Origin: an uncultured Actinomycetes bacterium
GTDB taxonomy: Bacteria > Actinomycetota > Thermoleophilia > Gaiellales > JAICJC01
Reading direction: 5' to 3'
NCBI GenBank assembly: GCA_963718315.1
Contig: CAVQZC010000006.1
Span: 54,059 to 118,058, forward strand
Length of the DNA stretch: 64,000 bases
Positions within the stretch are counted from its first letter, which is position 1, and each line of letters begins with the position of its first letter. A model generated the notes under the pieces. The model worked only from the letters and a program-made list of their open reading frames with translations. It was not told the origin of the DNA and did no database searches. Position numbers and translations under genes: made by a program. Below, in pieces: positions 1-64,000 of this stretch.

Positions 1-1500
1 CGCTGGCCGTGTCGGTGGCGTTCGCGTAGACGACGTAGGTGCCGCTCTTCTTCACCCAGCCGACCGCCCCGGTGGTGGTGTTGGCGATCACCGACTGCGT
101 GGCGACTGGCGCCGTGTCGTCGATCGTCACTGAGAAGCCGCTCTGGGTGGCGGTGTTGTTGGCCTTGTCGATACTCGACACGGTGTAGGAGATCGGCCCC
201 TCGGGAAGGGGCGTCGCGGCGGTCTTGCTGGCGCTCTTGTAGCCGTAGGTGACGCCGTTTATGGTGCAGCTGCTGGTGCATGCCGCGAGGGCCAGCGCCG
301 TCTGGCCGCTGGTCAGGGAGCTGACGTCGGCGGTCAGGCTGGAGACGCCGCTGCCGGCGTCTGTGGCATTCGCGTAGACCCGGTAGCTCGCGCCCTGAGC
401 AAGCCATCCTGCGGCGTTGGTGGTGGTCGAGGCGACCACCGATGCGGTGACGGCGGCATGGGTGTTGTCCACGGTGACCGAGTAGCCCTGGCTGGTCAGG
501 TTGCCGGCCTTGTCGGTGGCCGTGACCGAGAACGCGACGGCGCCCTCGGCCAGCGGGGACGAGGCGGTCAGGGCGTCGCTCTTGTAGCCGTAGGTGACGC
601 CGCCCACGGCGCAGCTGCTCGTGCAGGCAGGCAGGCTGACCGCGGTCTGGCCGCTGGTCACGCCGCTGACGTTGGCAGTCACGGTGGAGATGCCGCTGAG
701 CGCATCGGACGCGTTCGCGTAGATGCGGTAGGAGCCGCCCTGCTTGACCCAGGCTGCTGTGGCCGGTGAGCTGGTGGCGACCGCTCCCGCGGAGATGCTG
801 GGGGCGGTGTCGTCGACCGAGACCGAGTAGCCGCTGTGGCTCGCCTGCAGGCCTGCGTTGTCCAGGGCGCTGACGGAGTAGGTGAGCGTTCCGGAGCCTT
901 CCGGCAGCGAGACGCCCGCCGTTTGCGTCGCACTCTTGTAGCTGTAGGTGACGCCGCCGATGGTGCAGCCCGAGGAGCAGTGCGCGAGGTTCAGGGCGGT
1001 GCCGCCGCTGGTGATCGAGCTGACGTTGGCGGTCAGGCTCGACATGCCGCTGGCGTCGGTGACGTTGGCGTAGACGGCGTAGGCGCCGCCCTGCGCGACC
1101 CATCCGGCGGCGCTGGTCGCCGTCGGCGCGACGGTCGAGGCGCTGATCACCGGCGCCGCCGTCTGGACGGTTGCGGAGTAGGGCAGCGGGCCGGAGTTGT
1201 TGCCCGCGTTGTCGAGCGCGTCAACGGTGAAGCTCTTGCTCCCCGCGGTCAGCGAGTTGTCGGCCGTGATGGGCGTGCTGACGTAGCCGTAGGTCACCGC
1301 GCCGATCGTGCACGCCGTCAGGCAGGGGGTGATCGCCACGGCCGTCGACCCCGTGGAGAGCGACGACAGGTTCGCCACCACCGCGGCGACGCCGCTGGGC
1401 GGGTTGCCCGGGTCGGTGACGTTGGCGTAGACCGAGAACTGGGCGCCCGGGCTGACGAAGCCGCCGGCTCCGGTAACACCCGTCGGGACCACGACCGCTG
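1..1500 (-). repeat. Intragenic tandem repeats, period ~345 bp
   Basis: Motif gtaggt(g/c)ac recurs at 245, 590, 944 and 1289 (spacings 345, 354, 345). Confidence 0.85.
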
Positions 1501-1647
1501 TGGTCACCACCGGCACGCGGAAGTCAGGCGCGGCCACCGCAGCGCCCGAGCCCGACGCCGGCGTCGACCAGTCGCCAGGGCCAGGCTCGTCCCTGCGACT
1601 GCCGCGCAGGTGACGCCCGCGAGCAGTGCCGCGGCCCGCCTGCGCAT
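1..1647 (-). CDS. Secreted Ig-like tandem-repeat protein (3' end outside window; apparent frameshift near 1570)
   Basis: Hand translation, absent from the ORF track. Signal peptide MRRRAAALLAGVTCAAVAGTSLALA, then after a 1-nt shift an open frame to the window edge. It carries at least 4 repeats of ~115 aa (GWVxQGxxYxVYANxTD...CxxxCTIGGVTYxYKS...DxAGN...VDxTAP). Confidence 0.8.
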
Positions 1648-1650
1648 GGC

Positions 1651-2139
1651 CTAGGAGGTGCTGGCGGCGGTCGCGGTCAGGTACACCGTGAACGTCGCAC
1701 CCTGGCACGAGTCGTTCGCGGCGTTGCTCATCGAGATCGCGCCGGTCAGGTCGACGTTCAGGTTGCCGCTCGCGTTCACGGTCCAGCCGGAGCCGCCGTT
1801 GGTCTGGGTCGTGAAGGACAGCGAAGACAGGTCGCACCCGCTGTGCCCCGCGTCGACCGAGAACCCGTTCGTGCCCTGGGTGGTGTCGAGGGCGATCGAG
1901 CTGACCTGGACGTTGTAGGCGTTCGGGTTCGCGACCACCGTGGCAACGTCGGCCGAGCCGTTCGGCACCAGCAGCGTGCTTGCCGTCCCGTTCGACAGCG
2001 TGACGCCGGAAGCCGTTCCGGCCGTCGCGGTGCCCGTGCCCGAGCCGTTGCTGGTCCAGGCAGCGAAGGCGACAGCGCTTACGACAAGCGCTGCCACGAG
2101 TCCGACGATCATCACCCGCACACCGAAGAAACGCGACAT
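1651..2139 (-). CDS. Small secreted TasA/camelysin-like protein with SipW-type signal peptide
   Basis: MSRFFGVRVMIVGLVAALVVSAVAFA-AWTSNGSGTG N-terminus, two Cys, C-terminal ANDSCQGATFTVYLTATA. Start taken at ATG 2139 within ORF 1651..2502. Confidence 0.65.
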   Translation of the reverse strand: MSRFFGVRVMIVGLVAALVVSAVAFAAWTSNGSGTGTATAGTASGVTLSNGTASTLLVPNGSADVATVVANPNAYNVQVSSIALDTTQGTNGFSVDAGHSGCDLSSLSFTTQTNGGSGWTVNASGNLNVDLTGAISMSNAANDSCQGATFTVYLTATAASTS

Positions 2140-2314
2140 TGGAGCACGACTCCTGAGAGAAAGGACAGGCTCTCGCGGTGGGGGAACCACGAGATGGAGC
2201 GTTTCCTCACAATGCCTGCAAATCTGGGAGGCGGGCGTCCCCCGGAATGACCAACCCGCATCCCCCTTGTGAGGTCGGCAATGATGCGCCAAACAGCCTG
2301 CCGAAGGAGCCTTC

Positions 2315-2956
2315 ATGAGCATCACCCTCGTCGATCCCGGGCCGCCCAATCCGGAGTTCGAACGGCCCGCCGACCACGACCGCCTGGTCGCGGCGGTGGA
2401 GGCGCTGACCCGGCGCGGGGTCAAGGCGCAGATCGCGGAGAGCGCCGCCGATGCACGGCAGTTGGTGTTGGACGCCATCCCCGAAGGCGCCGAGGTGCAC
2501 ACCGCCCTCTCCGAGACCGTGCGCGAGCTCGGCCTGTCGGCTGAGATCGACGAGTCAGGCCGCTACGACTCGATCCGCTCCAGGCTGAACCAGCTCGACC
2601 GTGAGACCCAGGACCGGCAGCGGCGGAAGCTCGGTGCTGCGCCCGACTACATCGTGGGCAGCGTGCACGCGGTCACCGATCAGGGCGACATCATCGTCGG
2701 CTCCGGGTCGGGCAGCCAGCTCGGCGCCTATGCCTATGCCGCCGCGCATGTGATCCTGGTGGTCGGTCACCACAAGCTCGTTGCCAATCTGGACGAGGGG
2801 CTGCGACGGGTACGCGAGTACAGCCTGCCGCGGGAGTACGCGCGGATGCAATCGGCCGGGTTCGCAGGCAGCCTGCTGGCGAAGACGCTGATCATCCACC
2901 ACGAGACGCGAGGCCGCATCACGCTGATCTTCGTCCCCGAGACGCTCGGGTTCTGA
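2315..2956 (+). CDS. LUD domain protein (LutC/YkgG lactate-utilisation family)
   Basis: DYIVGSVHAVTDQG, GSGSQLGAYAYAA and ETLGF motifs; SD aaggag. Confidence 0.8.
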   Translation: MSITLVDPGPPNPEFERPADHDRLVAAVEALTRRGVKAQIAESAADARQLVLDAIPEGAEVHTALSETVRELGLSAEIDESGRYDSIRSRLNQLDRETQDRQRRKLGAAPDYIVGSVHAVTDQGDIIVGSGSGSQLGAYAYAAAHVILVVGHHKLVANLDEGLRRVREYSLPREYARMQSAGFAGSLLAKTLIIHHETRGRITLIFVPETLGF

Positions 2957-2971
2957 GACCGGTTCCGAGGG

Positions 2972-3439
2972 CTACTCGGGAACCGGGATGGCCATGACGG
3001 CCTGGTCGCCGTAGCTCTCCAGGTCGCCGGCCAGCCAGGACTCGCCCGGGCGCTGTTTGTGGAAGCGGACGATGCAGGAGTCGCCCACCGTGAGGATGAC
3101 GAGGAACGGAACGTCCGGGTATGCGCGCGCCAGCTCTGCCGCCAGGCGTCCTGCATAGCGTCCGGCCTGTGCGATCAGCACCGGGTTTCCGGGCTCGAGG
3201 CCGAGCTCGTCGTCGACGTGGCAGTGATTGACGAAGGCCTCCAGCGCGGTGGCGTCGCGATGGGTCTCGGCAGTGACCTCGGAGAGCGCGTCCTCGAACG
3301 CCGTCAGGATGACACAGTCGCCAAACGCCTGGAAGCCCTCGTCGAGGATCTCGCCCAGTCGTTCGTCGAGCTGCGGCTCGCCTTCACCGTCCACCGAGGG
3401 CGGCCCGAGTGCCGCCATGGCGGAGTTCAGCCGGATCAC
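2972..3439 (-). CDS. Hypothetical protein
   Basis: 155-aa ORF co-oriented just downstream of the VOC gene; no family recognised. Confidence 0.6.
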   Translation of the reverse strand: MIRLNSAMAALGPPSVDGEGEPQLDERLGEILDEGFQAFGDCVILTAFEDALSEVTAETHRDATALEAFVNHCHVDDELGLEPGNPVLIAQAGRYAGRLAAELARAYPDVPFLVILTVGDSCIVRFHKQRPGESWLAGDLESYGDQAVMAIPVPE

Positions 3440-3447
3440 GCCACCGG

Positions 3448-3804
3448 CTACATCGAGGCCGACGTGTCCGACTGCCAGAGGCCGAACTCGTTGCCGTGCG
3501 GGTCGGTGCAGACCGAGAACCAGCCCATCTCCGGCACCGGCGCCCGGTCGGAGGCCGTGCCGCCCAGCTCCTTGACCCGCGCCACACCGGCATCGATGTC
3601 GTCGACGCTGAAGTAGGCGCGGGTGCCCTTCTTGCCCGGCTGCATGTTGGTGATTGCCCCGCCAGAGCTGCCGATCTGCGTCATGTGGTACTCGGACGGC
3701 CCGGGATAGGACTCAAACTGCCAGCCGAACAGGCCGCCCCAGAACGCGCGCGCCTGCTCCGTGTCGTCGGCCGGAATCTCGAAGTGGACGATCTCGCCTG
3801 CCAT
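3448..3804 (-). CDS. VOC/glyoxalase family protein
   Basis: MAGEIVHFEIPADD...FWGGLFGW...DPHGNEFGLWQ; SD aggagg. Confidence 0.9.
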   Translation of the reverse strand: MAGEIVHFEIPADDTEQARAFWGGLFGWQFESYPGPSEYHMTQIGSSGGAITNMQPGKKGTRAYFSVDDIDAGVARVKELGGTASDRAPVPEMGWFSVCTDPHGNEFGLWQSDTSASM

Positions 3805-3989
3805 CGCTCCTCCTATGCGTCGATCCTTGAGAGCACTCTCCGCCCAGGTCGGCGGGGGTGCAATATAGCGGTCGGTCTGGGCGTGCCACTTGGCGCGTGT
3901 CACGGCGCCATTCGGGTTTCGTGCGCATCTCGCAACAGACCGTGTGCCGTGCTTGACACCGGCCGGTCGCGGGCGTATCTGGTTGCGGG

Positions 3990-4997
3990 ATGGGGTCACG
4001 CAGGCAATGGGGAGCTGCCCTCCTGGCGGCGGGTGGGCTGCTGGTGGCGGCCGCCTGGATGCTGTCGCGCGATGACGGCGTGGCGACGGCTGCAAAGTCT
4101 GCGCCGATCGTGAGTGTGGCCGCGGTCGGCGATATCGCGTGCGATCCGCTCGACCCGTCGTTCAACGGGGGAGCCGGGACGCCAACCGACTGCGGTGCGC
4201 AGGCGACCGCGAGCCTCGTCTCCGCCGGCTTCTACAGCGCTGTGCTGCCACTGGGCGACCTGCAGTACGACTGCGGCAGCCTGGCGAACTTCGATGCCAG
4301 CTACGGGCCGGCCTGGGGCAGCTTCAACACGCGTGCGGATCCGGTTCCGGGCAACCACGAGTACAAGCCCAACAGCGTCTTCGGCGAGTCAGGCTGCTCG
4401 GCCGAGGCTGCGGGCTACTACGACTACTTCGCAAGCGCCGGCGATTCGGCCGTCGCCGGCGTGAACGGCAACGGCTACTACAGCTACACCCTCGGCACGT
4501 GGCACGTGATCGCGATCAACTCGAACTGCGATCACGTGGGCGGCTGCACCGCGACCTCTCCGGAGTTCACCTGGCTGAAGAGCGACCTGGCGGCGGACAA
4601 GCGCAAGTGCACCCTCGCCTACTGGCACTACGCACCGTGGGCGTCGAACGGGCCCACCGACGGCGTCGCGATGATGCGCCCGTTCTGGACGCTGCTCGCC
4701 AACCACCACGTCGACCTCGTCCTCGTCGGCCACTTCCACGACTACGAGCGGTTCGCCGACATGAACGCCGCCGGCGCGGCCGTGTCGGACGGGACCGGCA
4801 CCCGCGAGATCGTCGTCGGCACCGGCGGCGAGAAGCACGCGGCCATGAACACGACGCCGCTGGCGACGTCCCAGGCGCGTGACACCGGCATCTTCGGGAT
4901 CCTCGACCTGACGCTCGCACAGGGGGCGTATTCCTGGTCGTTCGTGCCGGCGCCGCCGGCGACGTTCACCGACTCCGGCGGCGACACCTGCCACTGA
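3990..4997 (+). CDS. Secreted calcineurin-like metallophosphoesterase
   Basis: Signal/anchor followed by GDIA, GDLQY, GNHE and GHFH metal-binding motifs. Confidence 0.88.
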   Translation: MGSRRQWGAALLAAGGLLVAAAWMLSRDDGVATAAKSAPIVSVAAVGDIACDPLDPSFNGGAGTPTDCGAQATASLVSAGFYSAVLPLGDLQYDCGSLANFDASYGPAWGSFNTRADPVPGNHEYKPNSVFGESGCSAEAAGYYDYFASAGDSAVAGVNGNGYYSYTLGTWHVIAINSNCDHVGGCTATSPEFTWLKSDLAADKRKCTLAYWHYAPWASNGPTDGVAMMRPFWTLLANHHVDLVLVGHFHDYERFADMNAAGAAVSDGTGTREIVVGTGGEKHAAMNTTPLATSQARDTGIFGILDLTLAQGAYSWSFVPAPPATFTDSGGDTCH

Positions 4998-5016
4998 CCC
5001 GCCGCGGCGGCGCCGG

Positions 5017-5478
5017 TCAGGAGTTCTGCAGCACGTGGGTCAGACGCGCAGCGGTCGCGTGGTCCACGGCCATCACGAAGAAGATCAGGTTCTGACGCGT
5101 CGAGTAGCGAGCCGCGCCGGTCTTGTGCTGCCGGGCGACGATGACCTTCCCAGGCCGCGCCGCGAGACGGGCCTTGAGCGCTTTCGCATCGGCGGGCGAT
5201 TTGCACACCCACGTCTGCACCGTGTCTGCGGCGGTGTGGCCGTACACGCCGAGCAGCATGGCCGTGCAGTGCTTGCGAACGGCGGCCGGCCAACTCGCTG
5301 CCAGCCGGGCCTGGCCGTTCGTGATCACAAAGCCGGCGCGTGTCATCAGCCGTCGCGCATCCTGATAGGAGCGCTGCTGATGATGTGAGGTTCGTCCGAC
5401 GCCGGTTGCGTAGCCCACGGCCACGACCAGCACCACGATCAGCGAGGCTGCGATCAGAATCCAGCGTCCCCTGCTCAT
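5017..5478 (-). CDS. Hypothetical exported/membrane-anchored protein
   Basis: MSRGRWILIAASLIVVLVVAVG hydrophobic N-terminus; TACCAT -10 box 6 nt before the ATG. Confidence 0.6.
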   Translation of the reverse strand: MSRGRWILIAASLIVVLVVAVGYATGVGRTSHHQQRSYQDARRLMTRAGFVITNGQARLAASWPAAVRKHCTAMLLGVYGHTAADTVQTWVCKSPADAKALKARLAARPGKVIVARQHKTGAARYSTRQNLIFFVMAVDHATAARLTHVLQNS

Positions 5479-5745
5479 GAACAGATGGTACGTGTGGTGA
5501 CGGTCGGTCCACCGCCGCTGGTAGCAGCGCGACGGGTGGAAGGCGAGCTCCAGTCGGTACCGCTCCACCACGGCGGGCGTAGCCGGCCCTACTGTGGCCC
5601 AGGTCGCCGGTACGGCGTCGGCAGCGCCACCACGGCGATCTGGGAGTTCTTTGCGGCGCGAACGCGCTCCGGACGGCCAGGCGCTGGGGTGGTAGCATCG
5701 CAACGCTCCGGCAGCTGTGCCATTCGATACGAGGAGGGTCGAGCC

Positions 5746-6183
5746 ATGATCGAGCGCTCACCAGAGGTCGAGCAGTCGATGCGCGACGCGTTTGCGCTGA
5801 TGCAGCGGGGGGACATCGAAGGGCTGGTCGCGCGGACATCGTCGCAGCCGGGTGTGATGATGATCGGGTCCGATCCAACCGAGTGGTACGCGGGGCGCGA
5901 GGCGATCGAGGGCATGGCGCGTGAGGCCGCCGCCGGAGGCGGGGGCGACATGCCGTCGTCGGCACTCGACGAGATCGAGGGCTATCGCGACGGCGACCTC
6001 GGGTTCGCGAACATCCGGGGGACGTGGACGATCGGCGGCAGTTCAGTGCCATTCCGCCTCACCACCGTTGTCCATCTGGAGGACGGCGTGTGGAAGGCCG
6101 TCCAGAGCCACGCCTCGATCGGCGTCCCCAACTCCGAGATGATGAACCCGATGTTTCACGCGGCAGGGGCGGCCACCTCGTAG
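5746..6183 (+). CDS. SnoaL/NTF2-like family protein
   Basis: MIGSDPTEW...FRLTTVVHLEDGVWKAVQSHAS; SD gaggag. Confidence 0.85.
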   Translation: MIERSPEVEQSMRDAFALMQRGDIEGLVARTSSQPGVMMIGSDPTEWYAGREAIEGMAREAAAGGGGDMPSSALDEIEGYRDGDLGFANIRGTWTIGGSSVPFRLTTVVHLEDGVWKAVQSHASIGVPNSEMMNPMFHAAGAATS

Positions 6184-6194
6184 CGGGCGGTCAC

Positions 6195-7214
6195 CTACGC
6201 CGGGTCGCGCACCAGCTCCATGGTGGAGCAGTGGACGCCGCCACCGCCCTTCTGGATCTCGTCGTAGGCGACCGTCACCACCTCGATGCCACGGCGCTCG
6301 AGCAGCTCCCGGCTGCGCGGGTACCCGTCGGCCATCAGCACCTTGCCCGGCTCGATCACGAGCGAGTTGATCGCCCACTCCTCGTCGGCCGGGCAGGCGA
6401 TGGCCTCGATGCCGAGCTCGGCCAGCCGGCCGAGGAACCAGTAGGGGAGGCCGTTGACGTCCACCAGGGCGGCGTCCGGCGAGACCATGCCGAGGTGGCC
6501 GTCGAGGTGGATCGACCAACCCACCATCGGCACCACGATCAGCTCGATGCCCAGCCGGTCGAGCGTCTCGGAGAGCTGGCGGGCGCCCTCCTCGTTGCAG
6601 CGGATCGACGTGCCGTACGCAGCGACGCCGGGCCGCAGCTTGACGAAGCTGCCGCCCTCCATCAGCCCCGTGCCGGTGATCGTCTGCAGGATCGGCATCC
6701 CGGCGGCGGCCACCGCACGCGTGACCAGCGGCTCCTCGCCCCGTCGCATGGCGGGGGCCAGCCGGCCGATGATCGCACCGCCGGGGACGGTGACCAGCGG
6801 GTCGCGGGTGTAGATCGGCCGGGTCAGGTGCGGCGGGCCCTGTTCGCGCACCAGCACCACGTCGACCCCATTCCGGCCCAGCGCATCGACCAGGCCGCGG
6901 TGCTGGGCCGCGACGAGCGCCAGGTCGGGCGGGGTGCGCGACTCCCAGTACCACATGCCGTCCGGATCGACCAGCGCACCGGCCGCCTCGTTCCACGCGT
7001 CCGCACGGACCGCCGACCATTCAGCCGCCGGCACCCGCATCAGCACGACGCGGAGCTTGCCGACCTCGTCGTGCGCACCCCAGCTGCGGCCCCACACGCG
7101 CTCCAGCTCGCCGGGATCCTCGAAGGCGGGCTCGGGCACCGCCGGGCACAGGCTCAGGTGGTAGCCGTACGGTTGGCGCTCGACGGCGCCGGTTGCCTGG
7201 TCGGTGGCAGACAC
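6195..7214 (-). CDS. Amidinotransferase/dimethylarginine dimethylaminohydrolase (ADI-like) family protein
   Basis: YTRDP, MEGG, IHLDG and C-terminal GGGVHCST (catalytic Cys). Confidence 0.85.
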   Translation of the reverse strand: MSATDQATGAVERQPYGYHLSLCPAVPEPAFEDPGELERVWGRSWGAHDEVGKLRVVLMRVPAAEWSAVRADAWNEAAGALVDPDGMWYWESRTPPDLALVAAQHRGLVDALGRNGVDVVLVREQGPPHLTRPIYTRDPLVTVPGGAIIGRLAPAMRRGEEPLVTRAVAAAGMPILQTITGTGLMEGGSFVKLRPGVAAYGTSIRCNEEGARQLSETLDRLGIELIVVPMVGWSIHLDGHLGMVSPDAALVDVNGLPYWFLGRLAELGIEAIACPADEEWAINSLVIEPGKVLMADGYPRSRELLERRGIEVVTVAYDEIQKGGGGVHCSTMELVRDPA

Positions 7215-7221
7215 GGCTCGC

Positions 7222-7911
7222 CTACGCCGGCGACTTGACCGAGGCGACGTACCCGCGCACGTCCGCCGCGGGCTCGGTGTACGCCTCGCCCAGCGCGTCC
7301 TCGATCCGGCCCATGTAGTCGGTGGCCCAGGTGGGGAAGTCGTAGTCGATCGAGTGGAGGAACTCGAGCGTCGCCGCCAGGCGGATATCTGCGATCGACG
7401 GATGGTCTCCGCCGATGAACGGCTTCCCCGCCAGGAAGAAGTCGTTGTAGACGCTGAGCGGGTGCTCGATGGCGGCCTCGGCGGCCTTCGCGGCAGCGGC
7501 CTTGGCCTCGTCGTCGGCGTCGGATGTGCCCACCTCGCCCGCGTACTGGGGGAACGACAGCGTCGGATAGGTGGCGCGCGCCACCAGCGGGTAGAGCGTC
7601 CCGATCAGGTAGAACATCGCGTTGTCGATCATGGCGCGCTTTGCAGGATCAGACGGGTAGAACTGCTCGAGCCCGTGGGTGTTGCAGAGGTACGACATGA
7701 TCGCGCAGCTCTCCCACATGGCGGCCCGCGGCAGCCCCTTCTCCTCGATTGTCGGGGTCAGGCTGGCCGGGTTCATCTGCATGAACTCGGGCGAGGTGGT
7801 CTTACCCCATGCGTCGATCTCCTCGAAGTCGATGCCGGCGGCGCGCAGGAAGATGCGCACGGTCAGGTTGTTGACGCTCGGCTTGAGGACGTGAACCGTG
7901 ATCTCGGCCAT
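7222..7911 (-). CDS. Glutathione S-transferase family protein
   Basis: EFMQMNPASLTPT, WESCAIMSYL and SIADI motifs; SD aggagg. Confidence 0.85.
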   Translation of the reverse strand: MAEITVHVLKPSVNNLTVRIFLRAAGIDFEEIDAWGKTTSPEFMQMNPASLTPTIEEKGLPRAAMWESCAIMSYLCNTHGLEQFYPSDPAKRAMIDNAMFYLIGTLYPLVARATYPTLSFPQYAGEVGTSDADDEAKAAAAKAAEAAIEHPLSVYNDFFLAGKPFIGGDHPSIADIRLAATLEFLHSIDYDFPTWATDYMGRIEDALGEAYTEPAADVRGYVASVKSPA

Positions 7912-7935
7912 GTTCCCCTCCTTTAGGGGCGACGC

Positions 7936-8517
7936 TCAGTAGGGATTCTTGGGCGACCGGTCGTCGGACAGTGAGCCCCGTGATCTGCTCATCAGCACCT
8001 CGATCGCGTCCGCAAGGTGCTCCTCGGTGATGTTGTAGTCGCCTCGCTCAACGCGGATCTTGTGCGCCTCGAGCAGCACGTCGGAATGAGCGTACCCGAA
8101 CGGCGGCTCGAAGCGATAGGACGCCAGCTCGATCAGCAGACCGAGTGGATCAGTGAAATAGATGGAGTCCATGAACCCGCGGTCCATCACCCCGCTGTTA
8201 CGGATCCCGCGCTCCTCGAGCCTCGTTGTCACCTGCGCGAACGTGGCGTGCGACAGCGAGAACGCCAGGTGGTGGACGCAGCCGGGATCGGTCGGTGTGC
8301 GCTCCGGGTCGGCGGTCCGCTCCTCGTTCGTGAACACGGTGATCAGGCGGCCGTCGCCGGGGTCGAAGTAGAGGTGGCTCTCGGAGGGGTTGTCCAGGTT
8401 CGGCTGCTCGAATACGAACGGCATCCCCAGCACGCCCTCCCAGAAGTCGATCGAGGTCTGGCGTCCGGCGCCGGTGAGCGTGATGTGGTGGACGCCCTGG
8501 GTCTGCAGTTTCCTCAT
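7936..8517 (-). CDS. VOC family protein
   Basis: GVHHITL, VHHLAF and SIYFTDPLGLLIELA motifs. Confidence 0.88.
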   Translation of the reverse strand: MRKLQTQGVHHITLTGAGRQTSIDFWEGVLGMPFVFEQPNLDNPSESHLYFDPGDGRLITVFTNEERTADPERTPTDPGCVHHLAFSLSHATFAQVTTRLEERGIRNSGVMDRGFMDSIYFTDPLGLLIELASYRFEPPFGYAHSDVLLEAHKIRVERGDYNITEEHLADAIEVLMSRSRGSLSDDRSPKNPY

Positions 8518-9830
8518 GGTGTGCCTCCGGTTGGGTGCTCGACCAGTCGCGACTTGTACTCACTCCGCTGCAGGCTGCCCCAGGCCACCAGCGTGATCCC
8601 TGTCTGGACGACCAGCACGTCGCGCAGCCGGTTGCCGATCGCCGTCGCCAGCGCTGAATCACCGTTGACTCCCTGCGCAAGCTCCACGGCGACCGGGAGC
8701 GGGGGGTCCTGCTTCACGCCGGGCACACGCGGCTTGACCAGGATGTGGCCGCTCGTCTGCGGCGCGAAGCCGGTGACCACCTCGCGGATCGCCGAGGGGA
8801 ACACGTTCACCCCGCGGACGATCAGCATGTCGTCCGTACGGCCGACGCAGCGCACCCTCGGCCCGGTGCGCCCACACGGGCAGGGCGACATCCGCACCTC
8901 GACGTGGTCACGCGTCCGGAAGCGCAGGAGTGGCGCCGCCTGGTGCCGCAGATGGGTCAGCACCAGCTCGCCGGACGCCCCGTCGTCCATGGGCACGGAC
9001 GCCTCGGTGTAGGGATCGATCAGCTCAGGGTGGATGAAGCCGCGGGCCCCCAGGTGCATGCCGGTCTGGTGCTCGCATTCGCCCCACAACGACGGCCCGA
9101 TGTCGCCGATCCCCATGGCCTCCGTCACCCGCGCGCCCCAGCCTCGCTCGAGCGCCGCGCGGAACTCCGGCTCGCCGCCGCCGGGCTCTCCGGCGACCAG
9201 CACCCGGCTGACGCTGGAGGCCGCCAGGTCGATCTCGCGGTCGCCGGCCCACTCGATCAGGTAGGCGGCGTACGACGGAGTCAGCAGCGCCACCCGCGGC
9301 CGCAGCAGCCGGATAGCGAGCAGCAGCCGCTCGCTGTTGCCGGTGCCGACGGGGATGTGGGTGATGCCGGCGAGCTCGATCGCTCCCAGCGCCGCGCCGG
9401 CGACGAATGGCCCGGCGTTGTAGGTCGAGACAACACGTTCGCCGGCGATGCCGGAAGCGGCGTAGCTGCGCGCCGAGCCGGTCACCCAGTTTTCGAGGTC
9501 AGGCTGGGTGAGCGGGATGTAGCTGGGGATGCCGGTGGTGCCGCTGGTCGAGTAGATCCGGACGATCCTGTCGGGCTCGACGCAGAGGTGCGCGCCGATC
9601 GGGTTCTCGTCGGTCGCCGTCGCCTTCAGCTCCGGCTTATCGGTGAGCGGGAGCTGTGCGATCCCGTCCAGCCCGCCGGCATCGGCTGCGTCGGCCACCC
9701 CCGCCGCGGTCAGCTTGTCGCGGTAGAAGGCGCTGTTGTTCAGCAGGTAGGCGAGCTGTGCGCGGTAGCAGGCGTCGTCCAGCGCGAGCTGCTCACCCCA
9801 CGGCCGTGCTTCGACCTCCGGGTGGAGCAT
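8514..9830 (-). CDS. Phenylacetate-CoA ligase (PaaK)-like acyl-CoA ligase
   Basis: STSGTTG P-loop, PLLRFRTRD and GRTDDMLIVRGVNVFPS; ATG overlaps the upstream stop. Confidence 0.88.
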   Translation of the reverse strand: MLHPEVEARPWGEQLALDDACYRAQLAYLLNNSAFYRDKLTAAGVADAADAGGLDGIAQLPLTDKPELKATATDENPIGAHLCVEPDRIVRIYSTSGTTGIPSYIPLTQPDLENWVTGSARSYAASGIAGERVVSTYNAGPFVAGAALGAIELAGITHIPVGTGNSERLLLAIRLLRPRVALLTPSYAAYLIEWAGDREIDLAASSVSRVLVAGEPGGGEPEFRAALERGWGARVTEAMGIGDIGPSLWGECEHQTGMHLGARGFIHPELIDPYTEASVPMDDGASGELVLTHLRHQAAPLLRFRTRDHVEVRMSPCPCGRTGPRVRCVGRTDDMLIVRGVNVFPSAIREVVTGFAPQTSGHILVKPRVPGVKQDPPLPVAVELAQGVNGDSALATAIGNRLRDVLVVQTGITLVAWGSLQRSEYKSRLVEHPTGGTP

Positions 9831-10620
9831 CAGGCGGGAGCCTCGCCGGGCTCGTATCGAACGGCCTGGTCGGCCGCTCCGGCCATCGCAAAGCCGGCGG
9901 GCAGCTCCTGCTCTTCCGCGAGGTGGGCAAGCAGGCTGGCGGTGCGGGCGAGCAGCGGGACAGCCTTCACGGTCTGGGGCGGGAAGCCGAGGTCGAGCAT
10001 GACGGCGGCGATCGGCATCGAGACGTTCATGACCAGCGGCCGGCCCCAGACCTCTCGCACGGCCGGCGTGAATGCCCGCGCGAGCGACACGTGCGCGCCG
10101 CTCACGCCCTGGGCGTCGGCGAGCTCCAGGATCCGCTCTGCGCGGGGGTCGACCGGCCGGTGCACGGGATGGCCGAAGCCGGGCGCTCGCGCTCCCCGGG
10201 CGTGGATGGCGGTGGCAAGGTGGTGGGCGACCACGGCCTCCTCGCCACCCGCGGCGACCTGACTGTGCGCCTCGGCGAGCAGCCGGGCGCACTCCTCTGC
10301 GGTGCCGAGGATCACGGGCCCGCAGCCGAGGATGCCGGCGGCCACAGCTCCCTGCAGCGACCCCGGATCGGCGGCCAGCGTCATCCGCGCCGCGACGTTG
10401 GTTGGCATCATCCCGTGCTCGGCGATGGCGACCAGCAGCAGGTCGAGGAAGAATCGCTGCTGCTCGGTCGGCTCCTCGCCGGTCAACAGCAGGTGGAAGT
10501 ACTCGGTGAAGCCGAGCCTGCCCATCAGGTCGCCGGTCAGGTCACGACCGCGCACCTCGACCCGGTCGGGATAGGCCTGGGCGATATGCGTGACGGGGTC
10601 TCCGGGGCGCCGAGGGGCAC
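9830..10620 (-). CDS. Citryl-CoA lyase / citrate synthase-fold protein (probable 1-nt indel near 10595)
   Basis: VEVRGRDL, AEHG, PGFGHPVH and DPRA motifs. GTG at 10620 follows a TAGCCT -10 box but is out of frame across C homopolymers. Confidence 0.8.
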
Positions 10621-10637
10621 GCGCCCAAGGCTACCCG

Positions 10638-11045
10638 CTAGGACAGCAGCTCGGAGGCGTGGTCGCGGAAGACCTCCGCGTAGTCGACCGGGCCGTTGGA
10701 CGTGTCGTGCAGCGCACGCACCAGGTGGTGGATACGCGGGGTCATCACGAGCAGGTACGCCGCGGGCTCGGCCTCGCCGTCGTTCCAGAACGAGTGGGGG
10801 GTGCCCCGCGGGGCGAAGACGGCGGTGCCGGCGGGCGCGTGCACCGTCCGCTCGCCGAGCTGGAAGCCGAGCGCGCCCTCGAGTACGTACCAGGCCTCGT
10901 CGTCGGCGTGGTGGACGTGCAGGCCGGCGATCGGCCGATCGGGACCGGTTGTCCCGCCGGGGTCGCGCCACGAGACGATCACGAACTGCCCGTCGGGCAG
11001 CCCCATCGGGCCGGAGGCGAGCGCGCGGGCCTCCTCGGGCGACAT
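10638..11045 (-). CDS. Cupin domain protein
   Basis: LHVHHADDEAWYVLEG and PRGTPHSFWN motifs; TATGAT 6 nt before the ATG. Confidence 0.85.
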   Translation of the reverse strand: MSPEEARALASGPMGLPDGQFVIVSWRDPGGTTGPDRPIAGLHVHHADDEAWYVLEGALGFQLGERTVHAPAGTAVFAPRGTPHSFWNDGEAEPAAYLLVMTPRIHHLVRALHDTSNGPVDYAEVFRDHASELLS

Positions 11046-11059
11046 CGATCGATCATACC

Positions 11060-11686
11060 CATGGTCGACGTCCGTCACCCAGAGGGGATGGTGGTGCACG
11101 GCCCACTCCCGGTCGACGTCGCCGGTCGGTGATCCCACGCATGGCGTGGCGGGTGGCCGGGTTCAGGACAGCCATGTACAGATGGCCGCTGACCAGGGCG
11201 ATGATCGCCCACTGCGGCAACGTTGTGGAGGCCGCCGAGCGGGTCGATCCGCGTGACCAGGTGATGCACCTGCCCGGCCCACAGGTAGAGGCCGGTCACG
11301 GTCGAGACGGCGAGTAGCAGCGGCATCAGCGTCCCGTTCAGCTTCTGGCCGGCGTTGAACCGGCCGGCCGGCGGCACCGGGCCGCCGACCAGCGAGCGGG
11401 GCGCCGCCTCGAGCCAGGCGACGTCGCTGTCGTCGAACCTCCGGAGCTGCCGCCACAGCCGGCCCAGCTCGGGGCGGTTGCCGAAGGCGACAACCAGGAG
11501 CACCGCTGCCACGAGAGCAAACAGGCTGCCAATGTGGATGACGAACACCTGGTGGTGCCAGATGTTGATGCCAAGGGCGAGCCCGCTCAGGATCATCGGG
11601 ATCACCGTGGCGGCGATCACCCAGTGCAGCGCCCGCTCGGAGCGGCTGAACCGCTGAAGCCGGGCGGGGAGAGCGCTCGCCTGCAT
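11060..11686 (-). CDS. Cytochrome b/b6-domain membrane protein (formate dehydrogenase gamma-like); frameshifted 3' part, end uncertain
   Basis: RFSRSERALHW and GRFNAGQK in the main frame; HLYMAVLNP and WAVHHHPLW appear in shifted frames. Confidence 0.75.
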
Positions 11687-11709
11687 CGGGGGACGCTATG
11701 GGTGCAACG

Positions 11710-11726
11710 CTGAGAACTGCCTGAGA
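11710..11726 (-). promoter_or_regulatory. OmpR-family binding box TCTCAG-N5-TCTCAG (MprA-box type)
   Basis: Perfect hexamer direct repeat at 11-bp period, 11 nt upstream of a TAGCGT -10 box (11693-11698). Confidence 0.7.
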
Positions 11727-11736
11727 GCCGAAGCTT

Positions 11737-13213
11737 CTAGTCGGTCCGGTGAGCGCTGCTGGCGGGAGCGGGCAGCTCCGCGGTCGGTTCGGCTGGCGTG
11801 GTGCCGGCCAACGCCAGCGGGAGCAGCAGCCTGAACGTCGAGCCATTGCCGACCTCGGTGTCGAGCTCGACGCGGCCGCCGTGCGCCTCGACGATCGAGG
11901 AGACGATCGACAGCCCCAGCCCGGAGCCGCCGCTGGCCCGCGTCCGCGACGGGTCGGCACGAACGAAGCGCTCGAAGACGCGGCCTGCGATCTCAGGGTC
12001 GATTCCGGGGCCGTGGTCGGTGACCTCGACAACGCCGAGTCGAGTCGCGCGTGCTCAGCCGCACCTCGAGCGGTGTCCCCGGCGGGGTGTGCGCACGGCA
12101 GTTGACGAGCAGGTTGCCGATGGCCTGGTGCAGCCTCATGTCGTCGCCTGTGACAACGAGCGGCACGTCGCTGTCCTGGAACTCCAGCGGCCACTCGGGA
12201 TGCAGGCGATGGGCGTCGGTGACCAGGTCGCCGACGACCTTGTGCAGATCGACCGGCTCGCGCTCGAGCGGGCGACCCTGGTCGAGGCGGGCCAGCAGCA
12301 GGAGGTCGTCCACCAGGACGCCCATCCGCTCGGCCTCTTGCTCGATCCGGCGCATGGCGAGGGCCAGGTCGTCGGGCCGCTGGTCGGCTCCGTGCCGGAA
12401 CAGCTCGGCATAGCCGCGGACCGACGTCAGCGGCGTGCGCAGCTCGTGCCCCGCGTCTGCCACGAAGCGGCGCAGGCGGTTCTCCGATGCCTCACGCTCA
12501 CGGAACGCCTGCTCGATCTGGGCGAGCATAGCGTTGAGCGCTTCGCTCAGCCGGCCGACCTCCGTGCCGGGGTTGCCCCCGGGGATGCGCTGCGAAAGGT
12601 CGCCGGCGGCGATGGCGCCGGCCGTCTGCTCGATCTGCCGCAGGGGGCGCATGCTCACCCGGACGAGTGCCCAGGCCAGGCAGCCGACCGCGCCGACCAC
12701 GACCAGGCTGACGAGCAGCAGGACGGTGCCCAGGCGGTCGAGGGTGCTGTTGACGCTCGAGAGCGGGACCGCGATCACGACCTTGCTTCCGGCCGGAAGG
12801 ACCTGCCCTTGACCGGGTCCGGGGGTCACGAACTGCGGGGTCGAGAGCTGCTGCACCCAGATGCGGTACCCGTCGTGGCTTGACCAGCCGGTGGGCGCGT
12901 CGTCGACGAAGCTGGGAAGTTTGTGTCCCCCGCCCACGCCATCGGCCGCCACCGCATGGTCATCGCCGGTGACCAGAGCGATGTAGGAGTTGGCCGGGAG
13001 CGCGCTATACACCGCGTTCTCTGACGGCCCATCCTGGTCCTGTGCCAGGTAGTGCCAGACAGGTCCGCTCGACTTGCTCACCTGCGAGTCCAGCCGGTCG
13101 ACGAGGTACGAGTTCAGGAAGTAGCGGGTCGCAAGCCCGGTCGCGATCAGGCCGACCGCCACCAGCACGACGCTGATCGCCGTCAGCCGGAAGCGAAGCG
13201 AGTGGATGTTCAT
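11737..13213 (-). CDS. HAMP-domain sensor histidine kinase (frameshift near 12035)
   Basis: Two TM segments, HAMP, HELRTPL and an N box. DHGPG and GGSGLGL continue in a shifted frame to TAG at 11737. Confidence 0.85.
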
Positions 13214-13930
13214 TCGCGAGGCAGGCGGATCGCGTAGCCGAATCCGCGCACGGTCTGGATCAGGGGCGGTCTCGGCCCCGCTGTCGATCTTCTTGCGCAG
13301 GTAGCTGATGTAGGTCTCGACCACGCTCGAGTCGCCGCCGAAGTCGTAGCGCCAGACGTGGTCGAGGATCTGGGCCTTGCTGAGCACGCGCCCCGCGTTG
13401 ACCAGCAGGTAGCGGAGCAGGTTGTACTCGGTTGGGGTGAGGTCGATCGGCTGGCCGCCGCGGCGCACCTCGTGCGCGTCCTCGTCCATCTCCAGGTCGG
13501 CGTAGCGCAGCGACGCGCCATCCTGCTCGCCAACGGTGCGGCGCAGGATCGCGCGCACGCGCGCGACCAACTCTTCAAGAGAGAACGGCTTGCCGACGTA
13601 GTCGTCGGCTCCCAGGGTGAGGCCGTGGACGCGATCCTCCGGCCGATCGCGGGCGGTCAGGAACAGCACCGGCGTGCGCGATCCGTCCTCGGCCATCCGC
13701 CGGTACACCTCGAAGCCGTCGAGATCCGGCAGCATCACGTCGAGCACGACGATGTCGGGGCGGAACGAATGGGCGCTCTTGACCGCCTCGCGGCCGTCGG
13801 CTGCGCACTCCACCTCGAACCCTTCGTAGCGCAGCACCGTCGAGACAAGCTGGCGGATGCTCTCCTCGTCGTCGACGACCAACACCCGTCGCCGTTCGTC
13901 CTCGCTTGCTCTCTGTGCGGTTGCGTTCAT
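13210..13930 (-). CDS. OmpR/PhoP-family response regulator (frameshift near 13275)
   Basis: VLVVDDE, LDVMLP, KPFS and a wHTH domain. LIQTVRGFGY lies in a shifted frame ending at 13210. Confidence 0.88.
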
Positions 13931-13958
13931 GCGTCTCCCGGGTCGCCGTTCTTCGTGG

Positions 13959-14002
13959 AGTCTAGGAACCCTGGCTGGGAGAAACCTGTGAACGCCCTGG
14001 GC
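13959..14002 (-). promoter_or_regulatory. Probable autoregulated promoter: three hexamers at 11-bp period plus TAGACT -10
   Basis: Minus strand GCCCAG-N5-TCACAG-N5-TCCCAG (13975-14002), 10 nt upstream of TAGACT (13959-13964). Confidence 0.6.
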
Positions 14003-14028
14003 GTTACTCTTGGAGTTCGGTTGGAGCC

Positions 14029-14526
14029 TTACTCCTGGGCCATGTCGGGCGGCGACTCGCCTTCCCAGTAGTCGACGGCGTCGGTCAGCCGGTGGAACTC
14101 GCGGAATCCACCCCCATCGGGACGCCGCTCGGCCGTTCCGATCTTGCCCGAGTCGGGGTATACGGTGATGTCCGGCGTGCCGGAGGTGGACACGGTCAGG
14201 AACCGCAGGGGCAGATCGCCGGTGTTGACGATCTGGTGGGCGCCTGACTCGCCGGTCTGGAAGCCGACCGTGTCGCCGCGCCCGATCCGGTGCCAGCCGT
14301 GCGGCGTCCGCATCTTCCCCTCGCCCTCCAGCACGACCAGGATCTCCTCGTCGCCCAGGTGGTAGTGGTACGGGTAGGCCGTCTCGCCCGGGTCGACCAG
14401 CCAGACGCTCATGCCCAGCCGCTCGGATCCGAGCCGGCGCGCGAGGTAGACGCGGCGCGCGCCGAAGCCGGGGTGCGGTGACCGCCCGGCGACCTCGTCG
14501 AACTCATCGTCGTAGACGTTTGCCAT
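14029..14526 (-). CDS. Cupin domain protein
   Basis: AYPYHYHLGDEE, GAHQIVN and YPDSGK motifs; ATG overlaps the upstream stop. Confidence 0.85.
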   Translation of the reverse strand: MANVYDDEFDEVAGRSPHPGFGARRVYLARRLGSERLGMSVWLVDPGETAYPYHYHLGDEEILVVLEGEGKMRTPHGWHRIGRGDTVGFQTGESGAHQIVNTGDLPLRFLTVSTSGTPDITVYPDSGKIGTAERRPDGGGFREFHRLTDAVDYWEGESPPDMAQE

Positions 14527-15884
14527 CAGACCCGCACTCCGACCAGCTCGTCGACCGCCTGGTTGAACACCTCGGTGTGGCGAGTGACGTCCTCGGCGGT
14601 GGTCGCCGGGCACATCAGCGCCATGTTGTGGAAGGGCGTCAGCAGGATGCCGCGGTTGAGCGCGTAGAGGTGCATGAACACGTCGAGGTCGTGGTCGGTG
14701 CCGGCCTCGGCCTCGCCGCCGTTGCGGGGCAGCGGCTGGAACCGGTACTCGGCCCGGCAGCCCAGCCGGGTGACGTGCCACGGCAGATCCGTGCGGTCGA
14801 TCGCGTCCTGGACGCCCTGGTTGAAGTCGACGGCGTGCCCGATCATCCGCTCGAACGCCTCGTCGGTGAGCACGTGCTCGAGCGTTCCGCGCATCGCGGC
14901 CAGCGACAGCGCGTTGCCGGCCAGCGTTCCGCCGATCCCGCCGACGTCCACCGGCTTCGGCAGCTTGGCGTCCATCTGCGACGCGATCTCGGCCGTGAAC
15001 CCGTAGGCGGCGGCGGGGACGCCGCCGGCCAGCAGCTTGCCGCAGGTGAGGAAGTCGGGATCGAGGTCGTGCGCGCGGGTGAAGCCGCCGGGCCCCGTGC
15101 AGATGGTGTGGGTCTCGTCGATGACCAGGAACGTCCCGTACTTGCGCGTCAGCTCGCGGACGCCGTCGTGGTAGCCGGGGTCGGGCAGGACGATGCCGAT
15201 GTTGGTCAGCGCGGGCTCGAACAGGCAGCAGGCGACATCACCGTTGGCCAGCTCGCGCTCGAGGCCCTCGAGGTCGTTGAACTCGACGACGCGGCTGGTC
15301 AGGGTGGGGTCGACCGGGGGGCCGATGTTGTTGGTGCGGGTGACGACCTTGCCGTTCTCGAGGATGGCGAAGGTCTCGTCGACCGAGCCGTGGTAGCACC
15401 AGTTGTGGACCATCACCTTCGGCCGCTTTGTCAGGTGCCGGGCGAGGCGGATCGTGAAGCGGTTGGCATCGGTGGCCGAGAGGGCGAACTGCCAGAACGG
15501 CAAACCGAACCGCCGGGTCATCTCCTCGCCGACCCAGATCGAGTCCTCGCCGGGGAGCATGACCGTGATCCCGCGGGCGATCTGGCGGTTCACCGCCTCG
15601 ACGGTCGCCGGCGGCGAGTGGCCGGTCATGGCGCCGGTGTCGCCGAGGCAGAGATCGACGTACTCGTTGCCGTCGACGTCGGTGAAGCGGGCGCCCTCGG
15701 CGTGGTCGACGAACACCGGGAACCGTCCCACCCACTCCGTCATCCAGTGCATCGGCACCCCGTCCAGCATCGAGTGCCGGGCTCGCTCGTGAAGCTCCCG
15801 CGAGTTCGGGTGTAGCTCCTCGAAGGTGGCTTCCTCACGGCGGATCAGTCCGGTGAGGTGGTCGCGGTCGACGGTTGCCGGCAT
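14526..15884 (-). CDS. Class III PLP aminotransferase (GSA-aminomutase-like)
   Basis: DVDGNEYVD, YHG, DETHT and GKLLAGG (PLP Lys) motifs; SD aaggag. Confidence 0.88.
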   Translation of the reverse strand: MPATVDRDHLTGLIRREEATFEELHPNSRELHERARHSMLDGVPMHWMTEWVGRFPVFVDHAEGARFTDVDGNEYVDLCLGDTGAMTGHSPPATVEAVNRQIARGITVMLPGEDSIWVGEEMTRRFGLPFWQFALSATDANRFTIRLARHLTKRPKVMVHNWCYHGSVDETFAILENGKVVTRTNNIGPPVDPTLTSRVVEFNDLEGLERELANGDVACCLFEPALTNIGIVLPDPGYHDGVRELTRKYGTFLVIDETHTICTGPGGFTRAHDLDPDFLTCGKLLAGGVPAAAYGFTAEIASQMDAKLPKPVDVGGIGGTLAGNALSLAAMRGTLEHVLTDEAFERMIGHAVDFNQGVQDAIDRTDLPWHVTRLGCRAEYRFQPLPRNGGEAEAGTDHDLDVFMHLYALNRGILLTPFHNMALMCPATTAEDVTRHTEVFNQAVDELVGVRV

Positions 15885-16052
15885 CCCTTGCTCCTTGTCG
15901 CTCGACATCGAAGGTTCTGTGGCCCCGGCAGCTACTCTAAGCAACAGCGAGAACCGCCGTCTGGGCAGCCGGCGGGACTCGTCACGGTGGCCGGGGCCAC
16001 CCCGTCGCTGTGATACCGTTTTTTGGCTGCTCACCGAGAGGAGTGTTTTTCC

Positions 16053-16214
16053 GTGGCTACAGGTGTCCGGGTGCTGGTGACCCTCGCCTGCGGCGATTGC
16101 AAACGCCGCAACTACCAGACAAACAAGTCCAAGAGGAACTCGCCGGACCGGATCGAGTTCAAGAAGTACTGCCGCTGGTGCGGGCATCACACGCTGCACC
16201 GGGAGACGCGCTGA
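16053..16214 (+). CDS. rpmG: 50S ribosomal protein L33 (zinc-ribbon form)
   Basis: [12 protein letters not shown]...KKYCRWC; GTG start after SD aggag. Confidence 0.95.
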
Positions 16215-16221
16215 CCTCGTA

Positions 16222-16530
16222 ATGGCCCGGCGCAACCGACAGCCGACTCAGCGCCAGCGCCAGAACGCCGGACCGTTCGTCGGCGGCAAGGCGAAGAGCC
16301 AGTCCGGCGGCGACCCTGTCGAGCGGCACGGCGGCCGGCTGCGCCGCCTCACCGGTTTCGTCGGCGAGGTGCGCGGCGAGCTGGCCAAGACGGACTTTCC
16401 CAACCGGCAGCAGACCGCACAGTCCACGATGGTGGTGCTTGCCGCATGCCTGCTCGTGGGCTTCTACCTCTATGGCCTCGATCAGGTGTTCTCCAGGTTC
16501 GTAGAGCACCTACTCAACTGGCAGAGCTGA
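16222..16530 (+). CDS. secE: Preprotein translocase subunit SecE
   Basis: EVRGELAKTDFP motif plus one TM segment; located between rpmG and nusG. Confidence 0.93.
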   Translation: MARRNRQPTQRQRQNAGPFVGGKAKSQSGGDPVERHGGRLRRLTGFVGEVRGELAKTDFPNRQQTAQSTMVVLAACLLVGFYLYGLDQVFSRFVEHLLNWQS

Positions 16531-16551
16531 TCCCCCGGAAGACGAGGACGC

Positions 16552-17076
16552 ATGTTTCGCTGGTACGTGATCAATACCTATTCGGGCCATGAGAACAAGG
16601 TCAAGGCCAACCTGGAGCACCGCATCAAGTCGATGAACCAGGAGCTGACCGTGCGCCGCGTGGTCGTCCCCACCGAGTCGGTCGTCGAGACCAAGGACGG
16701 CCAGAAGGTGCAGACGGAGCGGCGGCTGTGGCCCGGCTACGTGCTGGTCAACATGGACCTCACCGACGAGGCCTGGACGCTGGTCAAGAACACGCCCGGT
16801 GTGACCGGGTTCGTGGGCGCCCAGAACAAGCCGGTGCCGCTCAGCCAGCCCGAGGTCGACCGTATGCTGCACACCGCCCAGGCTGCCCCGGCGCCGAAGC
16901 AGAAGGCCGAGTTCTCGCTGGGCGAGAGCGTCAAGGTGATCTCCGGCCCGCTGTCGGACTTCGACGGCGAGATAGCCGAGATCAACGAGGACCAGGGCAA
17001 GCTGAAGGTGCTCGTGTCGATCTTCGAGCGCCAGGTGCCGGTCGAGCTCGAGTTCGACAAGGTCAAGAAGATCTAA
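16552..17076 (+). CDS. nusG: Transcription factor NusG
   Basis: [21 protein letters not shown] and KOW motifs. Confidence 0.97.
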
Positions 17077-17105
17077 GCCACAGACCAACTTCATACCCAA
17101 CCGTC

Positions 17106-17132
17106 GTGGGAGCCGCGAGGCGCTTGCACCAC
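17106..17132 (+). promoter_or_regulatory. Putative L1-binding autoregulatory leader of rplK-rplA
   Basis: GTGGGAG-hairpin(gcc gcga ggc)-ACCAC immediately before the rplK SD. Confidence 0.65.
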
Positions 17133-17144
17133 AGGAGGTAGCCG

Positions 17145-17570
17145 ATGGCCAAGAAGGTCATCAAGATCATCAAGCTTCAGATCCCGGCCGGGCAGGCAAA
17201 CCCGGCCCCGCCGGTGGGCCCTGCCCTCGGCCAGCACGGGGTCAACATCATGGACTTCTGCAAGGCGTTCAACGCCCAGACGCAGGGGCCCAACTCCGGC
17301 CAGATCACGCCGGTCGAGATCAGCGTCTACGAGGATCGCTCGTTCACGTTCATCACCAAGACGCCGCCCGCGGCCGTGCTGATCAAGGAGGCGCTGAACC
17401 TGAAGTCCGGCTCGGGCGAGCCCAACCGCACGAAGGTGGGGTCGCTGAGCCAGGCCCAGCTACGCTCGATCGCCGAGCGCAAGCTTCCCGACCTCAACGC
17501 CAACGACGTCGAGGCCGCAATGAACATCGTCGCCGGCACCGCCCGGTCGATGGGCGTGGAGGTTCGCTGA
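17145..17570 (+). CDS. rplK: 50S ribosomal protein L11
   Basis: [15 protein letters not shown] motif. Confidence 0.98.
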
Positions 17571-18289
17571 TGGCCGGCAAGCGCTATACCGCGGCGCGGT
17601 CGAGCGTCGACCGCGAGAAGGCCTACCCGCCGCGCGACGCGGTGCGGCTGCTGAAGAGCCTCGATACCGCCAAGTTCGACGAGACGGTCGAGGTCCACTT
17701 CCGGCTGGGCGTCAACGTGCGCCACGCCGACCAGCAGCTGCGCGGCACGCTGTTCCTGCCCCACGGGCTTGGCAAGACGGTCACCGTCGCCGTGTTCGCC
17801 CAGGGGGAGAAGGCCAAGGAGGCCGAGGACGCGGGCGCCGACTTCGTCGGCGGCGAGGATCTGGCCACCCGCATCAACGAGGGCTGGACCGACTTCGACG
17901 TCGCGATCGCGACGCCCGACATGATGGGCACCGTCGGCAAGCTGGGCCGGATCCTCGGCCCGCAGGGCAAGATGCCGAGCCCGAAGGCGGGCACGATCAC
18001 CTTCGACATCGAGAAGGCCGTCGGCGATGTCAAATCGGGCAAGATCGAGTACCGCACCGACCGCACCGGCATCGTCCATGTCGCGATCGGCAAGAAGTCG
18101 TTCGAGGAGACGGCTCTGGTCGAGAACTACCAGGCCGTGCTGGAGGAGATCCTGCGCGCCAAGCCGGCCGCGGCGAAGGGGCGCTACCTGCGCTCGATCA
18201 CCATCGCCTCGACGATGGGCCCCGGCCTCAAGCTCGACACGACCCGGACGCGTGATCTGCTCGAGGAGGCGGCGCCCGCCGTCGCCTGA
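17570..18289 (+). CDS. rplA: 50S ribosomal protein L1
   Basis: AKFDETVE and [14 protein letters not shown] motifs. Confidence 0.98.
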
Positions 18290-18325
18290 ACGGCTAGCAT
18301 CACGCGCAACAAACCCGCGCGTCCG

Positions 18326-18460
18326 CGCCAGAGACCGTCGGGGCCCCACGGGGCTCAAACCACCACCCGACGTAGGACGGAACCGCCGGCCGGGTCCCTA
18401 CCCGTCCGCGTCCGCCCAGCTACCTGTAGCGCGTGGCGGATGCGAGGGAGGGAAGGAGGT
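18326..18460 (+). ncRNA. Ribosomal protein L10 leader
   Basis: AGACCGTCGG...CCGACGTAGG core in the rplA-rplJ spacer. Confidence 0.7.
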
Positions 18461-18466
18461 GACCCG

Positions 18467-19000
18467 GTGAACAGAGACGAGAAACAGGCCGTGATCGATC
18501 GCCTGACCGACCGCATTCGCGAGTCGGACGTGATGATCGTGGCCGACTATCGCGGGCTCTCGGTCGGGCAGACCGCCGAGGTCCGCAACCGGCTGCGCGA
18601 GTCGGGGGCGAGCTTCCATGTGGCGAAGAACACGCTTGCCCGGCGCGCCGCCGAGGCGGCCGACAAGCCGCACCTGCTGGAGTTCCTGCAGGGCCCGTCC
18701 GCGATCGCGTTCGTGGACGGAGACGCCGCGGCGGCCGCCAAGGCGCTGTCCGAGGTGGCCCGATCGACGCGTATCCTGGCCGTCCGCGGCGCCGTCATGG
18801 ACGGCGACGTGCTGACGGCCGACCAGGTTCGCCAGCTCGGCGACCTGCCGCCTCGCGAGGTGCTGCTGAGCCAGATCGTCGGCGCCGTGGCGGGCCCGAT
18901 GCAGGGCACCGTGGGCGTGCTGACCGCCCCGCTCCGCGACATCGTCGCGGTGCTCGACGCCTATATCGCACAACGACAGGCTGCCGAAGCGGCCGCCTAG
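18467..19000 (+). CDS. rplJ: 50S ribosomal protein L10
   Basis: DYRGLSV and VAKNTL motifs; GTG after SD aaggaggt. Confidence 0.97.
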   Translation: MNRDEKQAVIDRLTDRIRESDVMIVADYRGLSVGQTAEVRNRLRESGASFHVAKNTLARRAAEAADKPHLLEFLQGPSAIAFVDGDAAAAAKALSEVARSTRILAVRGAVMDGDVLTADQVRQLGDLPPREVLLSQIVGAVAGPMQGTVGVLTAPLRDIVAVLDAYIAQRQAAEAAA

Positions 19001-19036
19001 TTCGTCAAATCCAACATCCGTGGAGGTACCCGACAG

Positions 19037-19420
19037 ATGCCTGTCGCGAATATCGTTGAAGAACTGAACAAGCTCTCCGTCCTCGAGCTGGTCGAGCTCA
19101 AGAAGACGCTCGAGGAGGAGTGGGGCGTGACCGCCGCGGCGGCCGCTCCGGTGATGGTCGCGGCCCCCGGTGGGGGCGGCGGTGCTGACGGTGGCGGCGA
19201 GGAGGAGCAGACGAGCTTCGACGTCGTCCTCACCGCGTCCGGCGACAAGAAGATCCAGGTCATCAAGGTGATCCGTGAGCTGACCGGCCTCGGCCTGAAG
19301 GAGGCCAAGGCGGTTGCCGACGAGGCGCCTGCCCCCGTCAAGGAGGGCGTCGCCAAGGAGGAGGCCGAGCAGATGAAGGCCAAGCTCGAGGAGGCCGGTG
19401 GCTCGGTCGAGCTCAAGTAA
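19037..19420 (+). CDS. rplL: 50S ribosomal protein L7/L12
   Basis: [20 protein letters not shown] motif. Confidence 0.98.
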
Positions 19421-19432
19421 CTCGGGCACGCG

Positions 19433-19466
19433 GGAAGGGCTCCGGGCATCGGCCCGGGGCTCTTCC
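19433..19466 (+). terminator. Hairpin after rplL
   Basis: ggaagggctccgggc-atcg-gcccggggctcttcc stem-loop with no U-tract. Confidence 0.6.
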
Positions 19467-19517
19467 AGGCCCGCGGTTGTCGACGTGCCTGACGGCGCCG
19501 GCGGATACACTATGTCT

Positions 19518-20183
19518 GTGGAAAAAGCCTCCTGCATCCTCCCCTACACGGCGCTCCGGGCCAAGGCCGACAGCGCCTCCGAGCAGAACACCCAGGCGTT
19601 GTTCGCCGACCCCATCGACGTGATGGATCGCGGCAACGGCTGGGCGCACGTCGTGCTTGCCGACGGCTACGAGGGATTTCTCACCGCCGAGGCGCTGGGC
19701 GATCCGCTGCCCAAGGACCGGGCCCACGTCGTGGTCGTCCCCCAGGCGGCTGACCGCTACATGGGTACATGGCTGCCGGTGCCGGGCCTGCGCACCGAGC
19801 CGCTGGCCGCCGCCCGCCGCAAGGCGTCTGGCGAGGCGGTCGCCGAGGCTGCGCTGATGTTCGTGGGCGCGCCGTACGAGTGGGGCGGAGTGACGGTCGA
19901 GGGCCTCGACTGCTCCGGCCTCGTCCAGGCCATCCACCGCCGCTTCGGCCTGCTGCTGCCCCGCAATGCGGACCAGCAGGAGAAGGAGGGCGCCGAGGTT
20001 CCCTACGCCCAGGCTCGCCCGGGCGACCTGCTCTGCTACGGCGACCACATCGCCGTCTACGTCGGCGACGACGAGATCTGCCACGCCACCGAGACCCACG
20101 GCAAGGTCGTGCGTGAGCAGCATCCGGACGACCTGCGGAAGCGCCTCCGCACGGTACGCCGGATCTACGACGGCGAAGAGTGA
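19518..20183 (+). CDS. SH3-like + NlpC/P60 (C40) peptidase, YkfC-like
   Basis: PYEWGG, LDCSG and DHIAVY motifs; no signal peptide; TACACT 6 nt before the GTG (ATG 19512 is an alternative start). Confidence 0.85.
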   Translation: MEKASCILPYTALRAKADSASEQNTQALFADPIDVMDRGNGWAHVVLADGYEGFLTAEALGDPLPKDRAHVVVVPQAADRYMGTWLPVPGLRTEPLAAARRKASGEAVAEAALMFVGAPYEWGGVTVEGLDCSGLVQAIHRRFGLLLPRNADQQEKEGAEVPYAQARPGDLLCYGDHIAVYVGDDEICHATETHGKVVREQHPDDLRKRLRTVRRIYDGEE

Positions 20184-20905
20184 TCGCAACCTGTGCGATC
20201 GACCTGCGCAGTGGGCGCACGGTCGGGCGCAACGCCGATGCGGTGGTGCCTGCGGCGAGCACCGTCAAGCCGCTGATCTCGATCGCGCTCTGGCGGGCCA
20301 TCGAGGCAGGGACCGTCGATCCACGCCTGCGGATCCCAGCCGGGGAGCTGCCCGTGCCCGGTGGCGGCGGGCTGGCGGAGAGCCTGGACGCCGGCACCGA
20401 GCTGTGCCCGGCTGACCTCGACCTGCTGATGCTCGCGGTTTCGGACAACGCGGCCACCAACGCCCTGCTCGACATGCTCGGCTTCGATGCCGTGAACGCC
20501 GAGGCCACTCGACTGGGTCTGGCCGGCACCCGCATCCGCAGGCTGATGGGGGACGAGGCGGCGATTGCAGCCGGGCGCGAGAACACGACGACCGCCGGCG
20601 ACCTGGCGCGGATCGTCGAGACCCTGGCGACCGAGCGGCACCGGCGGACGCTGGCCGCCATGGGCGAGTCGCACCACCGCGACATCATCCCCAGCCTGCT
20701 GCCAGGCGACGGCCTCGTGATCGGTTGCAAGCAGGGCGACCTGCCCGGCCGGGTGCGGCACGACATGGCACTGATCGACGACGGCGAGCGGCCCGTGGCG
20801 CTCGCTGTCTGCTCCGCCCCGCCGGCCGCGGCGATGGGTCTGGCCCAGCTTGCGGCCGCTCTCTACCGCGAGGCGCGAGCAGAACCAGCATTGGCATCTG
20901 GTTGA
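20180..20905 (+). CDS. Serine hydrolase, class A beta-lactamase fold
   Basis: ASTVK (SxxK), SDN and KQG motifs; no signal peptide. Confidence 0.82.
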   Translation: MIATCAIDLRSGRTVGRNADAVVPAASTVKPLISIALWRAIEAGTVDPRLRIPAGELPVPGGGGLAESLDAGTELCPADLDLLMLAVSDNAATNALLDMLGFDAVNAEATRLGLAGTRIRRLMGDEAAIAAGRENTTTAGDLARIVETLATERHRRTLAAMGESHHRDIIPSLLPGDGLVIGCKQGDLPGRVRHDMALIDDGERPVALAVCSAPPAAAMGLAQLAAALYREARAEPALASG

Positions 20906-20984
20906 GCCGCGTTCTAACATCGGCGGCTCGCCAGCGTCATAGCAGGCGGCAAGACATTCAACCCCTAACTCCGGAGGACGGGGA

Positions 20985-22700
20985 ATGTTCGATTCCAAGA
21001 GGCGTCTCTTCGCGCTCGCGCTGGTAGGCAGCGCGGTCGCGTTGGCCTCGGGCTGCGGAAGCAGCGGTAGCAGCGGGTCAAGCAGCGGCGGAGGCGGTAA
21101 TTCCTCCGGCGGCAGCGGGTCCCACATGGGTGGCACGATGAAGCTGCAGGCCACCGGTAACCCTGACTCGCTCGATCCCGCGATCGCCTATGAGGTCGAG
21201 TCCTGGCAGAACCTGATCATGACCAACGATGGCCTGACCGGGTTCAAGCGCGTCGGCGGTCCCGACGGCGCGACGTTGGTTCCCGACCTGGCGACGGCAA
21301 TCCCCCAGGCCACGGATGGCGGCAAGACGTACGTGTTCCACATCCAGCCCAACGTCAAGTTCTCAAACGGTGAGCCTGTTGTCCCCAGTGACTTCAAGCA
21401 CGCCTGGGAGCGCGACTTCCTGGTTGGTTCGCCGGGTACCTGGACGCTGGGCAGCATCGTCGGCGCCAGCAAGTGCACCGCCAAGTCGTGCAACCTGTCG
21501 TCCGGCGTGGTTGCCGACGACTCGGCAATGACGCTGACCGTCCACCTGACGGCTCCGGATCCGGAGTTCCTCGACAAGGTGGCGCTGCCGTTCTCCGACG
21601 CGGTGCCGAAGACCGCGCCGAACAAGGACATCGGCACGACCCCGCTCCCGGCGACCGGTCCGTACATGTTCAAGAGCTACGTCCCCGGTCAGTCCATCAC
21701 CCTGGTGCGGAACCCGATGTTCCACCAGTGGTCGAAGGACGCGCAGCCGCAGGGCTACCCGAACGAGATCGTGTGGCAGCTCGGCCTGCAGGCCGACGCC
21801 GAGGTCACGAACGTCGAGAACGGCAACGCCGACTGGATGTTCGAGCAGCCGCCTCCGGGCCGGCTGAACGAGATCGCGACGCAGTACAAGTCGCAGGTGC
21901 ACATCAACCCGCTGACGGCGACGTACTGGTTCTTCATGAACGTCAACACGCCGCCGTTCAACAACCTGAAGGTGCGTCAGGCCCTCAACTACGCGATCGA
22001 CCGCAACGCCACCGTCAAGCTGTACGGTGGGCCGGCGCTCGCGCAGCCGACGTGCCAGGTGCTGCCGCCCAACTTCCCGGGCTACGAGCAGTACTGCCCG
22101 TACACGGCCAACCCGGCCGCGGGCGGCAAGGGTCCGTGGACCGCTCCCGACATGGCCAAGGCCAAGTCGCTGATCGCGGCGTCGGGCACCAAGGGCCAGA
22201 ACGTGACGGTGTGGTCTGAGACGACCACGCTGTCGAAGTCAGAGGGCGAGTACGTGGTGTCGCTGCTGAACCAGCTGGGCTACCACGCCTCGCTGAAGTC
22301 GCTCGACCGCGGCGTCTACTTCGATACCGTCGACAACTCGTCGAACAAGGCCCAGATCGGCTGGTGGGACTGGTACCAGGACTACCCGGCCGCGTCTGAC
22401 TTCATCAACACGCTGCTGTCCTGCGGGGCGTACATCCCCAACGACGATCACAGCAACAACGCTGCTGAGTTCTGCAACAAGAGCGTTGACTCGACGATCA
22501 AGACGGCGCTGTCGCAGGGTGCGACCAGCACCGCCGCAGCCAACCAGAGCTGGGCCAAGGCCGATCAGATGATCACCGACCAGGCTCCCTGGCTGCCCAT
22601 GTTCAACCCGAAGAACATCGACTTCGTGTCGAAGCGGGTTGGCAACTACCAGTTCAGCCCGCAGTGGCTGTTCCTGCTCGATCAGGCCTGGGTGCAGTAA
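20985..22700 (+). CDS. Peptide ABC transporter substrate-binding lipoprotein (OppA/DppA family)
   Basis: Lipobox LASGC, Ser/Gly linker, SLDPA and VRQALNYAIDR motifs. Confidence 0.92.
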   Translation: MFDSKRRLFALALVGSAVALASGCGSSGSSGSSSGGGGNSSGGSGSHMGGTMKLQATGNPDSLDPAIAYEVESWQNLIMTNDGLTGFKRVGGPDGATLVPDLATAIPQATDGGKTYVFHIQPNVKFSNGEPVVPSDFKHAWERDFLVGSPGTWTLGSIVGASKCTAKSCNLSSGVVADDSAMTLTVHLTAPDPEFLDKVALPFSDAVPKTAPNKDIGTTPLPATGPYMFKSYVPGQSITLVRNPMFHQWSKDAQPQGYPNEIVWQLGLQADAEVTNVENGNADWMFEQPPPGRLNEIATQYKSQVHINPLTATYWFFMNVNTPPFNNLKVRQALNYAIDRNATVKLYGGPALAQPTCQVLPPNFPGYEQYCPYTANPAAGGKGPWTAPDMAKAKSLIAASGTKGQNVTVWSETTTLSKSEGEYVVSLLNQLGYHASLKSLDRGVYFDTVDNSSNKAQIGWWDWYQDYPAASDFINTLLSCGAYIPNDDHSNNAAEFCNKSVDSTIKTALSQGATSTAAANQSWAKADQMITDQAPWLPMFNPKNIDFVSKRVGNYQFSPQWLFLLDQAWVQ

Positions 22701-22724
22701 CCAGGACTGACTAGCTCCGACCGA

Positions 22725-22756
22725 ATGGGGGCCGGGCCTCTGGCCCGGCCCCCATA
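22725..22756 (+). terminator. Strong hairpin after the substrate-binding gene
   Basis: atgggggccgggcc-tct-ggcccggcccccat perfect stem. Confidence 0.65.
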
Positions 22757-22782
22757 GGGTGGTAAGGTGGAAACCTTCCCGC

Positions 22783-23829
22783 GTGGCTGAAGTCGCAACC
22801 GCACCCGAAGCCGGCCAGCTGGCAACTGCCGACTCGCCGCAGATCGCCGGCAAGAGCCCGTGGGGTCTCGCCTGGAGGCGGTTGCGGCGCGACCGGGCGG
22901 CGATCGCGGCGCTGATCGTGTTCGGCCTGATCGTGGTCACGAGCTTCGCCGCACCGCTCTACGCCAACCACATCGCGCACACCGACCCGTTCCAGTCGAA
23001 CGTCGACGGCACCATCACGCAGAACGGCAAGAAGGTTTCGGTGCTGCAGACCAACGCGTTGGGGATCGGCGTCACGCCAATCGGCCCGACCTGGCACTCG
23101 CAGTATTTCCTCGGCGCCGACAGCCAGGGCCGTGACGTCATGGCCCGCCTGCTCTACGGCGGCCGGGCCTCACTCCTGATCGGCATCGGGTCGGCGCTCA
23201 TCGCCTGTCTGCTGGCCGCGATCGTCGGGCTGGTGGCGGGCTTCTTCGGGGGGTTCATCGACTCCATCCTGTCGCGGCTGATGGACGTGATCTGGGCGTT
23301 CCCCGTCTACCTGCTCGCGATCTGCATCTCGACGGTGCTGCTCGTCAAAGGCCTCCAGGTCGGCCCCATCGGCGTGAACCCGAATAGCCTCTGGCTGCCG
23401 ACGATCATCATCGGCGTGGTCTACGTCCCGTACGTGGCGCGGCCGATCCGCGGGCAGGTGCTCTCCGTCCGCGAGAAGGAGTACGTCGAGGCGGCCATCG
23501 CACAGGGTGCCTCGAACCTCCGGCTGATCTTCTCGGACGTGTTGCCCAACGTGGTGACGGTCGTCATCGTCCTCCTGCCGCTGATGATCGCCAACACGAT
23601 CCTGACGGAGGCGGCGCTCTCGTTCCTGTCCATCGGCGTCCGCCCGCCCAATGCGAGCTGGGGCACGATCATCGGCGACGGCCAGGAGCTGCTGTACGTG
23701 CGCCCATGGGTGTCGATCGCCCCCGGCATCATGATCCTGCTCACGGTGCTGTCGCTGAACGTGCTTGGTGACGGTGTGCGGGATGCTCTCGACCCGCGGG
23801 CCAAGCTCCGCGTAGAGGCAGACAACTGA
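22783..23829 (+). CDS. Peptide ABC permease (OppC/DppC type); start uncertain
   Basis: LGADSQGRDVMARLLYGGR and EAALSFL motifs. Confidence 0.92.
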   Translation: MAEVATAPEAGQLATADSPQIAGKSPWGLAWRRLRRDRAAIAALIVFGLIVVTSFAAPLYANHIAHTDPFQSNVDGTITQNGKKVSVLQTNALGIGVTPIGPTWHSQYFLGADSQGRDVMARLLYGGRASLLIGIGSALIACLLAAIVGLVAGFFGGFIDSILSRLMDVIWAFPVYLLAICISTVLLVKGLQVGPIGVNPNSLWLPTIIIGVVYVPYVARPIRGQVLSVREKEYVEAAIAQGASNLRLIFSDVLPNVVTVVIVLLPLMIANTILTEAALSFLSIGVRPPNASWGTIIGDGQELLYVRPWVSIAPGIMILLTVLSLNVLGDGVRDALDPRAKLRVEADN

Positions 23830-24056
23830 GAGACCAGACCCCCATCCCACGCGGGCCTGGCCGCCGCAGCGGGTCGCGTGCGGCGCGGACTGTGGGGGTG
23901 GCTGTGCCTGCGAACCGGCGCCTCGCTGTGAGCTGCGTCCTTGCGAGGCTTGCTTTCGCGGTCTGCTTGGATAGCAGACCGCTCCAGACCGGCGTCAAGC
24001 GTCCCGCTGGACGCCTTCGCCACCCAGGACCCAACGCGGGATGGGGGTCTGGCCTC
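23830..24056 (+). repeat. Fold-back intergenic element A
   Basis: Perfect 15-bp inverted repeat ccagacccccatccc (23834-23848) / gggatgggggtctgg (24038-24052); internal hairpin gcggtctgct-tggat-agcagaccgc. Confidence 0.8.
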
Positions 24057-24058
24057 TA

Positions 24059-25030
24059 ATGCTGGCCTTTATCGTCCGCCGCACGCTGTGGATGCTGATG
24101 GTCATGTTCGCCATCAGCCTCCTGGTGTTCCTGATCTTCTTCCACACGCCGGGGATCGACCCCGCGCGCCAGATGGCCGGCCGAAACCCGACGCCGCAGA
24201 CGATCGCCGCCATCAAGCAGGAGTTCGGGCTCAACAAGCCCCTGCCCGAGCAGTACGTGCTGATGATGAACCACCTGTTCGTCTCTCGCGATCTGGTCTC
24301 CTATACCAATCGCGGGCTGAAGGTCTTGCCGCAGATCGAAGCGGCGGCGCCGGTCACCTTCTCACTGGTTCTGGGCGCCGCGGTGCTGTGGATCTTCGGC
24401 AGCATCATCATCGGGGTCTCCGCGGCGGTGCTCCGCGGCACGATCTGGGACCCCCTGCTGATGGTGGTCGCGCTGATCGGAATTTCGGCCCCGGTGTTCT
24501 GGGTGGGCGAGGTCGCAAACATGCTGACCCAGAGCAAGTTCCACAGCAGCCCGTTGTTCTCGTGGGTGCCGCCGCTCGGCTACACATCGTTTTCGTCCGA
24601 CCCGGCGATGTGGGCGAAGCACCTGATCATCCCCTGGATCACGCTGGCGATCCTGTACATCGGCTTCTACGGCCGGGTGCTGCGCTCGAGCCTGATCGAA
24701 AGCCAGAGCGAGGACTACATCCGCACCGCGCGTGCGAAGGGACTGTCGGAGCGGCGGGTGCTGTTCCGGCACTCGCTGCGCACCTCGATGATCACGTTCA
24801 TCAGCCTCTTCGGCCTCGACTTCGGCGCGCTGGTCGGTGGCGGGGCCCTGCTCACCGAGGTCGTGTTCGGCCTTCCCGGGGTCGGCTACCTCACGTATAA
24901 CTCGCTCTCCAACCTCGACCTCCCCGTGATCATGGGAACCGTCGTCTACGGCGCCTTCTTCATCGTGCTGGCCAACGCCCTGGTGGATGTTGGCTACGCG
25001 TTCCTCGATCCTCGCATCCGGCCGACCTGA
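24059..25030 (+). CDS. Peptide ABC permease (OppB/DppB type)
   Basis: MLAFIVRR start and DYIRTARAKGL motif. Confidence 0.92.
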   Translation: MLAFIVRRTLWMLMVMFAISLLVFLIFFHTPGIDPARQMAGRNPTPQTIAAIKQEFGLNKPLPEQYVLMMNHLFVSRDLVSYTNRGLKVLPQIEAAAPVTFSLVLGAAVLWIFGSIIIGVSAAVLRGTIWDPLLMVVALIGISAPVFWVGEVANMLTQSKFHSSPLFSWVPPLGYTSFSSDPAMWAKHLIIPWITLAILYIGFYGRVLRSSLIESQSEDYIRTARAKGLSERRVLFRHSLRTSMITFISLFGLDFGALVGGGALLTEVVFGLPGVGYLTYNSLSNLDLPVIMGTVVYGAFFIVLANALVDVGYAFLDPRIRPT

Positions 25031-25046
25031 TCCAGACACCGACCCC

Positions 25047-26083
<1,037 letters not shown>

Positions 26084-26087
<4 letters not shown>

Positions 26088-27143
26088 GCGACCTGGTCGT
26101 CGAGGACGGCACCCGCACGCAGCCGGTCGCGGTGGGCTCTCCCCTGCTGGTGGCCCGCGAGCGTGAAGAAGTACTTCCCGATCAAGCAGGGGATCATCTT
26201 CCAGCGCGAGGTGGCCCGCGTCCACGCCGTGGACGGCGTCAGCTTCGAGGTTCTGGAGGGCGAGACGCTCGGCCTGGTCGGCGAGTCGGGGTGCGGCAAG
26301 TCGACGCTGGGCCGGTGCCTGCTGCGGCTGTACGAGATCACCGACGGCACCATCGAGTTCGCGGGCACGGACATCACCCGGCTCTCCCGCCGCCAGCTGC
26401 GCCCGCTGCGTCGCCAGATGCAGATGGTCTTCCAGGACCCCTACGCGTCGCTCAACCCGCGCAAGCGCGTCGGCCAGATCATCGGCGACCCGCTGAAGAT
26501 CCACAAGATGGGCAACCGCGGGTCGATCAAGTCGCAGGTGCAGGAGCTGCTCAGCCTGGTCGGACTCAACCCCGAGCACTACAACCGCTATCCGCACGAG
26601 TTCTCCGGCGGCCAGCGGCAGCGCATCGGCGTGGCCCGCGCGCTTGCGCTGCATCCGCGGCTGATCATCGCCGACGAGCCGGTCTCCGCCCTCGACGTGT
26701 CGATCCAGGCGCAGGTGGTCAACCTGCTGGACGACCTCCAGGACGAGCTCCAGCTGACCTACCTCTTCATCGCCCACGACCTGTCCGTCGTGCGCCACGT
26801 GTCCGACCGGATCGCCGTCATGTACCTGGGCAAGATCGTCGAGGTGTCGCCGGCCGAGGATCTGTACTCGAGGCCGGTGCATCCCTACACCGAGGCGCTG
26901 CTCTCGGCCGTACCGATCCCCGACCCGGACGCCTCCTCCCAGCGGGAGCGGATCGTGCTCGAGGGCGACGTCCCCAGCCCGGTTGCCCCGCCGTCCGGCT
27001 GCCGCTTCCATCCGCGCTGCCGGTACGCGACCGAGATCTGCTCCGCCGAGGAGCCGCCCCTGGTCGCCTACGGCACGGGCCACATCGCCGCCTGCCACCA
27101 CCCGCTGAACGTCGAGGAGACGCCGGCAGCGGTGTTCTCGTAG
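26084..27143 (+). CDS. Peptide ABC ATPase (OppF type); probable indel near 26160
   Basis: GESGCGKS and FSGGQRQR motifs; the N-terminal MSDLVV...PLLVA segment is in another frame. Confidence 0.9.
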
Positions 27144-27291
27144 ATCGTTGGTTCCAAATAGGCGTGGTGGCTGGGCGAGTGCGAACCCCAGGTGACGGTT
27201 CGCGCCGCAGCGAGGCCGGCTGATCGCGGGCGAAGCCCGCACTCAGTCGGAACTCGCGACCAGGCGCGCGCGGATTTGGAAGCACCGATCT
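27142..27291 (+). repeat. Fold-back intergenic element B
   Basis: Terminal inverted repeat agatcgttggttccaaat / atttggaagcaccgatct with two internal arms; homologous to element C. Confidence 0.8.
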
Positions 27292-27316
27292 CTCTGCTCG
27301 GGGGCTCGCTTTTCAC

Positions 27317-27344
27317 TTGACCGGAGCACCTCCTTCGGTATAGT
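27317..27344 (+). promoter_or_regulatory. Housekeeping-sigma promoter of rpoBC
   Basis: TTGACC-N16-TATAGT. Confidence 0.7.
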
Positions 27345-27500
27345 GGGCGGAGGCACACCGGTGCGGAAGATCATCCCGCAGCCGGTGTTAGCCAGACCTG
27401 TTTGCGTGGAACCAGGAGCCCTGATAGGCTTCCCCGTTGCGCCGTTGGTCCGGATCTACGCATCATTTCTCTCCTCATAGCCCCGCGGGAGGCGTTAGCT

Positions 27501-31124
<3,624 letters not shown>

Positions 31125-31198
31125 CGACCTCCGCCATCCCCTGCCAAATGACGATCGGTGGCGGCCGACGGGCCGCCGCCAAGTGAGGAGCCATCACG

Positions 31199-35704
<4,506 letters not shown>

Positions 35705-35724
35705 CACCGAAGCACGTCGTGTTC

Positions 35725-35760
35725 GCGGCCCCGCCCTGGGACAACCCAGGGCGGGGCCGC
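35725..35760 (+). terminator. Hairpin terminator after rpoC
   Basis: gcggccccgccctggg-acaa-cccagggcggggccgc 16-bp perfect stem. Confidence 0.8.
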
Positions 35761-35800
35761 AGCGTTTCTCGGGCCTGCGGCGCCGCTAGGATCCGCGGTC

Positions 35801-36325
35801 GTGAACGGCGACGGTGACGACGACGACGACCCCCGACCGCTCGTTGCCTGCATGCCGCAGGTTGCCCTTCGGCCGGTAGAGGTTGGGGACTTCGACGCGA
35901 TCTTCGAGCAGATGCGCGACCCGGAGTCGGTACGGATGGCGGCGTTCACGGCTCGGGACCCGAACGACCGAAGCGCCTTCGACGCCCACATGGCGAGGAT
36001 CATGTCGTCCTCCGAGAACAGGCTTCGGGCGATCGTCAGCGATTCTCGGGTCGTCGGCACCGTCGGCAGCTACGTCTCGGAGGGAGCGACCGAGGTGACC
36101 TACTGGGTGGATCGCTCCTGCTGGGGGCAAGGGATCGCAACGCGGGCCCTCATGCTGCACCTGGAGGAGATCTCGGTGCGGCCGGTCCGCGCCCGTGCCG
36201 CGAGCGACAACGCCGCGTCGCTCCGAGTCCTCGAGAAGGTGGGCTTCCGCCCGATCGGCACCGAAGTGGCCTTTGCCACCGCACGGGCCGCCGAGATCGA
36301 CGAGACCATCCTCGAGCTGTCTTGA
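35801..36325 (+). CDS. GNAT (RimJ/RimL-like) acetyltransferase; alternative start 35852
   Basis: YWVDRSCWGQGIAT and DNAASLRVLEKVGF motifs. Confidence 0.88.
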   Translation: MNGDGDDDDDPRPLVACMPQVALRPVEVGDFDAIFEQMRDPESVRMAAFTARDPNDRSAFDAHMARIMSSSENRLRAIVSDSRVVGTVGSYVSEGATEVTYWVDRSCWGQGIATRALMLHLEEISVRPVRARAASDNAASLRVLEKVGFRPIGTEVAFATARAAEIDETILELS

Positions 36326-36374
36326 GCACCGAGACCGCCGCTGTCCGAAACAGGCGCGCCGTATGATCGTCAGC

Positions 36375-36683
36375 GTGATTGCGTCCGGCCGCATCTCCGC
36401 GAAGCGGGTCTGGAAACGGCTCGGGATCGCCCCAGACGAGTGCATTGCCTTCGGCGTGGTGCCGATCGCGTGTGCCACCCTGGGGCCGACGGTGATCCGG
36501 TGGACATGGCCCTCAGTGGTGTTCGCGCTGCTGCTGATCTGCGCCTGCACTGCCGGTGTCGTGGCCCGGCGGCGTGGCTACTCGCTTCCGCGAACCGCGT
36601 GGTTTGCGTTCGTCGGGATCCTCGCGCTCTTCGGGTGGGGCGTCTTCCTCGACTGGGTGGGCGCGATCCTTGCGGGCGCCTAG
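36375..36683 (+). CDS. Small hypothetical membrane protein
   Basis: About three hydrophobic segments; TATGAT 7 nt before the GTG. Confidence 0.5.
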   Translation: MIASGRISAKRVWKRLGIAPDECIAFGVVPIACATLGPTVIRWTWPSVVFALLLICACTAGVVARRRGYSLPRTAWFAFVGILALFGWGVFLDWVGAILAGA

Positions 36684-36687
36684 GCGA

Positions 36688-36895
36688 GATGATTGATCCC
36701 GCGGCGGCGCGGGTTCTGGCCACTCGCCGTCTGAGAGCGGCTTCGCCGCTGTCAGGCGACTCGCTGCGGCTGCGAACCGCCGCCTGAGTTCGTCCACGGG
36801 GAGCGCCCGTGCCACCAGCACGAACACTCCCTGCGGCCTGCTCAGGCGACGGTTCTCAGTCGCCCAGCCCACATACCGCCGAGGAATCAATCATC
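36688..36895 (-). repeat. Fold-back intergenic element C
   Basis: Terminal inverted repeat gatgattgat / atcaatcatc extended by imperfect pairing; internal arms shared with element B. Confidence 0.8.
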
Positions 36896-38783
36896 AGGCC
36901 ATCCGGGCGAAGAGCAGCAGCCCGAGCGCCGTGTAGTCGTCGGTCGGCTCGACGCTGGGCCACGAGATGACGTTGTCGAGATAGCGGTCGCCATGCCCGT
37001 CGTACGGCTTGAACGGGTTGCCGGGCACGACCGGGCAATGCAGCGCCTTCGCGGGGATGCCCAGGCCGCTGAAATCGCCTTTCGGCTCCGGCCCGTCGAC
37101 CGTCGCGCCCAGCATCAGCGGCGCCTTCCCGTCGAGCGATCCTGAGAGGTTGGCGACCTGGCTCTGCATACAGTCGGGGAAGGTGCTGCCGGCGCCGACG
37201 ATGAACGACGAGCCCCAGGCGTTGTCGCCCAGCACCCAGTCCAGCTGCTGCTGACCGAAGTCCGCGTAGGCGGCGGAGCCAGTTAGCTGCTGGTAGAGGC
37301 TGGCGGTGACGGCGTAGCCGAGGGCGTGGGGCGTCGAGTCGCCGCCGCCGTAGCCCATCCCGAACCGGAAGGGATCGGTGTCGGCGCGCGACTGGCCGGC
37401 GGCGAGCTGGGCCGCCATGCCGGACTCCAGCCGGCCGCGCGTGACCTCCAGGCGCACGGGGCGCGGCGCTGCCGCGATCGCCCCGGCCAGCTCGAAGTCG
37501 CCCAGCGCGCTGACGTCGTAGAGGTTCAGCGAATCGGTGCCGTTGAGGCCGCTGCTCAGGTACTTCGCCGCCCAGTGGCCGGCCTGGCGGAGGTAGGTCG
37601 CGGGGTTGCTGACCGGGAGCCCCGCCGGCGCGTCGCCCAGCTCGAGCGCCTTTGCCAGCTCGGCCGCCCCCAGCTCCATGTCGGACCGCCATTCGGTCTC
37701 GGGGTAGTAGCCGTGCGGCGAAGCGGTCAGCAGCTGGCCGACCGGCGGGTTGGTGCGTGCGAGTGCGAGCACATGCTCCCCGGCCAGCAGGCAGCGGTCG
37801 GCATAGGCGGAATCGGAGACGTGCCAGACCTGGTAGCAGAGCCCGAAGTCGGCGGCCAGCCTGCCGGCCAGGTTCGGGCTGACCGGGGCGCCCGGCGGTC
37901 CGGCTCGGAACACCGGGCGGTACTTGAGGTAGTACTCGGGGTCGCCGGGCGACACGTCGAGGGCGTCGTCTGCCTGGGGCAGCCGCCAGACGTCGTGGTC
38001 GGAGACGATGCCCTTGCCGCCGTTCCCGATCCCGACCTGGTAGTACAGCGTCTGGGTCTGGTCGTCCCACATCTTCTGCAGCCAGTCGGTGCCGTAGCGC
38101 GACTCGTCCTCGGCGACGCCGTTGTCACGGGCGGCCATCAGCAGCACCGCGTCGGTGTAGCTCGCCGTCTCGACGAACTTGAGGTAGTCGCCGGCGTCGA
38201 ACCAGCCGCCCTCGGCGTCGACCGGCGGTCCCCCGACCGGCGTCAGTCCGCCCTGCAGCCGGCCGAACCGGTAGTCCGGCGGCAGGTAGGCGGTCGCGCT
38301 GGCGTCCGTCAGGTGCGATGGCTGCCGGTCGAGCACGCTGGGGTCGACCCCAGCGCCGTCGCGCTGGGCCAGGTAGAACCGGAGGGCGTTTCTGGCCAGC
38401 GGCGCGTACAGCGTGTGGCCGGTGGCGACCCGGAACAGCGGCGAGGCTGCGTAGACCGAGCTGCCCACCAGCACCCGGTAGGTTCCCGCCCCGGTCAGCC
38501 CCGCCAGGGAGATGTCGTACTCGTAGGGAAAGTTCGCGTTCCAGGCGGGGAGCGCGGTACCCAGCCTGCCCGTCAGCACCGTGTCGCCCTGGATGTCGGC
38601 GACGCGCCAGGGCATTCCGCCGGCCGCCACCGGCGACATCACGACCGCTCGCTTGGGCGCGGCGACAGTGAAGCCGACCTGGTTCACCCGCACCAGCATC
38701 CCCACCGTCGAGGCCGCCTGGGCAGCGCCGCCAAACGGCGTTAGCGCGAGCAGCAGGCAGATGGGCAGGAACCGTCGAAACAC
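36894..38783 (-). CDS. Secreted glycoside hydrolase family 9 with N-terminal Ig-like domain
   Basis: Signal peptide, [33 protein letters not shown] and C-terminal EPTDDY motifs. Confidence 0.88.
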
Positions 38784-38925
38784 GTGTCTACGATACGCCA
38801 GGTTCCTGTTCCGAACAGACCCTTCGGGCGTGCTCTCAGGCGGCCTTGCGTGTGCTAGAGTTCGCGGTCGCGGCCCATTCGGGCTGCGTTTTTCTTGCCT
38901 TCAAACGAGAGAGTTTCCCCCCTCT

Positions 38926-39300
38926 ATGCCGACCATTAATCAGCTGGTGCGAAAGCCACGCCGTCAGGTCTCGTCGAACACGAAGACCCCGGCGCTGCGC
39001 GGCGCTCCCCAGAAGCGTGGGGTGTGTACCCGTGTGTACACCGTCACGCCCAAGAAGCCGAACTCGGCGCTGCGCAAGGTCGCCCGCGTCCGGCTGACCA
39101 ACGGCATGGAGGTCACGGCATACATCCCGGGCGTCGGGCACAACCTGCAGGAGCATTCCGTTGTGCTGATCCGCGGCGGCCGCGTCAAGGACCTGCCGGG
39201 TGTCCGCTACAAGATCGTGCGGGCAGCGCTCGACACGTCAGGCGTCAACGACCGCAAGCAGGGCCGCTCGAAGTACGGCGCCAAGAGGTCGGGTGCCTGA
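38926..39300 (+). CDS. rpsL: 30S ribosomal protein S12
   Basis: [10 protein letters not shown] and [10 protein letters not shown] motifs. Confidence 0.99.
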
Positions 39301-39770
39301 TGCCGCGGCGAGCTGAGATCACCCCGCGCACGCTGCTGCGCGACCCCGTCTACGACTCCGCACTGGTCACCCAGGTGGTGAACCGCGTGATGGTCGACGG
39401 CAAGAAGTCGGCCGCCGAGCGGATCGTCTACCAGGCCCTGGAGTCGGTCGGCCAGAAGACCGGCCAGAGCCCGGTCGAGGTGCTGGAGCGCGCGATCAAG
39501 ACCGTGACTCCGGTGCTCGAGGTGCGCTCGCGGCGCGTCGGCGGCGCCAACTACCAGGTTCCCATCGAGGTTCCGCAGCGCCGTGCCCGCACGCTCGCCG
39601 TGCGCTGGCTCGTCACCTTCTCCCGCCAGCGGCGCGAGAAGGAGATGTTCGAGAAGCTGGCCGGCGAGATCCTGGACGCGACCAACCAGCAGGGCGGCGC
39701 GTACAAGCGCAAGGACGACATCTACCGGATGGCGCAGGCCAACAAGGCCTTCGCGCACTACCGCTGGTAA
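39300..39770 (+). CDS. rpsG: 30S ribosomal protein S7
   Basis: MPRR start, [11 protein letters not shown] and [10 protein letters not shown] motifs. Confidence 0.99.
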
Positions 39771-39775
39771 TCGCC

Positions 39776-41884
39776 ATGGCTGAGACGATGACCCAGCAAG
39801 GCACGCGTGTGCCCCGCATGGATGAGCTCGACCGGGTGCGGAACATCGGCATCATGGCGCACATCGACGCGGGCAAGACCACCACCACCGAGCGGATCCT
39901 CTACTACACCGGCCGCACCCACAAGATGGGCGAGGTCCACGAGGGCGCCGCCACGATGGACTGGATGGTGCAGGAGCAGGAGCGCGGCATCACGATCACG
40001 AGCGCCGCCACTACCTGCTTCTGGCGCGATCACCGCATCAACATTATCGACACGCCCGGGCACGTTGACTTCACCGTCGAGGTGGAGCGCTCGCTGCGCG
40101 TGCTCGACGGCGCGGTTGCCCTGTTCGACTCCGTCGCCGGCGTGCAGCCGCAGTCCGAGACGGTCTGGCGGCAGGCCGACAAGTACCGCGTCCCGCGGAT
40201 CGCGTTCATCAACAAGATGGACCGCACGGGTGCGGACTTCTTCGCCGCCGTCGAGACGATGGTCGACCGCCTGGGCGCTCGCCCGGTGCCGATTCAGATT
40301 CCGATCGGCGCCGAGGACGCCCTCGAGGGCCACGTCGACCTGGTCGAGATGAAGGCCATCCGCTACGTCGACCCGCTGGGCGCCAGCTGGGAGGAGTCGG
40401 AGGTGCCCGAGGAGCTGCGCGCGCAGGCCGAGGAGTACCGCCACAACCTGGTCGAGGCTGTCGCCGACCACGACGACGACATCATGGCCGCCTTCATCGA
40501 GGACCAGCCGGTCGAGACCGAGCAGCTCAAGGCCGCCATCCGCGCCGCCACGCTCGACATCTCGATCACGCCGGTCGTGCTCGGCTCGGCGTTCAAGAAC
40601 AAGGGCGTCCAGCCGCTGCTGGACGCGGTGCTCGACTACCTCCCGTCGCCGGTCGACGTGCCGCCGCTGATCGGCATCGATCCGCGCAACGGCGAGGAGG
40701 TCGAGCGGAGGGCGTCGCTGGACGACCCGTTCTCGGCGCTGGCGTTCAAGGTCATGAGCGATCCGTTCGTCGGCAAGCTGACCTATTTCCGGGTCTATTC
40801 CGGCAAGCTGCGCTCGGGCTCCTACGTCTACAACAGCACCACCGGCCGCAAGGAGCGCGTCGGCCGCGTGATGGAGATGCACGCCAACCACCGCGAGGAC
40901 GTCGAGGAGATCGCCGCCGGCGCCATCGCCGCCGCGGTCGGCCTCAAGGCGACCACCACCGGCGACACGCTGTGCGCCGAGGACGCCCCTGTCGTGCTCG
41001 AGGCGATCGAATTTCCCGACCCCGTCATCGACGTCGCGGTGGAGCCGAAGACCAAGGCCGACCAGGACAAGCTCGCGGCCGCGCTGCAGCGCCTGGCCGA
41101 GGAGGATCCGACGTTCCGCGTGCGCACCAACGAGGAGACCGGCCAGACCATCATCGCCGGCATGGGCGAGCTCCACCTGGAGATCATCGTCGACCGCCTG
41201 ATGCGCGAGTTCAAGGTCGATGCCAACATCGGCAAGCCGCAGGTGGCCTACCGCGAAACCATTCGCCAGGCGGTGCAGGGCGTGCGCGGCCGGTTCGTCC
41301 GCCAGTCCGGCGGCCGCGGCCAGTTCGGCGACGTCCTGATCAACATGGAGCCCAACGAGCAGGGCGCCGGCTACGAGTTCGTGAACAAGATCGTCGGCGG
41401 CTCGATCCCGCGGGAGTACATCTCGTCGGTCGATGCCGGCATCACGGAGGCGATGGAGGCGGGCGTCCTGTCCGGCTTCCCGGTCGTCGACATCAAGGTC
41501 ACGCTCGTCGACGGCAGCTACCACGACGTCGACTCCTCGGAGATGGCGTTCAAGGTCGCCGGCTCGATGGCCTTCAAGGAGGCCGAGCGGCGCGCCAAGC
41601 CGGTGCTGCTCGAGCCCGTGATGGCCGTCGAGGTCGTCACGCCCGAGGAGTACATGGGCGACGTGATCGGCAACATCAACTCACGGCGCGGCCAGATCGA
41701 GGGCATGGAGCCGCGCGGCAACGCGCAGGTCATCCGGGCCCGGGTGCCGCTGGCCGAGATGTTCGGCTACGCCACCGACGTTCGCACCATGAGCCAGGGT
41801 CGCGCCACCTACACCATGCAGTTCCTGCACTACGCAGACGTTCCCAACTCAATCGCAGAAAAGCTCACCGAGAGCCAGAGCTAG
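39776..41884 (+). CDS. fusA: Elongation factor G
   Basis: AHIDAGKTT and DTPGHVDF motifs. Confidence 0.99.
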
Positions 41885-41907
41885 GCCACAAAAGGAGATA
41901 GGAGAAC

Positions 41908-43098
<1,191 letters not shown>

Positions 43099-43112
43099 GC
43101 GATCGGAGCACG

Positions 43113-43421
43113 GTGGCTCAGCAGAAGATCCGAATCCGGCTGAAGGGATACGACCACACGCAGGTCGACCTGTCGGCGCGTTCGATCGTGGAGACGGCAC
43201 AGCGGACCGGGGCAACGGTCTCCGGTCCGGTGCCGCTTCCCACGGAGAAGAACGTCTATTGCGTTATCCGCGGCCCCTTCAAGGACAAGGACTCGCGTGA
43301 GCACTTCGAGATCCGCACGCACAAGCGGCTGATCGACATCCATCAACCCACGCCCAAGACGGTCGACTCGCTGATGCGGCTCGACCTGCCGGCCGGCGTC
43401 GACATCGAGATCAAACTGTGA
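43113..43421 (+). CDS. rpsJ: 30S ribosomal protein S10
   Basis: QKIRIRLK and GPVPLPT motifs. Confidence 0.98.
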
Positions 43422-44038
43422 GCAAGGGCATCATCGGCAGGAAGCTGGGCATGACCCAGCTCTTCGACCAGGAGTCGGGCATCGTCACCGCGGTGACGGT
43501 GATCGAGGCCGGACCCTGCCCGGTGGTGGCCGTGCGCACGCAGGACGCGGACGGCTACACCGCCGTCCAGCTGGCCTTCGGCAAGGTCAAGGAGCGGAAG
43601 CTCTCAAAGCCGGAGGTCGGGCATCTGAAGCACGCCGGCGCCGAGCCGCACCGCCATCTGGTCGAGATCCGCGACGCCGAGGGCTTCGCGGTCGGTGACA
43701 TGGTCACGGTGGAGCAGTTCGAGGCCGGCGAGAAGGTCAAGGTCAGCGGCCGCTCCAAGGGCAAGGGCTTCGCCGGCACGATCAAGCGCCACAACTTCCA
43801 CCGCGGCCCGGTCAGCCACGGCTCGCACAACGTCCGCGCACCGGGATCGATCGGCGCGTCGGCGACGCCGGCCCGCGTCCGCAAGGGCATCAAGATGGCC
43901 GGTCACATGGGCGACGAGCGCGTCACCCAGCGCGGCCTCAAGGTGGCCGAGGTCGACACCGAGCGCAACCTGCTGCTGATCGCGGGCGCCGTGCCCGGGT
44001 CGATCGGCGGCCTGGTCGAGATCAGGACGGATAGCTGA
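43418..44038 (+). CDS. rplC: 50S ribosomal protein L3
   Basis: GRKLGMTQ and SKGKGFAG motifs. Confidence 0.98.
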
Positions 44039-44658
44039 TGGCTGCGCTGACTGCACCAACCCTCGGCGCTACCGCCAAGGCCAAGCTGTCGGACGAGGTG
44101 TTCGGCCTGGATCGGAACGATCCGCTCGTCCACCAGGTCGTGACGGCCGAGCTGGCCGCGCGCCGGCAGGGCACCGCCGAGACCAAGACCCGCGGCCTGG
44201 TGGCCGGCGGCCGCGCCAAGCCGTGGCGCCAGAAGGGCACCGGCCGCGCCCGTCAGGGCACGACCCGTGCGCCCCAGTGGACCGGCGGCGGCGTGGTCTT
44301 TGGCCCGCACCTGCGCAGCTACACCGGCAAGGTCAACCGCAAGGCCCACGTCAAGGCCCTACGGATCGCCCTCTCCGCGCACGCGGCGGCGGGCACGGTG
44401 GCCGCACTGGACGGCAAGAAGCTGACCGAGCCGAGCACCAAGGCAGCCGCCGAGATGGTCAGCGGCTGGCGCCAGGAGCGCCCGCTGGTGGTCGTCGTCA
44501 CGTCGGATGAGACGGCTGTGGAGCGCTCCTTCCGCAACCTCGACCGGACGCACGTCGTCAACGTCTCCCAGCTCGAGGTCGCAGACCTCGTGTGGGCGCG
44601 GTCGCTGCTGGTTTCGAAGGCCGCGCTGGCGGTGCTCGAGGGAGGTGAGGCGTCGTGA
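44038..44658 (+). CDS. rplD: 50S ribosomal protein L4
   Basis: KPWRQKGTGRARQG motif. Confidence 0.98.
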   Translation: MAALTAPTLGATAKAKLSDEVFGLDRNDPLVHQVVTAELAARRQGTAETKTRGLVAGGRAKPWRQKGTGRARQGTTRAPQWTGGGVVFGPHLRSYTGKVNRKAHVKALRIALSAHAAAGTVAALDGKKLTEPSTKAAAEMVSGWRQERPLVVVVTSDETAVERSFRNLDRTHVVNVSQLEVADLVWARSLLVSKAALAVLEGGEAS

Positions 44659-44951
44659 ACGGCGATCCCCGCTCCATCCTCATCTCGCCGGTCGTGTCCG
44701 AGAAGAGCTACGGCCTGATCGCCGAGCGCGGCAAGTACACGTTCAAGGTGCACCCCAAGGCGCACAAGACGCAGATCCGCCAGGCGGTCGAAGAGGTCTT
44801 CAAGGTGACGGTGATCGGTGTGAACATCTCCAAGATGCCGGCCAAGCCGAAGCGGCGCGGCATGATCCAGGGCACCCGCCCGGGCTGGAAGAAGGCCGTC
44901 GTCACGGTCGCTCCCGGCCAGACAATCGAAGCCTTCGGACCGGGAGTCTGA
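44655..44951 (+). CDS. rplW: 50S ribosomal protein L23
   Basis: PVVSEKS and WKKAVV motifs. Confidence 0.97.
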   Translation: MNGDPRSILISPVVSEKSYGLIAERGKYTFKVHPKAHKTQIRQAVEEVFKVTVIGVNISKMPAKPKRRGMIQGTRPGWKKAVVTVAPGQTIEAFGPGV

Positions 44952-45110
44952 GTGCCCAACCCCGCAACATCTGTTGGCGTCTGGCGGCTGCAAAGCGTCG
45001 CCATGCGTCGTCCGTGGATCGGGCCGTGCAGAGCACTGTCCCGATCCAGCGTCCTAGCCTGGCTCGCTTTTCGCTCGCCAGCCATCCAACGACGTCACGG
45101 GGTTGACCAC
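44952..45110 (+). repeat. Fold-back intergenic element D (rod-like) inside the S10 operon
   Basis: Nested pairs gtg/cac, caaccccg/cggggttg, gttgg/ccaac, ctggcg/cgccag, aaagcg/cgcttt, tggatcggg/cccgatcca and gtgc/gcac. Confidence 0.85.
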
Positions 45111-45112
45111 TG

Positions 45113-45949
<837 letters not shown>

Positions 45950-45953
<4 letters not shown>

Positions 45954-46234
45954 GCCGGTCCAGCAAGAAGGGGCCCTTCGTGGACCCCAAGCTGATGAAG
46001 CGAGTCGAGGAGATGAACGAGACGCGCCAGAAGCGCATGCTCAAGACCTGGTCGCGCACCTCCACGATCTTCCCCGAGTTCGTCGGGCACACCATCGCGG
46101 TGCACGACGGGCGCAAGCATGTCCCGGTGTTCGTGTCGGAGTCGATGGTCGGCCACAAGCTGGGCGAGTTCGCTCCCACGCGCACGTACCGCGGGCATGG
46201 AAACGATCGCACGAGCAAGCTGAAGGGACGCTGA
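45950..46234 (+). CDS. rpsS: 30S ribosomal protein S19
   Basis: [12 protein letters not shown] and [11 protein letters not shown] motifs. Confidence 0.98.
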
Positions 46235-46235
46235 G

Positions 46236-46989
46236 GTGGCGGTAGCCGTCAAGGATCGGGAGACCGTTCGGGCACAGGCCCGGTACGTGCGCTCCTCGGC
46301 GCGCAAGGCGCGGCTGGTGCTCGAGCACATCCGTGGCAAGTCCGCCTCGGAGGCGACCAGCATCCTGGCGTTCCAGACGCGTGCTGTTGCCAAGGACGTC
46401 GGCCTGGTGCTGAAGTCCGCGATCGCCAACGCCGAGACCAACAGCGGGTACGACCCCGACGAGCTGGTCGTGGTGGCGGCGTACGCAGACGAGGGCCCGA
46501 CGCTGAAGCGCTGGCGCGCCCGCGCCCGTGGCCGCGTGAACCGGATCCGCAAGCGCTCGTGCCACATCACGATTCTTGTCGGCCCGGCGCTGCCGGGCGA
46601 GATCAAGCCCAGGAAGGTGCGCCCGGTTGCCGAGGCGGCACCTGCCGCGCCGACGCGCCGCAAGCGCGGCTCGAAGGCCGCCGAGGTGCCCGGCACCGAG
46701 CCGATCGCCGAGGAGGCCGTCGTCGAGGATGCAGCGGCGGAGGAGACGACGCCTGAGGCCGCCGAACGAGGCCACCGAGCCTGAGGCCGCGCCCGAGACC
46801 GAGGCAGAGGCGGACGCCGAGCCTGAGCCGGAAGCCGAGCCGGAGCCGGAGCCGGAGGCCGCGGCGGATCCCGAGCCGGAGCCCGAGCCCGAAGCAGCGC
46901 CTGAGCCCGAAGCCGAAGCTGAGCCCGCGCCGGAGGCAGAAGCCGACGACGCCAAGCCGAGCACCGATGACGAGGAGGCCGATTCCTAA
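46236..46989 (+). CDS. rplV: 50S ribosomal protein L22 with long acidic Glu/Pro/Ala tail (indel near 46768)
   Basis: [10 protein letters not shown] and [13 protein letters not shown] motifs; the tail continues in a shifted frame to TAA overlapping the rpsC ATG. Confidence 0.93.
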
Positions 46990-48052
46990 TGGGCCACAAA
47001 GTCCATCCAGGCGGCCTCCGTGTGGGGATCATCCACACCTGGAAGTCGAACTGGTTCACCACCACCAAGGAGTTCGCGGGCTACCTGTCCGAGGACACCA
47101 AGATTCGCGACCACATCTACGGCAAGCTGTCGCACGCCGGCCTGTCCGACATCCACATCCGCAAGGACAACCAGCGGGTGACGGTTGACATCTACACGGC
47201 CCGCCCGGGCATCGTGATCGGCAAGTCTGGCTCCGAGGTGGATGCGCTCCGCAAGGAGCTGCACGACATGACCGGCAAGAGCGTGCAGGTCAACATCACC
47301 GAGATCAAGCGGCCGGAGCTCGACGCCAAGCTGGTGGCGCAGTCGATCGCCGAGCAGCTTCAGAACCGCGTCTCGTTCCGGCGAGCCATGAAGCGCTCGC
47401 TCAGCTCGTCGATGCGATCGGGCGCCCAGGGCGTCAAGATCCGCTGCGGCGGGCGCCTGGGCGGCGCCGAGATGTCCCGCTCCGAGTCCTACAGCGAGGG
47501 CCGCGTCCCGCTGCACACGCTGCGCGCGGACATCGATTACGGGTTCGCCGAGGCGAAGACGACGTTCGGCCGGATCGGCGTCAAGGTCTGGATCAACAAG
47601 GGCGAGATCATGCCCGAGGGCTTTGAGCGCGACGGCGGCGCGACCCGCCTGGGCGAGGTCGACACGCGCCGCAGGCGCGGTGGCCGTCCGGGAGATGCCG
47701 AGCAGCTCGGTCCCGCTCGCCCGCAGCGCCGCGGACGCGGAGGCGGCGGAGGCGGCGGTGGTGGTGGCGGTGGCGGCGGTGGTGGACGTCGGCCACGCGG
47801 CGGCGGTCGGTGGCGGTGGCGGCGGCGAGGGTGCCGGCGGCGGCGCGACGCCCGGTGCGGGTGGTCGTCAGCGGCGTCCGCGCCCGCAGGCGGACACGCC
47901 CAAGCCCGATGCGCCAAGCCGACGCGCCCAAGTCAGAGACACCCAATCCCGACGCACCCAAGCCCGAGGCGGCGGCTCCCGAGGCAACTGCGCCCGAGAC
48001 CGCGGCTCCCGAGGCTGCGCCGGAGGCAACCACCGAGGGTGGTGAGTCGTAG
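46989..48052 (+). CDS. rpsC: 30S ribosomal protein S3 with Gly-rich and acidic tail (indel(s) 47800-47940)
   Basis: [15 protein letters not shown] and [11 protein letters not shown] motifs; the tail ends TTEGGES-TAG overlapping rplP. Confidence 0.93.
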
Positions 48053-48480
48053 TGCTGCTGCCGAAGCGAACGAAGTACCGCAAGGTGCATCGGGGCAGGC
48101 GCGCCGGCATGTCGAAGGGCGGCAACCGCGTCCAGTTCGGCGAGTACGGGCTGAAGTCGCTCGACGCTGGTTGGGTCACCAACCGCCAGATCGAGGCTGC
48201 CCGAATCGCGATGACCCGCAAGATCAAGCGCGGCGGCAAGGTCTGGATCACGATCTTCCCCGACAAGTCGGTGACGGCGAAGCCCGCCGAGACCCGCATG
48301 GGCTCGGGCAAGGGCTCCCCGGAGCACTGGGTGGCCGTGGTCAAGCCTGGCCGCGTGATGTTCGAGCTGGCCGGCGTGCCGGAGCCGCTGGCGCGCGAGG
48401 CGCTGCGCCTGGCCGCGATGAAGCTGCCGGTGAAGTCCAAGTTCGTGACCCGGGAAGGTGATCTCTTTGAAGGTCAGTGA
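48052..48480 (+). CDS. rplP: 50S ribosomal protein L16
   Basis: [10 protein letters not shown] and RMGSGKG motifs. Confidence 0.98.
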
Positions 48481-48673
48481 CCTCCGAGAGCTGACCGACG
48501 ACGAGCTCGACCGCAGGCTCGACGAGTCGCGCCAGGAGCTGTTCAACCTCCGCTTCCAGCACGCCACGGGCGCGCTGGAGAACTCGGCCGCCCTGGCCGG
48601 GGCCAAGCGCGATATCGCGCGCATCCTGACCATCTCCCATGAGCGGGCCGACGCCCGGAAGGCGCAGAGCTGA
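48467..48673 (+). CDS. rpmC: 50S ribosomal protein L29
   Basis: ELFNLRFQ and IARILT motifs. Confidence 0.96.
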
Positions 48674-48954
48674 TGACGAAGACCGACACTCCCCAGGAAG
48701 CGACGCGGGGCCGGCGCAAGGAGCGCCGCGGGATCGTCGTCTCGGACGCGATGGACAAGACCGTCGTTGTCCGCGTCGACATCCTCAAGTCCCACCCGAA
48801 GTACCAGAAGAAGATGCGCCGCTCGATCCGGCTGCATGCTCACGACGAGCAGAACCAGGCCAAGATCGGTGACACCGTCCGCCTCGTCGAGACGCGCCCG
48901 CTGTCGGCGACCAAGCGCTGGCGGCTGGCCGAGATCGTCGAGGTGGCCAAGTGA
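48673..48954 (+). CDS. rpsQ: 30S ribosomal protein S17
   Basis: MDKTVVV and [11 protein letters not shown] motifs. Confidence 0.98.
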
Positions 48955-49319
48955 TCCAGGTCGAGACCCGGCTCAGGGTGGCCGACAACACCGGCGCCCG
49001 CGAGCTGCTGTGCATCCGCATCATGGGTGGCAGCCGACGTCGCTATGCGGGAGTCGGGGATATCATCGTGGGCACCGTCAAGCAGGCCACGCCCAACGGC
49101 AGCGTCAAGAAGGGCGAGGTCGTGAAGGCCGTGGTGGTGCGTACCAAGAAGCAGCACTCGCGCGAGGACGGTACGTACATTGCGTTCGACGAGAACGCCG
49201 CAGTGATCATCGACAACCAGCGCAACCCGCGCGGTACGCGCATCTTCGGGCCGGTCGCCCGCGAGCTGCGTGAGCGCAACTTCATGAAGATCGTTTCTCT
49301 TGCCCCAGAGGTCCTCTAG
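48951..49319 (+). CDS. rplN: 50S ribosomal protein L14
   Basis: VADNTGA and SLAPEVL motifs. Confidence 0.98.
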
Positions 49320-49323
49320 CACC

Positions 49324-49691
49324 ATGGCGAACACAAAGCTCAAGACGAATCCAAAGCTCAAGATCAAGAAGGGCGACTCCGTCGAGGTGATCGCCGGCAA
49401 GGACACCGGCAAGCGCGGCACGGTGACTCGCGTGCTGCCCTCCGAGGGCCGCGTGATCGTCGAGCGCGTGAACATGATCAAGCGCCACACCAAGCCGCGC
49501 CCCGCCCCCCGCAAGTCCGGCTCCAGCCAGATCATCCCGGGCGGCGTGATCGAGCGCGAGGCGCCGCTCCCGGTCAGCAACGTGCAGGTCGTGTGCCCGG
49601 CGCACGGCGGCCCCTCGCGGATCGGCTTTCGGATCAACAAGGACGGGAACAAGGTGCGGTTCTGCCGCTCCTGCGACAAGGACATCGACAA

Positions 49692-49695
<4 letters not shown>
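49324..49695 (+). CDS. rplX: 50S ribosomal protein L24
   Basis: [18 protein letters not shown] (KOW) motif. Confidence 0.97.
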
Positions 49696-50252
<557 letters not shown>

Positions 50253-50264
50253 GGGTAGGCACCG

Positions 50265-50450
50265 ATGGCGAAAGAGTCACAGAGGGTCAGGCAGGCGCGG
50301 CCCGCGAAGTACGAGACGAGGGCCTACCACCGGTGCTCCCGGTGCGGTCGGGCGCGTGCGTACTACCGCAAGTTCGGCGTGTGCCGGATCTGCCTCCGTG
50401 AGCTGGCCCACCAGGGAGCGATCCCCGGGATGACAAAGAGCAGCTGGTAG
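50265..50450 (+). CDS. rpsZ: 30S ribosomal protein S14 (type Z)
   Basis: 61 aa with CSRC...CRIC. Confidence 0.96.
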
Positions 50451-50459
50451 GGACGAGAG

Positions 50460-50855
50460 ATGCTGACTGATCCAATTGCAGACATGCTGACCAGAATCCG
50501 CAACGCCAACCTGGCGCTGCACGAGGCGGTCGAGATGCCCAACTCCGGGATGCGCCGGGAGATCGCGCGCATCCTCGAGGAGGAGGGCTACATCGAGGGC
50601 TTTGCGGTGAACCGCGGCGAGTCGTTCGACACGCTGAAGGTGACGCTGAAGTACGGCCCCAACCGCGAGCGCGTGATCTCCGGCGTGAAGCGGATCTCAA
50701 AGCCCGGACGCCGCATCTATGCGAAGAAGGACCGCCCGCACAAGGTGCTGGGCGGGATGGGCGTTGCAATCCTTTCGACGTCGAGCGGCGTAGTCACCGG
50801 TCGCCAGGCCCAGGAGAAGGGCGTGGGCGGCGAGGTGCTGTGCTACGTGTGGTGA
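50460..50855 (+). CDS. rpsH: 30S ribosomal protein S8
   Basis: [14 protein letters not shown] motif. Confidence 0.98.
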
Positions 50856-50859
50856 GCTG

Positions 50860-51393
50860 ATGAGCCGAATCGGACGAAAGCCCATCCCCATCCCCAGCGG
50901 CGTCGAGGTGCAGATCGCACCCGGCGGCGTGACGGTGAAGGGGCCCAAGGGGACGCTCTCGGAGCGGATCAACCCCGATATCACCGTTGCCCAGGAGGAC
51001 GACCGGGTGGTGGTCTCGCGGCCCACCGACCGCAACGACCATCGCGCCCTTCACGGCCTCACCCGATCGCTGGTCGCCAACATGGTGACCGGCGTAACCG
51101 ACGGGTTCGAGAAGCGGCTCGAGATCCAGGGCGTCGGCTACCGTGCTGCGCTCAAAGGCTCAGACCTCGAGCTGCAGCTCGGCTACAGCCACCCGGTGAA
51201 CGTGAAGGCTCCCGACGGGATCGCGTTCGAGGTGCCGCAGCCGACGCAGGTGATCGTCAGGGGCATCTCCAAGCAGCAGGTCGGCGAGGTGGCCGCCCAG
51301 ATCCGCAAGTGGCGGCCGCCGGAGCCGTACAAGGGCAAGGGCATCCGCTACGCCAACGAGTACGTCGTCCGGAAGGTTGGTAAGCGGGCATGA
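50860..51393 (+). CDS. rplF: 50S ribosomal protein L6
   Basis: MSRIGRKP and PEPYKGKG motifs. Confidence 0.98.
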
Positions 51394-51743
51394 GCGTCAA
51401 GACCAAGGAACAGGGCAGGCAGCGCCGGCACCGGCGCGTCCGCGCCAAGGTATCGGGCTCGGCCGCGCGGCCGCGCCTGGCGGTGTACCGGAGCAACGCC
51501 CGGATCTATGCGCAGGTGATCGACGATCGGACGGGGCGCACGCTCGCTTCCGCCTCCAGCCTCGAGAAGGAGCTGGCGGAGGTCAAGCGGTCGGATGCTG
51601 CCGCGGCCGTCGGCAAGCTGGTCGCCGAGCGCGCGAAGGCGTCCGGCATCACCACGGTCGTGTTCGACCGTGGCGGTTACCTGTTCCATGGCCGGGTCAA
51701 GGCCCTGGCCGATGCCGCACGTGAAACAGGATTGGAGTTCTAG
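51390..51743 (+). CDS. rplR: 50S ribosomal protein L18
   Basis: [10 protein letters not shown] and VFDRGG motifs. Confidence 0.98.
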
Positions 51744-52303
51744 TGGCGAGACCGGAACGAGATGCACGCGACCTTCAGGAGCGCGTGGTGAAGATCAACC
51801 GGGTGGCGAAGGTCGTCAAGGGCGGCCGGCGCTTCTCGTTCACGGCGCTGGTCGTGGTCGGCGACGAGGTCGACCGCGTCGGTGTGGGCTACGGCAAGGC
51901 CAACGAGGTGCCGTCGGCGATCTCCAAGGCCGTCGAGGACGCCAAGAAGAACCTGTTCCAGATCCCCAAGTACAAGACCACGATCACGCACCAGGTGACC
52001 GGCCGCTACGGCGCCGGCCGGGTGATGCTGAAGCCGGCCTCCGAGGGCACCGGTGTGATCGCGGGTGCCGGGGTTCGCGCCGTGCTGGAGCTGGGCGGGG
52101 TGCGCGACATCCTGGCCAAGTCGCTGGGCACGGCCAACCCGATCAACCTGCTGATGGCCACGGTCGACGGCCTGCAGAGCCTGAAGCGCCCTGAGGAGGT
52201 GGCCAAGCTTCGCGGCAAGACGGTGCGCGAGGTGATCAAGCCCCACTCCGAGGTCGTCGCCGAGGCAGAGGCGGCACTGGCCGCGGCGGAGGCCGCAAGC
52301 TGA
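51743..52303 (+). CDS. rpsE: 30S ribosomal protein S5
   Basis: [16 protein letters not shown] motif. Confidence 0.98.
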
Positions 52304-52485
52304 TGTCGAAGGTACGCGTCACGCAGGTGCGCAGCACGATCCGCACCAACCCGCGGAACCGCGGCACCATGCGCGCGCTCGGGCTGCGCAAGATCCGCCA
52401 GTCGGTTGTGCACGAGGACTCGCCTGCGCTGCGTGGCATGCTGCGGAAGGTCGCCTCGCTGGTGACGGTGGAAGAGGAGAACTAG
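52303..52485 (+). CDS. rpmD: 50S ribosomal protein L30
   Basis: VTQVRS and ALGLRKI motifs. Confidence 0.96.
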   Translation: MSKVRVTQVRSTIRTNPRNRGTMRALGLRKIRQSVVHEDSPALRGMLRKVASLVTVEEEN

Positions 52486-53193
52486 ATGGCCGACGAGCAG
52501 CCACTCGCATTGCACACACTGAAGCCCGCCGAGGGCAGCACGCGCGACCGCAAGCGGATCGGGCGCGGCAAGGGCTCGGGCACGGGCAAGACCTCGGGCC
52601 GCGGCCAGAAGGGTCAGAAGTCGAGATCGGGCAGCCACACCATGCGCGCCGGCTTCGAGGGCGGTCAGATGCCGCTGTACATGCGGCTGGGCAAGCTGCG
52701 CGGCCCCAACCACAAGAAGTCGATGCCGATGGGGCCGTTCCGCACGCACACGACGCCGGTCAACATCGGCTCGCTGGAGAAGTTCGATGCGGGCGTCGAG
52801 GTGACCCCAGAGCTGCTCAAGACCGCGGGCGTCGTTCGCTCGCTCAAGCACCCGATCAAGGTGCTCGGCACCGGTGAGCTGACCAAGAAGCTGACCGTCC
52901 ACGCACACGGGTTCTCGGCTCGTGCCAAGGAGCTGATCGAGCAGGCCGGCGGCACCGTCGTCGTGCTCGGCGGCGCCGATGAGTCCGTACCCGCCAAGGC
53001 GCCGAAGGCGCCCAAGGCGAAGGCCGCCCCGGCTTCTGAGCCGGTTGCCGAAGAGCCGGCCGCCGAGGAGGCTGCCGCCGAGGAGCCGGTTGCAGAAGAG
53101 GCTGCCGAGGAGCCCGAGGCCAGCGAGCCGGAGGCTGCCGAGGAACCCGCTGCGGACGAGCCCGCAGCAGAGGCCGACGAAACCGAGGAGTAA
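52486..53193 (+). CDS. rplO: 50S ribosomal protein L15 with acidic tail
   Basis: GRGKGSGTGKTSGRG and FEGGQMP motifs; EEPAAEE tail. Confidence 0.97.
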   Translation: MADEQPLALHTLKPAEGSTRDRKRIGRGKGSGTGKTSGRGQKGQKSRSGSHTMRAGFEGGQMPLYMRLGKLRGPNHKKSMPMGPFRTHTTPVNIGSLEKFDAGVEVTPELLKTAGVVRSLKHPIKVLGTGELTKKLTVHAHGFSARAKELIEQAGGTVVVLGGADESVPAKAPKAPKAKAAPASEPVAEEPAAEEAAAEEPVAEEAAEEPEASEPEAAEEPAADEPAAEADETEE

Positions 53194-53196
53194 GGG

Positions 53197-54483
53197 CTGC
53201 TTCAGAACTTCATCAACGCCTGGCGGGTTCCCGACCTTCGCAAGAAGCTGCTGTTCACTGCGGCGATGCTCGCCATCTACCGGCTCGGCTCATGGCTGCC
53301 GTCGCCCGGCGTCAACAGCAAGGCGCTGTCCAGCCTGCTCTCCAATCCGTCCGGGATCATCGGCCTGCTCGGCCTGTTCTCGGGCGGCGGCCTGACCCGC
53401 CTCAGCGTCTTCGCGCTGGGCATCATGCCCTACATCACCGCATCGATCATCCTGCAGGTGATGACGCCCGTCTTCCCGAACCTGCAGGCGCTGCAGAAGG
53501 AAGGCGAGCTGGGGCAACGCAAGATCACGCAGTACACCCGCTACCTGACCGTCGGCCTCGCCGCGGCCCAGGCTCTGGGATATGCGTACCTGTTCTCGCA
53601 TGGGTCCTCGGCGATCGGCGGATCCGGCGGATCGGGCGGCCTGGTCGCCTTCTCGCCGCGCAACATCATTCTGGTCGTGATGACGCTGACCGCCGGCGCC
53701 ACGCTGCTGATGTGGATCGGCGAGCTGATCACCCAGCGCGGGATCGGCAACGGCATGAGCCTGCTGATCTTTGCCTCCATCCTGACCAGCGCACCCGCCG
53801 CCATCAGCGCGTGGTGGAACGGCTCGTCGTTCGAGAAGCTGTCGCTGCCGATCGTGGTGCTGGGGGTCATGTACATGGTCGTCTACGTGCAGGAGGGCAT
53901 CCGCAAGATCCCGATCCAGTACGCCAAGCGGATGGTGGGCCGGCGGATGACCACCGGCGGCTCGACCTACCTGCCCCTGCGCGTGAACATGGCGGGCGTG
54001 ATCCCGGTCATCTTCGCGGCTGCTGTGATGGCCATCCCGCCGACCATCGGCCAGCTCGTGCCGACCGCGTTCACGCACTCGATCGCACGCACCCTGAACT
54101 ATGGGACGTGGTGGTTCATCATCGGCGAGAGCGTGCTGATCTTCCTGTTCACGTTCTTCTACGTGGCCGTCATCTTCAACTCGATCGAACAGGCGGACAA
54201 CCTCAAGAAGTACGGTGGGTTCATCCCCGGCGTGAGACCGGGGCGCCCGACGGCGCAGTATCTGGAACGCGTGCTGGTTCGCCTGACAGTTGCAGGCGCC
54301 CTGTTCCTGGCCCTGGTCGCCGCCCTGCCGACCCTGTTCATCAAGTACGCAGGATTCAGCCAGGCCACCGCACGCGGGCTGGGCGGCACCTCGGTGCTGA
54401 TCATCGTGGGTGTGGCGATCGACACCATGCGCCAGATCGAGTCGCAGCTGTCCATGCGCTCGTACCAGGGCTTCCTCAAATAG
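53197..54483 (+). CDS. secY: Preprotein translocase subunit SecY (apparent CTG start)
   Basis: In-frame N-terminus LLQNFINAWRVPDLRKKLLFT lies upstream of the tracked ATG; LGIMPYITASII and GFIPGVRPG motifs. Confidence 0.96.
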   Translation: MLQNFINAWRVPDLRKKLLFTAAMLAIYRLGSWLPSPGVNSKALSSLLSNPSGIIGLLGLFSGGGLTRLSVFALGIMPYITASIILQVMTPVFPNLQALQKEGELGQRKITQYTRYLTVGLAAAQALGYAYLFSHGSSAIGGSGGSGGLVAFSPRNIILVVMTLTAGATLLMWIGELITQRGIGNGMSLLIFASILTSAPAAISAWWNGSSFEKLSLPIVVLGVMYMVVYVQEGIRKIPIQYAKRMVGRRMTTGGSTYLPLRVNMAGVIPVIFAAAVMAIPPTIGQLVPTAFTHSIARTLNYGTWWFIIGESVLIFLFTFFYVAVIFNSIEQADNLKKYGGFIPGVRPGRPTAQYLERVLVRLTVAGALFLALVAALPTLFIKYAGFSQATARGLGGTSVLIIVGVAIDTMRQIESQLSMRSYQGFLK

Positions 54484-54498
54484 GAGCTGCTGACGCGG

Positions 54499-55161
54499 GT
54501 GGCCAACCTGATCTTCATGGGCCCTCCCGGGGCCGGCAAGGGCACCCAGGCGGCGCGAGCCGCCGCCGAGCGCGGGCTCGCGCACATCGCCACCGGCGAC
54601 ATGCTGCGGGCGGCGGTGCGTGATGGCACCGAGCTCGGCCTGAAGGCGAAGGAGATCATGGCGCGCGGCGACCTGGTACCCGACGAGGTGATCATCGGCA
54701 TGTTCCGCGACCGCCTCGCCGAGCCAGACACCGAGGCCGGGTTCGTGCTCGACGGCTTCCCGCGCACGCTCGCGCAGGCCGAGGCGCTCGACGACACGCT
54801 GACCGGGATCGAGAGGTCGATCGATTGCGTGCCTGTGTTCGACATCGACCTCGAGTCGCTGGTCGGAAGGCTGTCCGGGCGGCGCGTCTGCCGCGCGGCC
54901 GAGCACGTCTACCACCTGCAGTTCAACCCGCCCAGGCAGGAGGGCATCTGTGACATCGACGGGTCCGAGCTGTACCAGCGCGAGGACGACCGGCCGGAGG
55001 TGATCCGCAACCGCTACCAGAAGCAGTGGGTGGAGGCGGCCACGCCGGTGCTCGACTACTACGAGAGGCGCAAGCTTGTGGTGTTCATCGACGCGTCGGC
55101 TCCCCGCGACGTGGTCGCCCGCGAGATCGACGACATCCTCGACAGGTTCGACTCGCCGTGA
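54499..55161 (+). CDS. adk: Adenylate kinase
   Basis: GPPGAGKGTQ and LDGFPRT motifs. Confidence 0.97.
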   Translation: MANLIFMGPPGAGKGTQAARAAAERGLAHIATGDMLRAAVRDGTELGLKAKEIMARGDLVPDEVIIGMFRDRLAEPDTEAGFVLDGFPRTLAQAEALDDTLTGIERSIDCVPVFDIDLESLVGRLSGRRVCRAAEHVYHLQFNPPRQEGICDIDGSELYQREDDRPEVIRNRYQKQWVEAATPVLDYYERRKLVVFIDASAPRDVVAREIDDILDRFDSP

Positions 55162-55931
55162 TCGTCCGCAAGACAGAGTCCGAAGTCGACACCATGGCCC
55201 GGGCGGGGCGGGTGGTCGCCTCGACGCTCGACCTGCTCGAGTCCGAGGCCAGGCCGGGCGTGACCACGGGCGACCTCGACAGGATCGCCGAAGAGCACAT
55301 CCGCAGCTTCGGCGGCGTGCCCACGTTCAAGGGCTACCGCGGCTTCCCGGGTTCGATCTGTGCGTCGCCCAACTCGATGGTCGTGCACGGCATTCCCGGC
55401 AGCTACGAGCTGAAGAGCGGCGACCTGCTGTCGGTGGACGTCGGCGTCACGCTCGACGGCTACGTCGCGGACTCCGCCATCACGGTTCCGATCGGCGAGG
55501 TGTCGGCGACCGGGCACGAGCTGATCGACGTCTGCGGCAAGTCGCTCGAGGCGGCGATCGTGCAGTGCCGGTCGGGTAACCGGCTGGGCGACGTGTCGCA
55601 CGCGGTGCAGGAGGTCGTCGAGGCGCACGGCTTCGGCGTCGTCCGCAGCCTGGTCGGCCACGGCGTCGGCCGCGACATGCACGAGGACCCGCAGATTCCC
55701 AACTACGGCCCTGCCGGACGCGGTCCGAAACTGGCGCCGGGCATGGTGTTCGCCATCGAGCCGATGATCACCGAGGGCGACTGGAACGTTCGCGGCGGCG
55801 ACGACGGATGGGCTATCTATACGACCGACGGCGGCCTGGCTGCGCACTGTGAACATACGGTTGCAATCACGTCGAACGGCCCGCGCGTCCTGACAAGACG
55901 TACATCTGCGCAAGGGGAACCGGAGCGGTGA
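55158..55931 (+). CDS. map: Methionine aminopeptidase type I
   Basis: VVHGIP, GHGVG, AIEPM and AHCEHT motifs. Confidence 0.96.
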
Positions 55932-56016
55932 TAGAGTTCCCGTTTGCCCGGTCAGAGGTTCGCCGCTGCTTGCGGCGACGCCACTCGGCCGCGGCGTCCC
56001 TCTAAGGAGTCTCCCA

Positions 56017-56130
56017 GTGAAGGTTCGACCGAGCGTGAAACCCATGTGCGAGAAGTGCCGGATCATCCGCCGGCACGGAAACGTGCTGGTCATCTGCACC
56101 AATCCGCGACACAAGCAGCGGCAGGGGTAA
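56017..56130 (+). CDS. rpmJ: 50S ribosomal protein L36
   Basis: Hand translation [37 protein letters not shown]; SD aaggag. Confidence 0.97.
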
Positions 56131-56134
56131 CCAC

Positions 56135-56506
56135 ATGGCTCGTATTGCAGGAGTGAACATTCCGCGCGAGAAGCGCGTCGAGATCGGCCTCACGTACATC
56201 TACGGGATCGGCCGGTCGACCAGCAACGAGGTGCTTGCCGAGCTCGGCATCAGCCCCGACACCAAGGTCCGAGACCTCACCGAAGAGGAAGTCGCGCGCC
56301 TGCGGAACCACATCGACTCGACGCTGACCGTCGAGGGCGATCTGCGCCGCGAGCGCTCCCAGAACGTCAAGCGGCTGATGGAGATCGGGTGCTATCGCGG
56401 CCTGCGGCACCGCCGCGGCCTCCCGGTCAACGGCCAGCGAACCCGCACCAACGCGCGTACGAGAAAAGGTCCCAAGAAGACCGTCGGTAAGCAGCGCAAG
56501 AAGTGA
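56135..56506 (+). CDS. rpsM: 30S ribosomal protein S13
   Basis: MARIAGV and [12 protein letters not shown] motifs. Confidence 0.98.
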
Positions 56507-56521
56507 TCGAGAAAGGACTGA

Positions 56522-56929
56522 ATGCCTCCCGCACCCCGTAGAGGCGGCACCCGTGGCCGCGTCCGCCGCAAGGCCCGCAAGAACGTTGCGATCGGCCAGG
56601 CGCACATCAAGACCTCGTTCAACAACACGCTGGTCGCCCTCACCGATAAGGACGGCAATGTGATCGCGTGGAAGAGCGCGGGTGCTGTGGGGTTCAAGGG
56701 CTCGCGCAAGTCGACGCCGTTCGCCGCGCAGGTGACCGCCGACGCCGCCGCTCGCGAGGGCATGGAGCACGGCCTGCAGAAGGTCGAGGTGTTCGTCAAG
56801 GGCCCCGGATCCGGCCGTGAGACGGCGATCCGCTCGCTGCAGGCTGCCGGTCTCGAGATCCTCGGCGTCAAGGACGTCACGCCGCAGGCGCACAACGGCG
56901 TCCGGCCGCGGAAGCGGAGGCGCGTCTAA
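56522..56929 (+). CDS. rpsK: 30S ribosomal protein S11
   Basis: SFNNT and [12 protein letters not shown] motifs. Confidence 0.98.
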
Positions 56930-57549
56930 TGGCCAGGATGCTGATGCCGAAGTGCAAGCAGTGCCGCCGCGAGAACATGAAGCTGTTCCTCAAGGGCGAG
57001 CGCTGCCTGACCGAGAAGTGCGCGATCGAGCGCCGCGCCTACCCACCGGGTGAGCACGGCCGCGGTCGCACCAAGCAGTCCGAGTACCTGCTGCAGCTGC
57101 GCGAGAAGCAGAAGGCGCGCCGGTACTACGGCATCCTCGAGAAGCAGTTCCGCAGCTATTACGAGAAGGCGAGCCGCCGCAGCGGCATCACCGGCGAGAA
57201 CCTGCTGAGGATGCTCGAGCTGCGGCTGGACAACGTGGTCTACCGGCTCGGCTTTGCGGCCTCGCGCTCGCAGGCCCGCCAGCTGGTGCGTCACGGGCAC
57301 TTCGTGGTCAACGGCAAGCGGGTCAACATCCCGTCCTACCAGGTCGGCGAAGACGACGTGATCAGCCTCCGCGAGAACGCTGCGGCAAAGCCCGTCGTCA
57401 CCGATGCGACCGACCTCACGGCCTCCGTTTCACCGTGGCTGCAGGCCGACCACGACAATCTGACCGGCAAGGTGCTCCGCCTTCCCGACCGGGTCGATAT
57501 CGACACCCCGGTTCAGGAACAGCTGATCGTCGAGCTCTACTCCAAGTAA
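56929..57549 (+). CDS. rpsD: 30S ribosomal protein S4 (zinc-binding form)
   Basis: CKQCRRE...C...C and [11 protein letters not shown] motifs. Confidence 0.98.
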
Positions 57550-57573
57550 TCCGTAAGGGGCGAATCCACACCC

Positions 57574-58521
57574 ATGCTTGAAATCATTCCCAAGATCACA
57601 TCCGAGGACGCCGGCGACCAGTCCGGTTCGTTCGTCGTCGAGCCGCTCGACCGCGGCTTTGGTTACACGTTCGGCAACAGCCTGCGCCGGGTGATGATCT
57701 CCTCGCTCGAAGGCGCCGCCGTCACCTCCGTCAAGATCGAGGGCGTCGCGCACGAGTTCACGTCGGTTCCCGGTGTCCGCGAGGACGTCACCGACATCAT
57801 CCTCAACCTGAAGGGCCTGATCTGCCGATTGCACGGCGAGTCGGGCGAGGTCGAGGTGCACGTCCAGAAGGAGGGCCCCGGGGTCGTCAAGGCGTCCGAC
57901 ATCGAGGCGCCCGCCGATCTCGAGATCCTCAACCCGAACCTCGAGATCTGCAACCTGGCCGACAACGCCCGCCTCGAGATGACGCTGACCATCGCCCGCG
58001 GCCGCGGCTACGTCCCCGCCGAGGGCAACAAGGGCCCCGAGACGACCATCGGCGTGATCCCGGTCGACTCGTTCTTCTCGCCGGTGCGGCGCGTTGCCTA
58101 CCACGTCGACGCCGCGCGCGTCGGCCAGCGCACCGACTTCGACAAGCTGAAGCTGGACGTGACGACCGACGGCTCGATGACGCCGAAGGATGCCGTCAAG
58201 GACGCTGCCGAGATCCTCATCCGCTACCTCTCGATCTTCACCGACATCGACGCCTCCGAGCTGGCCCTGCGGCCGGAAGGCGGCGTCGCCGAGGCGGTCG
58301 CGCCGAGCGCTCACGGCATGGAGAACATCCTGATCGAGGAGCTCGAGCTGGGCGTCCGCAGCTACAACTGCCTGAAGCGCGTCGGCATCGAGACGATCGG
58401 CGACCTGGTCGGCAAGACGGAGGCCGAGTTGGCTGCGATCCCCAACTTCGGCAAGAAGTCGATCGAAGAGGTCAAGGAGACCCTGGCGGCCCACCAGCTT
58501 TCGCTGCGGGGCTCCGAGTGA
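57574..58521 (+). CDS. rpoA: RNA polymerase alpha subunit
   Basis: [17 protein letters not shown] and RSYNCLKR motifs. Confidence 0.99.
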
Positions 58522-58889
58522 GGCATCGCCGCACCGGCCGCAAGTTCGGGCGCGACGCAGCGCATCGCAAGGCCATGTTCTCGAACATGGCCGGTTCGCT
58601 GTTCGAGCATGGGCGGATCCAGACGACGGAGGCCAAGGCCAAAGAGCTGCGGCCGATCGCCGAGAAGCTGATCACGCTCGCCCGCAAGGACCCGGTCGAT
58701 GTGGCGGCGCAGCGGCAGGCTGTCGCCTACCTGCGCAGCAAGGACTCGGTGCACAGGCTGTTCCACGAGGTTGCGCCCCGGTTCGCCGACCGCCCGGGAG
58801 GCTACACGCGGATCATCAAGCTCGGCCCCCGGCCGGGCGATTCCGCGCCGATGGCCTACATCGAGCTCGTCGATCACGTCCCTTCCTAG
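58518..58889 (+). CDS. rplQ: 50S ribosomal protein L17
   Basis: MRHR start and RPGGYTRI motif. Confidence 0.98.
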
Positions 58890-58905
58890 ATCGTTGGAGG
58901 CTTCG

Positions 58906-59301
58906 GTGCGGATCGGGCAGCCGGCCGGCTGGAGCGACCGCAGCGTGATCACGTATGTGGGGCCGGACGACGGCGACGGATCGCCGTCGCTGGTGGTCAC
59001 CCGCGACGAGCTCGACCCGAGCGTCGATGTCGGCCGCTACGCCCAGATGCAGGACGGCGCCGTGCGGGCGGGATTCGACGGGGTCGAGCTGCTCGAGGAC
59101 AAGGAGACGACGGTCGCCGGTCACCCTGCGGTCGTCCTCACCTACCGCTGGACGCACGACGAGCGGACGATGCGCCAGCGGCTGTGGTGCATCGTCGACG
59201 GCGGCGTTGGCTACGTGATCGTCGCCTCGGCGGCTGACACGGCGTGGGACGACCTCCGCTCCACGTTCGCCGCGGCGCTGCAGGACTTCAGCCCCGCATA
59301 G
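58906..59301 (+). CDS. DcrB/DUF1795 (PsbP/Mog1-fold)-like protein
   Basis: PAGWSDRSV, SLVVTRD and VAGHPAVVLTYRW motifs; SD ggagg. Confidence 0.6.
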   Translation: MRIGQPAGWSDRSVITYVGPDDGDGSPSLVVTRDELDPSVDVGRYAQMQDGAVRAGFDGVELLEDKETTVAGHPAVVLTYRWTHDERTMRQRLWCIVDGGVGYVIVASAADTAWDDLRSTFAAALQDFSPA

Positions 59302-59313
59302 GCCGGGTGCAGC

Positions 59314-60015
59314 GTGCCGACCTTTCGCGCCAGCGTTGCCTACGACGGCACGGACTTCCACGGCTGGGCGCGGCAACCTGAGGGGCGAACGGTCGCGAGC
59401 GTTCTGGAGCAGGTCGTGGGGGCTCCGCTGACCGTCGCGGGGCGCACCGACCGGGGCGTCCACGCGTCGGCCAACGTGGTGTCGTTCGAGCTGCCGGCGG
59501 AGCCGCCGGTGGGCAGGCTCAACGCCGGGCTGCCGCCCGACGTGTCGGTGCTGGACGTTGCCCAGGCGGCGGACGGCTTCGACGCCCGCGCCGATGCTCT
59601 CGGGCGCAGCTACACCTACACCGTCCTGGCCCGCCGCGCCCCCGACCCGATGCGCCGGCTCTACGAGCTGCACCACCCGGGCCGGTTGGATGCGGACGCG
59701 CTGGACGCGTGCGCCGCGTCGATCGCCGGCGTGCACGATTTCACCGCGTTCACGCCCAGCGAGACGCAGCACGTGTTCTTCAACCGCACCGTCGAAACGG
59801 CCCGGTGGGTGCGGGACGGCGACCGACTGGTCTTCGAGCTGACCGCCGACGCGCTGCTCCGGCATATGGTGCGGATCCTGGTCGGCACGATGCTGCAGCG
59901 ACCCGACCCCGAGCGGTTCCGCCGCCTGCTGGAGGGCCGGCCGCGCTCGGAGGCAGGGCGGACGGCGCCGCCGCACGGCCTGTGCCTGGTAGGGGTCAGC
60001 TACCCCGCCGCCTAG
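59314..60015 (+). CDS. truA: tRNA pseudouridine(38-40) synthase
   Basis: [19 protein letters not shown] and APPHGL motifs. Confidence 0.95.
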
Positions 60016-60026
60016 ACTCGGAACTG

Positions 60027-60800
60027 ATGCGGATACTGCTCACCAACGACGACGGCATCACCAGCCGCGGGCTGTTCGCGGCCAAGCAGGCGCTGGACGC
60101 CATTGGCGAGGTGTCGGTGATCGCGCCGGACTCGAACCGGTCGGGTGTCGCGCGGAGCATCACCATCCACCGCCCCCTGAACGTGTCGGAGGTCGAGCTG
60201 CGCGACGGCTCACTTGGCTTCGCGACCGACGGGACGCCGGTCGACTGCGTCCGGTTCGCCGGTCTGGGGCTGGTGGGTGACCGGCCCGACCTGATCGTCT
60301 CCGGCATCAACTACGGCTTCAACCTGGGTGACGACGTCACCTACTCCGGCACGGTGGCAGCCGCCTTCGAGGGCCTGCTGCTCGGCATCCCCGGCGTCGC
60401 GATCTCGCAGGGCAGCCCCAGCGCGCGGGCGGACTTCAAGCGCCACGAGACGTATGACTTCGGGCCCGCCGCGCGGTTCCTGGCGTCGCTGGTCGAGCAG
60501 GTGGCGGAGCACGGCCTACCGGACGGGACGGTGGTGAACGTCAACGTCCCCGCCAACCCCGAGGGCGTCGAGGTCTCCCGGCTGGGCAAGCGGATCTACC
60601 GCGACCGCCTCGAGCTCGAGGCCGACGAGGAGGGGCGCCGGCGCTATCGCATCTACGGCGACGACCCGTCCTACCACGACGAGCCGGGCACCGACTTTCA
60701 GGCCATCGCGGCCGGCCGGATCGCAGTCACCCCGATCCACCTCGACCTGACCAGCGACCGGGCGATCCCGACGCTGCAGGGCTGGTCGCTGTTCGCCTGA
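60027..60800 (+). CDS. surE: 5'/3'-nucleotidase SurE
   Basis: ILLTNDDG, GTPVDCV, SGINYG and YSGTV motifs. Confidence 0.95.
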   Translation: MRILLTNDDGITSRGLFAAKQALDAIGEVSVIAPDSNRSGVARSITIHRPLNVSEVELRDGSLGFATDGTPVDCVRFAGLGLVGDRPDLIVSGINYGFNLGDDVTYSGTVAAAFEGLLLGIPGVAISQGSPSARADFKRHETYDFGPAARFLASLVEQVAEHGLPDGTVVNVNVPANPEGVEVSRLGKRIYRDRLELEADEEGRRRYRIYGDDPSYHDEPGTDFQAIAAGRIAVTPIHLDLTSDRAIPTLQGWSLFA

Positions 60801-60803
60801 CGC

Positions 60804-61814
60804 TCAGGCCCAGGGGTTGCCCTTGAACAGCAGCGGGAACAGTGCGCCGAAGGACGGCGCGTAGAGGACGTGGCCGTCCTGGGCGACGGTGGCGATGTGG
60901 AGGCCGATGTCCATCCCATCGGTGTAGCCCGCGTTCGAGACCGGGTTGGGGATGCCGACGAGGTTCCACTGCATCCCGGTCGCCGGGCATCGGAAGTGCT
61001 TCGATGCGCTGTCGTAGGTGAGGGCGCAGGTCGTGTGTGAGTTGGGTGCCTGGAAGGTGTCCGGGATCGCGTAGAACGCTCGCGGCGCATGAATCAGGAA
61101 CAGCCCGCTGCCACCCGCTATCGGAAGCGACGAGGACGCGAAGTGGGTCACGGAGCCGACCGGATAGGCCGTCGTCCGGCCGAGCACATCGAACCGCCCG
61201 GCCCGCTCGGTTCCGGTGCGAAGCGGCGGGAAGCGGAGCGACGCCAGCGTTGCGGCGACCTCCTGCTTCGCCGCCGGAGCCGCATGCGGTCCTAGCCAGA
61301 CGGCAACGGCAAACGAGGAGCCGTCGCCGTGCACCTGCCGGTAGAGGGGGGTCGGCTCGGCCCCACCTGCGTAGGGCTGGATCGGAGCCAGCGACGCGAC
61401 CGTGACCGGGAATCGGCTGTCGCGCAGAGGCGGTGGGCCGGCCAGACGCTCGCCGAACCAGATCATCAGCGCGGCGCCCGTCGCCGGGAAGTTCCGAAGT
61501 CGGCGGAAGTCGGGGACCGTCCGGCTCGCCGTCTGGTTGCCGTTGATGCCCATGTCGAAGTTCGCGAACCACTCGCCGTCGGCCGTGAACATGCCGTTGG
61601 CCGTGAAATGCCCGGACTGCAGGTGTGCAGGGCGGATCACCGTCCAGCCGAACTCACGGTCCCGGTAGACCGGAGGCCGCGCCGTCGGTGTGAGCGTGGC
61701 GGCCGGCGTTCCCCACGACGACAGGGTGCAGCCGCCTGTCAGCAGCCCCAGACCGATCGCCGCCAGGACGGCACCGCTATGCAGGAGGCGCTTCACGTCC
61801 GTTGGACGCCACAT
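60804..61814 (-). CDS. Putative lipoprotein with degenerate C-terminal Rieske-like region
   Basis: Hydrophobic stretch ending LTGGC; C-terminal HTTCALTY...FRCPATGMQWNLVG. Confidence 0.55.
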   Translation of the reverse strand: MWRPTDVKRLLHSGAVLAAIGLGLLTGGCTLSSWGTPAATLTPTARPPVYRDREFGWTVIRPAHLQSGHFTANGMFTADGEWFANFDMGINGNQTASRTVPDFRRLRNFPATGAALMIWFGERLAGPPPLRDSRFPVTVASLAPIQPYAGGAEPTPLYRQVHGDGSSFAVAVWLGPHAAPAAKQEVAATLASLRFPPLRTGTERAGRFDVLGRTTAYPVGSVTHFASSSLPIAGGSGLFLIHAPRAFYAIPDTFQAPNSHTTCALTYDSASKHFRCPATGMQWNLVGIPNPVSNAGYTDGMDIGLHIATVAQDGHVLYAPSFGALFPLLFKGNPWA

Positions 61815-61829
61815 CCTCCGGCGTAGTTC

Positions 61830-62357
61830 CTACCGGTCGGCTTCGCTCAGCAGGTCTTCGATGTCGAGGCGCTCGGTGAACATGTTCACGCGGTCGTTCG
61901 CGGTGAGGGCGGGGGGCCACTCCTCGCGCGGCCGGTCCCAGTAGAGCTCCAGGCCGTTGCCGTCGGGGTCGTGCAGGTACAGCGCCTCACTGACGCCGTG
62001 GTCGCTGGCGCCGCTGAGCGGGATGCCCGCCTCGGCGAGCCGCAGCAGAGCGGTGGCCAGCGCCTTGCGGGTCGGGTAGCGGATCGCCGCGTGGAACAGC
62101 CCGGTGTGCCCGGGCGGGGGCGGCGTGCCGCCGCGCGAATCCCAGGTGTTCAGGCCGATGTGGTGGTGATAGCCGCCGGCCGACACGAACGCCGCCTGGT
62201 CGCCGTAGCGCTGCATCAGCTCGAAGCCGAGCACGCCGCAGTAGAAGTCGAGCGACCGGTCGATGTCCGCAACCTTGAGGTGCACGTGGCCGATGTCGAC
62301 GCCGGGATCGATGACGTAACCGTCCCGCTGCACGGGGGTCTCCTCGGGAGCGCTCAT
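61830..62357 (-). CDS. VOC family protein (CatE catechol dioxygenase-like)
   Basis: IGHVHLKV, GGYHHHIGLNTW and DHGVSEALY motifs. Confidence 0.88.
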   Translation of the reverse strand: MSAPEETPVQRDGYVIDPGVDIGHVHLKVADIDRSLDFYCGVLGFELMQRYGDQAAFVSAGGYHHHIGLNTWDSRGGTPPPPGHTGLFHAAIRYPTRKALATALLRLAEAGIPLSGASDHGVSEALYLHDPDGNGLELYWDRPREEWPPALTANDRVNMFTERLDIEDLLSEADR

Positions 62358-62391
62358 GTCTGGAGCCTAGCGATCGATACGCATCAGCCGC

Positions 62392-62421
62392 TTGACGATA
62401 GATCGGATACCGATATATACT
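62392..62421 (+). promoter_or_regulatory. Leaderless padR promoter with palindromic operator
   Basis: TTGACG-N18-TATACT-6 nt-ATG, with palindrome atcgg-ata-ccgat in the spacer. Confidence 0.65.
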
Positions 62422-62427
62422 CTCGCC

Positions 62428-62766
62428 ATGGCAAGCACACGACCCGCACTCCGGGAGCCGACGTACTTCATCCTCGCCTCGCTGATCGACGGCCCGCTGC
62501 ACGGGTACGGGATCATCAAGCAGGCGGAGCTGCTGTCGGACGGCCGTGTTCGGCTGGCTGCGGGCACGCTGTACGGCGCCCTGGAGCGGTTGATGGCCGA
62601 TGGGCTCGTGGAGGAGCGGGGACGTGAGGTGGTCGAAGGCCGCGAGCGCCGCTACTACGCCCTCACCGACGCAGGGCACGCCGTGCTGGCGGAGGAGGCT
62701 CAGCGGCTTGCCGCCTCCTCGCAGGCGGTGCTGCTGCGGCTCGACGCGGTCAGGGGGATGGCATGA
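62428..62766 (+). CDS. PadR family transcriptional regulator
   Basis: PLHGYGII, GTLYGALERL and RRYYALT motifs. Confidence 0.92.
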   Translation: MASTRPALREPTYFILASLIDGPLHGYGIIKQAELLSDGRVRLAAGTLYGALERLMADGLVEERGREVVEGRERRYYALTDAGHAVLAEEAQRLAASSQAVLLRLDAVRGMA

Positions 62767-63632
62767 ACTCGGATCTGGAGCGGCGCTACCGGTCGCTGCT
62801 GCGCATCTTCCCGGCCGCCTACCGCGCCGACCACGAGGACGAGATCGTGTCGACGCTCGCCGGGGTGTCCCGGGAAGACCAGCGCTGGCCGTCCGGACGC
62901 GAGGCGCGGGCACTGCTGGCGGCGGGGATCCGGCTGCGTGCGCTGGCGGCCGGCGGCGGCAGTCCGAACGGTCTCGCGCTCGACGGCCTTCACCTGGGCG
63001 CCGTCCTGCTGGTCGCCGGGAACGCCGTCGGAGCCGTCTTCGCTGCCTACGCCGGCAACTCGGACCGGTGGCACGTCGCGCTGGGGCTCGCCTGGGTGTT
63101 CGCGTTTGCCACGCTGGTCCGCGGCGGACGGATACTGCCGGTCGCCGCCGCAGCGACCGCCGCCGCGCTCGCTGTTTGGCTCAGCTACGACGCGCTGGTC
63201 GCCCAGCCGGCTCAGTGGTTTGCCTGGGCGCAGGTCGCCGCCGGCGCGTTGCTGCCGGCGGCGCTGATCGCCGTCCTCGCGCGCCGCGGGCCGCTGCCCG
63301 GCCGCTCCCCGCTCTTGCTGCTGGTGCCGGCCGTGCCCTACGCGCTGGCGATGGGCATCGTGGTCAGCCCGTTCTTCCTGACCAGCACGCTGTTTGCCAT
63401 GCTCGTCGTCGTCAGCGGGATTGCGCTGCTGGCTCTCCCGCTCGACCCCCGGCCGGCGATCGCCGTCGCCGTCTTCCTGGTGCCGACCATCAGCCTGCTC
63501 ATCGCCGGCGCGGCGCAGAACGTCGCACTCTGGGTCGAGCCGAGCTGGACGTGGCCCTCGGTCTGGGCACTGATCTGCGTCACCCTTGCGACCAGCGGCG
63601 TGCGCGCCAGCCGCCGCGTCGCCCGCGTCTGA
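62763..63632 (+). CDS. PadR-associated multi-pass membrane protein
   Basis: LLRIFPAAYRADHEDEI N-terminus and about 7 hydrophobic segments; overlaps the padR stop. Confidence 0.75.
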   Translation: MNSDLERRYRSLLRIFPAAYRADHEDEIVSTLAGVSREDQRWPSGREARALLAAGIRLRALAAGGGSPNGLALDGLHLGAVLLVAGNAVGAVFAAYAGNSDRWHVALGLAWVFAFATLVRGGRILPVAAAATAAALAVWLSYDALVAQPAQWFAWAQVAAGALLPAALIAVLARRGPLPGRSPLLLLVPAVPYALAMGIVVSPFFLTSTLFAMLVVVSGIALLALPLDPRPAIAVAVFLVPTISLLIAGAAQNVALWVEPSWTWPSVWALICVTLATSGVRASRRVARV

Positions 63633-63801
63633 CGCTCTGCACGCGTCCCGACCGGGCGGCAACGAGGCCACGCGCAGCGCAGACCGGACGGTGGCCAGTT
63701 GTCTGTCGCGACGTGGCCAGTTGGCCACCGACCGGCGGCCGACCGGGCCGCCGGAGTACGATGTCGCACGGCCTGGTCGGCCGTCTTGCGGTGGAGGAGC
63801 G
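63633..63801 (+). repeat. Fold-back intergenic element E
   Basis: cgctc/gagcg closes directly between the TGA and GTG; ccgaccggg/cctggtcgg, cggtggcca/tggccaccg and ccggcggcc/ggccgccgg arms. Confidence 0.6.
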
Positions 63802-64000
63802 GTGATCGAACAAGCCAGGCACCGCCTGACGCGGCACCTGCGCCGGCGGAGCGCGGCGCTCCGGGTGGCGGCGGTGCCGGTCGTGCAGATGGGGATCGCG
63901 GGCTCACTGTCGTGGTGGATCGCGCATGACCTGTTCGGGCACACGTCGACGTACTTCGCCCCGGTGGCCTCGACGATCGTCCTCTCGGTGCGGCCCGGCC
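63802..64000 (+). CDS. FUSC/aromatic-acid-exporter family membrane protein (partial)
   Basis: Hand translation ...VVQMGIAGSLSWWIAHDLFGHTSTYFAPVASTIVL; SD ggaggag. Confidence 0.7.
   Translation, partial: MIEQARHRLTRHLRRRSAALRVAAVPVVQMGIAGSLSWWIAHDLFGHTSTYFAPVASTIVLSVRPG

Follow-up and report, generated by a model that had tools for sequence, protein, structure and literature searches.

How does an essential operon tolerate a long palindrome between two of its genes? This question is raised by the rplW/rplB junction of the window, by which we mean the whole stretch of 64,000 nucleotides that was analyzed. The ORF layout of the window bears out the original prediction that neighboring S10 genes overlap or nearly touch, and tightly coupled essential operons are the expected worst place for a 160-nt hairpin. 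Yet the palindrome was found to belong to a family with copies at at least seven ribosomal-protein junctions. In the following, G-labels denote genomes (G000 is that of the window itself and is 89% complete), X-labels sequencing runs and L-labels loci.

The rplW/rplB Junction and Its Fold

The rplW gene (L23, 98 codons) was located at 44655 to 44951 from the ORF list and its translation and by tblastn against 29 relatives; like the other features of the junction listed here it lies on the plus strand. It ends with TGA at 44949 to 44951, a stop codon that is TAA in the X1 strain (44950 G>A). The stop is followed directly by GTG (44952 to 44954), the left end of a palindromic element of 159 nt that extends to CAC (45108 to 45110) and was delimited by its fold and by alignment with 74 other copies. 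TGATG follows at 45111 to 45115. The element carries an open frame of 53 codons (44952 to 45113) that begins at the GTG, is in phase with rplW and ends at the right copy of TGA (45111 to 45113), and this stop overlaps the ATG at 45113 to 45115. A GGAG located at 44943 to 44946, within the 3' end of rplW and 5 nt before the element GTG, is read as the ancestral Shine-Dalgarno (SD) sequence of rplB, based on the count of SD-like motifs given below and on relatives with a compact junction, which carry GGGAG or GGGGG at this place.

The region from 44930 to 45130 was predicted to fold as RNA into a single long rod of -92.7 kcal/mol. Dinucleotide-shuffled controls (n = 200) had a mean of -75.6 with a standard deviation of 4.7, which gives the rod a z of -3.66, and none of the 200 was equally stable. 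The 159-nt rod hairpin between the rplW stop and the rplB start was therefore found where the original prediction had placed it, and A44951 can pair with T45111 as described there. The conserved core of the family (GGCGGCTGCAA ... TTTTCGCTCGCC) spans 44983 to 45079 and includes an internal loop of conserved sequence. In this loop GCGTCCT occurs in nearly the same form on either side of the stem, at about 45005 to 45013 and 45050 to 45058, and the same was seen in the family alignment; a loop with such two-fold symmetry could fit a dimeric binding protein. The apical stem-loop (45016 to 45047) differs between subfamilies, with the pairs preserved by double changes. An Rfam scan of 43000 to 47000 on both strands with E values up to 10 gave no match at the element. 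Scans of 44600 to 45400 gave no promoter-like site and no plus-strand terminator.

Insertion into a TGATG Overlap

Run X1 yielded a single contig of 500 nt covering 44762 to 45262, with 11 substitutions and one gap relative to the window. The left junction was also crossed by a contig from run X3 and the right junction by a contig from run X2. Furthermore, the insert was found at the same rplW/rplB junction in five other genomes of the same family (G012, G006, G021, G069, and G055). An assembly artefact or chimera could be suspected from a frame error located 10 nt downstream in this assembly and from probably two others close by, but for the insert itself this is refuted by the independent contigs of three runs across both junctions and by the five orthologous copies, which leave it a negligible probability.

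An alternative put forward in the original prediction was that the element had inserted into a TGATG overlap and duplicated the TGA, in which case an alignment of related junctions was expected to show the overlap where the element is absent. This is strongly supported. The relative G014 was found to have the exact empty site, gtcTGATGgcag. A compact rplW/rplB junction, with a gap of 2 to 10 nt, was present in 26 of the 30 related loci. Comparison with these relatives shows that the element was inserted into TGATG, with TGA now present on both sides. Two further pairs of filled and empty sites were obtained by comparing two G012 copies with sister genomes; in one of these the empty GAGCTAATGCCC corresponds to the filled ...CTAG/GTG...CAC/TAGTGCCC. 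Target duplications were 3 nt long in the window (TGA/TGA), in G012 (TAA/TAA) and at L053 and L054, while others fitted TA within CTAG or were unequal on left and right. Overall the duplications resemble either TNA, of 3 nt, or TA inside CTAG. The Correia elements (CREE) of Neisseria duplicate a TA target.

Among 65 genomes of the family, the insert was found across the rplW/rplB junction in six (G000, G069, G012, G055, G006, and G021), which belong to four genera. Thirteen more gave matches to the flanks only, and the other 44, many of them incomplete, gave no match at the threshold used. Since the insert is absent from most relatives, it is dispensable.

The rplB Start in This Assembly

The ATG at 45113 had been taken as the start of rplB. 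Its overlap with the TGA was confirmed, but in this assembly it is out of frame with the rplB body and opens a nonsense frame of 110 codons. The rplB (L2) body occupies 45114 to 45953, in a frame that starts straight after the TGA at 45111 to 45113 and has its first canonical start codon, ATG, at 45159. In all 29 related loci the rplB start codon is followed by GCx GTx/ATC ... AAG CCx ACx (Ala-Val/Ile-..-Lys-Pro-Thr) with no extra base. Compared to these loci, the start region of the window (45113 to 45128, ATGGCAGTTCGAGAAGTTC) carries one surplus base, which falls within ATGGCAGTTCGAGAAG. The contigs from X1 and X2, at about 98% identity to the window, have one base fewer at 45121 and a G>A change at 45123, resulting in an intact frame from the ATG. 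G000 contains a single copy of rplB, and a second one was not found in this genome. From the frame-intact relatives, the X1 and X2 contigs and the other likely indels nearby, we read the shift as an error; the surplus base is probably an assembly indel and not biology. A programmed +1 frameshift at the rplB start was considered and rejected in view of the 29 of 29 in-frame relatives, the in-frame X1 and X2 contigs and the other likely assembly indels.

Two further likely frame breaks were noted downstream. The rplV ORF stops at 46784 in its acidic tail, and a parallel open frame (46576 to 46989) ends overlapping the rpsC ATG. The rpsC ORF, with a poly-Gly/acidic tail at about 47700 to 48461, overruns rplP by approximately 400 nt, and another frame ends just before the rplP start.

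A Family of Palindromic Repeats in Thermoleophilia

While the rod was correctly recognized, its membership of a repeat family was absent from the original prediction, as were the better fold of the antisense strand and the out-of-frame ATG. Judged from the aligned sequences, which establish that it belongs to the family, the rod is one copy of a palindromic element of about 160 nt that appears MITE-like and mobile and has spread across soil Thermoleophilia. In G000 we obtained 20 nhmmer matches to the family profile. The S10 copy is the only full-length one in this genome; all the others share the central 100 nt or so and have different outer arms. Related genomes carry many copies. A scan for the exact core pattern with one genome per species returned at least 120 stretches, and among the matches listed nearly all were in MAGs labeled Thermoleophilia, Gaiellales/Gaiellaceae, Solirubrobacterales, Thermoleophilaceae or Actinomycetota. 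Two of the stretches, one in a Mariniblastus MAG and one in a Spirochaetaceae MAG, look like chance matches. Of the 123 distinct core matches in all loci fetched, 75 had GTG and CAC ends with at least 10 of 13 positions paired.

Sequence conservation across orders was seen for the family core, GGCGGCTGCAAA.C ... TTTTCGC.CGCC, and for the internal loop that has GCGTCCT on both sides. Terminal arms and apical stem vary between subfamilies and retain their pairing. Compensatory double changes were found at 31 of 44 consensus pairs in an alignment of 65 copies, and the hairpin, conserved in this way, is likely to be under selection. With respect to the properties of a MITE, the elements are 159 to 165 nt long, occur in many copies, code for no transposase and are palindromic over their whole length, that is, they have terminal inverted repeats.

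We found no description of such a repeat in Thermoleophilia in the literature searched; supplementary repeat catalogs lay outside this search and may hold an earlier listing. The family, its class-wide core, the design that is readable in two directions and the strand asymmetry appear to be undescribed.

Strand Asymmetry

The strand antisense to the GTG frame was predicted to be the more stable one in all 75 copies, with a mean of -104.6 kcal/mol compared to -83.8 kcal/mol for the sense strand, a difference of about 20 kcal/mol. For the window copy the values were -100.5 and -80.7 kcal/mol, respectively. The commonest mismatch on the sense strand is C·A, which becomes G·U on the other strand, and the antisense strand therefore folds better; in the 75 copies we counted 402 G-U pairs on the antisense strand and 185 on the sense strand. 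The asymmetry is an intrinsic polarity of the family, and it offers a clean handle on the movement of the element or on its binding partner. Because the antisense strand is better in every copy, selection on the structure may not act on the mRNA at all.

Placement of Copies and the Element-Borne Frame

We called the coding strand of the flanks from G+C by codon position in 180 nt on each side. In 24 copies both flanks ran in the direction of the GTG frame, and in eight both ran against it; one copy was of the (-,+) type, and 42 of 75 had an ambiguous or missing flank. To qualify as a strict junction, a copy had to have an upstream ORF of at least 50 codons whose end reached 0 or 1 nt into the GTG and a downstream ORF of at least 50 codons starting no more than 7 nt from the CAC. 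Under this rule 22 copies are true stop/start junctions, a placement that the empty sites of sister genomes bear out for the two G012 copies described above. Across different genomes, copies were found at seven different ribosomal-protein junctions, namely rplW/rplB, rpsS/rplV, rplV/rpsC, rplR/rpsE, and rpsK/rpsD, and, by reading of the flanks, rpmJ/rpsM and rplE/rpsN.

The length of the element is a multiple of three (159, 162, 165 or 219 nt) in 60 of 75 copies and not in the remaining 15. The frame that starts with the first base of the GTG is free of stops in 88% of the copies, and in 97% of those with a length divisible by three, compared to 48% and 60% for the other two sense frames; since the copies are related by descent, neither the open frames nor the lengths are independent counts, and by our own estimate a stop-free frame of 54 codons would arise by chance roughly 3 times in 10 at about 68% G+C. 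A length divisible by three combined with an open frame was seen in 21 of the 22 strict junctions and in 37 of the 53 copies elsewhere (Fisher p = 0.016). In the strict junctions the frame meets a stop directly after the CAC in 19 of 22 cases, and in 16 of 22 this stop shares bases with the start codon of the host gene. Such a stop on the right side may have arisen simply through target duplication.

At rplW/rplB, the copies of G000, G012, G006, and G021 are free of stops in the frame that ends at the rplB start, although the G006 copy is 6 nt shorter and the G021 copy has a nested insertion of 54 nt. No stop interrupts the GTG..CAC stretch of the G069 copy or of the G055 copy either. An SD-like motif in the end of the upstream gene was found for 15 of 23 junction copies, the one in the window being the GGAG 5 nt before the GTG. 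As the ends are palindromic, the opposite strand also begins with GTG and ends with CAC; over all copies its in-phase frame was open in 60%, and among the 15 listed copies in reverse context it was open in 13. A Pfam search with four of the element peptides matched no family, and the peptides look like junk.

How rplB May Be Translated

We propose a relay similar to that of MIRUs, in which ribosomes pass from rplW to rplB by means of the GTG, the open frame and the stop that the cassette itself carries; we consider this reading about evenly poised between right and wrong. The element GTG has taken the place of the former rplB start codon, 5 nt downstream of the former SD sequence GGAG. Ribosomes that finish rplW, or that bind to GGAG, would initiate at this GTG, melt the rod while translating it, terminate on the TGA at 45111 to 45113 and re-initiate at the overlapping ATG. 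In this way the translational coupling of the essential operon would survive the insertion. The window copy is oriented such that, of the two hairpins it could form, the mRNA carries the weaker one. We infer that the element frame is translated and that its translation keeps rplB expressed. If this relay is true, a selfish element is made harmless by carrying its own start, frame and stop, and the old observation on MIRUs extends to a palindromic element in an almost unstudied class of soil bacteria. One finding against the relay in this assembly is that the ATG it would feed is out of frame with rplB.

Contigs from the RNA run X15 covered only about 44972 to 45095. This is the family core without either junction, and the contigs may stem from other copies, so they say nothing about expression of the S10 copy. 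Among the X15 contigs listed no joint skipping the element was found, at a cover too thin to count.

The element frame need not be translated if the ribosome that terminates at the rplW stop melts the 5' arm and thereby frees an SD-like purine tract in the 3' arm together with the ATG. An SD-like motif was found in the last 18 nt of the 3' arm, 5 to 10 nt before the host start, in 16 of 23 junction copies, and the terminal stem is preserved by covariation. However, the window copy has only GGGG at this place (no motif; -5.7 kcal/mol), and such an unmasking predicts no selection on frame or length. We regard it as unlikely, if worth keeping in mind.

A more far-reaching view, which we hold to be somewhat less probable still, is that the family is an ancient, class-wide palindrome that ribosomes could read both ways, with GTG at either 5' end, a stop at either 3' end and, on each of the two strands, an open frame of a multiple of three. 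It would colonize essential stop/start overlaps, and at some sites, including rplW/rplB, it would have been kept since before the genera split and selected by the host for translational coupling or for control of L2 dosage. The real structured form would then be the antisense strand, used by a mobilizing or binding protein.

In phage T4 gene 38 a hairpin between the SD sequence and the start codon shortens their effective distance. The original prediction invoked the same arrangement for rplB, with the intact rod bringing GGAG (44943 to 44946) to about 7 nt from the ATG at 45113; the 30S subunit would then use the old SD across the base of the helix. This geometry was found to be right and the rod to be very stable. 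Moreover, since the insertion took place at the old stop/start overlap, any family copy would, once folded, restore the old distance from SD to start. The features found family-wide do not call for a loop-out, however. It leaves the lengths divisible by three, the open frame and the enrichment of both at junctions unexplained; a length of a multiple of three, an open GTG frame and a stop that overlaps the downstream start favor the relay over a looped-out SD. GGAG also lies at the ideal distance, 5 nt, from the element's own GTG, and a helix of 75 bp between SD and start is far larger than in the T4 precedent. The T4 hairpin is small and is not known to be mobile or to carry an ORF. Looping out is accordingly a doubtful explanation.

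Equally doubtful is that the minus-strand structure is what matters, either as an antisense RNA or as single-stranded DNA for mobility or for binding of a dimeric protein, with the S10 copy kept for the benefit of the host, e.g., for tuning of L2 synthesis. The greater stability of the minus strand in all 75 copies and the conservation of core and internal loop across orders agree with this. So do the grouping of the rplW/rplB copies of four genera, which are not exclusively monophyletic, in one strongly supported clade of the 159-nt subfamily, and the observation that the element changes less between strains than third-codon sites do. Against it stand the lack of a promoter-like site in 44600 to 45400, the lack of a matching Rfam family and the presence of the insert across the junction in only 6 of 65 genomes, which makes the insert dispensable.

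Finally, the rod could be cut by RNase III or a similar enzyme into separate mRNAs on the rplW and rplB sides, or it could act as a stability element. Long imperfect double-stranded RNA is a typical substrate, and CREE of Neisseria are described as binding RNase III and as being either cut or protected (PMC2649163). The copies were found to favor the weaker and more mismatched hairpin in the mRNA, by 24 to 8 confident calls, an orientation bias that looks like avoidance of a strong hairpin. Processing of this kind is improbable at this locus.

History of the S10 Copy and Search for a Mobilizing Enzyme

A maximum-likelihood tree was built from the rplD/rplW and rplB flanks. It follows the genus labels, and the carriers of the insert are polyphyletic in it: G012 falls among insert-free g2 genomes (100/100), the sister group of G000 is g5, and G006 and G021 branch off at the base. 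Among the 75 copies the one nearest to the window copy is that of G012, with an identity of 0.80 overall and 0.86 in the outer arms; no other exceeds 0.70. The tree of the element copies joins G000 to G069, a genome of the sister genus (95/95), and this pair falls inside one 159-nt subfamily (100/100) that also holds other copies from ribosomal-protein junctions.

The kinship of the copies at this site fits one old insertion that was followed by many precise losses, and a hairpin between direct repeats of 3 nt should be lost easily by slippage. Alternatively, rplW/rplB may have been entered repeatedly from one subfamily.

Between G000 and G012 the element identity is 0.80, while the third codon positions of the flanks are 0.68 to 0.72 identical. 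The window and the X1 strain, which are nearly identical, differ at 2 of 159 sites of the element and at 7 of 107 third codon positions of the flanks (Fisher p = 0.033). Of the changes in the element, one brings back a base pair, and in the other C·C becomes C·A. With so few changes relative to the third positions of the flanks, the S10 copy looks constrained where it is placed.

We also looked for an enzyme that could mobilize the family. IS630-type DDE_3 domains were found in none of the five genomes searched. Y1 domains (PF01797, IS200/RAYT-type) were found in four of the five and not in G000, a genome that is 89% complete. None of the six Y1 genes examined (L231 to L236) had a copy within approximately 1.5 kb. 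REP sequences and REPINs, which go together with RAYTs, are dispersed palindromes with long hairpins and strand-specific structure. Membership of the REPIN/RAYT system was rejected, since no Y1 gene was flanked by the repeats (0 of 6) and none was present in G000. No recurrent neighbor gene was found within 2.5 kb of the copies in loci L088 to L207. The neighbor comparison and the DDE_3 search thus gave no parent insertion sequence sharing the ends of the element. An apparent cluster of recurrent neighbors (17 ORFs in 16 loci) was discarded as an artefact, since its stop-to-stop ORFs took in translated sequence of the element.

Comparison with Known Systems

Like integron attC sites, the element is a strand-asymmetric imperfect palindrome, in all 75 copies. 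The base of attC bears conserved core sites, and attC sites occur in arrays of cassettes beside an integrase; the element has GTG..CAC ends instead, and its copies are single and lie between housekeeping genes.

MIRUs are actinobacterial repeats within operons that are co-transcribed and contain small ORFs overlapping the flanking genes, with filled and empty sites and short direct repeats (PMC3184786, citing Supply et al., 1997). The element resembles them in its location between operon genes and in its ORF, which overlaps the neighboring stop on one side and the neighboring start on the other. MIRUs are 40 to 100 bp long, often in tandem and found in Mycobacterium, whereas the element is a single palindrome of 159 to 165 nt with a conserved core in Thermoleophilia.

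The Rickettsia palindromic elements (RPE) are palindromic repeats of about 150 bp that lie in frame and are translated together with their host genes (PMC10969869). A length of a multiple of three and an open frame are also found in the element. RPE are, however, in-frame insertions inside coding sequence, while the element would form a small separate cistron between a stop and a start, with its copies at junctions or gene ends. [quoted passage not shown]

The Correia elements of Neisseria are palindromic MITEs of 100 to 150 bp with a conserved core that are co-transcribed with their neighbors (PMC2649163). They act via promoters, IHF sites and RNase III, and the portion of the source consulted describes neither a relay ORF nor a placement between stop and start.

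Overlapping stop/start pairs such as TGATG couple translation (PMC6728339), and re-initiation is influenced by stable structure immediately downstream of a stop codon (PMC7518266). Both termination-reinitiation coupling and such termination structures are properties of the host junction and not of an inserted mobile cassette.

With regard to annotation, "genes" of about 54 codons and apparently long intergenic gaps in operons of Thermoleophilia are to be taken as copies of the repeat.

Variant Copies

A second subfamily was found in G000, with the same core, longer outer arms (TATCTCTCGCG...CGCGAGATA) and an extra small hairpin. Its copies are located at C13:572330-572450, C13:687697-687811, C12:734901-735011, and C7:972515-972614. 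Core and arms seem to be separate modules.

On C7 of G000 (L003:1-1653) a short-form copy lies at the 3' end of an H+-pyrophosphatase gene. The ORF runs through the copy and ends overlapping the next ATG, and the copy appears to add a C-terminal tail to the H+-pyrophosphatase.

A smaller hairpin element was nested at the same place in two copies. It is 54 nt long in L027 (the rplW/rplB copy of G021) and 57 nt long in L059 (G012), both lengths being multiples of three.
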